Source: Eremomyces bilateralis CBS 781.70 (taxonomy: Eukaryota). From it: a stretch of DNA of 64,000 nt. The DNA is taken from assembly GCA_010015585.1 (NCBI GenBank), contig ML975164.1. One strand, 5' to 3'. The position numbers and the translations under genes are program-made. Of the stretch, positions 1 to 64,000 are shown in pieces. A model generated the notes under the pieces. It made no database searches. It saw only the letters and a program-made list of their open reading frames with translations, and was not told the DNA's origin. Numbering within the stretch: the first letter of the stretch is position 1; each line of letters opens with the position of its first letter.

Positions 1-2
1 TC

Positions 3-3000
3 TCAGATAAGCAGCTTGAAGTCGGACCGACTTTGGGGCAGAACACTCCTCCTGTATCGCCGCCATGCCTCTCAGCACAAGGGGACGCAACAGCCGACCC
101 CGACCCTCATCGTAAAGGACCACCTCCTCAGGAGCCCCCTGAGTCGAACTCTAAGCCCACGGACCAAAATGCAGATGATCTTCGACGCTCCTTGTCAACA
201 CGGGAAGGCGCCATCAAACCACCTCTCTCACCAGTGCAAGAAGTCTCATCGATTGATGGTCATGCGGAGCCAACACCTCCCATTGTTCCATCCAGCTCTT
301 CCAAAAACCAAGAAACCAAAAAAGGCCCACGACTTAGCAAGTCCTCGCCGCATATCGCATTCAAAGGCGAGGCGGCGAATACGGTGGTCCGACGGCCGGG
401 CCTGAACGCTCGCCCCCAGCTGGTCATTCCGGAGGACAACTCTCTGGATTCCTACGTCCCAACAGCTCCGTTCGGTTTCCCAGACACTCAGAATGACGAT
501 ACAGACGACCAGCCCAGTGCGAGCGCGCAGACTAGCGCAACCCTCGTCTCAGCGCAGTCCACTGCCCCGACGACGGCATCTCCCCCATCGTCGTCGGAAA
601 AGAAAGGGATCTCTGACACGGTGACCAGGAAGACAAGTCTCAAATCCGTGCCACCGTTGAAAGAGACTGGGACGGGGTTCATCTACTTCCCCACGCAGGA
701 GAGTCCGATCCTGCAGCAACCGTCGATATACACGGTCGAGACGACCTCCGCGGCGAAGATCTACCTCGAGACGCACTTCGATTCCATCCTGTCCGCACCG
801 ACTGCCCCTCGGACGCGGCGTCGACAGGAACTCGAACAGAAATTGCAGGCATACGGGGTGAACGACGGACAAAGAGAGAGGGCTCTACACCACCTTGCGA
901 GAGCGGAGTCGAACCATCTACGGCATGTTCGGGCCGTCAAGACCAAGTCGGCACTCCGGACGAAGACGAGGAATGCAGGTGTGGTGAGCATTGCGGGATA
1001 CGATATCATCCGTGTCCTTGGGAAAGGCAGCTTCGGTGTCGTTCGTCTAGTGCGAGAGTCCTCGGATTCTTCAACATCGGTGCCATCCGCCAAGGGGAAG
1101 TCATCCAGTCACTACCAAAGCACCTCGTCGCAACGAGCGCAATCGACTAGTACTACCGGATCAACTCCCAAACTCGCCGGCGGTCCCAGCCCGAAATCGC
1201 AGCTCTACGCGATGAAAGTCATCCGCAAATCCGACATGCTCCGCAACTGTCAAGAAGGACATCTGCGCGCCGAGCGAGACTTCCTCGTGGGCTCCGAGGA
1301 TTCCAACTGGGTTGTCCCGCTTGTTGCCGCGTTCCAAGACGATTCGCATCTGTATCTTGTCATGGAATACATGGTCGGCGGCGACTTCCTGGGGCTACTC
1401 CTCCGCGAAGACGTGCTCGACGAGCCAGTGGCACGGTGGTACATCGCGGAGATGATCCTATGCATCGAAGAGGCGCATAAGATGAAATGGATCCACCGCG
1501 ATGTGAAGCCGGATAATTTCCTCATCGACGCAAAGGGTCACATGAAGATCTCAGATTTCGGGCTCGCTTTCGATGGCCATTGGAGTCATAACCAGCAGTA
1601 TTTCAACGAGAGGCGGTATACCCTACTAGAGCGTCTGGGCATCCATGTTCGCGGCGACTCTAAGGACGAGGTGGACGAAGGGGATGGCGGGAGTGCAAAG
1701 AAGTATCATCGCGCCCTTCATCGCTCGGTGAGTACTCGTTCGTGCAGCCATCGTCGCCAGAATGAAGGAGTGCTGGACTACCTCAACCGGACCGCGAAAC
1801 GTCGCCTGGCCAAGAGCGTTGTGGGCACCAGCCAGTACATGGCGCCCGAAGTCATCCGTGGCGAAGACTACGACGGGCGCTGCGACTGGTGGAGCGTCGG
1901 CGTGATCCTGTACGAATGCCTGTACGGCTGCACCCCATTCTTCGCCGAAGACCGCGACAAGACCAAAGCGCGCATCCTACGCCACGAAGTGGAGTTGCAT
2001 TTCCCCACGCGTCCACGCCTCGCTCGACCGCAATCCCTCCGCCCCGTGCAGCTCCGCGACGTTTCCCCCTCCGCCATCGACCTCATCTACCAACTCCTTC
2101 AAGAACGCCAAATCCGCCTCTCCAGCCGCCGCTACCGCGCCAACGACGTCGTCCCCCAACCAGCCAGCTACCGTGCTTCCTCCCACCTCGGCTCCTCCAT
2201 CCGCGGCTCCTTCCGCGACAACCTCGCCTCCTTCCGCCACCAACTCCACTCCCACACCCACGGCCACTCCCCGCACCACTGGCCCTCTGCGCCCCCACCC
2301 GCCCACCTCCGCTTCCCTCCCCCGGGCCTCCCGTCCCCCAACAGTGTTACCGAGCCGCTCCTCCCCCGCGATTTTGCCTTCGACAACGACGCCGAGGACA
2401 TCAAGCGCCACCCGTTCTTCCGCGGCATCGACTGGCACCGCATACCGACGTCGCGGCCGCCGTTCGTACCGGTCGTACGCGCGGGGCAGGGCGTCGATAA
2501 GTACTTCGATAAGGAAGAGGAGATTCTGAACTCCACCTCGTCCACGGACGATTCATCGAGCGAGGAGTCGGTGAAGGGGTTCGATGACCTCGAGCCTGGC
2601 GCCGCGGATCGCAACGATGGGACCGTCGTCGGCGACGGCGCGGGCGAGCATCTGGCCGGACGGTTGATTGGGGGGGGGATAGTCGGCGGGCCGCGGATCG
2701 CGAAGAAAGGGAAGCGGAAGCGGGATCAGAAGCGCGCGCGCGACAAGTTGATCCGTGATCCGACGGTGGGCAAGCGCGTGCTCGAGCTGCGGAAGAAGGC
2801 GGCGTTCTTGGGGTACACGTATCGGCGACCGCGGTTCGCGGGGTTGGATGAGGAGGGATGGAGGGAGATGAGGGCGGATTGGAGCGTTTGTGTGGATGGG
2901 GCGGGGGAGGTGGAGAAGGAGGGCGGGGAGGAGGAGAGGGGGGGAGAGGGGAGTGCAAGGAGGAAGACGAGGGGGGTGAGGAGGTGGAGGAATGGGAAGA

Positions 3001-3041
3001 GTTTGGTTCCGAGCGGGACGGTGTTGCCGGTGACGGACTGA
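3..3041 (+). CDS. NDR/LATS-family (Cbk1/COT-1-like) AGC Ser/Thr kinase, 5'-truncated by the window edge
   Basis: Frame is open from the window edge. Motifs: GKGSFG, YAMK, HRDVKPDN, DFGL, long activation-segment insert, SVVGTSQYMAPE, CDWWSVG, and the C-terminal NDR hydrophobic motif FLGYTYRR. Confidence 0.9.
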   Translation, partial: SDKQLEVGPTLGQNTPPVSPPCLSAQGDATADPDPHRKGPPPQEPPESNSKPTDQNADDLRRSLSTREGAIKPPLSPVQEVSSIDGHAEPTPPIVPSSSSKNQETKKGPRLSKSSPHIAFKGEAANTVVRRPGLNARPQLVIPEDNSLDSYVPTAPFGFPDTQNDDTDDQPSASAQTSATLVSAQSTAPTTASPPSSSEKKGISDTVTRKTSLKSVPPLKETGTGFIYFPTQESPILQQPSIYTVETTSAAKIYLETHFDSILSAPTAPRTRRRQELEQKLQAYGVNDGQRERALHHLARAESNHLRHVRAVKTKSALRTKTRNAGVVSIAGYDIIRVLGKGSFGVVRLVRESSDSSTSVPSAKGKSSSHYQSTSSQRAQSTSTTGSTPKLAGGPSPKSQLYAMKVIRKSDMLRNCQEGHLRAERDFLVGSEDSNWVVPLVAAFQDDSHLYLVMEYMVGGDFLGLLLREDVLDEPVARWYIAEMILCIEEAHKMKWIHRDVKPDNFLIDAKGHMKISDFGLAFDGHWSHNQQYFNERRYTLLERLGIHVRGDSKDEVDEGDGGSAKKYHRALHRSVSTRSCSHRRQNEGVLDYLNRTAKRRLAKSVVGTSQYMAPEVIRGEDYDGRCDWWSVGVILYECLYGCTPFFAEDRDKTKARILRHEVELHFPTRPRLARPQSLRPVQLRDVSPSAIDLIYQLLQERQIRLSSRRYRANDVVPQPASYRASSHLGSSIRGSFRDNLASFRHQLHSHTHGHSPHHWPSAPPPAHLRFPPPGLPSPNSVTEPLLPRDFAFDNDAEDIKRHPFFRGIDWHRIPTSRPPFVPVVRAGQGVDKYFDKEEEILNSTSSTDDSSSEESVKGFDDLEPGAADRNDGTVVGDGAGEHLAGRLIGGGIVGGPRIAKKGKRKRDQKRARDKLIRDPTVGKRVLELRKKAAFLGYTYRRPRFAGLDEEGWREMRADWSVCVDGAGEVEKEGGEEERGGEGSARRKTRGVRRWRNGKSLVPSGTVLPVTD

Positions 3042-3397
3042 GGGAGGATGGACTGGTTGGAGCGCTCGGTTTGGGGTTATTGATTAATGGCGTTTTTGTT
3101 TCTTGTTTCTTGTTTCTTGCGATTCCAGAATGATACCTTTATTGCTCCTCTTTTTTGCATTTTTGGCTCTTCTACATCGTGATGGCTCGGGGATTGGTGT
3201 CGATTGTATTCCAGCTCGCGGGATTCCACGTACATGTTCCGCCATGGCGCCCTTCATTCCACACCCGATCCAAGCTGATCTCACTCTCAATCGATGGAGC
3301 AGGAAATGTCCTCTTGATAACTCATGATCTTCATCCCCCCGAATTCAGATCCCCAGCCCAAACGTGATATCGTCTCGTCGTCCCACCGTCCGTTCGT

Positions 3398-3997
3398 TCA
3401 CCCGGCCGACTCTCCCTTCCGCTCCGCATTCGCATCGAATCCCAGCGCGTCCAACTGCCGCACCAGCTCCTGGATCTTGATCACCTTCGCCACCTGCTCC
3501 GGCAGCAGCGAATCCCCCTGGTCTTTCTTCGCGCGCAGCTCCCGCGCCTGTCGCAGCTTCTTCGCGATCTTCCGCGCCTCTTTCTCCTTCGCGTCCGCCG
3601 CACTCGGTTCCGGCGCCGTCGCCGTCTCCCCGCTCCCCGCTACCACAACCGGCTCGGTCGTCGCCGTCGCCGTCGCCGTGTCCTCGCCGCCCGCATCACT
3701 CCCCCCCGCCGCAGCAGCTGCCTTCCTTCTCTCCCTCCTTTTCGCATTCTTTCCGGCCTTCCCCTCCCGCTCCGCGCCCACCGCCTCGGCGCCGGGGACG
3801 CCTCCGGCGTAGCGATTCTTCCAGGCCTCAGCGGTGCGGTTCTTGTACACTTCGACGTCCTCCGGGGGGCGGTAGCCGGGGCGGACTTTGATTTCTTTGC
3901 GGACGGTGCCGTCCGGGCGGACGGAGGAGGGGATGACGCTGGTACCGGCGCGGTCGGTGGTGATGCCGGATTTGGAGGGGTTCGTGGGAGGTGGCAT
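3398..3997 (-). CDS. PYM1: Partner of Y14 and Mago (WIBG/PYM family), exon-junction-complex disassembly factor
   Basis: N-terminal Mago-binding signature SVRPDGTVRKEIKVRPGYRPPEDV; C-terminal KKLRQ...LLPEQVAKV helix; single exon. Confidence 0.9.
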   Translation of the reverse strand: MPPPTNPSKSGITTDRAGTSVIPSSVRPDGTVRKEIKVRPGYRPPEDVEVYKNRTAEAWKNRYAGGVPGAEAVGAEREGKAGKNAKRRERRKAAAAAGGSDAGGEDTATATATTEPVVVAGSGETATAPEPSAADAKEKEARKIAKKLRQARELRAKKDQGDSLLPEQVAKVIKIQELVRQLDALGFDANAERKGESAG

Positions 3998-5912
3998 TTT
4001 GGATTTGGTGGTCGGAGGGATGGCAATGCGGATTGTAGAGGGTGTTTAGAGAGGATGGGTGGAGGTGAGATGCGCTTGAAGGGTTGAGGGCGCGGTGTGG
4101 GATATCAATGATGGTTGGTGCGGGATATATGGATGATAGAGGTCTACGGTTGATGAAGGATTGGAAAGAAATGGTAGATTTATGGCAATCAGCTCATAGG
4201 AAGAAGATCATCATCGTCTCAGGACATTTGAACGTTCCATGGAGACATTCCTCATTCCTGTGCGGGCTATCGGGTTATCTATCGATAATCATGTGTTGGA
4301 CGAATGTTTCCGGTTTGTCGCCAGCGGAAGATTGGTGAAGGGAGAAAAGTTTATGCCTGATGATCAATATTTAATGCCTGAGGCAAAAACAATCCTTCAC
4401 GCTCAGACCATCTTCAAACCTTCGATGATGGATCCTCGAACCCGATGAACCTCGCTTCTTGAAGTCTGAAGTTGGATCTTTCTCTCCTCCACGTGAACCA
4501 GCAGAATCGACATCTCCTTAACCCATCGGTCCGTTGCCATTGAATTGAGGGAGTTCCTCGAGATAACCTCCGTTGTCGGAATCCAGGCGCAGTCAATCCA
4601 TCACAATGGCAGTGAGTTGTTCCGGTATAACCCATTGAAGTGGTTCCACGAACTAATTGTCCTTTCCCAGCTCTCCCAAACCCTTTATAAGTATGGGCTT
4701 ACCGAATCCGCAATGGCCGAGTATCTAACCGACGGTACAGCACCTTCTTCCGAAGCAACGCAACGATGCTGGGCCTTGTTTTCGGCACCGCCTTCGGTGG
4801 CTCGCTGTAAGGCTTGCAACTCCCCATAGGCGAACCTATCTAACATCATCCATCAGACTTTTCAACGGCACATCAGACCGTATCTGGGACAGCATAAACC
4901 AGGGCGTATGTACTCTCCCTTTGACTTGAATGCGACTTGATCGTGCGGACGACTGACTCCATCCCAGCGGCAATGGAAAGACATCAAGCACAAGTATGTG
5001 GATGCGGCGGAGGAGTAGCGACATACTCGACCATGATCAGCGACGAAATTGGAGCGGAGGAGGGGTGGCAAGAGCTATAGATTGTGTATATCTGTGTACT
5101 CTATAGACGAACTCGAAGTTCAACCACATTTCGCTCGACGGACCCATATTGTGCAACATAGGGCCTTGCCCACGTTCTTGGGCGTGGTTCCATCTCCATT
5201 TGGTGTCTTTCAATGCCACCTCGATCGAATATGTGACCTGGATTCTGTCGCTAGGTGACATCCTCCGCTGCCGACGGGATTCTCAGCAAGGAAGCTGAGA
5301 ACCACGATAACGGAGATGGTGAACGCCACACTAGGCTCTCCAAGTCGCTTCGGATAAGAAATGGGCAATCATTGCTCCATGTTCACATGCCTTGCGTACT
5401 AGGTAGGAGATGAATATCAGATATCAAATAGTGAGGGATGTCGCAAGTGATTGAGTGGCTAACATCAATGTGAAGATGGACACAAGAGTACATGTAAATT
5501 CGCCGAGGACTCCATAGTTAGCCCAGTAACACCAAGGCATGTAATGTTCAGGAATCTAAAATTCTTCGGACAATAGATTATCTGGTCCGAAATCAGGGTG
5601 AATATGGCTTGACTTGGACAGAACTAATTACCTCCTCACCACCGTATAAATCAAATCGAATCGAAGCCCGACTGCCTGAAACATCTACTGTACCGTACAG
5701 CGCAACCTGACAAGCCCAGCCCCACGCCTGACGCCTGAGACGCCGAACGCCACTTTCTTCGACATCATCCATCACCCTGACATAACCACTCATAAAAACA
5801 TTGTAATATTGGACAACTACTCCGCCTTTCAACCGATTCAAAGATTGTCCTTGAAATCTCCCATATTCCCATGGAGCCCGTCACACACGGTTGAACTTTA
5901 CAGGTGGTCGAT

Positions 5913-8900
5913 ATGTCGTCCTCGGACGCTGAGAATCGGCTCTACCGCAGCCTGGGGCAACTTCCCGCGGCCCACGACAACCGATACTGCGAATCTGCAA
6001 CGCAGCAACTCTTGGAGATACTATTCAGATCCTTAGCCGGCGACGATCCAAACTATCTTGGCTACTTCTTCCCTCCGACATCCAATCCCGCCGCCCTCAA
6101 ATGGAGTTTAAGAGCAGCACAGGGCGCCGTGGAAGGCGCGGAATACACGGAGGCCGCGCGCGGAACCGCCTGCGGACACATCTTCAAGGCCGGAGAAGCG
6201 TCATATCGGTGCAAGACGTGCACGAATGACGACACTTGCGTGCTATGCGCCAAATGCTTTGAAGCTTCCGATCACGAAGGACATATCGTGTATGTCTCTA
6301 TCTCACCAGGCAACTCTGGCTGCTGCGACTGCGGAGACGACGAAGCCTGGATTCACGCACCGCTCTGCAACATACACTCCCCGCTCCCAAACAGCGCTCC
6401 CGGTGCGAAGGCGGCAGGTAAGGCCAAGGAGTCGTCGGATTTACCGCCGTCCGTGGTAGAGGGGATACGCAGGACCATTGCGATCGCCTTCGACTACCTT
6501 TGCGATGTATTTTCATGCTCCCCGGAACAACTACGGCTACCTAAGACGCTTGAGACCGTTCAGACCGACGAGGTCCAGTCACGACTTTCCTCCCGATGGT
6601 TCCCCGACGTTCCTGGATGGAGCCCGAGCTACGAGGCATGCAACGAGTTCGCGCTGGTCTTGTGGAATGACGAGAAACACACAGTGGAAGACGTCAAAGA
6701 GCAGGTGGCGCGAGCTTGCAAGGTTTCCAAAAAAATCAGTTACGAGAAGGCGCTGGAAATCGATGACGTCGGCCGAAGCGTGATCATACATTCCTACGAA
6801 CTCAAGGACCTTCTCCGGATGGCGTCGATTATCGAGGAGATCAAACTCACCGTCACCGTACGATCGGCGAGAGACACGTTTCGCGAGCAGATGTGCGAGT
6901 TCATCATCAAGTGGATTTGCGATATCGCGGGCTGCAGCGCTGGGAATGACGCTCATATCCTCCGGAATACCATATGTGAAGAGCTATTAAAGCCATGGAG
7001 AACAGGAAGTAAGGCACATCACGCATATATTGGAAAAGATGGGATCGATGATCACGCAAGCGAAGACAACCTAGAAGAAGAGCTTCGAGGTGGCTATGCA
7101 TCTCGAGCACGCATTGTTAGGATGGCACAGCAGTTAACTAGAACAGGGCAGGGCCACGTCATCCAAATCGCGGGCGGCGCACAAATCATCCTCGGAGAAG
7201 CGCATGGCCTGCTCGAAGAGTTGGAGGCCGAGAACGAAGACCGAATGGACGTGGACCAAGCCGATACCGGAGAACGAGAAAGCGATATCGATGTCGATAC
7301 ATCGGATGGACTCGAAGACCCGTCGAGGACAGTTGGACCGGTCGATTCAGTCGTGCATCCAGCCAGACGGGGCTCTGCACTCCCTTCGATGACGCCGAAT
7401 CCCCGAAGAGGGAGAACATCCAGTGTTCCGATGCCACTTGATGTCCCAAAGACGCCCAGGCCGGTACATGCCAGCGGTGGGAAGCCAATGCCTCCTTCAT
7501 ACTGGCTGGAGAAACCAGCTGGCTACGGGCGGCAACCCGAAGTCCCTATTGAGGAAGACCTCTGGCAGAGAGTTCGGTTGGATTACTTGATCCTCTACGA
7601 TTTGCGGATGTGGAAGAACTGCCGGATCGACGTGCGAGATGTCTTCATTAGCACCGTGGTCACCCTTCCTTATTTCAAGCGGTTGATGGGTCTTCGATTT
7701 GCCGGACTCTACACCCTCCTTGCGCAGCTCTACCTGATTGCGGATCGCGAACCCGATCATTCGATCATCAATTTATCACTGCAGATGCTCACCACCCCGT
7801 CCATCACCGCGGAAATTGTCGACCGAGGCAATTTCTTATCGAACCTGATGGCAATCCTCTACACGTTCATCACTACCCGACAAGTTGGATATCCATCCGA
7901 TGTGGACCCCAACGCTATTCTTTCGCTGGAGCAAGGCACCGTCACGAATCGCCGGATCTACCACTTCTTCATGGACATGAAGTACATGATGAACTCTAGC
8001 CTGGTTCAGAGCCTCATCCGAGACAATCCGCAGTATTTACTGCAATTTTTGGATCTCGTCAAACTCCATCAGGGAATCGTCCCCAATGTCCGAGCGCTGG
8101 GAGAGCATGTCGAATTCGAACCGGAGACGTGGATCAGCGCGTCCATCATCACGAGAGAGATGAACCGGCTGTGCCGTCAATTCGCTGAATCCTTCTGCTG
8201 GAGACCGGGCGGTGACAAGGGACCGATCCGCCGCGCGATCCGAGAGACGGCCAAGGTTGTGATCATCAATTCGATAGGAGCGGAGCGAGCGCGGTTCGTC
8301 CAGTCCGAGATCACCAGTCCCGTGCGCTTTGACGTCTTCCCTCTCTCCGAGTTCCATCTCCAATACGACTCCGACAACCCCGTCGGCTTTCGAGTCGTAC
8401 AGTACGATGTCGGTAAAGAGCCGATGAGTTTCCATCATGCTCTACACTACACGTTCTCCTGGCTCGTCGACCGCGCCAAATGCATGGACAACGAGGAATT
8501 CCGTGCGTGGATCGATTTCACCGCGCAAGACCTCCGCGCGGCGCCCTCACCTCCGAACGCGAATATCCCGGATTTTGTCCCGCATGACTATCTCCTGGCC
8601 ATGTTCGACTTCCCACTGCGCGTCTGCGCATGGTTGGCGCAAATGAAAGCCAACATGTGGGTGCGCAACGGCGTGACGCTCCGCCATCAAATGCAGACCT
8701 ACCGAGGCCACACGCAGCGAGACTTGGCGTATCTCCGAGATATCTTCTTATTACAGCTCGCGCTCGTCGTCTGCGATCCGCAGATGTTCCTCGCGACCAT
8801 GGTCGATCGATTCGACCTTCGTGACTGGGCCATGGGGAATTTCGGGACGATCAAACCCGATCGCGACGAGCTCCAGATGCTGGAGATGGCCGAGGAATTC

Positions 8901-11900
8901 GTTCACCTGCTCATCGTGCTGTTGATCGAGAGGACGTTCCTTCTTCCCATTGAGAATCCGAAGGAATCCCACGTCATGGGAATGCGCCGTGACATTGCGC
9001 ACATTCTCCTCTTCCGACCCTTGTCGCATTCGGACATCACGCAACGCATGTCCGAGAAGGTCCAGGACTCCGACGAGTTGGCGGACTTGCTCGACCAGAT
9101 GACTCAATATAAAGCCCCCGAAGGAGTGTCGGATGTCGGAACCTTCGAGCTCAAGAAAGAATTCATCGCTAAAATCGATCCGTACATTCCACAATACACC
9201 CGCAATCAGCGGGAAGAAGCCGAGAATATCTACAAGCGGTACATGGCGGAGAAGACTGGTACACCGGTCGAGGAAGTCGTATACGAGCCCAATCTCCTGC
9301 CTTTGGAATCTGGCATCTTCAAAAACCTAGCGCACTTCACGAAAACCCCCATATTCATTCAGATCATCTTCTACTTCCTGGAGCTATCGCTGGTGTACAA
9401 GGTCGAGATGACGAACATTTCGGCGGCGAAGATGGAGGTATTCCTCCAATTCGTACTCACGTTGATCCTCATTGCTGTCAACGAGGACCACGACGGAAAT
9501 GGATTCGTGGTTCCTGCATTGTATGCGTACTCCGAGTATTCCGACTATCGCCCGGATACCAAGATCATCTCGGCATTGCAATCGATCCTGGCGTCGAAAC
9601 GGTACGAGGCGTGTGCTCCCAAAATTCGGCTGATTTTGAAGCGGATGAAGGAGAAGAAGCCAGAGGAGTATGCGGAGTGTTTGGAATCCCTCGGCTTGTC
9701 GTCGCCGCTTTTGGACCCCTCCGAGCTTCACCAAAATTCGGGCGAGGCCGACAAGGAATTGAAGAAGAAGCAAGCCCTCGAACGCCAGGCGAAAATCATG
9801 GCGCAATTCAAACAGCAGCAGAACAGCTTCGTTCAAAATCAGACCTTCGATTGGGGAGAAGAAGATTTCAGCGACCTGGACGACGATTTCGAGAAGGTGG
9901 AAGCGGAGGAGACGGAGGAGGTTCGAAAATTCCCCACCGGTACATGCATCATGTGCCAAGAGGAGACCAACAGCGACCGCCTCTACGGAACCTTCTCGTT
10001 CATCTCCGAAAGCAGCATCCTACGTCAGACGCCCGCGTTGGATATGGACTGGATCGAGGAAGTCCGCGATACGCCCATCAGCTTGGATCGGTCCGCGGAG
10101 AGCATCCGCCCGTTCGGCGTTGCCGGCAAAAACCGCCGCACCGTCGAGAAATTTGACGCCGACGGGAACGTCACGATCACGGAGCGGCAGGAATTGGCGA
10201 AAGGGTTCCCATCGAACTATACCCGCCGTGGGCCAGTCGCGACAGGTTGTGGCCACCTGATGCATTGGACATGTTTTGAAGATTACTTCCAGGCGACCCA
10301 TCGGAGACACCTGAGCCAGGTCGCACGGCTCCATCCGGAACGGCTGGATCTGGGGGAATTCGAATGTCCGCTCTGCAAGGCGTTGGGAAATGCGTTCCTT
10401 CCCATCATTTGGAAGGCGCAGAAGGTGACGCAGGTGGGACAGGATTCCACCGATCTAAACGATTGGGTTGTGAATGCACTTCCGCAGTACCTGGCAAGGG
10501 GCTTCCGGGAGGAAGAGACCACGCTCACCAAGAAGCTGGATACGGTGTCCAAGGCATTGCAGCAAGAGGACACCTTCATCAAATACGGGTCTCAGGAGTT
10601 TGCCGGTCCAGTGTCCTCAAGGTTGGCAGATTATAGCACCTACACCGGCCCGATCGTGCAGCAAATCGCGTTACCCGATCCTACCACCGGACAACTCTCG
10701 CATGCATTCCATATCCTCTCCCCCACGCCTTCTGGTCCGTTGGACGCTCTGAGAAGCGTTCCCGTGTATCCGCTGCTGGAGCTCAATCGGGCATATATCC
10801 GACTCAACACCACGTTGCGGTTAAACAACATCCCTTCTCGATATGCGCTGCACTCCATGCGGCCGACGGAGGCCCTTCCAAACACCGATGCGCTCATGCG
10901 CGCTGTGGGATTCTCCATTTCCGCTGCGGAAATCGCTCAACGAGGCGTGGAGTCGAGTCCGGGAGCGACACTACTCGAGAAGGTACCCGAGCAGACGTTG
11001 ATACACTTACGCATCGTGTCGGAAACCGTCAAATCCTACATTTCGCTCGGCTGCATCCGCAGCGAGACGTCGCCCATCACCAGCAAGGAGTACACGCAGA
11101 CCGTGTTTCGACAACTCCAACTCCTCTTCCCTGCACGGCCAGAACTCGGGAACGATGTCCCCGCCACACGAGGCCTTGACACCCTCTTGGGCCAGGATCC
11201 ATTCATCTTCCTCACCGAATGCGCTTTTGGTATCGTCCCCGCACTGAACATCGATCTGCGTGTCGTTATGCGATTATGCTATCTCGCGGAAATGGTTCGA
11301 GTCATCCTCGCCTTCATGCACCGAACCGTGCTGCCGAAGCATCATGTCCAGTTCTCGGATTCGCAACGGTGGACGAAGCAACCGACCAGGCCCGCTGAAG
11401 CGCGCAGTTTCCTCAAGTTCTATAAGATTGTTTCGAAAGCGCTGTTTCCGACCGGTCCGGCGCCGTCGGACTGGGATCTATCGTCTGTCGAGGGTATGAC
11501 GCCATTCATCTACTCCATGATGGCGACATACATGCTCCCGTTCTTGCGGAAGTGCATGATCCTCATGAATGTCAAATTCGCCACGGAATTCCCAATCGTG
11601 GATTCAGGTGCGGACGAGCCGGAGCTGACAAGGCTAGAGAGAGCGCTCAATTTCCCGAGCATGTATGAAATCACCCTGGATGTCATCGGCAACTCGGAGA
11701 ACCCAACCCATAGCGACGAGCCTCTGTATGGGATCGTTCGTAGCTGGATCAAGCATTACCATGAGGAGTGGGCGGATAAGGTTATCCCGGTGGCGCCCGC
11801 CCCTTATCCCAAACCATCGCCGGTCATCCTCGCTCACCCTGCCATTTTCGAACTCATCGGTCTTCCTCGGATCTACGATACCTTGACCGTCGAGGCATTT

Positions 11901-12407
11901 AAGCGGAACTGTCCCACCACTGGACGATACATGACCGACCCGGTCGTGTGCCTGCTCTGTGGCGAGATATTCTGCAGTCAGGCCGTCTGCTGTCTGTCTG
12001 AGCGGAAGCCCGGATCCCGTGAGCGCCGTGGCGGATGCAACCAGCACCAAATCAAGTAAGTTTAACACCCCGAGCAATCCCACCATCCATCCAGCCGCTA
12101 ACCCCCGTTCTTCGCTAGGTGCGGCGGCACCACCGGCATGTACATCAACATCCGTAAAGGCATGGTGATCCTCCTCAGCACGCAGCCCGAGCAGCAGGGC
12201 ATGTCGATGGGCTCCTGGGCAAACGCGCCGTATCTCGACAAGCACGGGGAAGCGGACCCGACCCTCCGCCGCCATCATCAGCTGTTCCTCAATCAGAAGC
12301 GATACGACGTGCTGTTCCGCCAGCTGTGGCTGAACCACGGGATCGCGAGCGCGATCGCGAGGAAGTTGGACTCGGAAAATAGCAATGGGGGTTGGGAGAC
12401 CACGTGA
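5913..12407 (+). CDS. UBR1: N-end-rule E3 ubiquitin ligase UBR1; exons 5913-12055 and 12119-12407
   Basis: UBR-box zinc finger (CGHIFKAGEASYRCKTC...GCCDCGD), ClpS-like LWNDEKHT, split RING (CIMCQEE...CGHLMHWTC...FECPLC), C-terminal PYLDKHGEAD. The GTAAGT...GCTAAC...TAG intron at 12056-12118 restores the frame. Confidence 0.95.
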
Positions 12408-13167
12408 GGCTGATGGGGAGGAGGAGCTACACCGTTGAGGAAACAATCCGTATGCATACCCGGATGGTTGGATGGCATTGGGATACCTACCGGGACGGGA
12501 TTCTACGACACGGCGAGACGTTTAGGATGCGGTGAATGGGTCTGATCCTTAGCGATGGTATTACGATCCATGATTTGTATAATAGATAATTCAACAATCT
12601 TCAGATTACCTTGGGTGTCCCAGGCCGCTGAGGGCTATCCTTCGGTAGGTACCAGTAGCAATAGGAGAAGGTTGCCGATTGGGGTGTCGTTTTTGCCACA
12701 CTTCCTCTGTAGAATATGACCGAGGTTCATCAATGTCCTCGTGGGGAGGAGCGTAGCTGGGGCTACAACAAATGCTTCGAGATTCTCTATCTCAGTATTC
12801 ATATCAGTAGTTGGGATCATAAATGGATCATAAATGAAGACTACGATATGCTAATCATTCCCTAGTATATTAGAAGAATAAACTGCGCGAGGGGTGAGAA
12901 AAAAGGAGAAGGATACAACCATAGACTAGTTAGACCAGAGTCAATTATTATCAAAGTCGCGACCATTTTTTAGTAAATCTGTGACGTTGATAGAGAGGAA
13001 TCGTCGATTAGGTAATGCTTGAACACATTAATGCCTGAGGTGCCAAGTACACAACACAAATCAAAATTTTGAAAACACACCAACATCGAAATTCTCAGCT
13101 ACCTCCTTCACCACATCAAAAATCAATATAAAAACAAAAAATATACGCTCAATATTGAGCTTCATAA

Positions 13168-13262
13168 TGGACTAACAGCGAATTGAACACTGGACCTCCC
13201 CCATTCGCGCTCGCTCGAAGCGAGTATGCTAAGGGGGCGCTCTACCACTGAGCCACAAGCCC
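13168..13262 (-). tRNA. tRNA-Ala(AGC) with a 23-nt intron (13204-13226)
   Basis: Minus strand folds as GGGCTTG-TG-GCTC AGTGGTA GAGC-G-CCCCC TT AGC A[intron]T GGGGG-AGGTC-CAGTG TTCAATT CGCTG-TTAGTCC-A. G3:U70 Ala identity pair; intron at the canonical 37/38 position; T-runs about 25 nt downstream. Confidence 0.85.
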
Positions 13263-14192
13263 TAGATATTTGAAAAGTCACCTGTTCTAATATTCGAAGG
13301 TGGCGATGGAATGCACCATGCTCCACAGGCTCAGGGATATTAAGCATTGTGGAGACTCGAAGTGGTGGGACTTGTCACTGGGCCCTTGGGAGAAATAATT
13401 AACCCTCGATGTCCGATAAGTGGTGATAACTGATCCGAAAATCTTGCGGTCGGACTAGCCATAAAGGGTAAGGAGACTCATCTATTCACTATTGTCCCTC
13501 AAGGCCTCAGCCCTCAACTTACTTCTCAGCAAATACAATACTTCTTGGGGTGAGGGGAGACGCACGCCCAAGGGATCGACACTGATTTTCACCACCAACC
13601 AGCGGACACCAGTACATATACTTAGCCTAGATGCATCATGGTTTGCAAATATGAGCTAACCAAAGGTTCTCAAGCCCATTCTCCTCGTGTCTTGCCTAGG
13701 GAGAGGTTCGGGAATCCATCGCCCCCTTCACTCTATCTCCGTCCGCTTTTGGGTGAACCTCCCCTTCTCTTGTTTTCACCTCAATAACCCCACTTGACGA
13801 TAAATATTGGGAGTCTGGACATTCTTCGACTCCTATCACGTATGGGAGTCTCTGTAGCATTTACTCGTGTAGATGTGTCATATATCGTCGCACATGCACT
13901 GAACTGACTGGGAACTGGATAGTTTGTCCTCAACCATGTGCTAAGCCTCCATTAATAGTCATGACTGGGGATCCATTATATAGCGTAAGAGTGTTCCAAA
14001 TCTTCCTTATTTTCGTTGTGAAAGTACTAGAACACTCTGCCAAATCATCACCATCATATTCCCATTACCCCCTGAGTCTCGGGTTTCTTTTTGCGCGCCA
14101 CCTACCAACTCAGCGGCCAACAAGAACTTCATTTGGCCTAGGATCCAAAGCAAAATGTGCGAATATAGAGGAGGTCAACGGATCTTGGACTG

Positions 14193-14294
14193 CAGCAGCC
14201 CTTTTTGCCCCGATTCTGTCTATTACCGGCCACAGCCCGAATATCGTGGGCCACAGCAGTCCTTTTTGCCCGGATTCCATATATTACCGGCCAC
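14193..14294. repeat. Diverged direct repeat, about 41-bp unit, period 61
   Basis: cagcagccctttttgccccgattctgtctattaccggccac (14193) vs cagcagtcctttttgcccggattccatatattaccggccac (14254). Confidence 0.8.
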
Positions 14295-15165
14295 GGGTGG
14301 ATAACGACGTGTTTCGGGTTTCCATGCTCAGACCAAAGGCGCGTTCTAGGAGCTATTGGTTAGGATATATTTTGAGCTGCGGGCGCCCTACATAGTCATG
14401 TAATAATTCATTCTAATAAGACATGAGATAAGACCTGGCATCTTCTACCCTACTTGTATATAACTTGTGCTAGAAGACATGTGAAATGGGACCCAGTCAT
14501 CACCGTTACTTATTCATAGTCAGCGTTCTTCCCATTCAACCAACTTTATTCCTGTTATAGGTTGCTTGAACATACTACTACTGTCGATTTTTCTATCAGT
14601 ATTAAGAGGATTCATTCAACGTCTACGGCAAATCCCAACATTGATAATAGATTTATCTCTTCATAGGTCTCCATTCTTCAGGACGCCCTCTAACCATATC
14701 ATCGATCCTCTTTGCATGCGGCAATATGGCTGTAATACTTGAATCCTCTGATTCAACGATCAATTCGTGTACGTTCGACGAGAGCAGCACGAAGACCCAA
14801 GACTGCTTTTGTTCCGTTTGCCCCTACTCAATCATGAGGGGCCCAGATTAACATGGAAAATCCGACTGTGATCAATCTCCTCCGCATAGGCTCTGAGGCG
14901 GACTTTATTGTGAGTAACAAAATCCGGGCCGAATAGTCATAGCTAATATTGCATGGCAATGCAGGGACACGGAGCGGATTCGTGACCCCAAGATGATACA
15001 AAAGACCCTGACTGGAATATTATCCAATGAGTCAGGTATAAAAACCCCCCATCGCCCAAACGAAGCCACCGAAAACCGGGTTCTTCTTCAAGAACCTCTC
15101 TGTTCTACCTATCTTGCTTTACAAGCATCATCCCCATCAGCTAAGATACCGACCGACAACCCCAA

Positions 15166-15330
15166 ATGGCTTATTTTTTCGAATCAGGCGCATACCTGGT
15201 CGACCCCTACTTTCAGGGTGCCAAAGAGGACTGCGATAATGGCAACTGCAAGCACTCGGATCACCAGAAGCCTGCTCAAAACGTGTCTTCAGAGAATACA
15301 ACGCGAGACAACGCTACAAAGGGTCCCTGA
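15166..15330 (+). CDS. Possible 54-aa small protein MAYFFESGAYLVDPYFQGAKEDCDNGNCKHSDHQKPAQ...
   Basis: CAAATGG start context; CCAAT at 15024 and TATAAAA at 15037 upstream; no recognisable homology. Confidence 0.3.
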   Translation: MAYFFESGAYLVDPYFQGAKEDCDNGNCKHSDHQKPAQNVSSENTTRDNATKGP

Positions 15331-18300
15331 GCCAACAAGGGGTACGGATTAGAATATGTAGCCGTAGTCTCATCAATGCAAAAACACTCCACTTGAAGAT
15401 TAAATTTGCAAGATAGTCGCGGATGGTTGTTCTAAACCAAGACATACATATGTCCTGAAGTGTCTCTTTCCTCTGTTCAGCCGCCATGATCCTACCTTGG
15501 GGTACTCCATGGTCCACTGTTTTGCACTGAAACATGTAGACGACCACCCTTTCCCATCCGCCAATGGTTGGCATGAAACGAGGTCTGGCTTATGCCTTCG
15601 TGTCGATTATTAAAGTCCTTTACTCCCACGGTATAATAATTAAACCTTCCGATAACGAATACAACTCGGCTACCATGAGCAAGGCCATATATAATATTAT
15701 AGGGCTCTGGGGACAACTTACCATACTGAAGAGTAGGAGCAAGGAGACATTGATCGAGTGATGGGGGGCTACCAGGGCCTCCACAGTGAAGATATTGTTA
15801 ACCCTCTTGGTGATAGTACAATTTCACGAAAGGATCGACTCGAGTCGGTGTCGGGGAAAATATCCATACTTTCGACTGTCTTTGATTGGGTTCCGTTGAA
15901 TAAAGCAGGGCGCGTCGTATCTACACTCTTATTAAACTTTAACCAAATTGGTCGACTGACCACTAAATTAATGAATATTACTCATTTCTTGAGGATATAA
16001 ATACGCGCTGACCACCACTGACTGCATCTAAAAAAAGTCATCCAACACACTAAGCTTTCGTCATACGCATACCTACAATAATTACTTAGGTATCTTCATC
16101 CAACATCTGAAATGCCCCCTTCAGACAATACGCGATGCACCTGTGGTGTGAGACTCCCAACCGTCCCATGCCATGTTGTGTTCATCGAAGGCTTTAGACC
16201 TGAAGAAGAGCAATTCCAGTTCAGTTTGCTGACTAGAATCCGATGTGCGTACAACTTTATCGTTGTGAATCGCTAGGAACCTGTTGGTAGTTAAGGAAGA
16301 GTGGTGAGGATTCATACTGAGTCTTTAGTAGTCATGCCCCTGTCCTTCAGACTTCTGGCCATGGGACATGGTGATGCATTAATGAGGCATTATATCGATG
16401 TCTCTTTCTAGTAATATCGAACGCTCGTTGAGATTGAGCATTGAATCAGAATAATATAGCTTGTTCCCGGCAGGTATTTAAAGAAAGGGAAGGCCCCTTG
16501 CGGTAGCTAGTACTACAAACCAAAAGCTTTTTAAAGGAGTGTACACTGCATTCCAAATATCAGTTCACCGCCAGACGGAAGAAGCCACAGCAGGCCAACG
16601 ACGTTTTCTTACTCCCTGAACAACGTCATGTGCACCTTGGACCAAGCAGGGCAGAAGATCGCCGATTGTGGGCAGTCCTGGTGCCCATATTCCGTGTGGT
16701 ACTCTCCTTTCGGCTGGGTATATAAACTTCAAAACCAGGATATTCCTCGCAAAAAGTGACATGACCGCTCTTACGCTGGCTTCAGTTGCAGGCGGTATTG
16801 GCAATAGATATCGGTAACGTGCGGCAAATCATGCAGGAACTGAACCGGAGAACGGGAGGATGCATTGTGTGTGACGGAGACGTACGATAGAGCAGCAGCT
16901 GACCTCGTTGGTCATACTAATATTTGCCAGAGTCAAAGAAATGCTCACCGGTTCAAGAAATGACTCTGGAGGAGTGGTTTGGATATAAAAAGAAAGCGAT
17001 TATGCTCATGTTGTTCGAAGCATTTCAGTAACCAAACGCAGATCGACCATTCATTATCAGCGACCAACAACCAGACTCGCACTTGGTCACACGACCAAGA
17101 TCATTATCCTTCCTCCGCTCACGAGCCTCCCCCCTGACGCATCAACGACCGATACATTTTATCCACAAGACGACTTCCTCCGCTCTCCTTCTCTCGCCAT
17201 GTGCAAGCCACAGGCTACTGGCACACCGAAGCAGGACTGTTTCCAGCACACCTGCCCACATTCAATCCTCTTCATCGAATTTGTGGAATATGGTGTGTAA
17301 GTGACCATTTCAACCGACACTCCTTGCTTGTAGGAATATGAAGCTAAGATTGGTTGTAGTGACAAAGTTAGCAAGTCATCAACGAAGATAGCTCAAGTGC
17401 TCAATGATATGATGAGTCAACTACAGCATATTAACTAGCTTAATATGATGAATGAATTGTATGCGGAGTGGACGGTAATGATGATGTACGTTCGACTGTT
17501 CTATGAACTACGAATTATGAACCACTGGAAAGTACTTGGACAACCTGAGAAAGGAAATCAAGTGCGGGACGGCCCGCCATTAGGGGCTTGGAGCCAAATT
17601 GCTGGGCGCTGGCGAGTGGCCAAGCGCAAAGCGGTTCATCATACAATTAGAATTTTCCCAATTTTCCACCGTCCATTGCAAGATTATGGTTTTTTACTTA
17701 AAATATTGTTCTTTTTATTGGGGATTGAATACTGGTCGTACGTTCAACTTCATTTGTTTGTACAAATACACGTAATGTAATATATATACAAGGCCGCCGC
17801 AATTACATGCTAGATTAAATATATTGGTCCCAGCCCTGTACGTATCGCACCAGCCGCCAGGTACTCTGAAGAGTATAAGGGTTATCAAAACCGGTTGCCA
17901 CTTAATTGCATTTGAAATACCTAAATGGAGAACCGATGAACAACAACGGTACTCGATGGCGGGATTCTCCTAGAAAGAGAAGGAGAGTCCTATTAACACC
18001 TGGGGAAGTCAAGATCCTTATCAGCTGTTCTTCTGCCTGGATACTAGAACATTTCGCTGAACGAACTTCTTGCCAACATGATGTAGTAATAAATATTATC
18101 CATAGAAACCCCATTATGAAAGTTCGATTCTGGAGTTCTACATCTGCTCACTACTGATGCGCCTGGTGCTATTAATTAAGCTCGTCGTCACCTCGCAAGT
18201 CCCACCAGCGGGCAGCCAGGAGAATCGTAACGGTGAGTAAAGCCAAGGCAACGAAAATGATAAATACTAGCTGCTTTATTAAATATAAGGTATCTTATGT

Positions 18301-18355
18301 ATCACATTCAAACTACGTCAGCTCAAATAAAATCGAAATGTCTAAAATCACAATT

Positions 18356-19914
18356 TCATTTCCTCCCAAATCCCTTCCCGATCACCACCGTCTCTCCATC
18401 CCCATACCAAAGCCTCCCCTTCCTACAATCCAACCCCCGCTCCTCCCCTACCACCCATTCCCCTCCCTCCTTAATCTCCCTACCGGCCTCCTTTGGCCAA
18501 TACTCCTCCCTCAACCACGAATTAATCTCCTCAATCCTTCCCACCACCTGCCGCATTTTCTCTCGATCAACGCCGTTCAGTATATCCCCATCGACGCTTA
18601 ACTCTTCCGCATGCACGAATCGCCCGACCGTTAGATGTGCGGACGGGACTACATATCGCGATGCAACCGCCACGCCTGCCGCCTCAGCCAGCGCATACAG
18701 GTCGCGTCGGAGGTGGTGGTAAGTAAAGGTATCCTCATCCACAGCGTCGCCGACTGGAGTTGCTTCTCGAGCAGCTGGAACGAAGCTGAGGGCGATGGCA
18801 GAGGTGTCGTAGCCGATTTGAGGTTTGATGAGATGCGTGCGGTGGGTGGAGGTGTAATTGACGATGTCGCCGGCGGATGGAGCGAGAAGATCGACGAGGG
18901 AGGCGATCTCGGGGGCGGTCTTGGAGTGGGTAATTTCAAGGGCAGTCATGTGGAGGTTGGGGAGGGGCATGAGCCAGAGTTCTGGAGGCAGGAATTAATA
19001 AAAATGGTTAGCAGTATGGAGGGGAGGAGTAATCCGGATGATGAGGATGAATAAAGAACGCGAGCCCAGGCGTGTTGGGAGCATCACGGCGTATCTCCTC
19101 GCGTGCCATTTCGAAGAATTACTCTCGAACCGCACCAACAGCACTAGCTGGCAGTCTACACAATCCCATGGACGGCGCAGAACACACCAATGCGAGTGAA
19201 TTTACCTCGTTGCGACCGGCAACCAACCACACGCGCACATGACTCGTTCCCGTGCTCACGTGTAAAACCGCAATATCAACTTACTCGGCATCACTTCCCT
19301 CAACCTCCGCTGCACTTTCGCGACCAACTCCCGTACATTCACTGGTGGACGCGCCCAGAACACTGTAACAATCGGTTCCTCGTCAGTAGACGTTCCGGCG
19401 AAAAAATTATCGTGTGTGAGTTCATTGCTAGTCAATTGGAGTGTTGGCGTACCCAAACAATTCCTCGGATCCTCAAACCTGGGTTGCGTCTCCAGCGCGT
19501 GCAAGATCGGATCGATCACCACGCCAGAAAAGTCGTCTGCGAGTAACTTCGCTTTCTGCTGCGCGTTGCGGACCGTGCGGTGCGTTTCGTAGCGGGTTTG
19601 GATTGATTTCTGGATGTGGAGTGAGTTGGGGAGGGGTTGGTGCGGTGAGGGGAAGATGCACTTCAATTTGGACATTTGGTGCGTTTGGGGAAGATGTGCG
19701 GCATTTGGGGGCATATCGGAAGAATGGGAGGCCAAATTAGATGCTGGGGTTTGTTTGGCGGTGTTTGGGAGGTGAAAGCGGGGTTGGTGAGGACTTAGGA
19801 GCACGAAGGACATACGGGATTGTCGTTGCATGCGGCGATGAGAGCGTCGTATGGGTTGGACGAGACCCCATTGGAGTCGCCCCTAACGCCACTTAAGTCT
19901 TCAAAGGTCGCCAT
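18356..19914 (-). CDS. 2H-phosphoesterase superfamily protein (RNA ligase/cyclic nucleotide phosphodiesterase-like); exons 19914-19816, 19609-19453, 19362-19285, 18981-18356
   Basis: Two HxT motifs (NLHMTAL, SAHLTVGRF). Three GT-AG introns (206, 90, 303 nt) join MATFEDL...NPYDALIAACNDNP/KSIQTRYETHR...DPRNCL/VFWARPP...MP/KLWLMP in frame. Confidence 0.8.
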
Positions 19915-20310
19915 AGGGTGATCCGTGATCTCAAGATGATATGAGGAATTCAAGACAAATTTGGGCTTCACGACATGTATCTTTATGGTTTCCTGAGTCA
20001 GGAGGTATTTTCGCTCAGCTGGGGAATATGCGGTGACATTTGTGGCGGATTGACTCTAGGCTGGTTTGAAGCAGGTACGCGGGCTTGGCGATATCTTGGT
20101 GGCCGACAAAGGTGGTATCTTCAGGTTACTATCATGTAGCTTTGTCAGCGCGGGATGGGAACATCATGTTAATTCATGGCTAATTTTGACCAAGTTTGGC
20201 TAATTTTTGATTATAAATCGATGTGGAGGGCAGAAATGAAAGATTCAGCTGATGGCGGAAAGGGGAGACCGTGGTGGACATGGTGGTGGTGATGGACTGT
20301 GGTGGAAGAG

Positions 20311-20640
20311 CGCCCCCTGGATTTCTCACTCTGACTTCCGTTGGTCATTTCTACGACATTTTGACACAATTCACAAACGACCACACCAGGGAAGCGAGCG
20401 AGTAAACAGGGCGTCGAAAGAACCGGTTGGTACTTTTTGCATTCAAGTAATCCCAGGTAAAAAGGGTGAGCAGTAGATCGCCCCCTGAATCCCTATCCCG
20501 ACTTTCGTTGACCATTTCTACGTTTTGACACGAACTAGCACATCGGGGAAGCAAGCGAGGGAGGGAACAGGGCATCAAAAGGACCAGTTGGAACTTTTCC
20601 ATTGTAGTAGTAAACTAAGGTAAAAGGGGGCGAGTAGTAG
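20311..20640. repeat. Diverged tandem duplication, period about 168 bp, two copies
   Basis: Copies start at 20311 and 20479 with collinear blocks cgccccctg...gacttYcgttg..catttctacg..ttttgacac..gggaagcRagcgag..aacagggc..gttgg.actttt..aggtaaaa.ggg.gag.agtag. Confidence 0.8.
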
Positions 20641-22010
20641 CGTAGCAGTCAAGGGCTGAATAATCCATCCCCTCCCATTCCATTTCCATTCCGTTCCATC
20701 ATCATTAACATCGTCATCCATGTAATCGGGTGGCTGTGCGGTGTTTGTAAGGTAGGTTAGGTAAGGCAAGGTGAGAGTTTTCCGATATGTGATATGCGGG
20801 TAATAGGAGTTCCCGGTGTCACTGGGAGAGAAGAGAAATTTCAAATGTGCGAGAATAGCTTCGTGAAGCCACCACCCAGCCACTCCATCTCCACCATCGC
20901 TCATCATCAAAGACAGCGCGAATCCCCCGTCATTTCAACCCATCGACCGCCCGCTCCGTCACCCTTCCCTCTCTTTCACTCTCGCCTCCTCCGCCGAAAA
21001 GTTAGAAACGAAAAGCGCAGTAATGGAGAGAGAAAAATGGCATGGTCATAACGGTCATTTCGTTGAAGTAGCAAGAAGATTTGTCACTGTAAGGTGGGGT
21101 AGATTGATAGATCCCATTGCCGCAAGGCAGGTAGGAACATCGGATGGTTGGAGGTTGTCGTTTCGTGAAGAATACATAAGAGATAGCAGAAACAACGGGA
21201 GATGTTGGGTTTTGATGAGTGAGATTCGATGATGCGCGTGTATATGTGAAGGTATATGTCGTCGAGACTGAATCGCCAGTTGGTAATGTTCGGTACATAT
21301 TTGTTGCGCGTTATTCGCATCGCACATTTGCATGCATCGAGAAAATTCGTGTATACGTCGTTTTTTTGGTCATCCATGAAATTCCGAATCAACGTGAAGG
21401 AAAGGAGGGTGGAAAGCTTTTCGCGTTTTCCCGGCGTTAGACCTTCCCGCGTTTGTGGCTGGCGTGAAAGGCTATTTTCGTGAGGCCGGTTCGGATTTTG
21501 AGGTTTGCGGATCTTCAGTTCGGCCATGCGTGAATGTGAGAAGGAGAAGAAGGCGAATCGAGAGTAGGTGAGAAGATATCAGAAGCAGGGTTGAAGCGTT
21601 TTTCGCATGCGATCATGACGATGCCGATGATTGAATGCCCACCGAAAGCCCGCCCAAAACAAGTCGTCGCGGTGTCGTGTTGTGTTCCATGCCCAGTCTA
21701 TCGCAAGTCCTGGCCAAGAAAGCAAGAAGAAGCAGAAGGAAAAAAACGCTCAGTGAGCAAATGTCGAAGGAAATGAAACCAAAAAAAAATCCAGAGGCGC
21801 GCTTCGTTCGTTGCGTCAGATAAAAAGCCCAGGTGATGGTTCCCGCAGGTCTGCCAAGCCAAGTTGCTCGCGTTTGCTCATCGCTCGTCGTTTCGTCCCG
21901 TTCCGTTTCGTCAGACATGAAAATCCGCACGCAAATCGCAAAGGCCACCAATGCACCATTCGTTGAGCCGTCGCTCGTTCAGGCACAACTCCGCCTCTCT
22001 CACACTGCCA

Positions 22011-24185
22011 TTATCGCCTCGGCTGCGCGATCGGCCGCGACCGTTGCGCGCTCTTATACGGACTCGCGCCACCGACCGCACCGCCAACGCTGTCCTCCCG
22101 GATTGTGCGCTGCCGCTTCAAATCACTGCCGGGGGCGTCCACATCCTCGTGCTTATACTCGTCGTCGTCGTCGCGCATGCGCTTCATCCCCGTGGAGACC
22201 ACGCCGTTCGAAGCGCCGTACGCGCCGGGGACGGCCTGTGGATGTGGCGCGTAACCAGTGGCAGGATATGAGTCCGGGCCACCGGCGCCGTTGGAGCGCG
22301 GGTCGGAGACGACGTTGTAGAGCGTGGAGGTGGATTGCTGGGCTGGGCGGTGGGAGGGGGCGGTGGGGCCGCCGTAGTTGGGGGTGGCCCATTGGGGTTG
22401 CACGGGGACGGTGGAGCGCGGGGTGGCGCGGCTAGAACCGTTGACATGGGCGGGGGAGTGGGTGTGGTGGGTGAGTTCGGGGGAGAGGTGGGGGTGGTCG
22501 GTAGGATGCAGGGGCGCGGGCTGGACGGGGGCGGTGGCGGAGGGGTAGGTGTAGGTGCCGCGGGTGGCGTCGTATTGGGCGTGGGCGCTGTAGGCATGGG
22601 GATCGTGCTCGGAGGCGGCATGGTCGTCGTGGGGAGCGCCGCCGTGGTGAACAGGATCACTGTGAGCGTAGCCGGAGTCGTGTTTCATTTCTGTGGAGGG
22701 GTTAGATGAGTTGGTGGGAACATTTGAGGTGTGAAGGACAGTGGATGGGGGAGGCATGTCGCTGATGGTGTTGGGATAAGATGATGATTGAGGGAAGGGT
22801 TGGCCGAAGCGAGATCCGCTGGGGGGATTCGAGGTGGTTATACTGACCTGGTTGGCTGGGCGCCGCTGTGTAAGACTGACGGGGCGTCTCATACGTCTGC
22901 GACGTCTGGTATTGCTGCATCGAGTTGATGGCGTTCGCGGGTGGAGTAGTGGCCGGCGTGGTTGGAACGGATCGTGCATTGCTCAATCCCGTATCGATCG
23001 AAAGAGGCTGGCCACTGGCTTGCATGCCAGGAACATTGGACCATTGGCCTTCGTATGCGCTGCCTTGCGTACTCATGCCCATAACGCTGGACGCGCTCGT
23101 GGGTGGCGTGGGGAAGGTATGGGCGCGACCAAGCTCAGGTCGGCCACTATGAGAAATACCCCCTGAAGGCTGAGGAGCCGCTGCAACGCTCATGGAGTGG
23201 TGGTGATGAAGACCGGGCGTTCCCGGAGCTTGGGTACTTTGTGGGAGATATCTAGCATCCCTTCGCGTAGCCGCGAACGCTCCGGCATTCAACGCCGTTC
23301 GCGGTTGGTTCGGGGGATAGAGCAAGGCACCGATATCATGGACAAAAAGGGGATAAAGCAGCTCGGTGATTTTCTCCTTGTTCGCAAATTGTAAGGCACG
23401 ATCAAAGGGTATCCTGCAACTGGTTAGCTCATGACTGGTAAAAAAAAGCTGTGGAACCCATACCAGACGCCCTTAAGGTGCATAGGGCCGATCTTCACCA
23501 CATGTCTGGTCTTCTCGCTCTTCAAGATGCCATCTCGTCGTCCACGCGTCATTCCAGCCACATTCAACAATTTGGTACCGTTGATCATGTGATTGTCTAA
23601 TTCCAGATTAGCCCTAGTGCATCAAGGGTACACGAAAATCAATTGCGCGTTTTGGGAGCTGGCTCTTACCTTCTCGCCTTGCAACACAGATGCCCTTCGC
23701 CTCGACCTGGAAGCAAAGACTCCCCTCATCCTCCCACAACGTCGCCGTCACACGCGGCTTCATTCCTGGAGGGGCAACTTGTCCCGTAGCGTCGTACGGG
23801 CGCTCGGCGCGGTTGTACGGGGCGCCACCTATCGAAGTCACACCGGTGGCATTTGAAGCCATGGCTGGAGGTAGAGTTAGCGGATGTGCAGGAGAGCAGG
23901 ATATTCAGCACACCGCCGAAGGAAATGCGATGTAGACATACCTGGTAGCGTCATCGGCATCAAGCTACTGCTCATTGACGATGACGGTGGATAGGCTTGT
24001 GGTTGCTGATGTTGAGGAGCACTGGGATATGCATATGGCGCTGTATAGGATGTTGGCGTGGACGAGTACGTCTGCGGCAACGGCTGCGACTGATATGGCT
24101 GATAGTGCCCCATGGCCGGCGGTGGTCCCGTTGACGGCACATGTGGCTGCGCATGCACATCGCCGTACGGCTGGATTTGATTCAT
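22011..24185 (-). CDS. stuA: APSES developmental transcription factor StuA/Asm-1; AUG-started model with introns 23941-23865, 23669-23597, 23463-23414 and an uncertain one at 22847-22691
   Basis: APSES/KilA-N domain [59 protein letters not shown]...[30 protein letters not shown] and [12 protein letters not shown] motifs; C-terminal KRMRDDDD...LKRQRT. Confidence 0.95.
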
Positions 24186-27100
24186 GTTGTAGGCCTCCGG
24201 ACAAGGATATCCCTCTGGATTCTGCGGCGGGTACGGCGATCCGTTCTGGCCTAGTGCATGCAATGCGTGACCGTTACGGGTCGAATGAGGGGTGCTCTCC
24301 GGTGAGGGCGTTTTGAAAGTGGCGGCGTTGCCGTTGACGGATGAAGAATAGGACGTGGCGGACCCGACACTATCGTGAGCGCCGACGGAACCTGAACTGA
24401 ACGATCCACCCCGAGGCGACGAGGACGTCGATGAACTCGCGTGTTGTATCTGAGGGAGTCCGGGAAGGCGCTCACTCGATACAGCAGGGCGTGGCGTGTA
24501 GTGCGAATTGTACCACGACGCGTCGACTGTGCCTCGAGGGTGGACCTGCGAAATCGACGGGAGCTCCAGCTTTCCGGTGTTCTGGGGATATGGGCCGCAA
24601 GGGCCAAAAAAGAAATTAGGAGAGGTGGACTTCACACGATGGTGAAGTTGATCGGGCACGGGTTAGCGCAAGATCAATTCTTGCGTCGATGCCTAGCAAC
24701 CGGACCCGTGGGTAGGAATTGGAAGGAAGCTCGATTGCAGGATCTGTGCACGTAACCGGGAAGCGAGCTGGATCCGGAATGGAGGATCGACAGCAGGCGG
24801 CAGGTGATAAGAGGTGGATGCAGGACACGACGGGCGAGCTACTTCCAGCTTGCACCAACGGTCTTGAAAGTCCTTCGAAGTTTGCTCCTGGGGGGATCGT
24901 GTCGAGAATATGAGACAATGTCGTCCTTTCCAGCCTTTACCCCGAAAACACGTGGGCAAACAGCTACACCAAAGGAGAAGAGAGAACGAGGGAAGAGGTG
25001 GAGGGGGGACGAAAGAAGACTGGAGCGAACAATTGGACCCGAAGCGGGAACGAGAGCAAGCTCAGGGATCGTCTGGTGGGCGCGACACCGAAGTCACCCA
25101 GTGGCGTCCGTTGTCGTTGGGGGAGAATGGTGGTCTGGTGGTACGGAGCGGCGAATATCGTGGCACGAAAGAACCGATGAATGGCCTTCTCTCTTGCTCT
25201 GCGAGGATGGTGAAGGTTGCCGCTTAGCGGTGGGGTGTGTTGGGTTTCGAAGTCTCGGGTCGTACTAAAAACAACTGGAACGCTTCAATGCTGTGACGAA
25301 GGGACGGGCAATCGTAAAAAAATCGTGTCGTTGCAACTTTGCAGGAATATGGTTCGTGATCGTCCAGACGAGATGAGTTGCTGATGATCTGCGGCGGGTC
25401 GTTTCTTCCTGATGTTTCGTTTCGCGAGCTTTTGTTTCGCTCGAATTGTAAAGTATCTTTTCTCAGCTCTTCTGTAATTGACTTGACAGCCGGACCCAAC
25501 AGAAAGTCGTAAAGATGCAATCCTTGCGCGATAGTTGAGGGCAGTGATAGAGGGTGGGGAAGCTGCCTTCTGGGAGATGGAGCCGTGGGAGGTCAATTCT
25601 AAACGTATTTCTTCGTTCCAGGTCGTTAAAGTCGTCGCACGTCGTTGGTCTCGTTCCAATCCAACCAACGTCAATCAACTGTGACAAGCATCCAAGGTCA
25701 TGTCAGCTCCAATGTACAGTACGATGGTGTTTTATGATAAGGCGAGTAGCTCAACGGTAACAGAGAAGCGCATGCATGCAGGACGGGAGCACCAACACAT
25801 TCACGTCTATGGTGTGGGAACAGCACACAACGATGCAGGAAGGGAAAGCGCCGCAGATGGGCCAGGGGGGTAAGGGAGAGAAATCTTTTTCTCACGGGGA
25901 GGTTGGTGAGAAGGGATAAAAGAAGGAAGAATTTCAGAGGAGGTTGGGATAGAAAGGAAGAGAAGCGGCAGTGGTCCAGCGTGAGTGAGAGAGTGGTGGA
26001 GTCGAGAGGAAAAGGCGCAATGATGGCGAATGAGGGAAGAAGTGGAGGGGTTGGCGGAGGAGGAGAAGCAGGGTTAAAGGAAGAGAGCGAGGAGGAATAG
26101 AGGGAGCGAAAGAGTGCAAGAGGGAGAGGAGGGTGGTGGAGGTGTTGGAGGTGTTGGATGGGCTGGTGGAGGAGATGGGATTGGGAATGTGGTGGTGAAT
26201 GGTGGACGGTCGTGAGAGCTTCAGAGCTTGAGAGAGAGCTCTCCGCGTGCGTGAGTGAGTTGTTAGAGGAGGCTGGGTGACTGGGTCTGGTCGCCGGGAT
26301 GAGGCCAATGCTGGTTATGGGCCGGGCGGTCGGTCGGGGGTCTAGGGGGGATCTAGGGGGGTCTAGTGCTAGAAGCCGGGCGCAGGAGCCACCACCAGTC
26401 CACCACCCATGACCCTACCCCACCACGCCCACCGACCACCATATGTCCACATCGACCACCACAAACTCTCCCTCTCACGCACACACTCTTCTATTCCAGC
26501 CAACAGAGCATTCAACACCATCCACAATAACATAATCAGAAGCGAATGGATGAGACCGTGAAATCCAGCAATCAACATCATACCGGAGAACCACAGTAGC
26601 TTGTAGATCCAAGAAAGAAAGAAATCAGATGTGCTTATATCCGCGGCAACTCACCTAAAAGTATTCTTTGACCACGTTGATAACTTCCTTACCCTTCCTT
26701 GCCACTCTCTTTGAAGATAACGGAATCGAAAAAGTTTGATGACGATAGCGGCCAACGCCAGAAGCCACCACTTCACATTCGACCACCACGCCTTTCCTCA
26801 GAGGGGAGAGAGATAACCGACAAGCACGTCCCAGCACTCAGCAGCTGTCAGTACCACAGTCAAAACTCCACCCAGTCTTTTTGACTTTCAACTGTCTAAA
26901 GCCACACTAGACCAGTCGTACCGTCGTCGAACGAACCCTCTTTGGCCTTCTTCACCAAGCGTCCGTTATTCCAACCTTCCGCTTTTACCACGGGGAATCG
27001 ACCAGGATTCACTTTCGCGGTATCAGTCGCGGTGCTAGGATCGCGCACTACGATTGGTTGGCGTCTCGGAGCGGTCGTTGGCTGAAGTTAACGGTAAGAA

Positions 27101-27858
27101 ATCGTCGGAGTGCAGATAAGGGGAATTCGGAAAAGTCGGGAGGATTAGCAGAGCGGATCCCGGGCCTCCGGAAAAGTGACTCTCCGATTCAGGGTTAGGC
27201 CGGCGACGGTAACGGGGGTTGTCGCCGCGCCGGTCCCAGCGTTTGCAAAGGATTTGCTTGGTTGGTTCGGGTCTGGGGTTGGGATGCTTCTGCCAACGCA
27301 ATGCTCGAAGAATATGAATCCTTATTCCGTTCCCCCAGGCTCGTCGGCTTCGATCTGACCAGAGAACCGTCGTGTCAAGAAATCCGACTTATCCGCTGGA
27401 ACCTGGATCGCAGATGATGCGGCTCTTTCGTGTGCGCAAGCGAAAAAGGTACCGCTTTCTGCGACTATGCGTCGTCGGTGTGTGTGGTTGCGTAGTCCGC
27501 GTTGCGTTTCGCTACTGCTGCTGTTGCCGGATTGAACCACGAAACAGAAACGGCGGTGCGCAGTGGGATGATGGTGTGGCGGGGTCGTGGAACAGGAAAA
27601 TGCGTCAAGCAGTGATGCTGGGCTTTTTCCGGCGATCCTTTCTCAGTGTCTCAGTGTCGCGGTCCTCTCCCGTACAGTGGAGATGGGGTAAGAATAGCAG
27701 CAGTACTCTGCAGGATTAGAGATAACCCGTATAGAAAACGGGACGAAACACGGCTGCCGACTTGGTATCTCAGTGGTCCAGCTCCTTGGGGAAACGTGGA
27801 ATGGGGAACCTGTCTTTCTTGCTGATATGTCGGTCGGCTTCCCTTACCTGCGTGGCTG
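24186..27858 (-). promoter_or_regulatory. stuA long multi-exon 5' leader with probable proximal and distal promoters
   Basis: AUG-free tracts on the minus strand at 24260-25688, 25896-26400 and 26779-27858. Splice donors at 25895, 26654 and 27847; acceptor at 25679; pyrimidine-rich TSS-like tract 25900-26200; CCAAT at 26305. Confidence 0.65.
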
Positions 27859-29168
27859 CATGTGCTGCTTTTTCGATGATCTCGCTTTACATGCGAGCGG
27901 GAAAAGGAAATATTATGGGTCCCTTCTCGCCGAAAAAGAGCTCTGGAGAAAAATACTGTTGTCTGTTTGGGATATTGTTCGATCACTTCGCGGCTTTGCT
28001 GTCCCGTCGTCTCCAATTCGTCTGGTTCCGACTGATTCGACGAAATCACGAAATCACCCCCTTTTGTCCCAATCCGCGAAACCAGCAAGAACACCGCAAT
28101 TGACTCCTCAAAAGCCTATGGCAGTCAGGAAGAATAAGCTCCACCCTCTCAAAGAACCGACCATCCCAAATCCGACGCCCTGCACGCGCCGCTCCGTGGT
28201 ACCAGCGCCGGCCTAGGATTCGTCTTGTTGGGATTTAGCAAAAACGACCCTGCCGTGGCCCACGTCCTGCAGCTGTGCCGCACCGCCTGCAGCCCTCTCG
28301 TCGCGCCTTGGCCCCACCAGGGAAAGCCTGGCCTCTCTGCCTCTCACGCTGGCTCGCCCGCCTCCACGAGCGCTGTCGTGTCCAGCAGTGAGCCAGTCGC
28401 CATCTGGTCGGAGAGAAAGGGTCCGTGACCAGCGGCAGGGAACGGCACAGTGCTGTCCTGTTGTCTGCTCCGCGCTCCGCTGTGGACAGTGGGCGTGCTG
28501 CCACCCAGGAGGGCTGGGCTGGTAGGCTAGGGACGCCGGCTGCACTATGCACTGCTCTCGGGAGCGGAGGGATTGTTTGAGGGGAGACAGTTGGACGGCG
28601 AGGGTGGGTGATTGCAATGTAGGTACGGGTGGAGGACTGATGAACCGTGTAAAGATGTCGCTGTCGTTCTATGAATGGACAATCGCCCTCTACTTGCTCG
28701 ACGGTGACTCGTAAAGAAGTGATGGATAGGGCAGGGAGAGCGAATGCAAGTGCGGCTCGGGGCGAGGTTGAGAGACACGCAGCGGCATCATTTCTTCGTT
28801 TTTGGATTTGTTACCGTGGTTCCTTGATCCTTCACACCCACTTCGGCCATCTCATCCCAGTTCGGCAGATGAAATTGACATCGGCCAGGATACAGGTTTG
28901 GAAGGGAGTGGAGAGCTTTCTGCCATTCAGACTGCAATCCCCCATTCCGACTGGTTTACGGGCGGAATAGGGAGACTCAGTGCTTCCCGAATGAGCACAT
29001 CACTTCAATTTACTTGGTGGATAATACTGACCTATCTCCGTCCATAATGCCCATCGTGGACACGAGTAACTTCCACCCTACGGTTCTTACTCGTCCTTCG
29101 GACAGACCAGGGTTTTAAGTGATCATCATCATCTGGCTGTCATCCTCAGCAGAACAGGCATCGATCGA

Positions 29169-29206
29169 TGCCAGACTGTGTCGCCAGACTGTGTCGCCAG
29201 ACTGTC
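29169..29206. repeat. 13-bp tandem repeat (gccagactgtgtc), about 3 copies
   Basis: Read directly from the sequence. Confidence 0.85.
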
Positions 29207-32200
29207 GCCCACTGTATTCAGTGGCGTCCGAAATTCGTTCGCGCCGGACATTTTCCAGTCAGACAATCAAAGACCCCTATCGTTGAAATCCCTAGCTCGG
29301 GATGTGTTGGCATCCTCTCCAGTTGCTCAATGCTTCGTCGGGAGCGATAGCAGCGTCCAGCATGTAAGGCACCAGATACGAGACAGGCTAGCAAAATCAG
29401 AAAACCGATCGGTTTCTCGGTCCCCACGATGTCCGGCTGCGCTGTACGTCTTCCGTTAGCGCGACTCTACATCGTTCGTCCGCTCCTCCCAAGTTTCATG
29501 GAATTGATGGAAGTGGATATTGGACGGGGACCCTGCCACCCGCTCGGTCAAAGAAACCAAGACCCTCTGGCGGGCATCAGGCAAGGTATTAGGAACCCTC
29601 CCCTGGGCTGCAGACCTGCAGTAGAACATGCACACCAGGTCCCAAGCGAGCCCACCAGCACCGCGTCCCGAACCTCACGTAACCGTCTCACGCCCAACGA
29701 CCGTATTCGAGAAGCCTTCTGACTGCACAACATCTGAGGCCACGATTTCGATCGTCGTTGCGTGATGCGTAATGCGTAATGTGATAACCGAAATTGGATG
29801 GCTCTTCAGTCTTCACTATCGTTCATTACCGGAGACGAGCATAATCAAACCTCTTGCCCAGTAGGAGTTGTGAGAATGGGATCGATGGTGCCTGATCCTG
29901 GCCCCAGCCATGAGCAGGTAGCAAGGGCGCTCGGAAGACGCGAGCGATTAAATCCCCTTGGTGGATTTGTCGCCGCCACCAGAGCCACTTGTCCATCGGG
30001 ATCTGAGACATTCAAAATCAACAGACAACGACCACCGCCTCATTCAATCATACCGTGACGGAATTCCGTATGACTCCTGAAGCGAGTGTGCATGGTAAGA
30101 GAAGAGGATTCTGATATCCGCTCCATCATAAACCACCCATTCGGTTCGCCTAGGGATAATGGAATATCCACCTGATACTTCCCCGACTCAAATGTCCGGT
30201 CAATACATACTAACTTACCTAAGAAGTGATGTTTTAATAGTGATAATTCGCTCAGAAACCCCACTTCCACCTTTGCGATTCGCGGATTCGGCATTTCAGA
30301 TTCCAGATCGAACGATTTCTTCATCATACTATGTAGATGCTCATGGTTCATGAAGCCAAATGCTCATGTCAGCATCTTCTCGAGCTCGAACCAATCATCG
30401 TCGCGAGGGCCGAGAAACCAACATTTCATGCAAGGGCATTCCCTACCGTGGATGCATTTGCCGGCGATGGCGGAGAAGGTTGCCATATGAGTTTCGAAGT
30501 TTCGAAGCTCGCTTACTCGAGAAACGACAATGCAGCGGGAATAGCCGCTTGTCTTAGATATGATCAATGAAGAATCGATAATCTAATTGGGGGGAATGAC
30601 AGTAGATGACGGCATGAATGGACTTCAGTGTGATAGTGCCTGGTAGGTGGAATCAGTCAATCAGTACAAATTACTTGTTGGGATTTTTAGAACTGAGATA
30701 ACTCGCAGAAGGCACCACGACGCCATTACTTACCACTGAACGCTGTCAAGGGGCGAGACGGAGACAAAGTCGGTTGTGTACGGAGACTCCAAATGCGGAC
30801 GTCCAAGCGAGGGCATTGATATTGATATTGAGCAGAACCAGCCAGTTGGGTCGTTACGCGTCTTACCAGATGAACCGGCCCGATTCTAAATTAAAGACAT
30901 ACACTTCTTTTGAACATTCGCATGAACAATCGCGTTAACATGTCTACAGATCGGTTCAAGGCGATACTCGCTAGCAACTGTGTTGAAGTTTGAATAGATA
31001 GAGTGACGAGGGGAAACTGAATGGTTCTAATTGTGGTGAAGCGGGGTGAAAAAACCCGCCATCTGATTGGCTGGATACAATTTCCCTCCTCTCCACGTTG
31101 ACTACCGACATTCCACCCTTCACGAGCTTCAACTCATCATCTGGTTTGGTGAACCACGGATTCTTAAGATCATCCCGAACCATCTACTGTGTTTCATTCC
31201 AGCGCCATGGTTCAAGTTTACCAAGCCCTATATAAATCATCAAGTCTGTTTTGGGTTTACAACCGGCGAATATAGCATCATCCGTTCTCTTCAAAGTGAT
31301 GGTGGGAGTTCTGTTAGTGCGGACTCCATGTACCTCGGCGATTCACCAGCATGTCCCGCTAAAGTCTTGTTAGAGCTTCTATCAGCTTGCCTAAACCGAC
31401 TAAGATCACCAGTTACCGGTAGTGCTTGATATCAAAGCTGGTCTCAACAATTGAACGTCAGCTTCTCGCTCAACCTGGTACCTCTCCATACACTACCAAG
31501 TCACTTCCTCCTTGCATACCAAGACCTAAATAGCCACTATCATTGTTAGTAGTCTTCATCCCTGTTTCTATGAACGAGTCCCCTCTCGCAAGTCGCAAGT
31601 CGCAAGATGGAACCATGCTGCCGACGAGCCGACGATCCTAGATTACAGATACGGTCGTTCGAAGAACCATGTTCACGCAAAGCTGTCGTGTCGCACCACG
31701 GGCAGGTCAGAGACCGTTGCTATTATTACCGGGAAGTTCAGCCTCCGGCGTATCTTTCGTACCGGGTGTTGCAAACAGCAAATTACCCGCCGAGATAGAC
31801 CCCAGGATTCGACATCGTAGCTGAATCCTGAATCCTGACGGCCGACGGGTGCCAACCGTCAGAACTACAGTGGTTGCGCCATTTGACGATCCCGCCGCGC
31901 CTTCGTTTGATGGCGGATCCGGGAACGACTACTATGATGGCTTGCGGCACAATATGATAAACATCATATGAATGTCGTGTATCCAAGTGAGGAAATCCGT
32001 TCCCAAAACTATGGGGTTGATGGTCAATATTCTCTATTTCCCGGGTTAATCTCGCATGCTGTAGCACCGAGTTTGATTTGCTCGTGGCACAATGTGTACG
32101 GTCGTTTCGAGATCCCTGGGAGTGGAGCGCTCAATTGGGCTCTCCATGATCCATCCCTTGCGAAGTTGCGATGGAGCAGCAAGAAAATTGCAGACGGTCT

Positions 32201-35200
32201 CGACTCTCGACCACCCTTTGGTTGTCGTGTTCCAAGTGAAAGCCTCGGGACCAAAGTTGTGTCCTGTGCAACCACCACGACCCGATGGACCTGGAAATCG
32301 TTGAGGACTTTCTAACGTTTCTATCAAGGGATTAGGAAAATTCTTCACCATAATATGCGACAAAAGCAAACCCTGGAAAATGGCTTTCTTTTTCGAGATT
32401 TCCCACCTCCTTGCTTGGCCAGTGCGGCCGAAGACCAACAGACGCATCTCGGGTAGATCACAGCATGCAATATCCTGTAGCCTGTCCGGCTGCTGTATGT
32501 ACAAGCGGAATTAAACTCGCAGTGCAGCGGGGCAGGACACAGGAACTGCAGATCCCCATGGTCACCTTTACCTGTCTCATTTGCTGGGTCATCTTCTCAC
32601 ATCCCATAATGTGTTCACGGGAAACCCAGGACCTCTATCATGCAATGCATTGACGGATGCCGCCGATGAAACCGCCGTGGACCAGGACGAAGCCATCCGG
32701 ACCAAATCCCTTAGTTAACATGATTAGAACGGCTCCGTGGGATGGCTGCATTCCTTCAAACGCTCAGATCCCGATCTCGAGGCGGCCTGCGGGGCATCTA
32801 GTTCCGGGCTTGCGGATATTCTCTTTCACCTCGATATCCAGGATTCGACTGCCATTTATCGACTATGGTCTTTGTGGATGGGCACGCGACGCAAGGAATG
32901 CCTGCTTCATGTGTCACTTTTGGTGTGTGAAAAGGAAAATTTGTTCACGTGGAGGAACAGCCAACTGAAGCCGCAGTCGCACAGCATCCATTTCACCCAT
33001 CAACATGTCCCTGGGTTCATTTTCAATGCGAGCATATCCGAGGTCAAATTGAGACAATGCCTCATGAGCATTCAATATGACTCTCATCCCTAGCATGGAG
33101 CCGAGTTGCTAGTACATTGTCTGTCGAAACTAGTCGAACGGGACCGAAAAAGTCCTAGTTAAGTTATCCTTCAAAGGTATTGGGTAGTCAGATGACGTGA
33201 CATAATTTATTCTTAAAGACAGCTAGAACATCAAGCAAAAGTCAAAAGTTCAAACTTCAGAGAGTTGGTTTATTGAGGGCTGGCGAATGGCGACCACTGT
33301 GCTGGTATCACTCAACCATCATTCCACCGGATACACCGACCACCCAATTATTGAATAGGAACACAAGCACCACCCGTTGCTTTCGGGTCCCAAGGTGCCA
33401 GAATATTACCTATATTTGTCCTAACTTTATTGATATTCCGATTTCGAGTTGTTTCAGTGTCATCATCAATAGATGTGGGGTGGAAGGTCAGCAGTGGAGA
33501 CTTCGAAGTTCGAACTGAACATCAAGCTTGTTCCTTGCAGTCTGTCTCTGGGTCGGAAAGCTGCATTGGCAGATTGGCCTAATGGAATCATGGAAGCCGT
33601 TTAGTTATTCAATTGGCCAAGTTTCATATGCTTTCGAGCCGCCGTGCATGGCATGGCGGAGAGAAAAGCCTCGCTGCATGTCCCCATATCTTCGGGAACA
33701 AACCACGCTGCGTTGGTTCGGATCGGCAGACTCGTTCCTCCTCGTCCGTTCCCTTCCAAGTCACTTTCCCTACTTGGAGCTTCCAGGTGCGACATGCCGA
33801 CATCAGAGGGAGGAGATAAACATAGCAACGTTGATAGGGCACGACATGGGCTCATAGCTCGAATTGGACGCTGATGAGGAATTCCAACACCATCAGCTGC
33901 AAGCAAGCGCTGCTGGCAACCACTGAGCCTTGTCGAGGAAGCGCACACGTCTCCTCAGCGTCTGCACTCTGCATCTCTGGCCAGGTGATCTCGCTGCGAA
34001 CCTCGTGGTGATTATGTTCTGCTGGGGAATGCGAGTCTAACTGGATGTCACGCACACATGTTGTTTCATCCATCTTTATCGTGGCATTCCCTTCGCAAAT
34101 GGATCTGATGTCTCAAACCTTCAATGCCAACTATCATCCACCAGACTCGAAGGCTCGGTGGTCATCGCTTCCCATAGTTGAATTCAGTTCTTTCGATGTC
34201 TCGGCCCCATCATCAACGTTGACCGGAACTCAATCAGGCAATAGACCCTGGTCGGCCAGAGCGATGAATCAACCAGGTCCGCCTGTATCCGTCTCTCGCT
34301 GATCCGATTTCCTCCAACCCGCTCTAGTGCAGAAGTCGCGATAGTCGAGGCTCAAGAAGCTGCCACGAACCAGAGAGCGGGATGGCGTTGGCGACTTGGA
34401 GGGGGTGGGCAGATTGATGAATGGGAGAGTGGGTCTGGACGGAAATGCCCCAATCACGACTGGCCACGTCCATGCCGCGAGCTGTGGGCTGTGACCGTTA
34501 TCGGGGCGGAAAAGGAAAGCTCCCCAGCCACCTCTTTTCTATCCCCGGTTCTTTGCTGTCGAGAACCAGGATTCCTTTTCGTATAGCTGAGAGGGAGCGG
34601 GTGTGGAAGCCGGTGGCTGATGGAGATGATGTTCACTGGATGGCGGGGTCGAGACCTTGCGGACATGTGGGATTCGAGAGGCCCTCGAGGGCTTCGTCCG
34701 GGACATGGTCCGTTTGCTGCTGGACGTCTGACCTTCGGGTACTGTACGACCGGTTGGCAGACAATTGGATCGAGTTGTCGAGATCTTGGATCTCCCTGGA
34801 TTCAGATTCAGATAGCACGATGCTCATGGCGAATCATTGTCTAGCGAGACGGTCATGCACACTCCCTTCGAGTTATAATGAAGCAGGTAATGAAGACACA
34901 ACATCTCGATACCCCACACACTTCCCATGGGATTGGGTGTAGACCGTGTAAATTCCGCTTGGATTGGAGAAAAGCCTTAGGACTTCCAAGAGGTTGCCTA
35001 AGGGAGGCTGTTTACTAGTTACTGCGGTTAGTTGCTGAGGAATGATGCTGGAGGGATTCGAGTACGAGATCATCGATTGAGCAAAAACCCCGCATAAGAT
35101 TCGTCCAACATGCTCGCTACATTCTATAATATTGAAGCCGAGCATCGAGATTCAAGAAGTCAACCATGAACCATCCCTGGCTTGCCACAAAAGAGCACAA

Positions 35201-36759
35201 CGCCCGCAACCCGACTACCCCACCGTGAGCATCGAGTCGATGGCGAGACTTTTCCAATTCTTCACGAATCCCTCACCGCCCTTTTGGATGTTATCCCTTC
35301 GATTCGATGAAACAACCATCGAAGGAAGTTTGGGGACGGCTTGGTCGATTCCGGAAAACCCACCAGCCAATGGTTCATCCCGGGCTTCGTCTGTTCATAC
35401 TGTCCTCCCCGTTCCGTCTCGGCTCGCTTTGTTGAGTTCCGGGAGGTTGGATGCACAAGATCAGCCACAATCACGAGTGATCTGGTACACTAGGACACGG
35501 ACGGACTGTTGTGGTGCTCATCGTTGGCGATGGTGGTGACACGACTTCTCTCACTGCTCGATTGCCTGTGCTTCGGTTCCATATTGTTAATGAGTGACGG
35601 TGATGTGATAGAGTCTTGAGACGTTCGTATCATATGGATTATCGGATACTGTATCAACCTCGCATGTCCATCACCCCCACAGCCGTGTCCTCTCTTTGCT
35701 TGTCTCAATGGTTCCCATAAGATTCCGGATTCGCATGCCATCCCGAATCCCCAATTGTCTTGCCTGACGCAAGAGCAAGGATTTACGGGCACACATATTG
35801 TGCTGTACTCGGGTCGGTCCCGAAACACAAAAGCCGCAGGGATCGAGAACTTGCGTAACAAAGAAACCCACGCACAATGTACGCCTTCGCGCAGAGGACA
35901 GGTGAAGCATCTCGTCCCAAAATTTCCTGGACTTCAAACTTCGGGCGCGGGCAAGGGATCGAACGCCTTTGTTGCCCACCCTTCATCCGGACTCACTCTG
36001 GAACGCACTCTGGAACGCTTCTGCGAGCTGCCCCACGGTGGTTCTTGCGGGATGGTGCACTGCTCAATAGACTGTCATATGTACGACATGCATACTTGAC
36101 ATACCTACCCACTGACCTGCGTGCGCCATGTAGTATGTACCGTCCATGAGCTGTAATACGACAGTGGTACTTGACGGGACGGACCCATGACAATATGACA
36201 TGTCTTCTTTCTCTTTCTTCCCTAGCATAATTTCGGTCAAGGTCCGCTGAACATCAGCAATGTCGGGCGCGGAATATTATCTTCCTTCGACGCATGATGT
36301 TTTCTGCTAGGGGATTAGGGATTGGTTTTCGTCTTGCTGCGGACCACGGGCCGGAGTATTCCGTAGATCGTTAGTGCAGGTGGGCTTATGCGGACGGTGC
36401 AGTAGCTTCGTTAATATAGAGAAGCATTTTTGTGAATTAGTTGTAATCCGATGTTCGAGAGTCGAGAAAGGACTGGAGCCCCTGAGACCAGTAGTTCGGT
36501 GAGATGTATCACAACTCGAATAGCATCGCAACGTATGGGAGTAGTTGTATTCAACCGCTAGTGATTAATGCCGTCGATATATGATGCTATAGTATGAGTT
36601 GATGTTCCCTAAGATATGCAAGACTTCATTAATACTGAGACGAGTGCGATAGCGCGAATAATTCAACTCATATATAGACGCTTAAGAAGAGACATGCAAA
36701 AGCGATTTAGAATCGAATAGGTCGTTCGCATGTACAGAATGTATAGTTGACTACCAACA

Positions 36760-39700
36760 CTACTCCTTCTGTTTCTTCAAGAACCGTTGATCTGCTAGAA
36801 CTTGCGAGATCATGAAATGAGAAACGTCCTCGTCGCTCCAATAGCTGAGATGGCTAGCAATGCTCGCAAGAATTGAGATGTCAAAAGCGCCTCTGAACGA
36901 TGTTAGCAACGAACCTGTACCCTTGAATGACTGATAGGACTTACTCCTGAATGCTATAATCGACCCGCCCATTTGAATTCAGTGCCCTCACTTTCGCCTC
37001 CTCTTTCCTCAACCTCCTCGCCTGCTCCTCCATATCCGATTTCTGCTGCTTCTCATCCGCCCCGTCTGACACCCCGATGCTTACCGCTAGTTGCTGTTTC
37101 TGAAACCCAGCGTACAGTGTCTGCATGCCGGAGTCGATCAGCGTCGGTGGTCGCTCGCCATCTTCCCCCTCTTGTACCGAGCGCTCTAGCATCTGCGCAG
37201 CGAGGGCTTGTTCTGGCGTGAGGCCATCGGTCGGCGCACGTTTCAGACTTGGAGGCTTCTTCAGCGCCTTTTGCTTCGGCAACGGCTTCAACTGATCCTG
37301 GGGCTGGTCTTTCGCCTCTGAGCTCGACGCTGCAGACGGATCGATTTTATTCAACGGGTTCTTCGGATCTGCTTGCTGCGATGCCGGGTTAATCGAAGAC
37401 GGAAGATGCGAGCCCAGCTTCCCCGCATTATCCGCAGTAATACCCAGGCTGCGATTCAGGAGGTTGCTGGCGATGTTGCTAGCGAAGCTGGTCCAGTAGT
37501 CGGCGACGCTCTGGCCGACGCGGGCGCCAATGCCTGATATCCCCTGGCTTGCGGGAGCACCGAAGATGCCTTTCTTCGTATATGGAAGCGGTTGAGGTTT
37601 CAGTGTGGACATGGCGGGGGAGATCAACGGCTCCAGACGATATGCGATGGGATCGGTAGGGTGGAAGACGTTGAACACACGGTTTACTCGTGGCGAGCTT
37701 CTTGTATTTTCGTGGAATGCACTCGATTTGCTTGTGGTCGACGTTTCTGGAAGGTCGGAGGTAAGGAACGGGTCGTCAAAAACACCGAACGGAGTTTGAC
37801 TGGGCCTGGCATGGGGATGTGATCTGCCCACAATGGTTCGTCCTTTCAGCATCTGGAAGAGACCGATCGGCGATCCCAAGGCGAAGAAGTCTGAGACCGG
37901 GAAGTCGAGTTGAAGTAGGCGATCGCGTTCTTCGTCACGGGTTGATCGTCGGCGTCGAGGAGTGGTACTCTGACTGGCACGGCCGGCGCGGTCGTCTTTT
38001 TGAGCACAGAGGATGTCGAACATGATCGCAGAGCCGAGAGAGTGGCCAGCAAGGCTAACCTTGCCGCGGAACGTTGGGTTTCTCTCCTTGAAGAGCTGGT
38101 AGATGCGATTGACCTCCTGTAAAACTATTCGTGAGATGTGTGGCTTGTAGGCGGGACTCTGATATAGAAGAATATCGAGAGCCAGGTCGGTGATCAGGTT
38201 GCGCACTGCAGGAACACCGTCGACGGTTATAGACTCAAGATCAGGATACTCTTCCTCGGAGTAGTCGGATTCGCCCAAATCGTGTTCCTCGCGGTTGTGC
38301 CGGAGACTTTGTTTGGGGAAGTCGAGGAGATGTCGCCAGCAGATGGGGAGGACTTGGACTCGGCTATTCTTCAGATCCTTTTCTAAATCGGAATTCAGAG
38401 CCTGGAGGTCCGCTGAGTCATTGTATACTGTCTTGAGCGTCTTTCGCAAGGTATTGACGTCTTGAATGAAGTTGACACTCTCCAGTCGAAGCCCAAGCCT
38501 CTGGCCAATGCCATGGGTGACGAGAATAAGATGCTCAATCGGACGAGCCTGATCCTCATCGTCCTCCATTTTGTAGTCGTTCGTGATCTCTTTCTCTTCC
38601 TGCTTCCGGATCGCCTCCTCTTCATTCGCTGGGACACTCGGATTCGTGACAAGATTTGACAGTTGTCTTTGTAGGTTTTCCCTTCTCATCTCATGCGGCG
38701 ATTTATTATTTTCCTCTCTCTCTACAGCCACGTCTCCAGAAATATCCGTCTCTATCGGCTGAACTTCAGGCTTTTCGGTGGATGCTGGCTGCGTCGACGA
38801 ATCCTTCCCACCCTTCCCATCTTTCGGATCTTTCAGCTCTTTCTTTAACGCGGATTCATAACCCCTGACAACTTTGGTGCCGGCGAAATGGCCTCCCCCG
38901 GCGAACCTCTCGTATACTGAGCTGCTCAATTGCACTAGGAAATCATCTGTGATAATCCATGCCGTTATTGCATCTTCATACGTGACAACTGACTTCATGT
39001 GATCGCCAAAAAGTCGTACCGTGCGCTTGGAGGCGGGGTTTTCGCCGCCAGCGTTCTGTTGTAGTTCGGCCACTGCCTCCTCCTTTTTCGCGTTATTGAC
39101 TTCCTCCTCCTTTTTCGGGGGGTCGGAATTTGTCCTTATTCCGCGATTCTTCAACGGACCATCTTCAACCCTGATAGACGTAGGTCTCAATTTCGTTTGC
39201 GAGGATGCCTTTTCGGTCGCCGCTTTTTTCAACGGAGTCCTCCAGGGAGCAATCTTGAGATATCCCTGTTCGAGTTGGGTAGCCAAGTTCTCATCGCATG
39301 GCCGGGGACCGGAGCTATCGACAAAAAACCACGAACCGCGTCGCACGTCGTACGCAGGTCCCAACCAGTATGCAGGAGCCAGCTCGCGCTTTTCTATATC
39401 GACATCGAACAAGTAGTCCTCATTCACTGGCACGGTACCCTTCGGCGACTCGTTCGGATTTTCCGCTGACACGCTTCTTAACCGGCCAGGGGTTCTCGTT
39501 TCCTCCTCGTCTGCTAGCCTCTGGAATGACGCTTCGATGGACCTGGAGTCACTTGCGGAAAAGGGGGTGTATTTCTTCGGGACCTGGGGCTTCTCATTCG
39601 GGGCCGGTTCTGTAGTGAAGGGTTTACGTTTTGGTGCCTTGATCCAGTCAGTGATTAGGGGTCCGTTAATCAACTTATAGGGGAGTGTCCCTTACATCTA

Positions 39701-39962
39701 CAGCATGATACCATTGTGCCGTCAGCAGAGGACAATCCTCCGGGTACACCTTTCTGCTCAACCAATGTAGCCGATTGACAATATGATCACCCCCTTTCTG
39801 GAGCCCCTGTGCCTGCGGCTCACCCGCCTGCACCGCTCCTTCTGAGCTCGTTTGTGCCTGTGGTTTGGGCGTCGCGCTTTTCGAACCCCAAGGTGATAGC
39901 TGCATTAAGCTCGCGGGAATATATGAGGCCGAGGTCGGCCTATCTTTAGGGGGCGTCGCCAT
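36760..39962 (-). CDS. DDHD-domain intracellular phospholipase A1 (Ddl1/YOR022C-like); introns 39695-39638 and 36944-36893
   Basis: APAYWLGPAYDVRRGSWF, HLILVTHGIGQ, lipase motif GHSLG, FFALGSPIG, NVFHPTDPIAYRLEP, GRVDYSIQE/GAFD...SHLSYW. Confidence 0.9.
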
Positions 39963-40509
39963 TATCGGCGTGCCGGCCAAGCCGGCTGTGCGCTCTTTTT
40001 GCCAAAGAGAGGGAGGAATTGGTGATTTGGCACGCGGACGCCAGGTTGCGGGGAGACGTTGGGGGAGGAGTCGGGAGAGGTGGGAGTGGGCCAACGTGGC
40101 TGGGGTGATGGACAATGTGGGATTGAGTGCTGTTGACAAAACGACGCTACATTGACGAATGATAGGATTGAGGACCCCTAAGCGTATTAAGTATCCGAAG
40201 CGTTATCTGTTGTTGTCGCGTGTCCGTAATATCTAATCCCGATATCGTGCCTGGATTACGATATGCCAGGATGCCGAAATGTTTGATCGAGTGACGTCGA
40301 CCCTGTGGCTGTGCACGAGCAGTGGCTTGAACATTCAAAATTCACCCAGTCACGTGTCATATCATACACCTGACGATACCTGATTTCGAGTGAATCTTAT
40401 CTTTCGGTACTGCTAGTTAGTTGTACCTAATTTAATTTATTTACGGGAGGGATATCCAGATATTCCCTCCTTACTCACTATATGCATGTAAAATATCACG
40501 CAATTCATA

Positions 40510-41626
40510 ATGGCTGGTCAAGCCTCTGGAGGAGAGGATGGGTGGATCTCGGAGGAGTCCAACTTTTGTGGTTCGCTATATTAAGCCCCGTGTCACATCC
40601 CCTGATAATGTGGATCTCTAACACCAAGAGCAGGGGATGAGGAAACGCGGGAAGCACTTGAACAGCAGATCCGGAATTCCAAGCCAACGGAGTTCCTCGA
40701 CGTTTTCAAACGATACCCAAACAATCTCGCTGCGAGAGTCACCTCTGAAAATGAAAATGACCAGGTGAGTATTGGAGCCCTGTTGTATGGTCACGCAGAA
40801 CCATGTTGCTTATCATCATGAATAGAAAGCTGCGAGCGACGCAAAGCCGAACCAGTGGTTCGAAGGCGACAAAGCCCATCGTCAGCCTAACGAGACGGTC
40901 AAGCGGTTCCTCAAGCGCATGCCGCCGCTGACCACTGTTGGATCGACTGTTCTCCCATGGCTCTTCGTCGATGGCCCCGACCCTCATGTCGACGAGAGCA
41001 CCGAAAGGGATCTCGGAAAATTCACCGAACTTGGCGTCGAGCTGCAGAATCAGTTCATGGAACAGAAGAGGAGAGCCGAGACAGCCGATCCGAACCGGCC
41101 AAAGCAGACCATCACCAAGATGCTAAAGCCGGATCGCGATGCGTTGGTAGAAGGAATCCGAGCCATCGCGAAAGAAAATGGCATCCTATTCGGCAAATGG
41201 ATGCTCTTCCCGCCGCTGGAAGACCTCCCCCGCATCTGGCGGAAGGTCTGCGAAGGCGTGATTGCCGGGCAGCTGGGGCCGCAGGCAAAAGTCGCGACGG
41301 CGGACTTCGAAGGAGATCCGAAGATACGCGTCATATGTATCTACACCAAAGACTTCGACAACCAGGATGATGTGCTGCGGGTGCTGCTCGGCCTGAAGGA
41401 CTTGGGGATCGTGTCGGAGACGGATTCAAGGGGGATTTACTACAAAGCAGACGCGTATACCTACCTTGACATCAAGTCGGACAACCCGTTCGGGATTCGG
41501 GCAAGTATGTACTCCAGTCGAGACGTGTTGAAGGCCAAGGAATTGAAGCGGGGGAGAGCCGACACGAACGGGATGGGAGGGAAAACGGGGAAGAAGCAGG
41601 TGACATTGAGCCAGTTTATGAAGTAA
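40510..41626 (+). CDS. DUF1917 / C11orf68 (BLES03)-like protein, eIF4E-like fold; introns 40571-40633 and 40765-40825
   Basis: FLKRMPP...PW, GKWMLF, GQLGPQAKVAT, VICIYTKDF, IYYKADAYTYLDI...ASMYSS. Two canonical introns extend the ORF to the ATG at 40510. Confidence 0.8.
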
Positions 41627-43203
41627 GAACTGATGAGAAGTTCATGACGGATCATATCCCGGCGTTAGTACCAGTGGGTTTCAGTTCTATACCGACGAGC
41701 GCCGTCTGCAGCGTTTCCAGTGTTGAGGTCGTATAGAAATTTACGCGTCTGTACAGCTTACCTGGATCTTGCGTGCGTTGATCGGGGTCGATAATGGCAA
41801 AGGCCTAAAATTTGGGCAACCTTGTTAACTTGCCTCGATTCGTCCATGAGTTGAGTCATCCTCATTGTTCGGCCAGGTCTCCGGCGTCTAAGTGAATAAT
41901 GCTGTGCCATGTCATTCACATAAGCCATACTACGTACTACGTAGTAGAGTGAGAGGTTGGCGGCACCAAACGCTTGAGTGGAGGATCCAACAAGATGGAG
42001 ACTGAGATAAGCACAACGCAAAAGCAAAAATTTCTACCAACTCCTCGAAGATTAAGCTTTGGTATGCGAGACACCGCAACCCCCTGCTCGATTGGTTCAA
42101 CGACCATGCGATATGCAGTCGACAAAGTCCAGACAAGCGAGACAGGGAACCCCCGTCCCATCCGCATCCAGCAAAGATGGCTGAACTGACGATCGTGCGG
42201 AACAACGAACGACGATTCGACTCGTCAGACCGCGGCAGGAGCGCTCCAACGCCCAGTGAAGTGCGAACACGACACACGCCACCTCCAAGTCTCCAGGACT
42301 CAACTGGAACCATCAGAATACAAGGTGGGGAAAATGAGATAAGATCAGAGAGGTCACGAAAACCAAGCAAACGACGGTCGGGAACATGCCCTTTCATAGT
42401 TTCATTTCCAAGGCCAGTCCTCCGGGTGGATCGTGGGACGCCATACCGCAGGTGGCTTGAGCCTGGAGAGTTGAGAACGGATGAATGGATCCGTATTATG
42501 GATGCGAATTAAGCGTTGGCGTTGGTGGTGGACTGGTGGTGGTGTCTGATGCCCGCAAGCCGCAAGGCCGCAACCATGCAGAATTGCAGATGGCGCCGGC
42601 CCGCATCCTTGCTGGCTTCGCGTCCATGTGATGGGTCTGGTTTCTTTTTTGATTGCGAGGAAAAGTGCGGGGCGATTAATTTGGGGCTTTTGGGAATTGG
42701 GGGGGTTTGGCTACCGGACTTGGTTAAGACTGATCGGTTGGGCTGCTGATTATGGTTGGAAGGAAGTTGCTGGTTGTTGGAATGATTCGCCTGGTACGGA
42801 ATACAAGCCAACAGTTGCTCACTGAGTTGTCGACTGGTCGTGTGCTGCCGAGTCTGGTGAGCGGAGCGGAGTGTAGCGGGAGTGCTGATGTTCCTGTTAG
42901 AGGTGGAGTGGGATAAGCGGCGGCAGTCCGGCACACCATACAGCGGAGAGCCAAGACCCCGGTAGACGGTAGTGCAGCGGGCCCCCTCTTAGCCCTCTAC
43001 CATTGCATCCTCCACGCGGGAAACGCAGGTGCAGGGAACGTGAAAAAACCGTCCAACAACGTCTGGTCTTTGGCTTCCCCGTCTCCCCCCCCAAGTCCCC
43101 AAGTCGCTTACCCAGTGGATGACCGACGAGCGACCAGCGACAATATCCGATCCGGCTCGAGTCGCACCCACCTCCGATCGAATCGTATTGATTGATCGTA
43201 ATT

Positions 43204-44805
43204 ATGGATGCCTATGCGAGTGATTTCCCGCAGCACCAACCCTTGCCGTTCAATCATGGTCCGCCGCCGCCTTTCCCTCAGCCCATGCCTGGTGCTGCCC
43301 AGTCGTACAATCCCAACTTCCCCCCCTCGACCCCAATGATGCATCCTGCTCAGCAGCAGATGCACTATCTCCACCAGCGCGGTACGTATTGCTACCCACC
43401 CTTCGGTCCCGAGACGTTTAAGCATGTCGTCCGCTGCCGCATCCGCGTGCCTGGGCGTTTTAGCTACCGGGAGCGTTGGAGGTTGACCGCCCTAGCTGCG
43501 TGTGACGGCATGATGGCTCCTTCGATCCGCTCATCCAGGCCTCTGGGACATCGAACTTCCAAATCGGAGGCAGCGTAGTTCGCAGATCGACCTTGAAACT
43601 AACATGCTCTCATTCAGGAACCGTCCAGAATCAAGCGTTTTTGCCGCAACAGCAGCCCCATCCACCGTTTTCGAGCCCTCAACAGGTCCCTCTCACGTCA
43701 CAAGCATTCATACCGTCGAGTTCGCAAGCGCCTCAATATCCCCCGTCTACGCAGCAGCAATTCCAGCACTTCCCTCCACCTACGGCGCCGCAATTTCCTC
43801 CGCATTCGCAGCCACCCCCACAGTCTCCCGCCCACATACACCAACAGCCCCCTCGACCACAACAGCCGAGTCCACAATCGATACCGCTCCAATCGCAACC
43901 TCCGCTGAATGCGCCGTCATCCCGAAACACGACACCTATATCGACCGCAACCGCGCAGTCAGGCTCCGTGCCGGGGCTAGTGGAGGGCGGCAAGATGCAT
44001 CCGAGTCAGCATACTCCGACTCAATCATCCACCCCTCAGCAGCACACGCCAACTGCTCAGAAACCAGGCGGTCCTACCACTCCTCAATCGCCGAATGGCC
44101 CGTTGCCCGTGGATCGAAAGCTCATGGAGCAGAGAATCGAAGCCCTGTTAGAGATCAACGGGGAGCTTCTCCGTGAAATGATCGACCTCCAATCCCAGGG
44201 GAAAGGAGGCGGCATGCCACCCCCTGCGACCCACGACGCGGAGAAAAAGGACGACGATAAGTTCGCGTCGCCGGAATTCGTCGAGTGCGTATATCCCCCC
44301 TCCGACAACCACATCCTCCCAATTCTCAATCCACACCGCTAACCTCCCTAGACTCATGAAACGCTTCCAAGCCAATCTCGCCTGGGTCATCTTCTGGCAC
44401 GAACGCGCCACCAACAAAGGCAAACCCGGCCAACAAGCACCCCCTGGCCCCATGATCATGACCCCGCCGGCCGGCTACGACGCCATCGCCGAGCTGTACG
44501 CGAAGATGGTCCCGCTGTTCAACGGCTGGAAAGGCCCGACGCCGAAGCCGCCGGTGCCGCAGCAGCAGGGGACGTCGAGCCCGCAGACCGCCATGTCCGC
44601 GCAACAAATGCAGGCGCAGCGCGCGAGGATGGCCGCGCAGATGCATGCGCAGCAGGCCGCGCAGATGGCGCAACATCAGGCCGCGCAGCAGCAAGCCCAA
44701 CAGCAGGCGCAATTACAGGCGCAACAACAGGCGCAGCAGAAACAGATGCAACAGCAGCTGCAGGCACAGCAACAGCAGCAGCAACAGCCGCCGCCGCCGC
44801 AATAG
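43204..44805 (+). CDS. Q/P-rich protein with an SS18/SSXT (SNH)-like domain, putative SWI/SNF-associated coactivator; introns 43382-43617 and 44285-44351
   Basis: RIEALLEINGELLREMIDLQSQGK...EFVE/LMKRFQANLAWV resembles the SSXT pattern (LDENxxLI...QxxGK...LxxNLxYLA); polyQ tail; both introns canonical and frame-restoring. Confidence 0.7.
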
Positions 44806-45624
44806 CGAATCCTCATCCGAGGATCTCGTATGACGTCTCTGGGATTGGAGTCTGAAACGATGGAACGAGCGTCGTGTATATACCTATTGGACCTACGGGG
44901 ATGGTTTTTTTGGCACTGCGAATCTTTGATGCGGGACCCGGGATGGATGGAGTACATGTTATGCAACAGCCGATGAGCCATGCCGCTGGGCATGGTTATA
45001 CAATGCTCGGCGAATTTGATAGTACGGACAAGACACGACACTTTCGGTAGCGGTATATCATGATTGTTCGGAATAATCGGCTGTGGATGAGGGACTTGTT
45101 TCGTATGGTCCTATTTGGACGACTGGTTGAGTTCTGTGTCTCATGCGTTCGGTAAGGAGACTCGGTGGTGTAGGCAAGGTAGGAATTATAACAGTCTGTT
45201 CGACCTACCGGTACGGAGTATATTCCTGCCAATCCTTCGCTTACATCGGCCAGTAATTCGATTTCTCGGGGTCCGGTTTATACGCATAGCCTCCTATAGT
45301 ACTCGTCCAAAACCCCCGAACGTTGTACAGATATGTTGCTCCTACTATACCTATCCATGGCCAGTACCCCTATTCTGTATCAATTGTTGAATTGCCTTGG
45401 CATACTTTCCACCTCACTCGAGGTGGGGCGAAGGTAATATGGCAGCAACAATGTCAACCCATCTCGCACCACTATCGCCCACATCACCAGCATCAAGTCG
45501 AAACAACTCCCAGGCTCATCTTGGTTTCATATCACTACCGTCCAGCAGGATGATTTAAAGACAAGTTTGCGAACCCCTTCTTGCTACCCATCCACCATGT
45601 CTCCATATGAACCCTCTATCCAGG

Positions 45625-46576
45625 TTACGCCCAGTTCTTGAACTGATGCTCCGCGTAATCCGGCAATCCACCCTTAGTCGTGAACTTCGCCTTGACGCTG
45701 TCATCACCCTTGAGGTGCCAGTTCAACCACTCGACGGCCTGAACCGCCCATTTACCGCCATTTGGTTGCGACATCGTGCCCTGGTGCCCGACGTTCTGAC
45801 TGAGCAGCACCGCCGGCGCAGCCGTGAGGGCGTTGAAATCCGCGAGTCCCTAGAATCAAGTCAGCAAATGCGGTCTAAGATGCCGAACCGGGGATTCAAC
45901 GCCCTACATTCCGGTACGCGATGTCGCGGCTGCCACCGAGGAAGTAGATAATCGGGGTTTTCAGTGTCGCGGCAAGCTGGCCCCGCAGGTCCGCCGCATC
46001 GCCCAGCAGCCCGCTGTTAAAGATCACGGTGGTCTTGACACGCGGATCCTGCGTGGCGGTGTACGCTTGCATGCCGCCGCACGACTGGCCGGAGGACGCG
46101 ACCTTCGTGACGTCTACCTGAAGCGTCCCGCTCTGGGCCGCCTCGGCCGCCCAATTGATGCCATCGAAGATGTCGGTGCTCGTGGAGAACGTGACCTCGT
46201 CGTTCCCTGACCGTCCGTTGGCAATAACGACGTACCCGTGCGACGCAATCTCTGTTAGAAGAATGCCGTGCGTCTGACCCAGGGCGAGGCAGCCGCCGTT
46301 GCCCCACACGATGAGGGGAAACTTGGCATCCGCTGGCGGCTCCTTTGGCGCGTAGATCGTGTGGTTAGCGAGGCTGGGGTCTTCGTACCATCCGGCCTTG
46401 TATTGACCTGAGCCTCCGGAGGCGTCGACCTCGACCGGCGGTTTCAGTCCGCCCAACAGCGTCTGCAGGAACCCCCCAACACCAGTGGTCTCCCCACCAT
46501 TGAAATCGATGAAATTGGGGGGGTACTGGGCGGCGGCCAGAGTGGCTAAGAGTGTGCTTGCGAAGACAACCCTCAT
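45625..46576 (-). CDS. Secreted alpha/beta-hydrolase (chlorophyllase/polyesterase-like); intron 45907-45850
   Basis: Signal peptide MRVVFASTLLATLAAA; PLIVWGNGGC; EIASHGYVVIA; nucleophile elbow GQSCGG; GGSRDIA; VGHQGT; TATA (ATATAAAA, minus strand) at about 46681. Confidence 0.85.
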
Positions 46577-46810
46577 TTTGGAAAGCTCGTTCTCGTACAC
46601 CGAAAGGAATGTCAGAATAGCGAAAGGGGATTTGTCGGTGGATTCTGTACAAACGTTAGAGAGTCAGTGAGAGAAGAGCTTTTTATATCTCGTGTCCTTC
46701 GACGATGACTATCGGAAATGCCAGATTGGTTTAGCAGACGCAAATGCTGGCTGGACACTTCTTGAGTGTCTCGACCAACCCGTTTCTACGTTGGATGACT
46801 TTCAGTAGAT

Positions 46811-46969
46811 TAGGGCTGGACACGAATAAGGAATTTGGCTATTCGTATTCGACTTTTCCTCTTGAACGATTACTCGCATTCGACTTTTCCTCTTGAACGA
46901 TTACTCGTATTCGACTAAGTTTTGAGACGTTTTATTCATATTATTCGCGAATATTCGTGTCCAGCCCTA
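46811..46969. mobile_element. 159-bp MITE, hAT-like
   Basis: Perfect 18-bp TIRs TAGGGCTGGACACGAATA / TATTCGTGTCCAGCCCTA; repeated internal TATTCG/ATTCG motifs; internal 31-bp tandem duplication. AGTAGAT occurs on both flanks but is offset by 3 nt on the right, so the TSD is not clean. Confidence 0.8.
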
Positions 46970-46994
46970 CTGAGTAGATTGGATATTGAGGTCT

Positions 46995-47035
46995 CTCGGA
47001 ATTTCCGAGCGAGATCCCTACTCCGGGAACTCCGA
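46995..47035. promoter_or_regulatory. Two inverted CGG-N5-CCG sites, candidate Zn2Cys6 binding sites
   Basis: CTCGGAATTTCCGAG (46995-47009) and CGGGAACTCCGA (47024-47035), 420-460 bp upstream of the hydrolase ATG. Confidence 0.45.
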
Positions 47036-47268
47036 CCTTAATAGTCGCGATATTGATTCGGATAGCGGACGGGACTTGCATTATGCCGTCCGATACATGT
47101 TATCAAACTCTTGAGATTTCATTCTCTTGAGATTTCATTCTCGCTAGGCATTCCCAGTGTAATCCACACGCCAATATCAGATCAATAGTGCTCAGTATTC
47201 TCCTTTGCATCGGCACTCATCCGAGGCTGGCTGCTTAGGATCCAATAACATTTCTACATACCTCATCT

Positions 47269-49587
47269 CTATACAATGTCACCCCTACTTAACCCTTGAA
47301 TCCCACTGGCACTCACATCTTGCTCCACGTCGTCGAGCCACATGGGAAAATTCTCGTCAAAGACATTGAATTCAAAGTGAGGATCGCTAAAACCATCGGC
47401 TAACCATGGAACTGAAGGTTCTAGCGGAGCTGAAGCTGTTTGCGATCCTGATCCTCCATCCATTTGGCCGGCGAGGAGTTCACCGACCAGCTCACGGGCG
47501 AATTTCCCAATATTTCGAGCCACTCGGCACTCCTCCATGGCTCCAAGGATTTCGATGGCTTGATTTATGTATAACAAATTTGCCGAATATGGGCGTGTCG
47601 TCACCGGTTCGTGATAAAACGCAGACAAGATGATTGATAGGCCGAAGGTGAGGTATGTTGTATTATTCCACCTGTTCCGAATCGGTCCGTTAGTTCTGTT
47701 TCATACGTTGACTTCTTGACATACCAGGATCGGAAGAAATGATGCATACGGTATGCCGAGTGAATGGACTTGATGATGTCTACCGCGGCATCTTTACAAT
47801 TTTGGGCGTAGGCGGTGAGCCGTTCCACTTCTTTTCCGTTCCGGAGGCCCCTTTGCCCATGTAGGAAGAACAAGTAGAAGAGGACGATTCGTGCATGTAA
47901 ATATCCTAGGGATATTAGCTCAAGGTGCTTGGAAGCTGGTGCGTTCAGTGGAATGAGGACTTACTCAAATTGAGCACGAGCATTTGCAACTCTGGCCAGC
48001 AGTGGTTGTCGAGCATCAAGCGTGGATTTGTTGTTTCCGAGCGCGAATTAGGTCGAATGTTGGCTGGAAGTCGCGCTAGCCAAGTGCTCAAATCGTGTTC
48101 GTACTCGCTGGCTCTTTGAAGTTTCTCTGAGAGACCAGTGGGTTCCCAGTAGATGTTCTTTGAGATTTGTCGCAGGATTCGAGACAGCCCGAGCATTGCT
48201 GGGATAATGGTAGTTTCCGTCTCGTTGGGTTCGCTGATCGATGGCGGCAGTCTGTTGTGGTAGGAGTCCAATCCGAGTATGTCGGGTCTACTTATGTTGA
48301 AGCTAGACTCCGTTTCCAAGGAATAGAGGGCCCACCATGTTCGAGATACGACAAGACTGGGAGAGTCCTGTGGAAAACCACGCTCGCGGAACTGTGCTAG
48401 TCGATTAATACCCGTTGAGAAAGCCGTCCGGAGAGCGGTTCCTAGGTATGTATATGCCAAGTTTGGATTCAGTTGGTGCTGACAGACTTGTGACATGATG
48501 ATTAAAGCCTGGATTGCTTCTAAGTCGTTCAACGATCCTGGCCTGCCCATCGTCAACTCGGCTCTTTCGAACAGCGTAAGAGTCCACGCATTCCTATCCA
48601 TTCCGTTAATGGAGCCTTCGGTCCAAGTCCGGGTCAGCACACCAAGTGACAATACCGCAAAGTACAACGCCTTGAAGCTCTGGTGGATTGGTATTCCATG
48701 ACCAGTCCAGAGCGAATGGCAACGCTCAAGGAACACGTTTTGATCGATAATGGGATACACGTAATGCAGGGTTTTAAAGTAGCTGTCAATAAAGAGTAAC
48801 GCGTGGAGCGGATAGTAGTTCTCTTCGACCAAGTTCGGACTTTCTCGCAACTTCATGAAGGCTTCGTTTTGAAACTCGCTAATGACCTGTCGATTGGCAA
48901 ACCCAGGAGCAGGATGCCTACCACATCCATTGTTTGAACTGCTTTCCTTCATCTTCACCAGGCGGTAAAGAAATGCTAGCGACGATGTTGGACCGTGGAA
49001 CTCGAAACTCCTTGTCGAACCGTTGATGTCCATGACTTCATCGGGGCTATTTTCCGCGATGTCCTTGTTCTGATCGCCCGTGGGAGCCCCCGCCGCTGCT
49101 CTGGAGATAGAAGAGTCGCTTTGATTCTCCCCATGGATTGGGCGTGGTACGTTCTGAAGTGACGGCTGTGCTCCAGCCTCTGGCGCGGTGTTTCCGGTTG
49201 GTGTCAAGTCCGTTTCGTGTTGCTGTGAGGTTCCTAGAAGACGAAGTGCAGCCTTAGCCCGTTCGAGAGACTCCTCCAACTCCTTTACATATCTACCAAA
49301 GCCATAAGTGTTCCGTAATAATATAGAGCGCCGATATTCCTTACCGGATGGAATACTCGGAACGTCTCACAGTACCGTTCGGCTCCCTCTGGAAGATGCA
49401 TTCTCGGCCCTGTCCTTTTGCCGCAATTTCGGTTAGGCGAGAGGAGTCTGATGGGACAGAGCCACTTACTTCGACAATGAGAACATGGAATATGCCCATC
49501 GCACTTGTACTTTTTCGCTCGACAGGTGTTACATGCCTGAGCTACGCGTGGGCGTCTCCCTCTCTCAACCGGCATATTTGTCTCCAT
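47269..49587 (-). CDS. Zn(II)2Cys6 transcription factor with fungal-specific TF (middle homology) domain; introns 49469-49415, 49344-49293, 47964-47906, 47724-47672
   Basis: RPRVAQACNTCRAKKYKCDGHIPCSHCR/RQGRECIF, coiled coil RYVKELEE, EFHGPTSS, YFKTLHYVYPIID, SRTWWALYSLE; four canonical introns keep the frame. Confidence 0.92.
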
Positions 49588-50184
49588 GTCGTCTGCACTG
49601 AGAGACGGTCATGATTGAAACGGGAATTCTGCGGGTTTCCATGATGACATGCGTGAACCTAAGCAAGAGCACTTGGAGGATATTCGTCATAAGCTAATCT
49701 AATCGATCCCGTGTTTCCTCCAGAGTGATGTTTCCTACAAAGTGACGCGAGAGCATGGGAGATTGAGACAACAGGCACGTACCTTAGCATTTATGGTACC
49801 CCAGATGATTGGATAGTCTTGATACCTAAGCTCGTTCTGGCAATATTAGAGTAGTTACCACAAGCCCGTCCTGAATAAACTCCTGATACAGGCAAATGTT
49901 TGGTAAGGTGGTTGGTCTAACTTAGTTAAGTGAACCACGTTCCATTTAAATTTAGTAAACTCCAAAATCGAGTGCATAGGTGCCGAATTGCAACAGTCTC
50001 TTCCCTAGGTTGACAAGAGAAAGCTATATGCGCCCCTCAGCGGCTGTCCTGGTCTTAGATTGGTGGGGGGATTTAATCTTATCATGGAGCTGAGGCTCTT
50101 CATGGCCACTTCCCACCAATCTTTCAGCATCTGGGTTTCGTCTGGGTTTCGTCTGGGCGTTAATCAATAATTAGGGGCATGAGC

Positions 50185-50197
50185 TCGGGTTTTCCGA
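50185..50197. promoter_or_regulatory. CGG-N5-CCG site in the divergent TF/LPMO promoter
   Basis: TCGGGTTTTCCGA; near-matches TGGAAATTCCGA (50353) and CGGGAATTCTG (49621); TATAAA at about 50421. Confidence 0.4.
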
Positions 50198-50584
50198 ACC
50201 ATCGCTTGAGAACGAGTAGTAATAATGCAATTGCCTTCGGTGTAGGCACATTATTTAGCAACATCGACTCTCTTTATGGGAGGCGAAAAGCTCAAGTTCT
50301 CCGCGCTTGGATGGACTCCTGGTGACGGGAGTCAATTCATCTAACTTCTATTTGGAAATTCCGAGTCTTTCTGTGTGTTTTCTTATTGCTTCATTTTGCG
50401 GATATGTTGTGATCGACTAATATAAATAGCATCGTATTGCTTACGTCTTGAGCTATGTCTTGCTTACTGCCTCCCTGGATCCCAAGTCACTCCATTTCGA
50501 GAGATCTAAGTTCTCCGAGAGATATTGATCTAAAGCGAAGACCGGACGACTAGCTTGGATTCATTGAGCTTCACTGTTTCCAAC

Positions 50585-51853
50585 ATGAAACCTCCCACTA
50601 TGAAGACTGCGAAGTTCTCAATGCTTTTTGCGGGCATTGCTCGTGCCCACTTTGCTCCCAAAGAGCTCATCATTGATGGAAACAAGTAAGTGGCATCTAG
50701 TATTGGGGTTTACTCGATTATAATCTTCCGACGCTCTCCCAGATATCCAGCACGCGATGCCAGGTTAGATGACTACGTTGGTGCTATGCGTATCGAGTGG
50801 TCTTATACCGACAATCAGAATTTTACCTGGATGGCATTGAACGACGTGGAATCTCAAGGAATCGCTTGCGGCAATAATCCCGAAGCTCCACCACTCAAAG
50901 CGGTTGCGCGAGCAGGTGCAGATATTACAATCCAATGGACTGAAATGGTCGAGCATCACTGGGGACCATCGATGACGGTAAGCAGATTTGGAATATTACC
51001 TCTAGAGGACAAGTCTGGACAACTAATATGAATGCTTTCAGTACCTTGGAGCGTGGAGTCCAGGCCAGAGTCCGCAGAGTGTCGACTTCTTCAAGATCAA
51101 TGACAAAGGCTACGATGCATCACAACGTGAGTGAAGCTTCTTCGGGTATGGACTCAGCAATGGAGCACTAACCTGTGGGATAGGTCTATGGGCAAATGAG
51201 TTGATTATCAACAACGGTTTCCGAGACCAGCTCAAACTTCCCAGCGATATCAAACCGGGATTGTACATTCTCCGGACGGAGCTCCTATCTCTCCATGGCA
51301 ATGGGCAGACGATGAATCCAGGCCTGAAAGGTTTGCCGCAGTTCTATACGCATTGCTTCAATGTTGAAATCACCGGAAATGGTAGTGTGATCCCTCCAGG
51401 AGTACGTTTCCCGGGTGGATATGCGAAGAATGATCCAGGAGTCACATTCGTGCTTGGGACAACGTCTCGGTACCCATCATACGTGAGTATCCCCCAAATA
51501 CCGCCTTAGAATGGACCGAACTCAAGATTCACTAGCCTGTACCCGGTCCACCTGTCTATGAAGGCGCATACGATCCGCCTGTCGGTCCGAAACCAGTCGT
51601 TACCCCTGAAGAGGTCGGTACTTTTCCACCGAACTTCGAACTACAGTATCAAGCGCTCCTCAAGCAAATCACTGCATTTTCAGATAAAGCGGTTGACTTC
51701 TTTAACGGGGGAGGGTTCTCTCTCACCTTCTTTTCTCGGCATGAGGCGGAAGGCAAAGAGCTGGTCAAGCAGCGGGCCGAATTGAGGCAAGAAGCGATCA
51801 AGCTGGGTCTCGCGGATCCGAACGAAGAGATGCAGAATTCGGAGATATTCTAA
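50585..51853 (+). CDS. AA9 (GH61) lytic polysaccharide monooxygenase with C-terminal extension; introns 50686-50742, 50978-51041, 51127-51183, 51483-51535
   Basis: Signal peptide ending ARA followed by His1 (HFAPK); IACG; second His in HWGPSMT/YL; FFKI; LPSDIKPGLYILRTELLSLH; PQFYTHC; FPGGY...DPG; YPVPGPPVY. Confidence 0.9.
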
Positions 51854-52039
51854 ATGGCAGAAGCGATTCGGCCGCTAAGTTTTGAAAAAGGGGTATTGGA
51901 GATCCCTGGAGATGTACAGTCATGTAGTTAGTGTATCAAACTGCCGCAATTATATGAAGGTTGTGAGATTTTCCGCTCCCTTAGTCCTTTTCTCTAAGTT
52001 GGAACAACTTCAACGCCTAATTTGTTCTTTCTCTCATAG

Positions 52040-53500
52040 GTCTCGGCGTAGAGGATATTGGTCGCCTTCCAGATTGTCTTTACACATCATATGAAGAAGC
52101 CTACGATGCTCTTAGGAGCCATGGGATGCAGCATGGCTACGGCTTCCTACTCAAACGGACCAAACCTCACCCTTCTGATGCGAAGACACGATATTGCTAC
52201 CACAGTCATCGATCTGGAAACTATCAGTCAAGAGCAAGGGTTCTAAGCACAAGCACACGCTGAATAGGGTGTGCTTTTAGGTTTGTTATATTCAAGAACA
52301 AAAGGAGGTTCTACACAAGCATCACAACCACCCCCCGATCACTTCACTCTAGTGCGCATAATGGCTACCGCAGGCATACATCAGCACAGAAAGGCATGAT
52401 TGAATCAATGACATATGCCGGAGTACAGCCGATGCAGATAATGGCTGCCATTCAAAAGAAGGATCCGGACACGCTTGTCTCTGCCACCGATATTCGCAGC
52501 GAGGGGAAGGCAATTAGAGAGAAACACTTGAATGCGAGGAGTCCGATTGAGACATTACTAAGTGACCTGTCTACGCCGGAATGGGTCTTCGCTATCAAGA
52601 AGGATGCGGATCATCATCCTTGTCCCGGCCTCTTTGAGAAGGTAAACGGTCTTCCATGTCATCATACGCTGCGAGATGTGATGAATTATGGATCAACGTT
52701 ACGACTAGATCACCTTTACGACGACCATTGGCGCTATCAGCATAAGAAAGGACGGTCAATAAGCCTCTCTCTAAGGCCATATCAATATATCCTGGAGCCG
52801 CTTCCTGCTCAAACAAGAGGTGTGCCGAGGAGGAACGAGGTATCAACTCGTCGAGATCCATCAGCCCTTGAACGACGTGTACCACCTTCTCTTCCTTAAT
52901 CCAAAGACCAAACACTTGCTGAGGTCTTACAACACATAAACACCTCTGTCGCCGTGCCAATTCCTACATCTGCTCTACCTGCGAATGCTATAACTACTTC
53001 TATATCTGTGCCAATCCCTGCACCTGCTCCTATATCTTCCCCTGTCTCTGTTACTGTGTCTGCCACTATGGCTCGATCCCCTCCACAGTCTGCCTAGAAA
53101 CCTCCGTCGTTGGAAGAGTTCTTTACTAACATCGAGCGTCGGCGGATTTAGCCTATTCTGCATGACTGCAGTGATTTTAGTAGAGTATAGTGACCAATTT
53201 TTTGGCAGAGACAGGGCAAGAAAAGGACCCCACAGAACTGATTAAAGCACGGAATATGCTCTCGCTACATGCGAGGTATATGCTTCCTGTACTCCAATAA
53301 TGGCATGGAATTATGACTTTGGAGATATGGAAGCGTCTACGCTGAAAGATTTGCACAAGTCAAGGCTCAAAATGCTCTTCTTGAGTCTTAGGATGTGCGC
53401 GGAGAGCGCCCTAAGCGCGCTGCAGCAGAGACTGCATCAAATGTTTGGAAAGGACTCGGTCTGCGCAAGAGACAGCTACGTCAGTAGAAGATAGGCTTCA
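52040..53500 (+). mobile_element. Degenerate Mutator/MULE transposase relic with internal deletion; ends approximate
   Basis: FAR1/WRKY-GCM1-like N-terminus YEEAYDALRSHGMQHGYGF...STSTR*IGCAF...HHNHPP with a stop and a frameshift; IETLLSDL...VFAIKKDAD joins directly to the C-terminal CPGLFEKVNGLPCHH; no DDE core. Confidence 0.75.
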
Positions 53501-54571
53501 TAATATGAGCAGCTATGAAGGTTCAAGGGCCGATTGCTAGAAGGCTTCCTGCAATAGTGAATAGTCCTTGGTAGTAACAATGAGGCCTCGCGAGGTCTTA
53601 AAAGGAGCTTCCGCAGATAATATCTTGAAAGGAGCTACAACAACTTTTTGAAGAATAAGAAGCCGTCTAATGAACATGATCTCGATACCCAGTTTATGTA
53701 ATTATACCATGCTAGTAAGAATTGGGTTAGCGTTGGGGACAAATCTCACCAGCCTACCACAAATTTACCATTGCAAATCTTATAAAATAGCTCCAGGAAC
53801 AGCCTGCTTTTGTAGGATTTCTGTTGAACTAACGGACGATAAGCTTCTCCGAACCAAACTCATCAAGATTTTGAGATAGCTCTAGAAAAGCAAGATTAGA
53901 ATATAGAGTAACCACGGTCTTAAAGGCGTTCCTAACACTGCCATGTTCTTTCTTCTTAGTACAAAGGTATGCCAGACTATTCTGGAAACACAAACTTCCG
54001 CCAGGCCTTTCCAACAATTTCTGCTCTTGAGGATCGTCAATCTATCTGCGCTCTTTTGGAATCTAACGGTGTTTTCCCACTGTGTCGCTGCATTAATCAT
54101 CTGATTGAGCGAAACCGCTATTTACAACTGTGAGCAAACGGTCTACCTATCCCTTCTGCCTCAGGCCGCAAGGCCATACCACACAGACTGGGCGAAGCCT
54201 TATCTCAGCTTGGGCTCAGGCGGTATCCAAGCCATGACCCTGGTTATGCTAAACCATAACCAGATTAGCCCCATGTTTAGCGTGAAATTCACTCAGCTGA
54301 CTGCAACTGTCTTGGGTACCGTCTGAGAAACTCGTGCAAAACCTCAATAGACGGGTGCATGGCGAGATGTAGTAGAAATGACGAGATGGCGAATAACATC
54401 ATACGGTAAAGTTGCGCGGGCTCCAAAAGTTGATGAAATATAGATAAGGGTTTGTTAAACCGTCCTATGGCTTTTAAATATCAATTTGCTAACTGTTTAA
54501 TCTATAACTAGAGTTTTAAAACTACTTGTCGTGTCGTTATACGTGAAAGCTCAATCTCCAGATCTGCCTCC

Positions 54572-55168
54572 ATGCGAGTGAAGCGACGGCAAGGTCGCTC
54601 TTATCAGCGTGAAACCTCCCTATACCAGAATCCAGCCTCTGTACAACCATTTCCTATCGAGAAAACAACTGAAGAACGGATATCCATAATTGCAACGACA
54701 CCAGAGAAAGAGTTATGCTCGGTACTGCAAGATCTAGTCAAGACATGTCTGATACGAAAGAACATCAAATACCAGCATGATCTTACATTCCATGGTTTGC
54801 AGCGACTCCTGGGTGGCCGGCTCCCACGTATCAACCGGGTTCGGACTCTTCAACAAATTGTTTTTCGGCATGGGGATACTATTGTCTCTGCTCAGACTGG
54901 TTTTGGGAAGAGCATCATCTTTTATGCTATCCCAATCTTTATCGGCAAAATTGCCATCCAGTTGATCCCTTCAAGCAAGCTTGGAGAGGAGCAGAAGAGG
55001 TCAGGCCTTGCCTTGTTACAGCGGAGACCAAGCGCACGAATCCGAACCTGTTAAAGGAGATTGCAGCTGGATTATACACCCATATCTTGATGAGTCCTGA
55101 GCAAGCAGTTAGCGACGAGTTTCATGATTTGCTGTCAAACCCTAGTGTCAAGGACGTAGACACGTAGT
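54572..55168 (+). pseudogene. RecQ-like SF2 helicase fragment
   Basis: Motif I DTIVSAQTGFGKS, motif Ia IQLIPSSKLGEEQ, then after a frameshift near 55000 EIAAGLYTHILMSPEQA; stops before the DEAH motif. Confidence 0.7.
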
Positions 55169-56295
55169 GATGTTGTCTCGAATACGTGCATTGTACTACG
55201 TGTGAAAGATAATATTAGTACAAAGGAGGAAGATCCATCAAGCGGAGTCTTCCTGATAACTTTTACAAAGCACGTAGACGTTGGTCATGTGATGTCATGT
55301 GATATCATAACCGGCCAATGTCTGAACCGTGACGGACTGTAGAGTGGTTGGATTGGCCCTAAAACTTGATGAAATGTAGAAGTCAACGTGTAGAATCAAT
55401 TTCTGATAACAGATTAGCGATAAACATTCAGTATCGAGTACGCTTAGCGATGGGAGTTCCCTCACCTATTTCATGATACGATCTTTCACGCATCCACATA
55501 AAGTCTGTAGGAGTCTCTCAGACGGCAGTCGTGCCTCCTGCCTTTATAGCATATGATTGGTCAATATTTAGTGGCGCATGCTAAAAAAGATGCTAGGCTT
55601 CAATGGGTATAGCGGAGCCTCATATTGGCCAGGGGGCACGATTGCCGGCTGAGTCCCAACTGAGATAAGCGAAGCCCAAGACTGTCACAAGAACTTGTAG
55701 TTACTTGGCGAGTGATTCACTTAAATGCCCATATGTCAGTAAATGTTCATTTAGGTGTAGTAATTGATTAAGATTTAATGATTAAGAATTCGAAGATAGG
55801 GCATTAGATTTGCATTGACTTTGCAGCTATAGCATTAGGAAGCACTCTGCGTATGGCTACAGGCAATCTAGGTTGTAGGGATCGGGGGACATTATAACAA
55901 GGTAGGACCTGTGCTCCGGTGGGGGATGAATTATGTACTGGGATCCTTTGTAGTAGTTAGGCTAAGTTAAGCTCTAATGGCACGGAACCGTTAGTTAAGT
56001 AGATTTTCTACTGATCTTGATTGAGATTTAAATATATCTAATTTATCTAGCTACAAGGAGCATCATGCTCTCGAGTCCCAAATATAATATAATCCCCGTA
56101 CGGAGCACAATTCAGTATTATTGGGCTATAAGACACTTTTTCATGTGAAAATAAGAATGCATCTTCTTCATGTGAGAATGAGAATAAATATGTTATAAGA
56201 TGGCTGGTACTCACTCTGACCTAGGGGGTAGACTTTTCTCTATTATGACTTAAGAGCCGTATCCTTAACTGATCGTTCATTGTTAAGTACTTGAT

Positions 56296-57580
56296 ATGCT
56301 GCTTCTTTCTTTTGTTCCTCTGGGACTTGCGTCCCTTTCTTTCGCGTTTCCAGTCACTGAAAAGGCTGACTTAAGCGTTCCTGGCGTGTATGTTACCGAT
56401 ACATACATAGACCATCTTGGAATTAAAAGGCAAAACAGTAAGGCCATCAGTTCGGAGCTCCACGATAGGCTCGTCTATTACTCTGAATGGGCTACGGCAG
56501 CATATTGTTCTCCGCAACAGGGCGAGACTGGGGGGAAAGTGTCCTGCCAAACTTCTAAGACATGTGGTCGTGTCGAGAAGTCTGACACAAAAATCTATAG
56601 CACGTGGCTCAAGTAAGTGGTCGCCCCAGTGAGTCTTAAAACTCTAACGTGCTGGTTTAGCATTGGCAACAATTCAGCCACCGGCTTTGTCGCCGCCGAC
56701 CATACCACGAAGAACATTATCATCTCTATGCGCGGATCCGTAGCCTTGGCCAATTGGGTAGCCGACCTTAAATTTTTCCAAACGGAGTGTGTTGACGGAT
56801 CAGTCGTCATAGGACCGGGCTTTTGCAATATTGGATTCTTGGGGTTCTGGCAGCAATCTAGGGAAGCCGCAGAGGAAGGTCTTGCGCAGGGATTGCAGGA
56901 AAACCCAAGTTATAATATCGTCATCACCGGCCATAGTCTGGGAGCAGCGGCTGCCGTGTATGGAGCCAGTTATCTCCGCCAGAATGCCCAGTATAAGGAC
57001 AAGATAGTGGAGTCGGTATGATATCCCCCCCTTTCCCCTCTATAAGACCTTAAACTGACACCATATGTCTTAGTTTTCGTACGGGCAGCCTCGAGCTGGA
57101 GATGAAGCATTTTCAAAATTTGTCACTGCACAAGGGAATAATTATCGCGTCACCCACACTAGCGATGCCGTCCCAAAGCTGCCTCCAGAGAGTGGAATTC
57201 AGGGCACGCTTGGCTTTGAAACATACAGCCACATTGCTCCCGAGTACTACATTTCGGACGGCTTGGGCATGAACATCAACAATATTCACGTCATCGACAG
57301 CGGATCTAGCAACGAGGGTAACGCTGGTACAGGCCAGTTGAAGTTCAATATTGTTGCACACATCCAGTACTTCCAGAACAACATGTACTACTGCGTTTTA
57401 CCCCTACCTGATCTAAGCAGTATAGGTATAGGTTATCCAGATGGGACGAAGAGGAGCATCGATACCCTCGATGCTAACAGGACCATCACAGATATCGATG
57501 ATACTGTCAATAGGATCCTCGATGAGAGATTTGGACCGGACATATGGGGAACATCTTCTTTCGAGCCTTTTTTGCAGTAG
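56296..57580 (+). CDS. Secreted class-3 lipase (triacylglycerol lipase/FaeA-like); introns 56613-56660 and 57016-57073
   Basis: Signal peptide; WATAAYC; TGFVAADH...IIISMRGS...NWVADL; ITGHSLGAA; FSYGQPRAGD; YRVTHTSDAVPKLPP; YSHIAPEYYI; AHIQYF. Confidence 0.92.
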
Positions 57581-58846
57581 TATCACCTACTGTGACAGTC
57601 TTGGGCTTTGCCCAGTCTGTGTGTTGTGACCTCGCGGCCTACCATAAGGCAGAAGGGAAAGATGTAAAATAGCAGATCGCAGTGAGAGAGGTCTTTTTCT
57701 TTTCTCTTTAGCAAATCCACAGCATTTCAGCTATATTAAATCCTTAGTGGTTTGAGCCTTCACGATTTGATTTTGCTCATTTCTTCCGAAGAAAGCTTGC
57801 TTATACTGATATCCAAAATGGCTTGAACGGATGGATGTACGTCGAAACTAGCAGTTGAGCGAATAATTTCCATCATTACTAGCGCAGGGGGAAAATCTCA
57901 CGGGGGGGAGGGAAATCTCAAAAACGGGGGGGAAAGTGTCGCAAGATGCCCCTGTTGGTTTCTACTGCCCTAACTTTCCTTTCACTGCCCATTACCCCTA
58001 GGCTAGGCCTATTTCGGACAGCTTAGTGTTTTCCCTTGTATTTAGTTATCTTCAACTGTTTTGCTAGCTAGATCTCCTTTTTGGAGAGACAATGGGAATC
58101 GTCAAGGCCAACTTGCGTTGTGACTCTACAGCAACTGAGCTAAAGAAGCAAACGTGCTTAATCATCACCCACGCGTGATGCGACAGAAAGTCTCACCAGC
58201 CTTATGAAACCGTGTCTGATACCAAACTGTCTGTCGATGCATTTGATTGGATGTTGAAATACGGAATACGAGGTAAGTGGCTGGTCTGGAAACGGGATAC
58301 CTTAGGCATCTTGTCGCACGTGATGTGCTAAAATGGTTCGGAGTGAGGTGCTGTTGTTACAGCAGCGAAGTTGTTTGTATTGTGTGTTGTGTGTAAGTTG
58401 TGTGTTCTAGCTGAATGCCTGGTCCCCCGGACCTACAGATATACGAGAGTCACGGCAAGATTATTAATGCAGTTTGTAGCCTTGGACTCCTAGAACTCAT
58501 GCCTTGGCCTGCGACACATCTCTATCCTGAATGAAGCCGTTCATTGCCCAGACCTTGATAAATATACATCATTATTGGTTCCGCATGGTCTCATCATCTG
58601 CTCGTTGTTGAGTCTTTGGTTTCAAACTTTTTTGGATTTCCTGCCGTCCTTGATTATTATACCTGCTGCTCTCTTCCCTAAGCCTTTGATCCGTTCGCCA
58701 ATTGCCCAGAATAGCAAATTGCTATTACATCGTACACATCTACATTCAACAGCAGTAGTTATTCCCATCCCAATTAGATAATAATCATCTCTCCAGCTCA
58801 TCTATCCATAAAAATCCATACTATCAAACCCACCCCCCCTCTCCCA

Positions 58847-59938
58847 ATGCACGTCCTCTGGTCCCTCATCCAACCCACCCTCTCCGCCCTCTCCCCCTCC
58901 CCCCTTCCCTTCTCCCTCCGCTGGCGCCTCCTCATCTTTCAACCTCTCACCGCCCTCATCTTCACCTTCAAAGCCCTCCCCTGGATCCTTACCCCCAACT
59001 CCTACTCCGTCCACCACCTCCCCACCCGCGCCAAACACTCCCTCCGCACCCTCGCTTTCCAGCCCCCATCCCGCCCCACCCCTGACTCCCGCCTTCGCCC
59101 CCTCGTCCTCCTCATCCACGGCGGCGGCTTCGTGGGCGGCCTCCCCGACATGCTCGCGGAGTTCGCGCAGACGATCGCAAGAAGGACCGGCGCTGTCGTT
59201 GTCGCGCCGACGTATCGCCTTGCGCCGCGGTGGAGGTTCCCCGCGGCGATTGACGATGTGGATGATGCGGTGAACTGGGTGGTGGAGAATGCAGAGAAGG
59301 AGTGGGGCGCGGATAGGAGGTGCATCACCGTGTGTGGGTTGTCGGCGGGAGGGAATTTGGCGTTCGCGACGAGTTTGGGGAGGAGGGAGGTGAAGGGGTT
59401 GGTGACGTTTTATGCGCCGGTAAGTCTGATTTTGCTTAATAGCTCCGTATCATGTTTGGTTGATGATTGGGTATAGGTAGATTTGCGGTTACATCCTAGG
59501 GCGAAGCCTCGCCCGGACAACTTTCCCAAAAGCGACCCCCTGGGCTTCTTGCAAGAGTTATATGATACGTATGCGTCTGATGCAAAAAAAGAGTGCCCCG
59601 AGGACCCGAGATGCAACCCGATTTTCGCGCCCCTGGACGACCTTCCGAGGAATATCTTGCTGCAAATACCGAAGATCGACATCCTTCTGCATGAGCAAAC
59701 CGTCTTCGTGGAGCGCTTACGCAACGAGGCCCGGGGGAGAGGCGAGCTTTTAGAGGATGGAGAGGAGGATTTGGAGGGGAATAAGAGAAGGATCATGGCG
59801 AATTTCTATGAGAAAGGGTTTCATGGGTGGGTGGAGTTGTCAAAGACGATGGTGGATCAGGAGAGTTGGACGATGGCCACGGAGAGTTCGTTCGACTTCA
59901 TTAATGAAGTCAATGGAGCGAATGGTTATGCTTTTTGA
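58847..59938 (+). CDS. Hormone-sensitive-lipase family esterase (Abhydrolase_3); intron 59420-59476; start uncertain
   Basis: IHGGGF oxyanion motif, YRLAPRWRFPAAIDD, GLSAGGNLA, DILLHE, GFHGW. Confidence 0.88.
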
Positions 59939-60513
59939 AGTGACAGGTTTGTCTTGGATGGCGATCGGAGTTCTCTGCTTTTCTGAACTGTGATCCTACC
60001 TCTTTCCTTATTGGCGATACGAACATAACCCCCTGTTTATAAGATAACCCCTCAGCTTTGAATGCTACTCTTCTCACACCACTCTTTACTTCACATTCAT
60101 GCTCATCCCAGAGCTTCGATTATTCGAATCGATAGAGTCTTGAGTTGGATTGCTAGGCACTGTGTCCCCCCTCCTTCGACTGAAGCGCTAATATGAAACT
60201 GATGCTGAGAGCCTACCAAAAGACTGCCGACCACAAGCTAAGCTTAGCTGCGATGCTTGAACGAGTTTCTCCTTAAACGTCGCCTAGATATCTTGCATGG
60301 GCAGTGACGGCCGCAGGATGAGTGATCTCACTGATATCCGGCTTGCATTCCCGACCCTTCGAGAAGGATGGATGGAATAATCAGTGCCAGCGGCGGAGCG
60401 GCAACATGTTCGACATTGCTTGACGCCGAACTTCTGCGGTCCGATGGTTAGATCAACCAGCCACTCAATTCCATGTTACTTGACAGAGCGTAGCCGGCAG
60501 ACAGTGTAGAGAC

Positions 60514-61917
60514 TCATGTTCCCGTAGCAGATATAGTGGCACACCGATTTCCATCCTGCGGGCCCGTTCTCCATACGCATAGGAGCTTATCATAAAAGCT
60601 GGTGGAAACGAACTCCGCTCCTCCTTCTTCTTTCCAAAGATGGCCGTCGGCGCTCGGAATAGCTGCACTGGCATAGTTCATGCTCTTATGCTCCTCGAAC
60701 CGTGCAAGGACATCGATGCTCCATATGTCATTTTCGAGTTTAATCTCAACGACACGGACACCGGCGTACATGCAGCTGACCAGAACCACCCACGAAACAC
60801 GGTCATTCGAGGCGTCCATTGGGCGGTGTTGCGTGCGTGAAAGCTCTTGAAGCCTCCAGACTCCTCCTCCGAGGTCCAGTTCCGTGAGAACGGTGGGTCG
60901 GCCCACTGACGGCACGGAAACCGCTCGGATGTGATCATCGTAGCTCCCTGTTAACATGATGGATTTCGACAAGGGATAAATCACCGTGACTCCTGCTTGA
61001 TGGATCCGTCTGTCCACTCGTTGTACCGGTGCGCCTACGCTGAATTTGTCTCCGTCGGAATGTGCGGCAAGGAAACCACTGCAGTCACTGACCCGAAACG
61101 TCGCATCATCTCCTCCTGATAGAACTGATATTCCGTCTATGGACGGCACGACGTACCATGCTTCGAGATCATGGTTACATATCGTCATGAGCTTCTCGGT
61201 GTCGCGATAGTCTACACTACGCGGTTCACTTTCCGGGCTGATCGCTGGACTTGAGAGATCGAGCACGCAAAGGATTATTTCTCCAGTCGACAATGCTGCA
61301 CAGATGATGTTCGGATCTGTGTGGAATTGGAATGCGGTCACCAAGATGGTTGGTGGCGCAACTTGATGGAAGGTCTGTTCTTGAAAACGGGTTTCGGTTG
61401 ATGATTTGGTGGTTTGACGTAGCTTATACGAGACGAGACTACCGGTTGATAGAGCGGCGACGAGGATGGGGTCTGACCCTTCAACACGATTCGACGACTC
61501 TTGGAAATGGAGGTCAAGAACGCTGGAGGTATTGAAGGCCACTCTTTCTAGATACTGTCTATTCGTAATAGTCAGTGTAAATGCCCAAGGATAGCAAGTG
61601 ATATGAACCAAAAATTGGACTCCAAGAGACAATATTTCATTTCATGGATGGGTAGGGATATTCAATGCAGTTCATGACTTATAAAACATTACATACATAT
61701 CGCCCTCAGACCCAATAATCTTCATGATATCTATGGCGCCCGATCGAACTTGCGCCTTTCCATGCTCTTCATTGTCTTCATCTTGCTTGTCGAGATGATA
61801 ATATCCCACCACAAAATGGGTGGTATCCCAAAACTCCAAACAACATGGTTCGTAATCCAGAGTCACTCGGTTCAGTGTCTGAACTGAATACCTTACTGAT
61901 GGCTCGGATTCTTCCAT
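60514..61917 (-). CDS. DPH7: Diphthine methyl ester hydrolase (WD40; DPH7/RRT2/WDR85); intron 61696-61559
   Basis: EPCCLEF...VVGYYHL, HDLEAW, LSGGDD, HQAGVT, TGSYDDHIR, LGGGVWRL, SCMYAG, FEEHKSMNYA, STSFYDKLLCVW. Confidence 0.88.
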
Positions 61918-63105
61918 TGCGGCGTGCAAATAGAGGGAAATGTTGGTCGTTAATCGTAGCAGAATCCAGCCAAAGACGTAGCCAGAGTTGAGCTTCGGTG
62001 GGGACACCAACTAAAGGATTGGGTACATATGAGCAGGTCAGAAGCTACAGGTACTTATGCCCATTCGTCCTGGCGATGGTTCATAATATTCATGAAGTAT
62101 GAAGATGAAGAGTTCAAGATGGAAGTACCATGCTGTAGCGTAGCAAAAGCAGTCTAACCCGTAATGGCAAAGCACACGTCATTCATACTTGAATTGGATT
62201 TTGATATTACAATATTCGATGGTGTGGTTTAATTAGCGCGTTTATTCCCTTACGACTTTTCCATCTTTGTTCTTTCCTCTAATCCGTAAACTCTCCCCAT
62301 CTAATTACATATTTTCGAAAGAATTGCGAAATCTCCTCTCCGTCCACGTTCCCGCCCTTCGCCTCCTTCACCCTCCTCGCCTTTCCTTGTGCCTTTTCCC
62401 AACGGGCTCCTGTCACCGAATCGCTCCCCCTACTCGCTCGCGCATGACTGACACGACTCCTCTCCCACCTGCGACTAGCCTCTGCCGCAACAGAAGGGAC
62501 AGAAGGGCCGGCCGCGGTGACCTCGAGGCATTTGAAGACCGGAAGAACGTGTCGATAAGCATCGTGTGCCAAAACCAAGCCGGCTTGGAGAGTAATCGGG
62601 ATAATTATAGAGGGTGAGGTGAGCAGGGCGGCAGAGGTACCGGCCGTAACCAGTCTAAAAACTCCACAATCAAGGGTTCCTAGTTCGACGAAGGATGGAG
62701 GATAATATTTCTATTTCTATTTTCGCGCTTATTATAAATAGAGTCAACCAGAGTCTTATAAGACATTGCTTCAAATTTAGAGGGCGTACAGCGCCCGTTG
62801 GCCGCCGGAATGGAAAGGTAGTTGATGCTCGCTTTCGACACGGTGTTGTCGAATGGTCTTGGCGTTAGCTCCGCCCTACCTTTGCAGCCGACAGCTGCTC
62901 TCTAGCAGTGGACAGCAGCAAGGCAGGAGTGTTGATTGGCGAGCTTTGCAAATGGATTCGCTACTTGAGGATGAACCTCATCTGGGTACTTCGTACAGAC
63001 ATGAACTCACTCCCAGGCGTTCGCATGCCCACGTACAGAGCAACATGCGCCAGAAGAGAGCAACAACCGGCAGCTAACAAAACTTAACCTCGCGACTCCA
63101 AGCTC

Positions 63106-64000
63106 ATGTCAGGCAGCACTCAACTCATTAGCGGTGTGTCCGCCAACCAGAATTCGCAGGTTGTAGCTGGCACTATCCATGGATCTGTGAACTTTGGGAG
63201 CAGCGAAAGTGAGAGTGCTTAGTTGGCTGTGGCCTCAAAGCAGCAGGAAGCTGACTGGCAATCTAGACTTGAACGATGTGCTCAGCTCCCTCCCCACCTC
63301 AGAGGACGCGCCGTTCAATACATACCAGCGACAACCCGACCCGGCCTGCCTTCCCGATGCCCGCGTTGATCTCCTTCAAAAGATCTACATCTGGGCTGAT
63401 GGCCGAGACGAGCGCTGTATTTTCTGGCTGAACGGCTTGGCCGGCACGGGCAAGTCGACAATTGCGCGCACTGTCGCCCGCAGGCGCTTCGATGAGCAGC
63501 AACTCGGAGCCAGCTTCTTCTTCTCGCGTGGCGGTAGAGATGTCAACCATGCAGACAAGTTCATCACGAGCATTGCGTGGCAGCTGGCGAACAACATACC
63601 CTCTCTCCACCAGCACATTTGCGATGCCATCATAGAGCGCCGCGACATTGCGAGTCAGTCCCTCCGCGACATTGCGAGTCAGTCCCTCCGCGACATTGCG
63701 AGTCAGTCCCTCCGTGACCAGTGGCAGCAGCTTATCCTACGTCCACTATTAAAGCTAGGTGAAAACGGCGGCCAGTCCTCGTACACGTCGTTGATGCGCT
63801 CGATTAGTGCGACGGTGACAATAATATCCGGATTATCATACACCTCTTGGCTGAAGCTCGATTATTAAAGACGGTTCGACTACGAGTCTTGCTGACCAGC
63901 CGATCTGAGATTCCAATCCGATATGGATTCCGTCAGCTACCGAATGCGAATCTCCAGGATATTGTACTTCACGGCATATCACCCTCAATCGTAGATCACG
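63106..64000 (+). pseudogene. HET-E-like NACHT NLR gene, disrupted, running off the window; intron 63209-63266
   Basis: LSSLPTSEDAPFN...CLPDARVDLL...IFWLNGLAGTGKSTIART...LGASFFFSRG. Frameshift near 63785; Walker B reads VVDALD* (TAG at 63805-63807); the shifted frame continues CDGDNNIRII...RVLLTSRSEIPIRYGF. Confidence 0.85.
63641..63712 (+). repeat. Perfect 24-bp tandem triplication encoding RDIASQSL x3
   Basis: cgcgacattgcgagtcagtccctc three times, in frame. Confidence 0.95.

Follow-up and report, generated by a model that had tools for sequence, protein, structure and literature searches.

In filamentous fungi, StuA has long been studied for its control of sporulation, sexual development, secondary metabolism, and virulence. 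In Aspergillus nidulans, StuA behaves in a dose-dependent manner and acts as a mixed repressor and activator. The APSES family includes A. nidulans StuA and its orthologues Asm-1, Stu1, Efg1, Phd1, and Sok2 (PMC6231087, PMC3749384; here and below, papers are cited for the accessible parts of their text). The StuA protein of A. alternata has been published with a length of 631 aa (PMC10715145).

N-terminal extensions that start at near-cognate codons are known from Neurospora crassa cpc-1 and from the CPC1 proteins of Pezizomycotina (Ivanov et al. 2017, PMC5487733). A CUG start has been proposed for Podospora anserina IDI-4, which is cited in the same paper (PMC5487733). The key context positions in these fungi are -3, with A, and +4, with G (PMC5487733).

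Here, stuA of Eremomyces bilateralis, a minus-strand gene in a stretch of 64,000 nt that was analyzed as a whole (the window), is compared with these systems. StuA has a real and conserved N-terminal extension, which very probably is initiated at a CUG and yields two isoforms. Molds of several classes likely make a longer StuA that is missing from standard gene models or misrepresented in them.

The stuA gene and its open frame

A database protein identical to the window gene product is named StuA and marked partial. The N-terminus of this NCBI protein reads NTGKLELPSI and lies directly downstream of 24582. The KilA-N/APSES domain is recognized in the window protein (PF04383, 30.9 bits, cut-off 23.8). 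The window gene is the sole full stuA match in the E. bilateralis genome, the runner-up having 34% identity, and close homologues in Phyllosticta and Aspergillus are called StuA. By homologue names and the single full genome match, the window gene qualifies as the StuA orthologue. The features of the coding region are as follows.

22011..24569, minus strand: stuA coding region with the KilA-N/APSES domain (RNA contig joints, PF04383)
23865-23941, 23597-23669, 23414-23463, and 22691-22847, minus strand: coding introns of stuA (RNA contig joints)
24567..24569, minus strand: CUG, putative start of the 733-aa long isoform (CTG in 81/81 loci; 0 synonymous changes on a 35-sequence tree)
24186..24569, minus strand: 128-codon N-terminal extension, Met-free, rich in Ser, Pro, and Gly (sequence, Pfam)
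24183..24185, minus strand: AUG start of the short isoform, the one commonly annotated (MNQ..., 605 aa; ATGAA in 35/35 loci, A at -3 in 29/35)
24251..24259, minus strand: out-of-frame ATG inside the extension, encoding Met-His-stop (sequence; overlooked in the first-pass annotation)

The RNA evidence for E. bilateralis is one run in the form of contigs, which proved to be spliced; contigs drop rare variants and so may miss a minor spliced form. A 4680-nt contig is unbroken over 23942-25678 and shows the four coding-region introns. With these RNA-confirmed introns, the isoforms are 733 aa (CUG) and 605 aa (AUG) long. The NCBI model (P0003) omits intron 4 (22691-22847, minus strand), which leaves the C-terminus out of frame, and misplaces the boundary of intron 3 (23414-23463, minus strand; KGVWYGIPF vs. 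KGVWIPF). The correct ends of both introns are given by the RNA contigs.

The first-pass annotation, made from the window sequence, had claimed that a long Met-free frame precedes the AUG and that a CTG within it could start translation. The frame is as it described. The minus strand is open from 24662 to 23877, that is, for 261 codons, and the first in-frame ATG (24185, MNQIQPY) lies 159 codons past the upstream stop. The CTG at 24569 stands in GGA AAG CTG GAG, which gives it A at -3 and G at +4; from it to this ATG there are 128 codons. The claimed lack of any AUG for more than 1 kb upstream holds as well, the nearest ATG upstream of the CTG being at 25691, 1122 nt away. The open frame holds 11 other in-frame near-cognates. 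When all near-cognates except AAG and AGG were scanned from 26024 to the AUG, the codon at 24569 was the only one with both A at -3 and G at +4 that is open to the main ORF.

Coding conservation of the extension

In a protein search over 620 candidates, the 128-residue extension matched 72 proteins at E<=1, itself among them; the others share 39-68% identity with it. Aspergillus, Penicillium, and Onygenales joined the set with a profile built from 27 extensions (96 matches among 8000 candidates scored), which also gave 48 cluster representatives. Four named Sordariomycetes carry the extension (255 candidates, reached via one cluster representative), and the evidence from this class consists of proteins. 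The A. fumigatus models include the extension. Judged by sequence similarity, relatives of the extension are present in Dothideo-, Eurotio-, and Sordariomycetes. Neither Pfam nor the ESM Atlas gave a match for the extension.

Nucleotide-level comparison was made with loci from metagenomes. The pattern LELPSIS[QS]V matched 133 stretches, of which 82 were confirmed; the best 80 of these 82 were kept and make 81 loci with the window. In 35 non-redundant loci, the median dN/dS of the extension is 0.23 (141/595 pairs, pS 0.1-0.6), and that of the 70 codons from the AUG is 0.15 (60/595 pairs). Identity at the three codon positions of the extension is 0.59/0.64/0.40, the third being the lowest, and the two alternative frames contain stops in 27 of the 35 loci and in all 35, respectively. 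A dN/dS of about 0.23 together with the codon periodicity indicates that purifying selection acts on the extension at the protein level. Gaps in multiples of three make up 15/27 in the extension vs. 33/145 upstream (9 pairs), which favors coding but comes from noisy alignments and is given no weight here. The 72 protein matches and the CTG that is invariant in 81/81 loci place this pattern far beyond chance.

Stops within orthologous extensions, which the first-pass annotation had named as evidence against its reading, are absent. The first Met is reached stop-free in 48/50 distinct loci, and the remaining two end before it. The first Met of all 48 distinct loci of sufficient length occupies the homologous MN position, at a distance of 111-139 codons. 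Three motifs stand out in the alignment.

24543..24566, minus strand: motif 1, ELPSISQV (residues 2-9), more conserved than any other part of the extension (alignment consensus ELPSIS[QS]V)
24456..24473, minus strand: motif 2, ERLPGL (consensus [ED][RK]LPxL)
24300..24314, minus strand: motif 3, KTPSP, conserved in the extension

KTPSP is a possible proline-directed kinase site, as its sequence suggests.

The invariant CUG and its context

The scan pattern took any of the six Leu codons at the CUG site, so that loci with ATG, GTG, or ACG were undetectable. The first Leu is nevertheless encoded by CTG in 81/81 loci, in 50/50 distinct loci, and in 36/36 below 85% identity; these loci share ancestry, and the pooled counts overstate their independence. 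Two codons further on, Leu is encoded by CTC in 22, CTG in 20, and CTA in 8 of the 50 distinct loci, and CTG accounts for 92/325 of downstream Leu codons. A tree of 35 loci, from which the truncated L036 was omitted, was used to count synonymous changes in the 31 columns whose residue is conserved and is neither Met nor Trp. Codons 1 (CTG) and 2 (GAG) are the only ones with 0 synonymous changes. The remaining 29 columns have 4-18, and the other three Leu columns have 8, 15, and 18. An ordinary Leu codon would change synonymously like those in these columns, and the CTG at 24569 does not behave in this way.

Conservation also extends upstream of the CUG.

24570..24581, minus strand: initiation context AACACCGGAAAG, consensus ACCGnAAAR, conserved across loci

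In ACCGnAAAR-CTG-GAG, A at -9, C at -7, G at -6, A at -3, and A at -2 are found in 50/50 distinct loci, and A at -4 in 49/50. Position -5 would be the second position of a codon and yet varies without constraint; the upstream context is thus conserved as nucleotides rather than as peptide. The sequence ACCGNAAARCTGGAG occurs once in the genome. No conserved hairpin was found downstream of the CUG when 35 loci were compared with synonymous shuffles in six windows (mean z -0.30 to +0.67).

In database proteins, the motif could be placed in 128/164, and the residue at the CUG site is Leu in 125 and Met in 3. It is followed in every case by E, A, or D, all of which put G at +4. The preceding residue is K or N in 114/121 proteins that have upstream residues. 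Two Venturia nashicola annotations begin with Met at the CUG position; this may be a real ATG or a CTG written as Met. Alignment of orthologues was the check that the first-pass annotation had proposed, and in it protein-level conservation begins at the invariant CUG (81/81 loci). As in extensions of the cpc-1 type, a conserved near-cognate in strong context stands at the onset of coding conservation, with the Leu itself required by the search.

AUG avoidance and the two proposed isoforms

ATG is depleted upstream of the CTG. In the 150 nt before it, 1 ATG was observed vs. 59 expected (32 loci), and permuted triplets gave 30-53. In the next 150 nt further upstream, 7 were observed vs. 52 expected, and at 2-4 kb from the CTG the number is normal (393 vs. 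360 expected, 13 loci). The depletion continues inside the extension. Among His, Asn, Asp, and Tyr codons followed by G, 3 end in T and 115 in C, compared with 119 in T and 205 in C before other bases; the count leaves out the last 31 codons, and its Fisher P of 1e-15 ignores relatedness. After the main AUG, such codons before G end in T in 79 cases and in C in 62, showing no avoidance. Since a ribosome elongating from the CUG is indifferent to out-of-frame AUGs, their loss points to selection on scanning to the AUG. The main AUG itself is found as ATGAA in 35/35 loci, with A at -3 in 29/35. The avoidance of out-of-frame AUGs between CUG and AUG argues that both isoforms, of 733 and 605 aa, would be made by leaky scanning, and it lends indirect support to the long and short StuA that the first-pass annotation had suggested.

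AUG avoidance is incomplete in one group. In 13/48 evaluable distinct loci (L001, L002, L009, L013, L018, L020, and L023-L029), a weak-context uORF of 25-28 codons in the +1 frame has a stop that overlaps the main start (AUGA). All of these loci are nearest to Dothideomycetes where they could be placed. The window retains the homologous ATG (24259), with a stop after two codons.

In the mechanism that we infer from these patterns, the stuA mRNA would have a long, AUG-depleted leader, and scanning 40S subunits would reach the CUG in near-optimal context. A fraction of them would initiate there and give StuA with the conserved 128-residue extension (733 aa). The remaining subunits would scan through the AUG-poor extension and start at the conserved AUG (MNQ, 605 aa), so that both forms coexist. 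The APSES DNA-binding domain would be present on both forms, and the LPSI, LPxL, and KTPSP motifs on the long form only. Given the general weakness of near-cognate starts, the long form is probably the minority.

The isoform ratio may be set by two transcripts, of which one starts upstream and reads the CUG and the other starts downstream and lacks it. Promoter choice would then matter more than leaky scanning, although both can coexist. In A. nidulans, stuA is said to have been described with two overlapping transcripts by Wu and Miller in 1997. Histoplasma STU1 has isoforms with longer leaders (10.64898/2026.08.26.747414). A shorter transcript starting downstream of the CUG could account for part of the AUG avoidance inside the extension. 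However, the avoidance covers the whole extension, and in E. bilateralis a single contig of uniform depth spans both CUG and AUG, though contigs cannot show transcription starts. We consider promoter choice as the main determinant unlikely.

Under the opposite emphasis, translation would start solely or mainly at the CUG and the Met of MNQ would be mostly internal, with a single long protein kept low by inefficient initiation. The CUG context is near-optimal and better conserved than that of the AUG, and the out-of-frame uORF that overlaps the main AUG in 13 loci would dampen initiation there. This reading is very unlikely. It leaves unexplained why out-of-frame AUGs are avoided throughout the extension and not after the AUG, and why the first Met keeps its homologous MN position in every distinct locus that reaches it, mostly with A at -3. 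Furthermore, near-cognate starts are leaky.

Leader, splicing, and upstream exons

RNA contigs define the leader as follows.

25797..26024, minus strand: 5' leader exon 1 (RNA contigs end near 26024, which is not a mapped transcription start)
25679..25796, minus strand: 118-nt leader intron, GT..AG, found spliced (depth 183) and retained (depth 187); overlooked in the first-pass annotation
24570..25678, minus strand: AUG-free 1109-nt leader part, continuous with the coding exon (unbroken RNA contig)

The spliced joint 25678/25797 is supported by a single contig, of which 30 nt lie on the shorter side. An intron start at 25895 was considered for the leader and is wrong, the RNA joint being 25679-25796. 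The 1109-nt exon part has 0 ATG vs. 9.6-12.7 expected. The intron-retained leader has five uAUGs with short uORFs, all more than 1.1 kb upstream, and the spliced leader has a single uAUG (ATG 25800) with a 3-codon uORF (Met-Phe-Asp-stop). Splicing of the intron, which is retained in about half, thus cuts five uAUGs to one. The 3-codon uORF is possibly the counterpart of a micro-ORF in the A. nidulans stuA leader, reportedly described by Wu and Miller in 1997. A separate RNA contig of low depth (17; 5474 nt), covering the window at 26346-27500 and beyond, starts about 320 nt upstream of the stuA leader.

An unannotated upstream exon could in principle supply an AUG by splicing, for example at 24582, and the CTG would then encode an ordinary Leu. 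A sequence resembling a 3' splice site, with branch-point-, pyrimidine-, and CAG-like elements and overlooked in the first-pass annotation, ends at 24582, the partial NCBI model begins right past this position, and many database models have upstream segments with a Met. Splicing at 24582 was rejected, as the RNA contig runs unbroken across it and AG is present there in 1/81 loci. Spliced mRNA-like contigs are available for 15/80 loci. Of these, 13 have an in-frame stop at a distance of 7-85 codons upstream and lack an in-frame AUG after it, and two do not extend far enough to show this. The upstream AUG-bearing exon that the first-pass annotation had named as evidence against a CUG start was found neither in the RNA contigs of E. 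bilateralis nor in the spliced contigs of orthologues. In 19 named database proteins with longer N-termini, the upstream segments are unrelated to each other save for one pair. P. tritici-repentis and A. fumigatus have several differing annotated N-termini each, as would be expected if predictors reach for any ATG. In addition, an ordinary Leu would not be held to one codon. The upstream exon is already largely refuted and is highly improbable as an explanation.

Entry into the frame by frameshifting from a uORF, or a DNA- or RNA-binding word in the CTG region with incidental peptide similarity, is of negligible likelihood: nucleotide conservation does reach 9 nt upstream and includes codon 2, but the upstream uORFs of the window gene (3-22 codons) end over 1 kb away and none reaches the site, dN/dS and codon periodicity show protein-level selection, and the alternative frames are stopped in 27 and all of the 35 loci.

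In Aspergillus models P0083 and P0208, stuA appears to be fused by annotation to a neighbor, with an additional Pfam family or 522 surplus residues; the apparent reason is that the predictor lacked an ATG. The first 45-60 residues of the extension recur in P0146, P0149, and P0151, either as a short fragment or within predicted proteins that are unrelated in all other parts, and the CUG position is Met in two of the three. These copies are possibly captured gene fragments.

Possible roles of the extension

The best guess for the extension, a speculative one, is that it carries short linear motifs for a co-regulator and a proline-directed phosphosite. Leu-Pro effector motifs are known from yeast Mig1, and LPSI and LPxL of StuA may resemble them. 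It is on this possible likeness that the Tup1-Ssn6 co-repressor becomes a candidate partner. A literature search on co-repressor docking by the StuA extension found nothing relevant. A Tup1 orthologue lies at G000:C7:about 95760-98285 (L096), where three sub-cut-off Tup_N pieces and WD40 exons are found, the WD40 domain being split over several exons.

A broader and doubtful proposal treats the CUG/AUG ratio as a conserved developmental switch. Long StuA would recruit Tup1-Ssn6 through its Leu-Pro motifs (LPSI, LPxL), and the short form would bind the same DNA but lack these motifs. Whether StuA represses or activates would then depend on the stringency of start-codon choice, on retention of the leader intron, and, in Dothideomycetes, on the AUGA-overlapping uORF. 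Since levels of eIF1 and eIF5, starvation, and meiosis change the use of near-cognates (PMC5487733), a regulated isoform ratio, which the first-pass annotation had suggested as a translational switch, is plausible, if speculative. If the switch is real, decades of AUG-start constructs have tested one of two StuA proteins.

The conserved longer form, with its 105-140 additional residues, has practical consequences apart from any switch. The stuA models in many species would be truncated, partial, or provided with invented first exons. Constructs that start at the AUG yield only short StuA, and edits to the supposed stuA 5' UTR may change coding sequence. A change of a single codon could probe whether the dose-dependent, mixed repressor and activator behavior of StuA stems from two isoforms.

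Comparison with known systems

No report of a CUG start in StuA was found in the literature searched, which covers a minority of subscription papers and neither of the 1997 papers by Wu and Miller and by Dutton et al. The accessible parts of PMC5487733, PMC7049704, PMC10715145, PMC3749384, PMC3503810, PMC6231087, and PMC11641030 and of the main text of the Histoplasma preprint (10.64898/2026.08.26.747414) contain no mention of it. In the accessible text of PMC5487733, stuA and asm-1 have 0 mentions.

Among StuA proteins, the window protein and the A. nidulans StuA family have the KilA-N/APSES domain in common (PMC6231087, PMC3749384). By length, the 631 aa of A. alternata StuA fit the short form, which suggests that it is the AUG form (PMC10715145).

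The closest parallel is cpc-1. Both cpc-1 and stuA encode transcription factors with a conserved Met-free in-frame extension, a conserved near-cognate with A at -3 and G at +4, and an AUG-only annotation that misses it (PMC5487733). The Pezizomycotina-wide occurrence of the cpc-1 extension is a further likeness to stuA (PMC5487733). In cpc-1, several near-cognates are used (ACG in 98/100 species, AUU, and CUG), and they bypass an inhibitory GCN4-type uORF2 (PMC5487733). Unlike cpc-1, stuA has a single CUG where conservation begins, no universal uORF, and an APSES rather than a bZIP domain. The two-uORF pattern of GCN4 and cpc-1 is not seen in spliced stuA orthologue leaders, which have 0 to 7 uAUGs in varying places, with the AUGA uORF in 13/48 loci.

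IDI-4 is also a fungal transcription factor with a conserved, proposed CUG start (PMC5487733). In IDI-4, the CUG is proposed to act instead of an AUG (PMC5487733), whereas stuA also retains a conserved downstream AUG. The proposed StuA pair further resembles LAP and LIP of C/EBPbeta, in which one mRNA with alternative starts gives proteins with a shared DNA-binding domain and different N-termini (PMC5487733). Opposite activities are established for LAP and LIP, whereas for the StuA isoforms they are a hypothesis. The coexistence of the two StuA forms by CUG initiation and leaky scanning is what we infer. StuA is a new case of near-cognate initiation, which in these fungi has an established example in cpc-1 and a proposed one in IDI-4.
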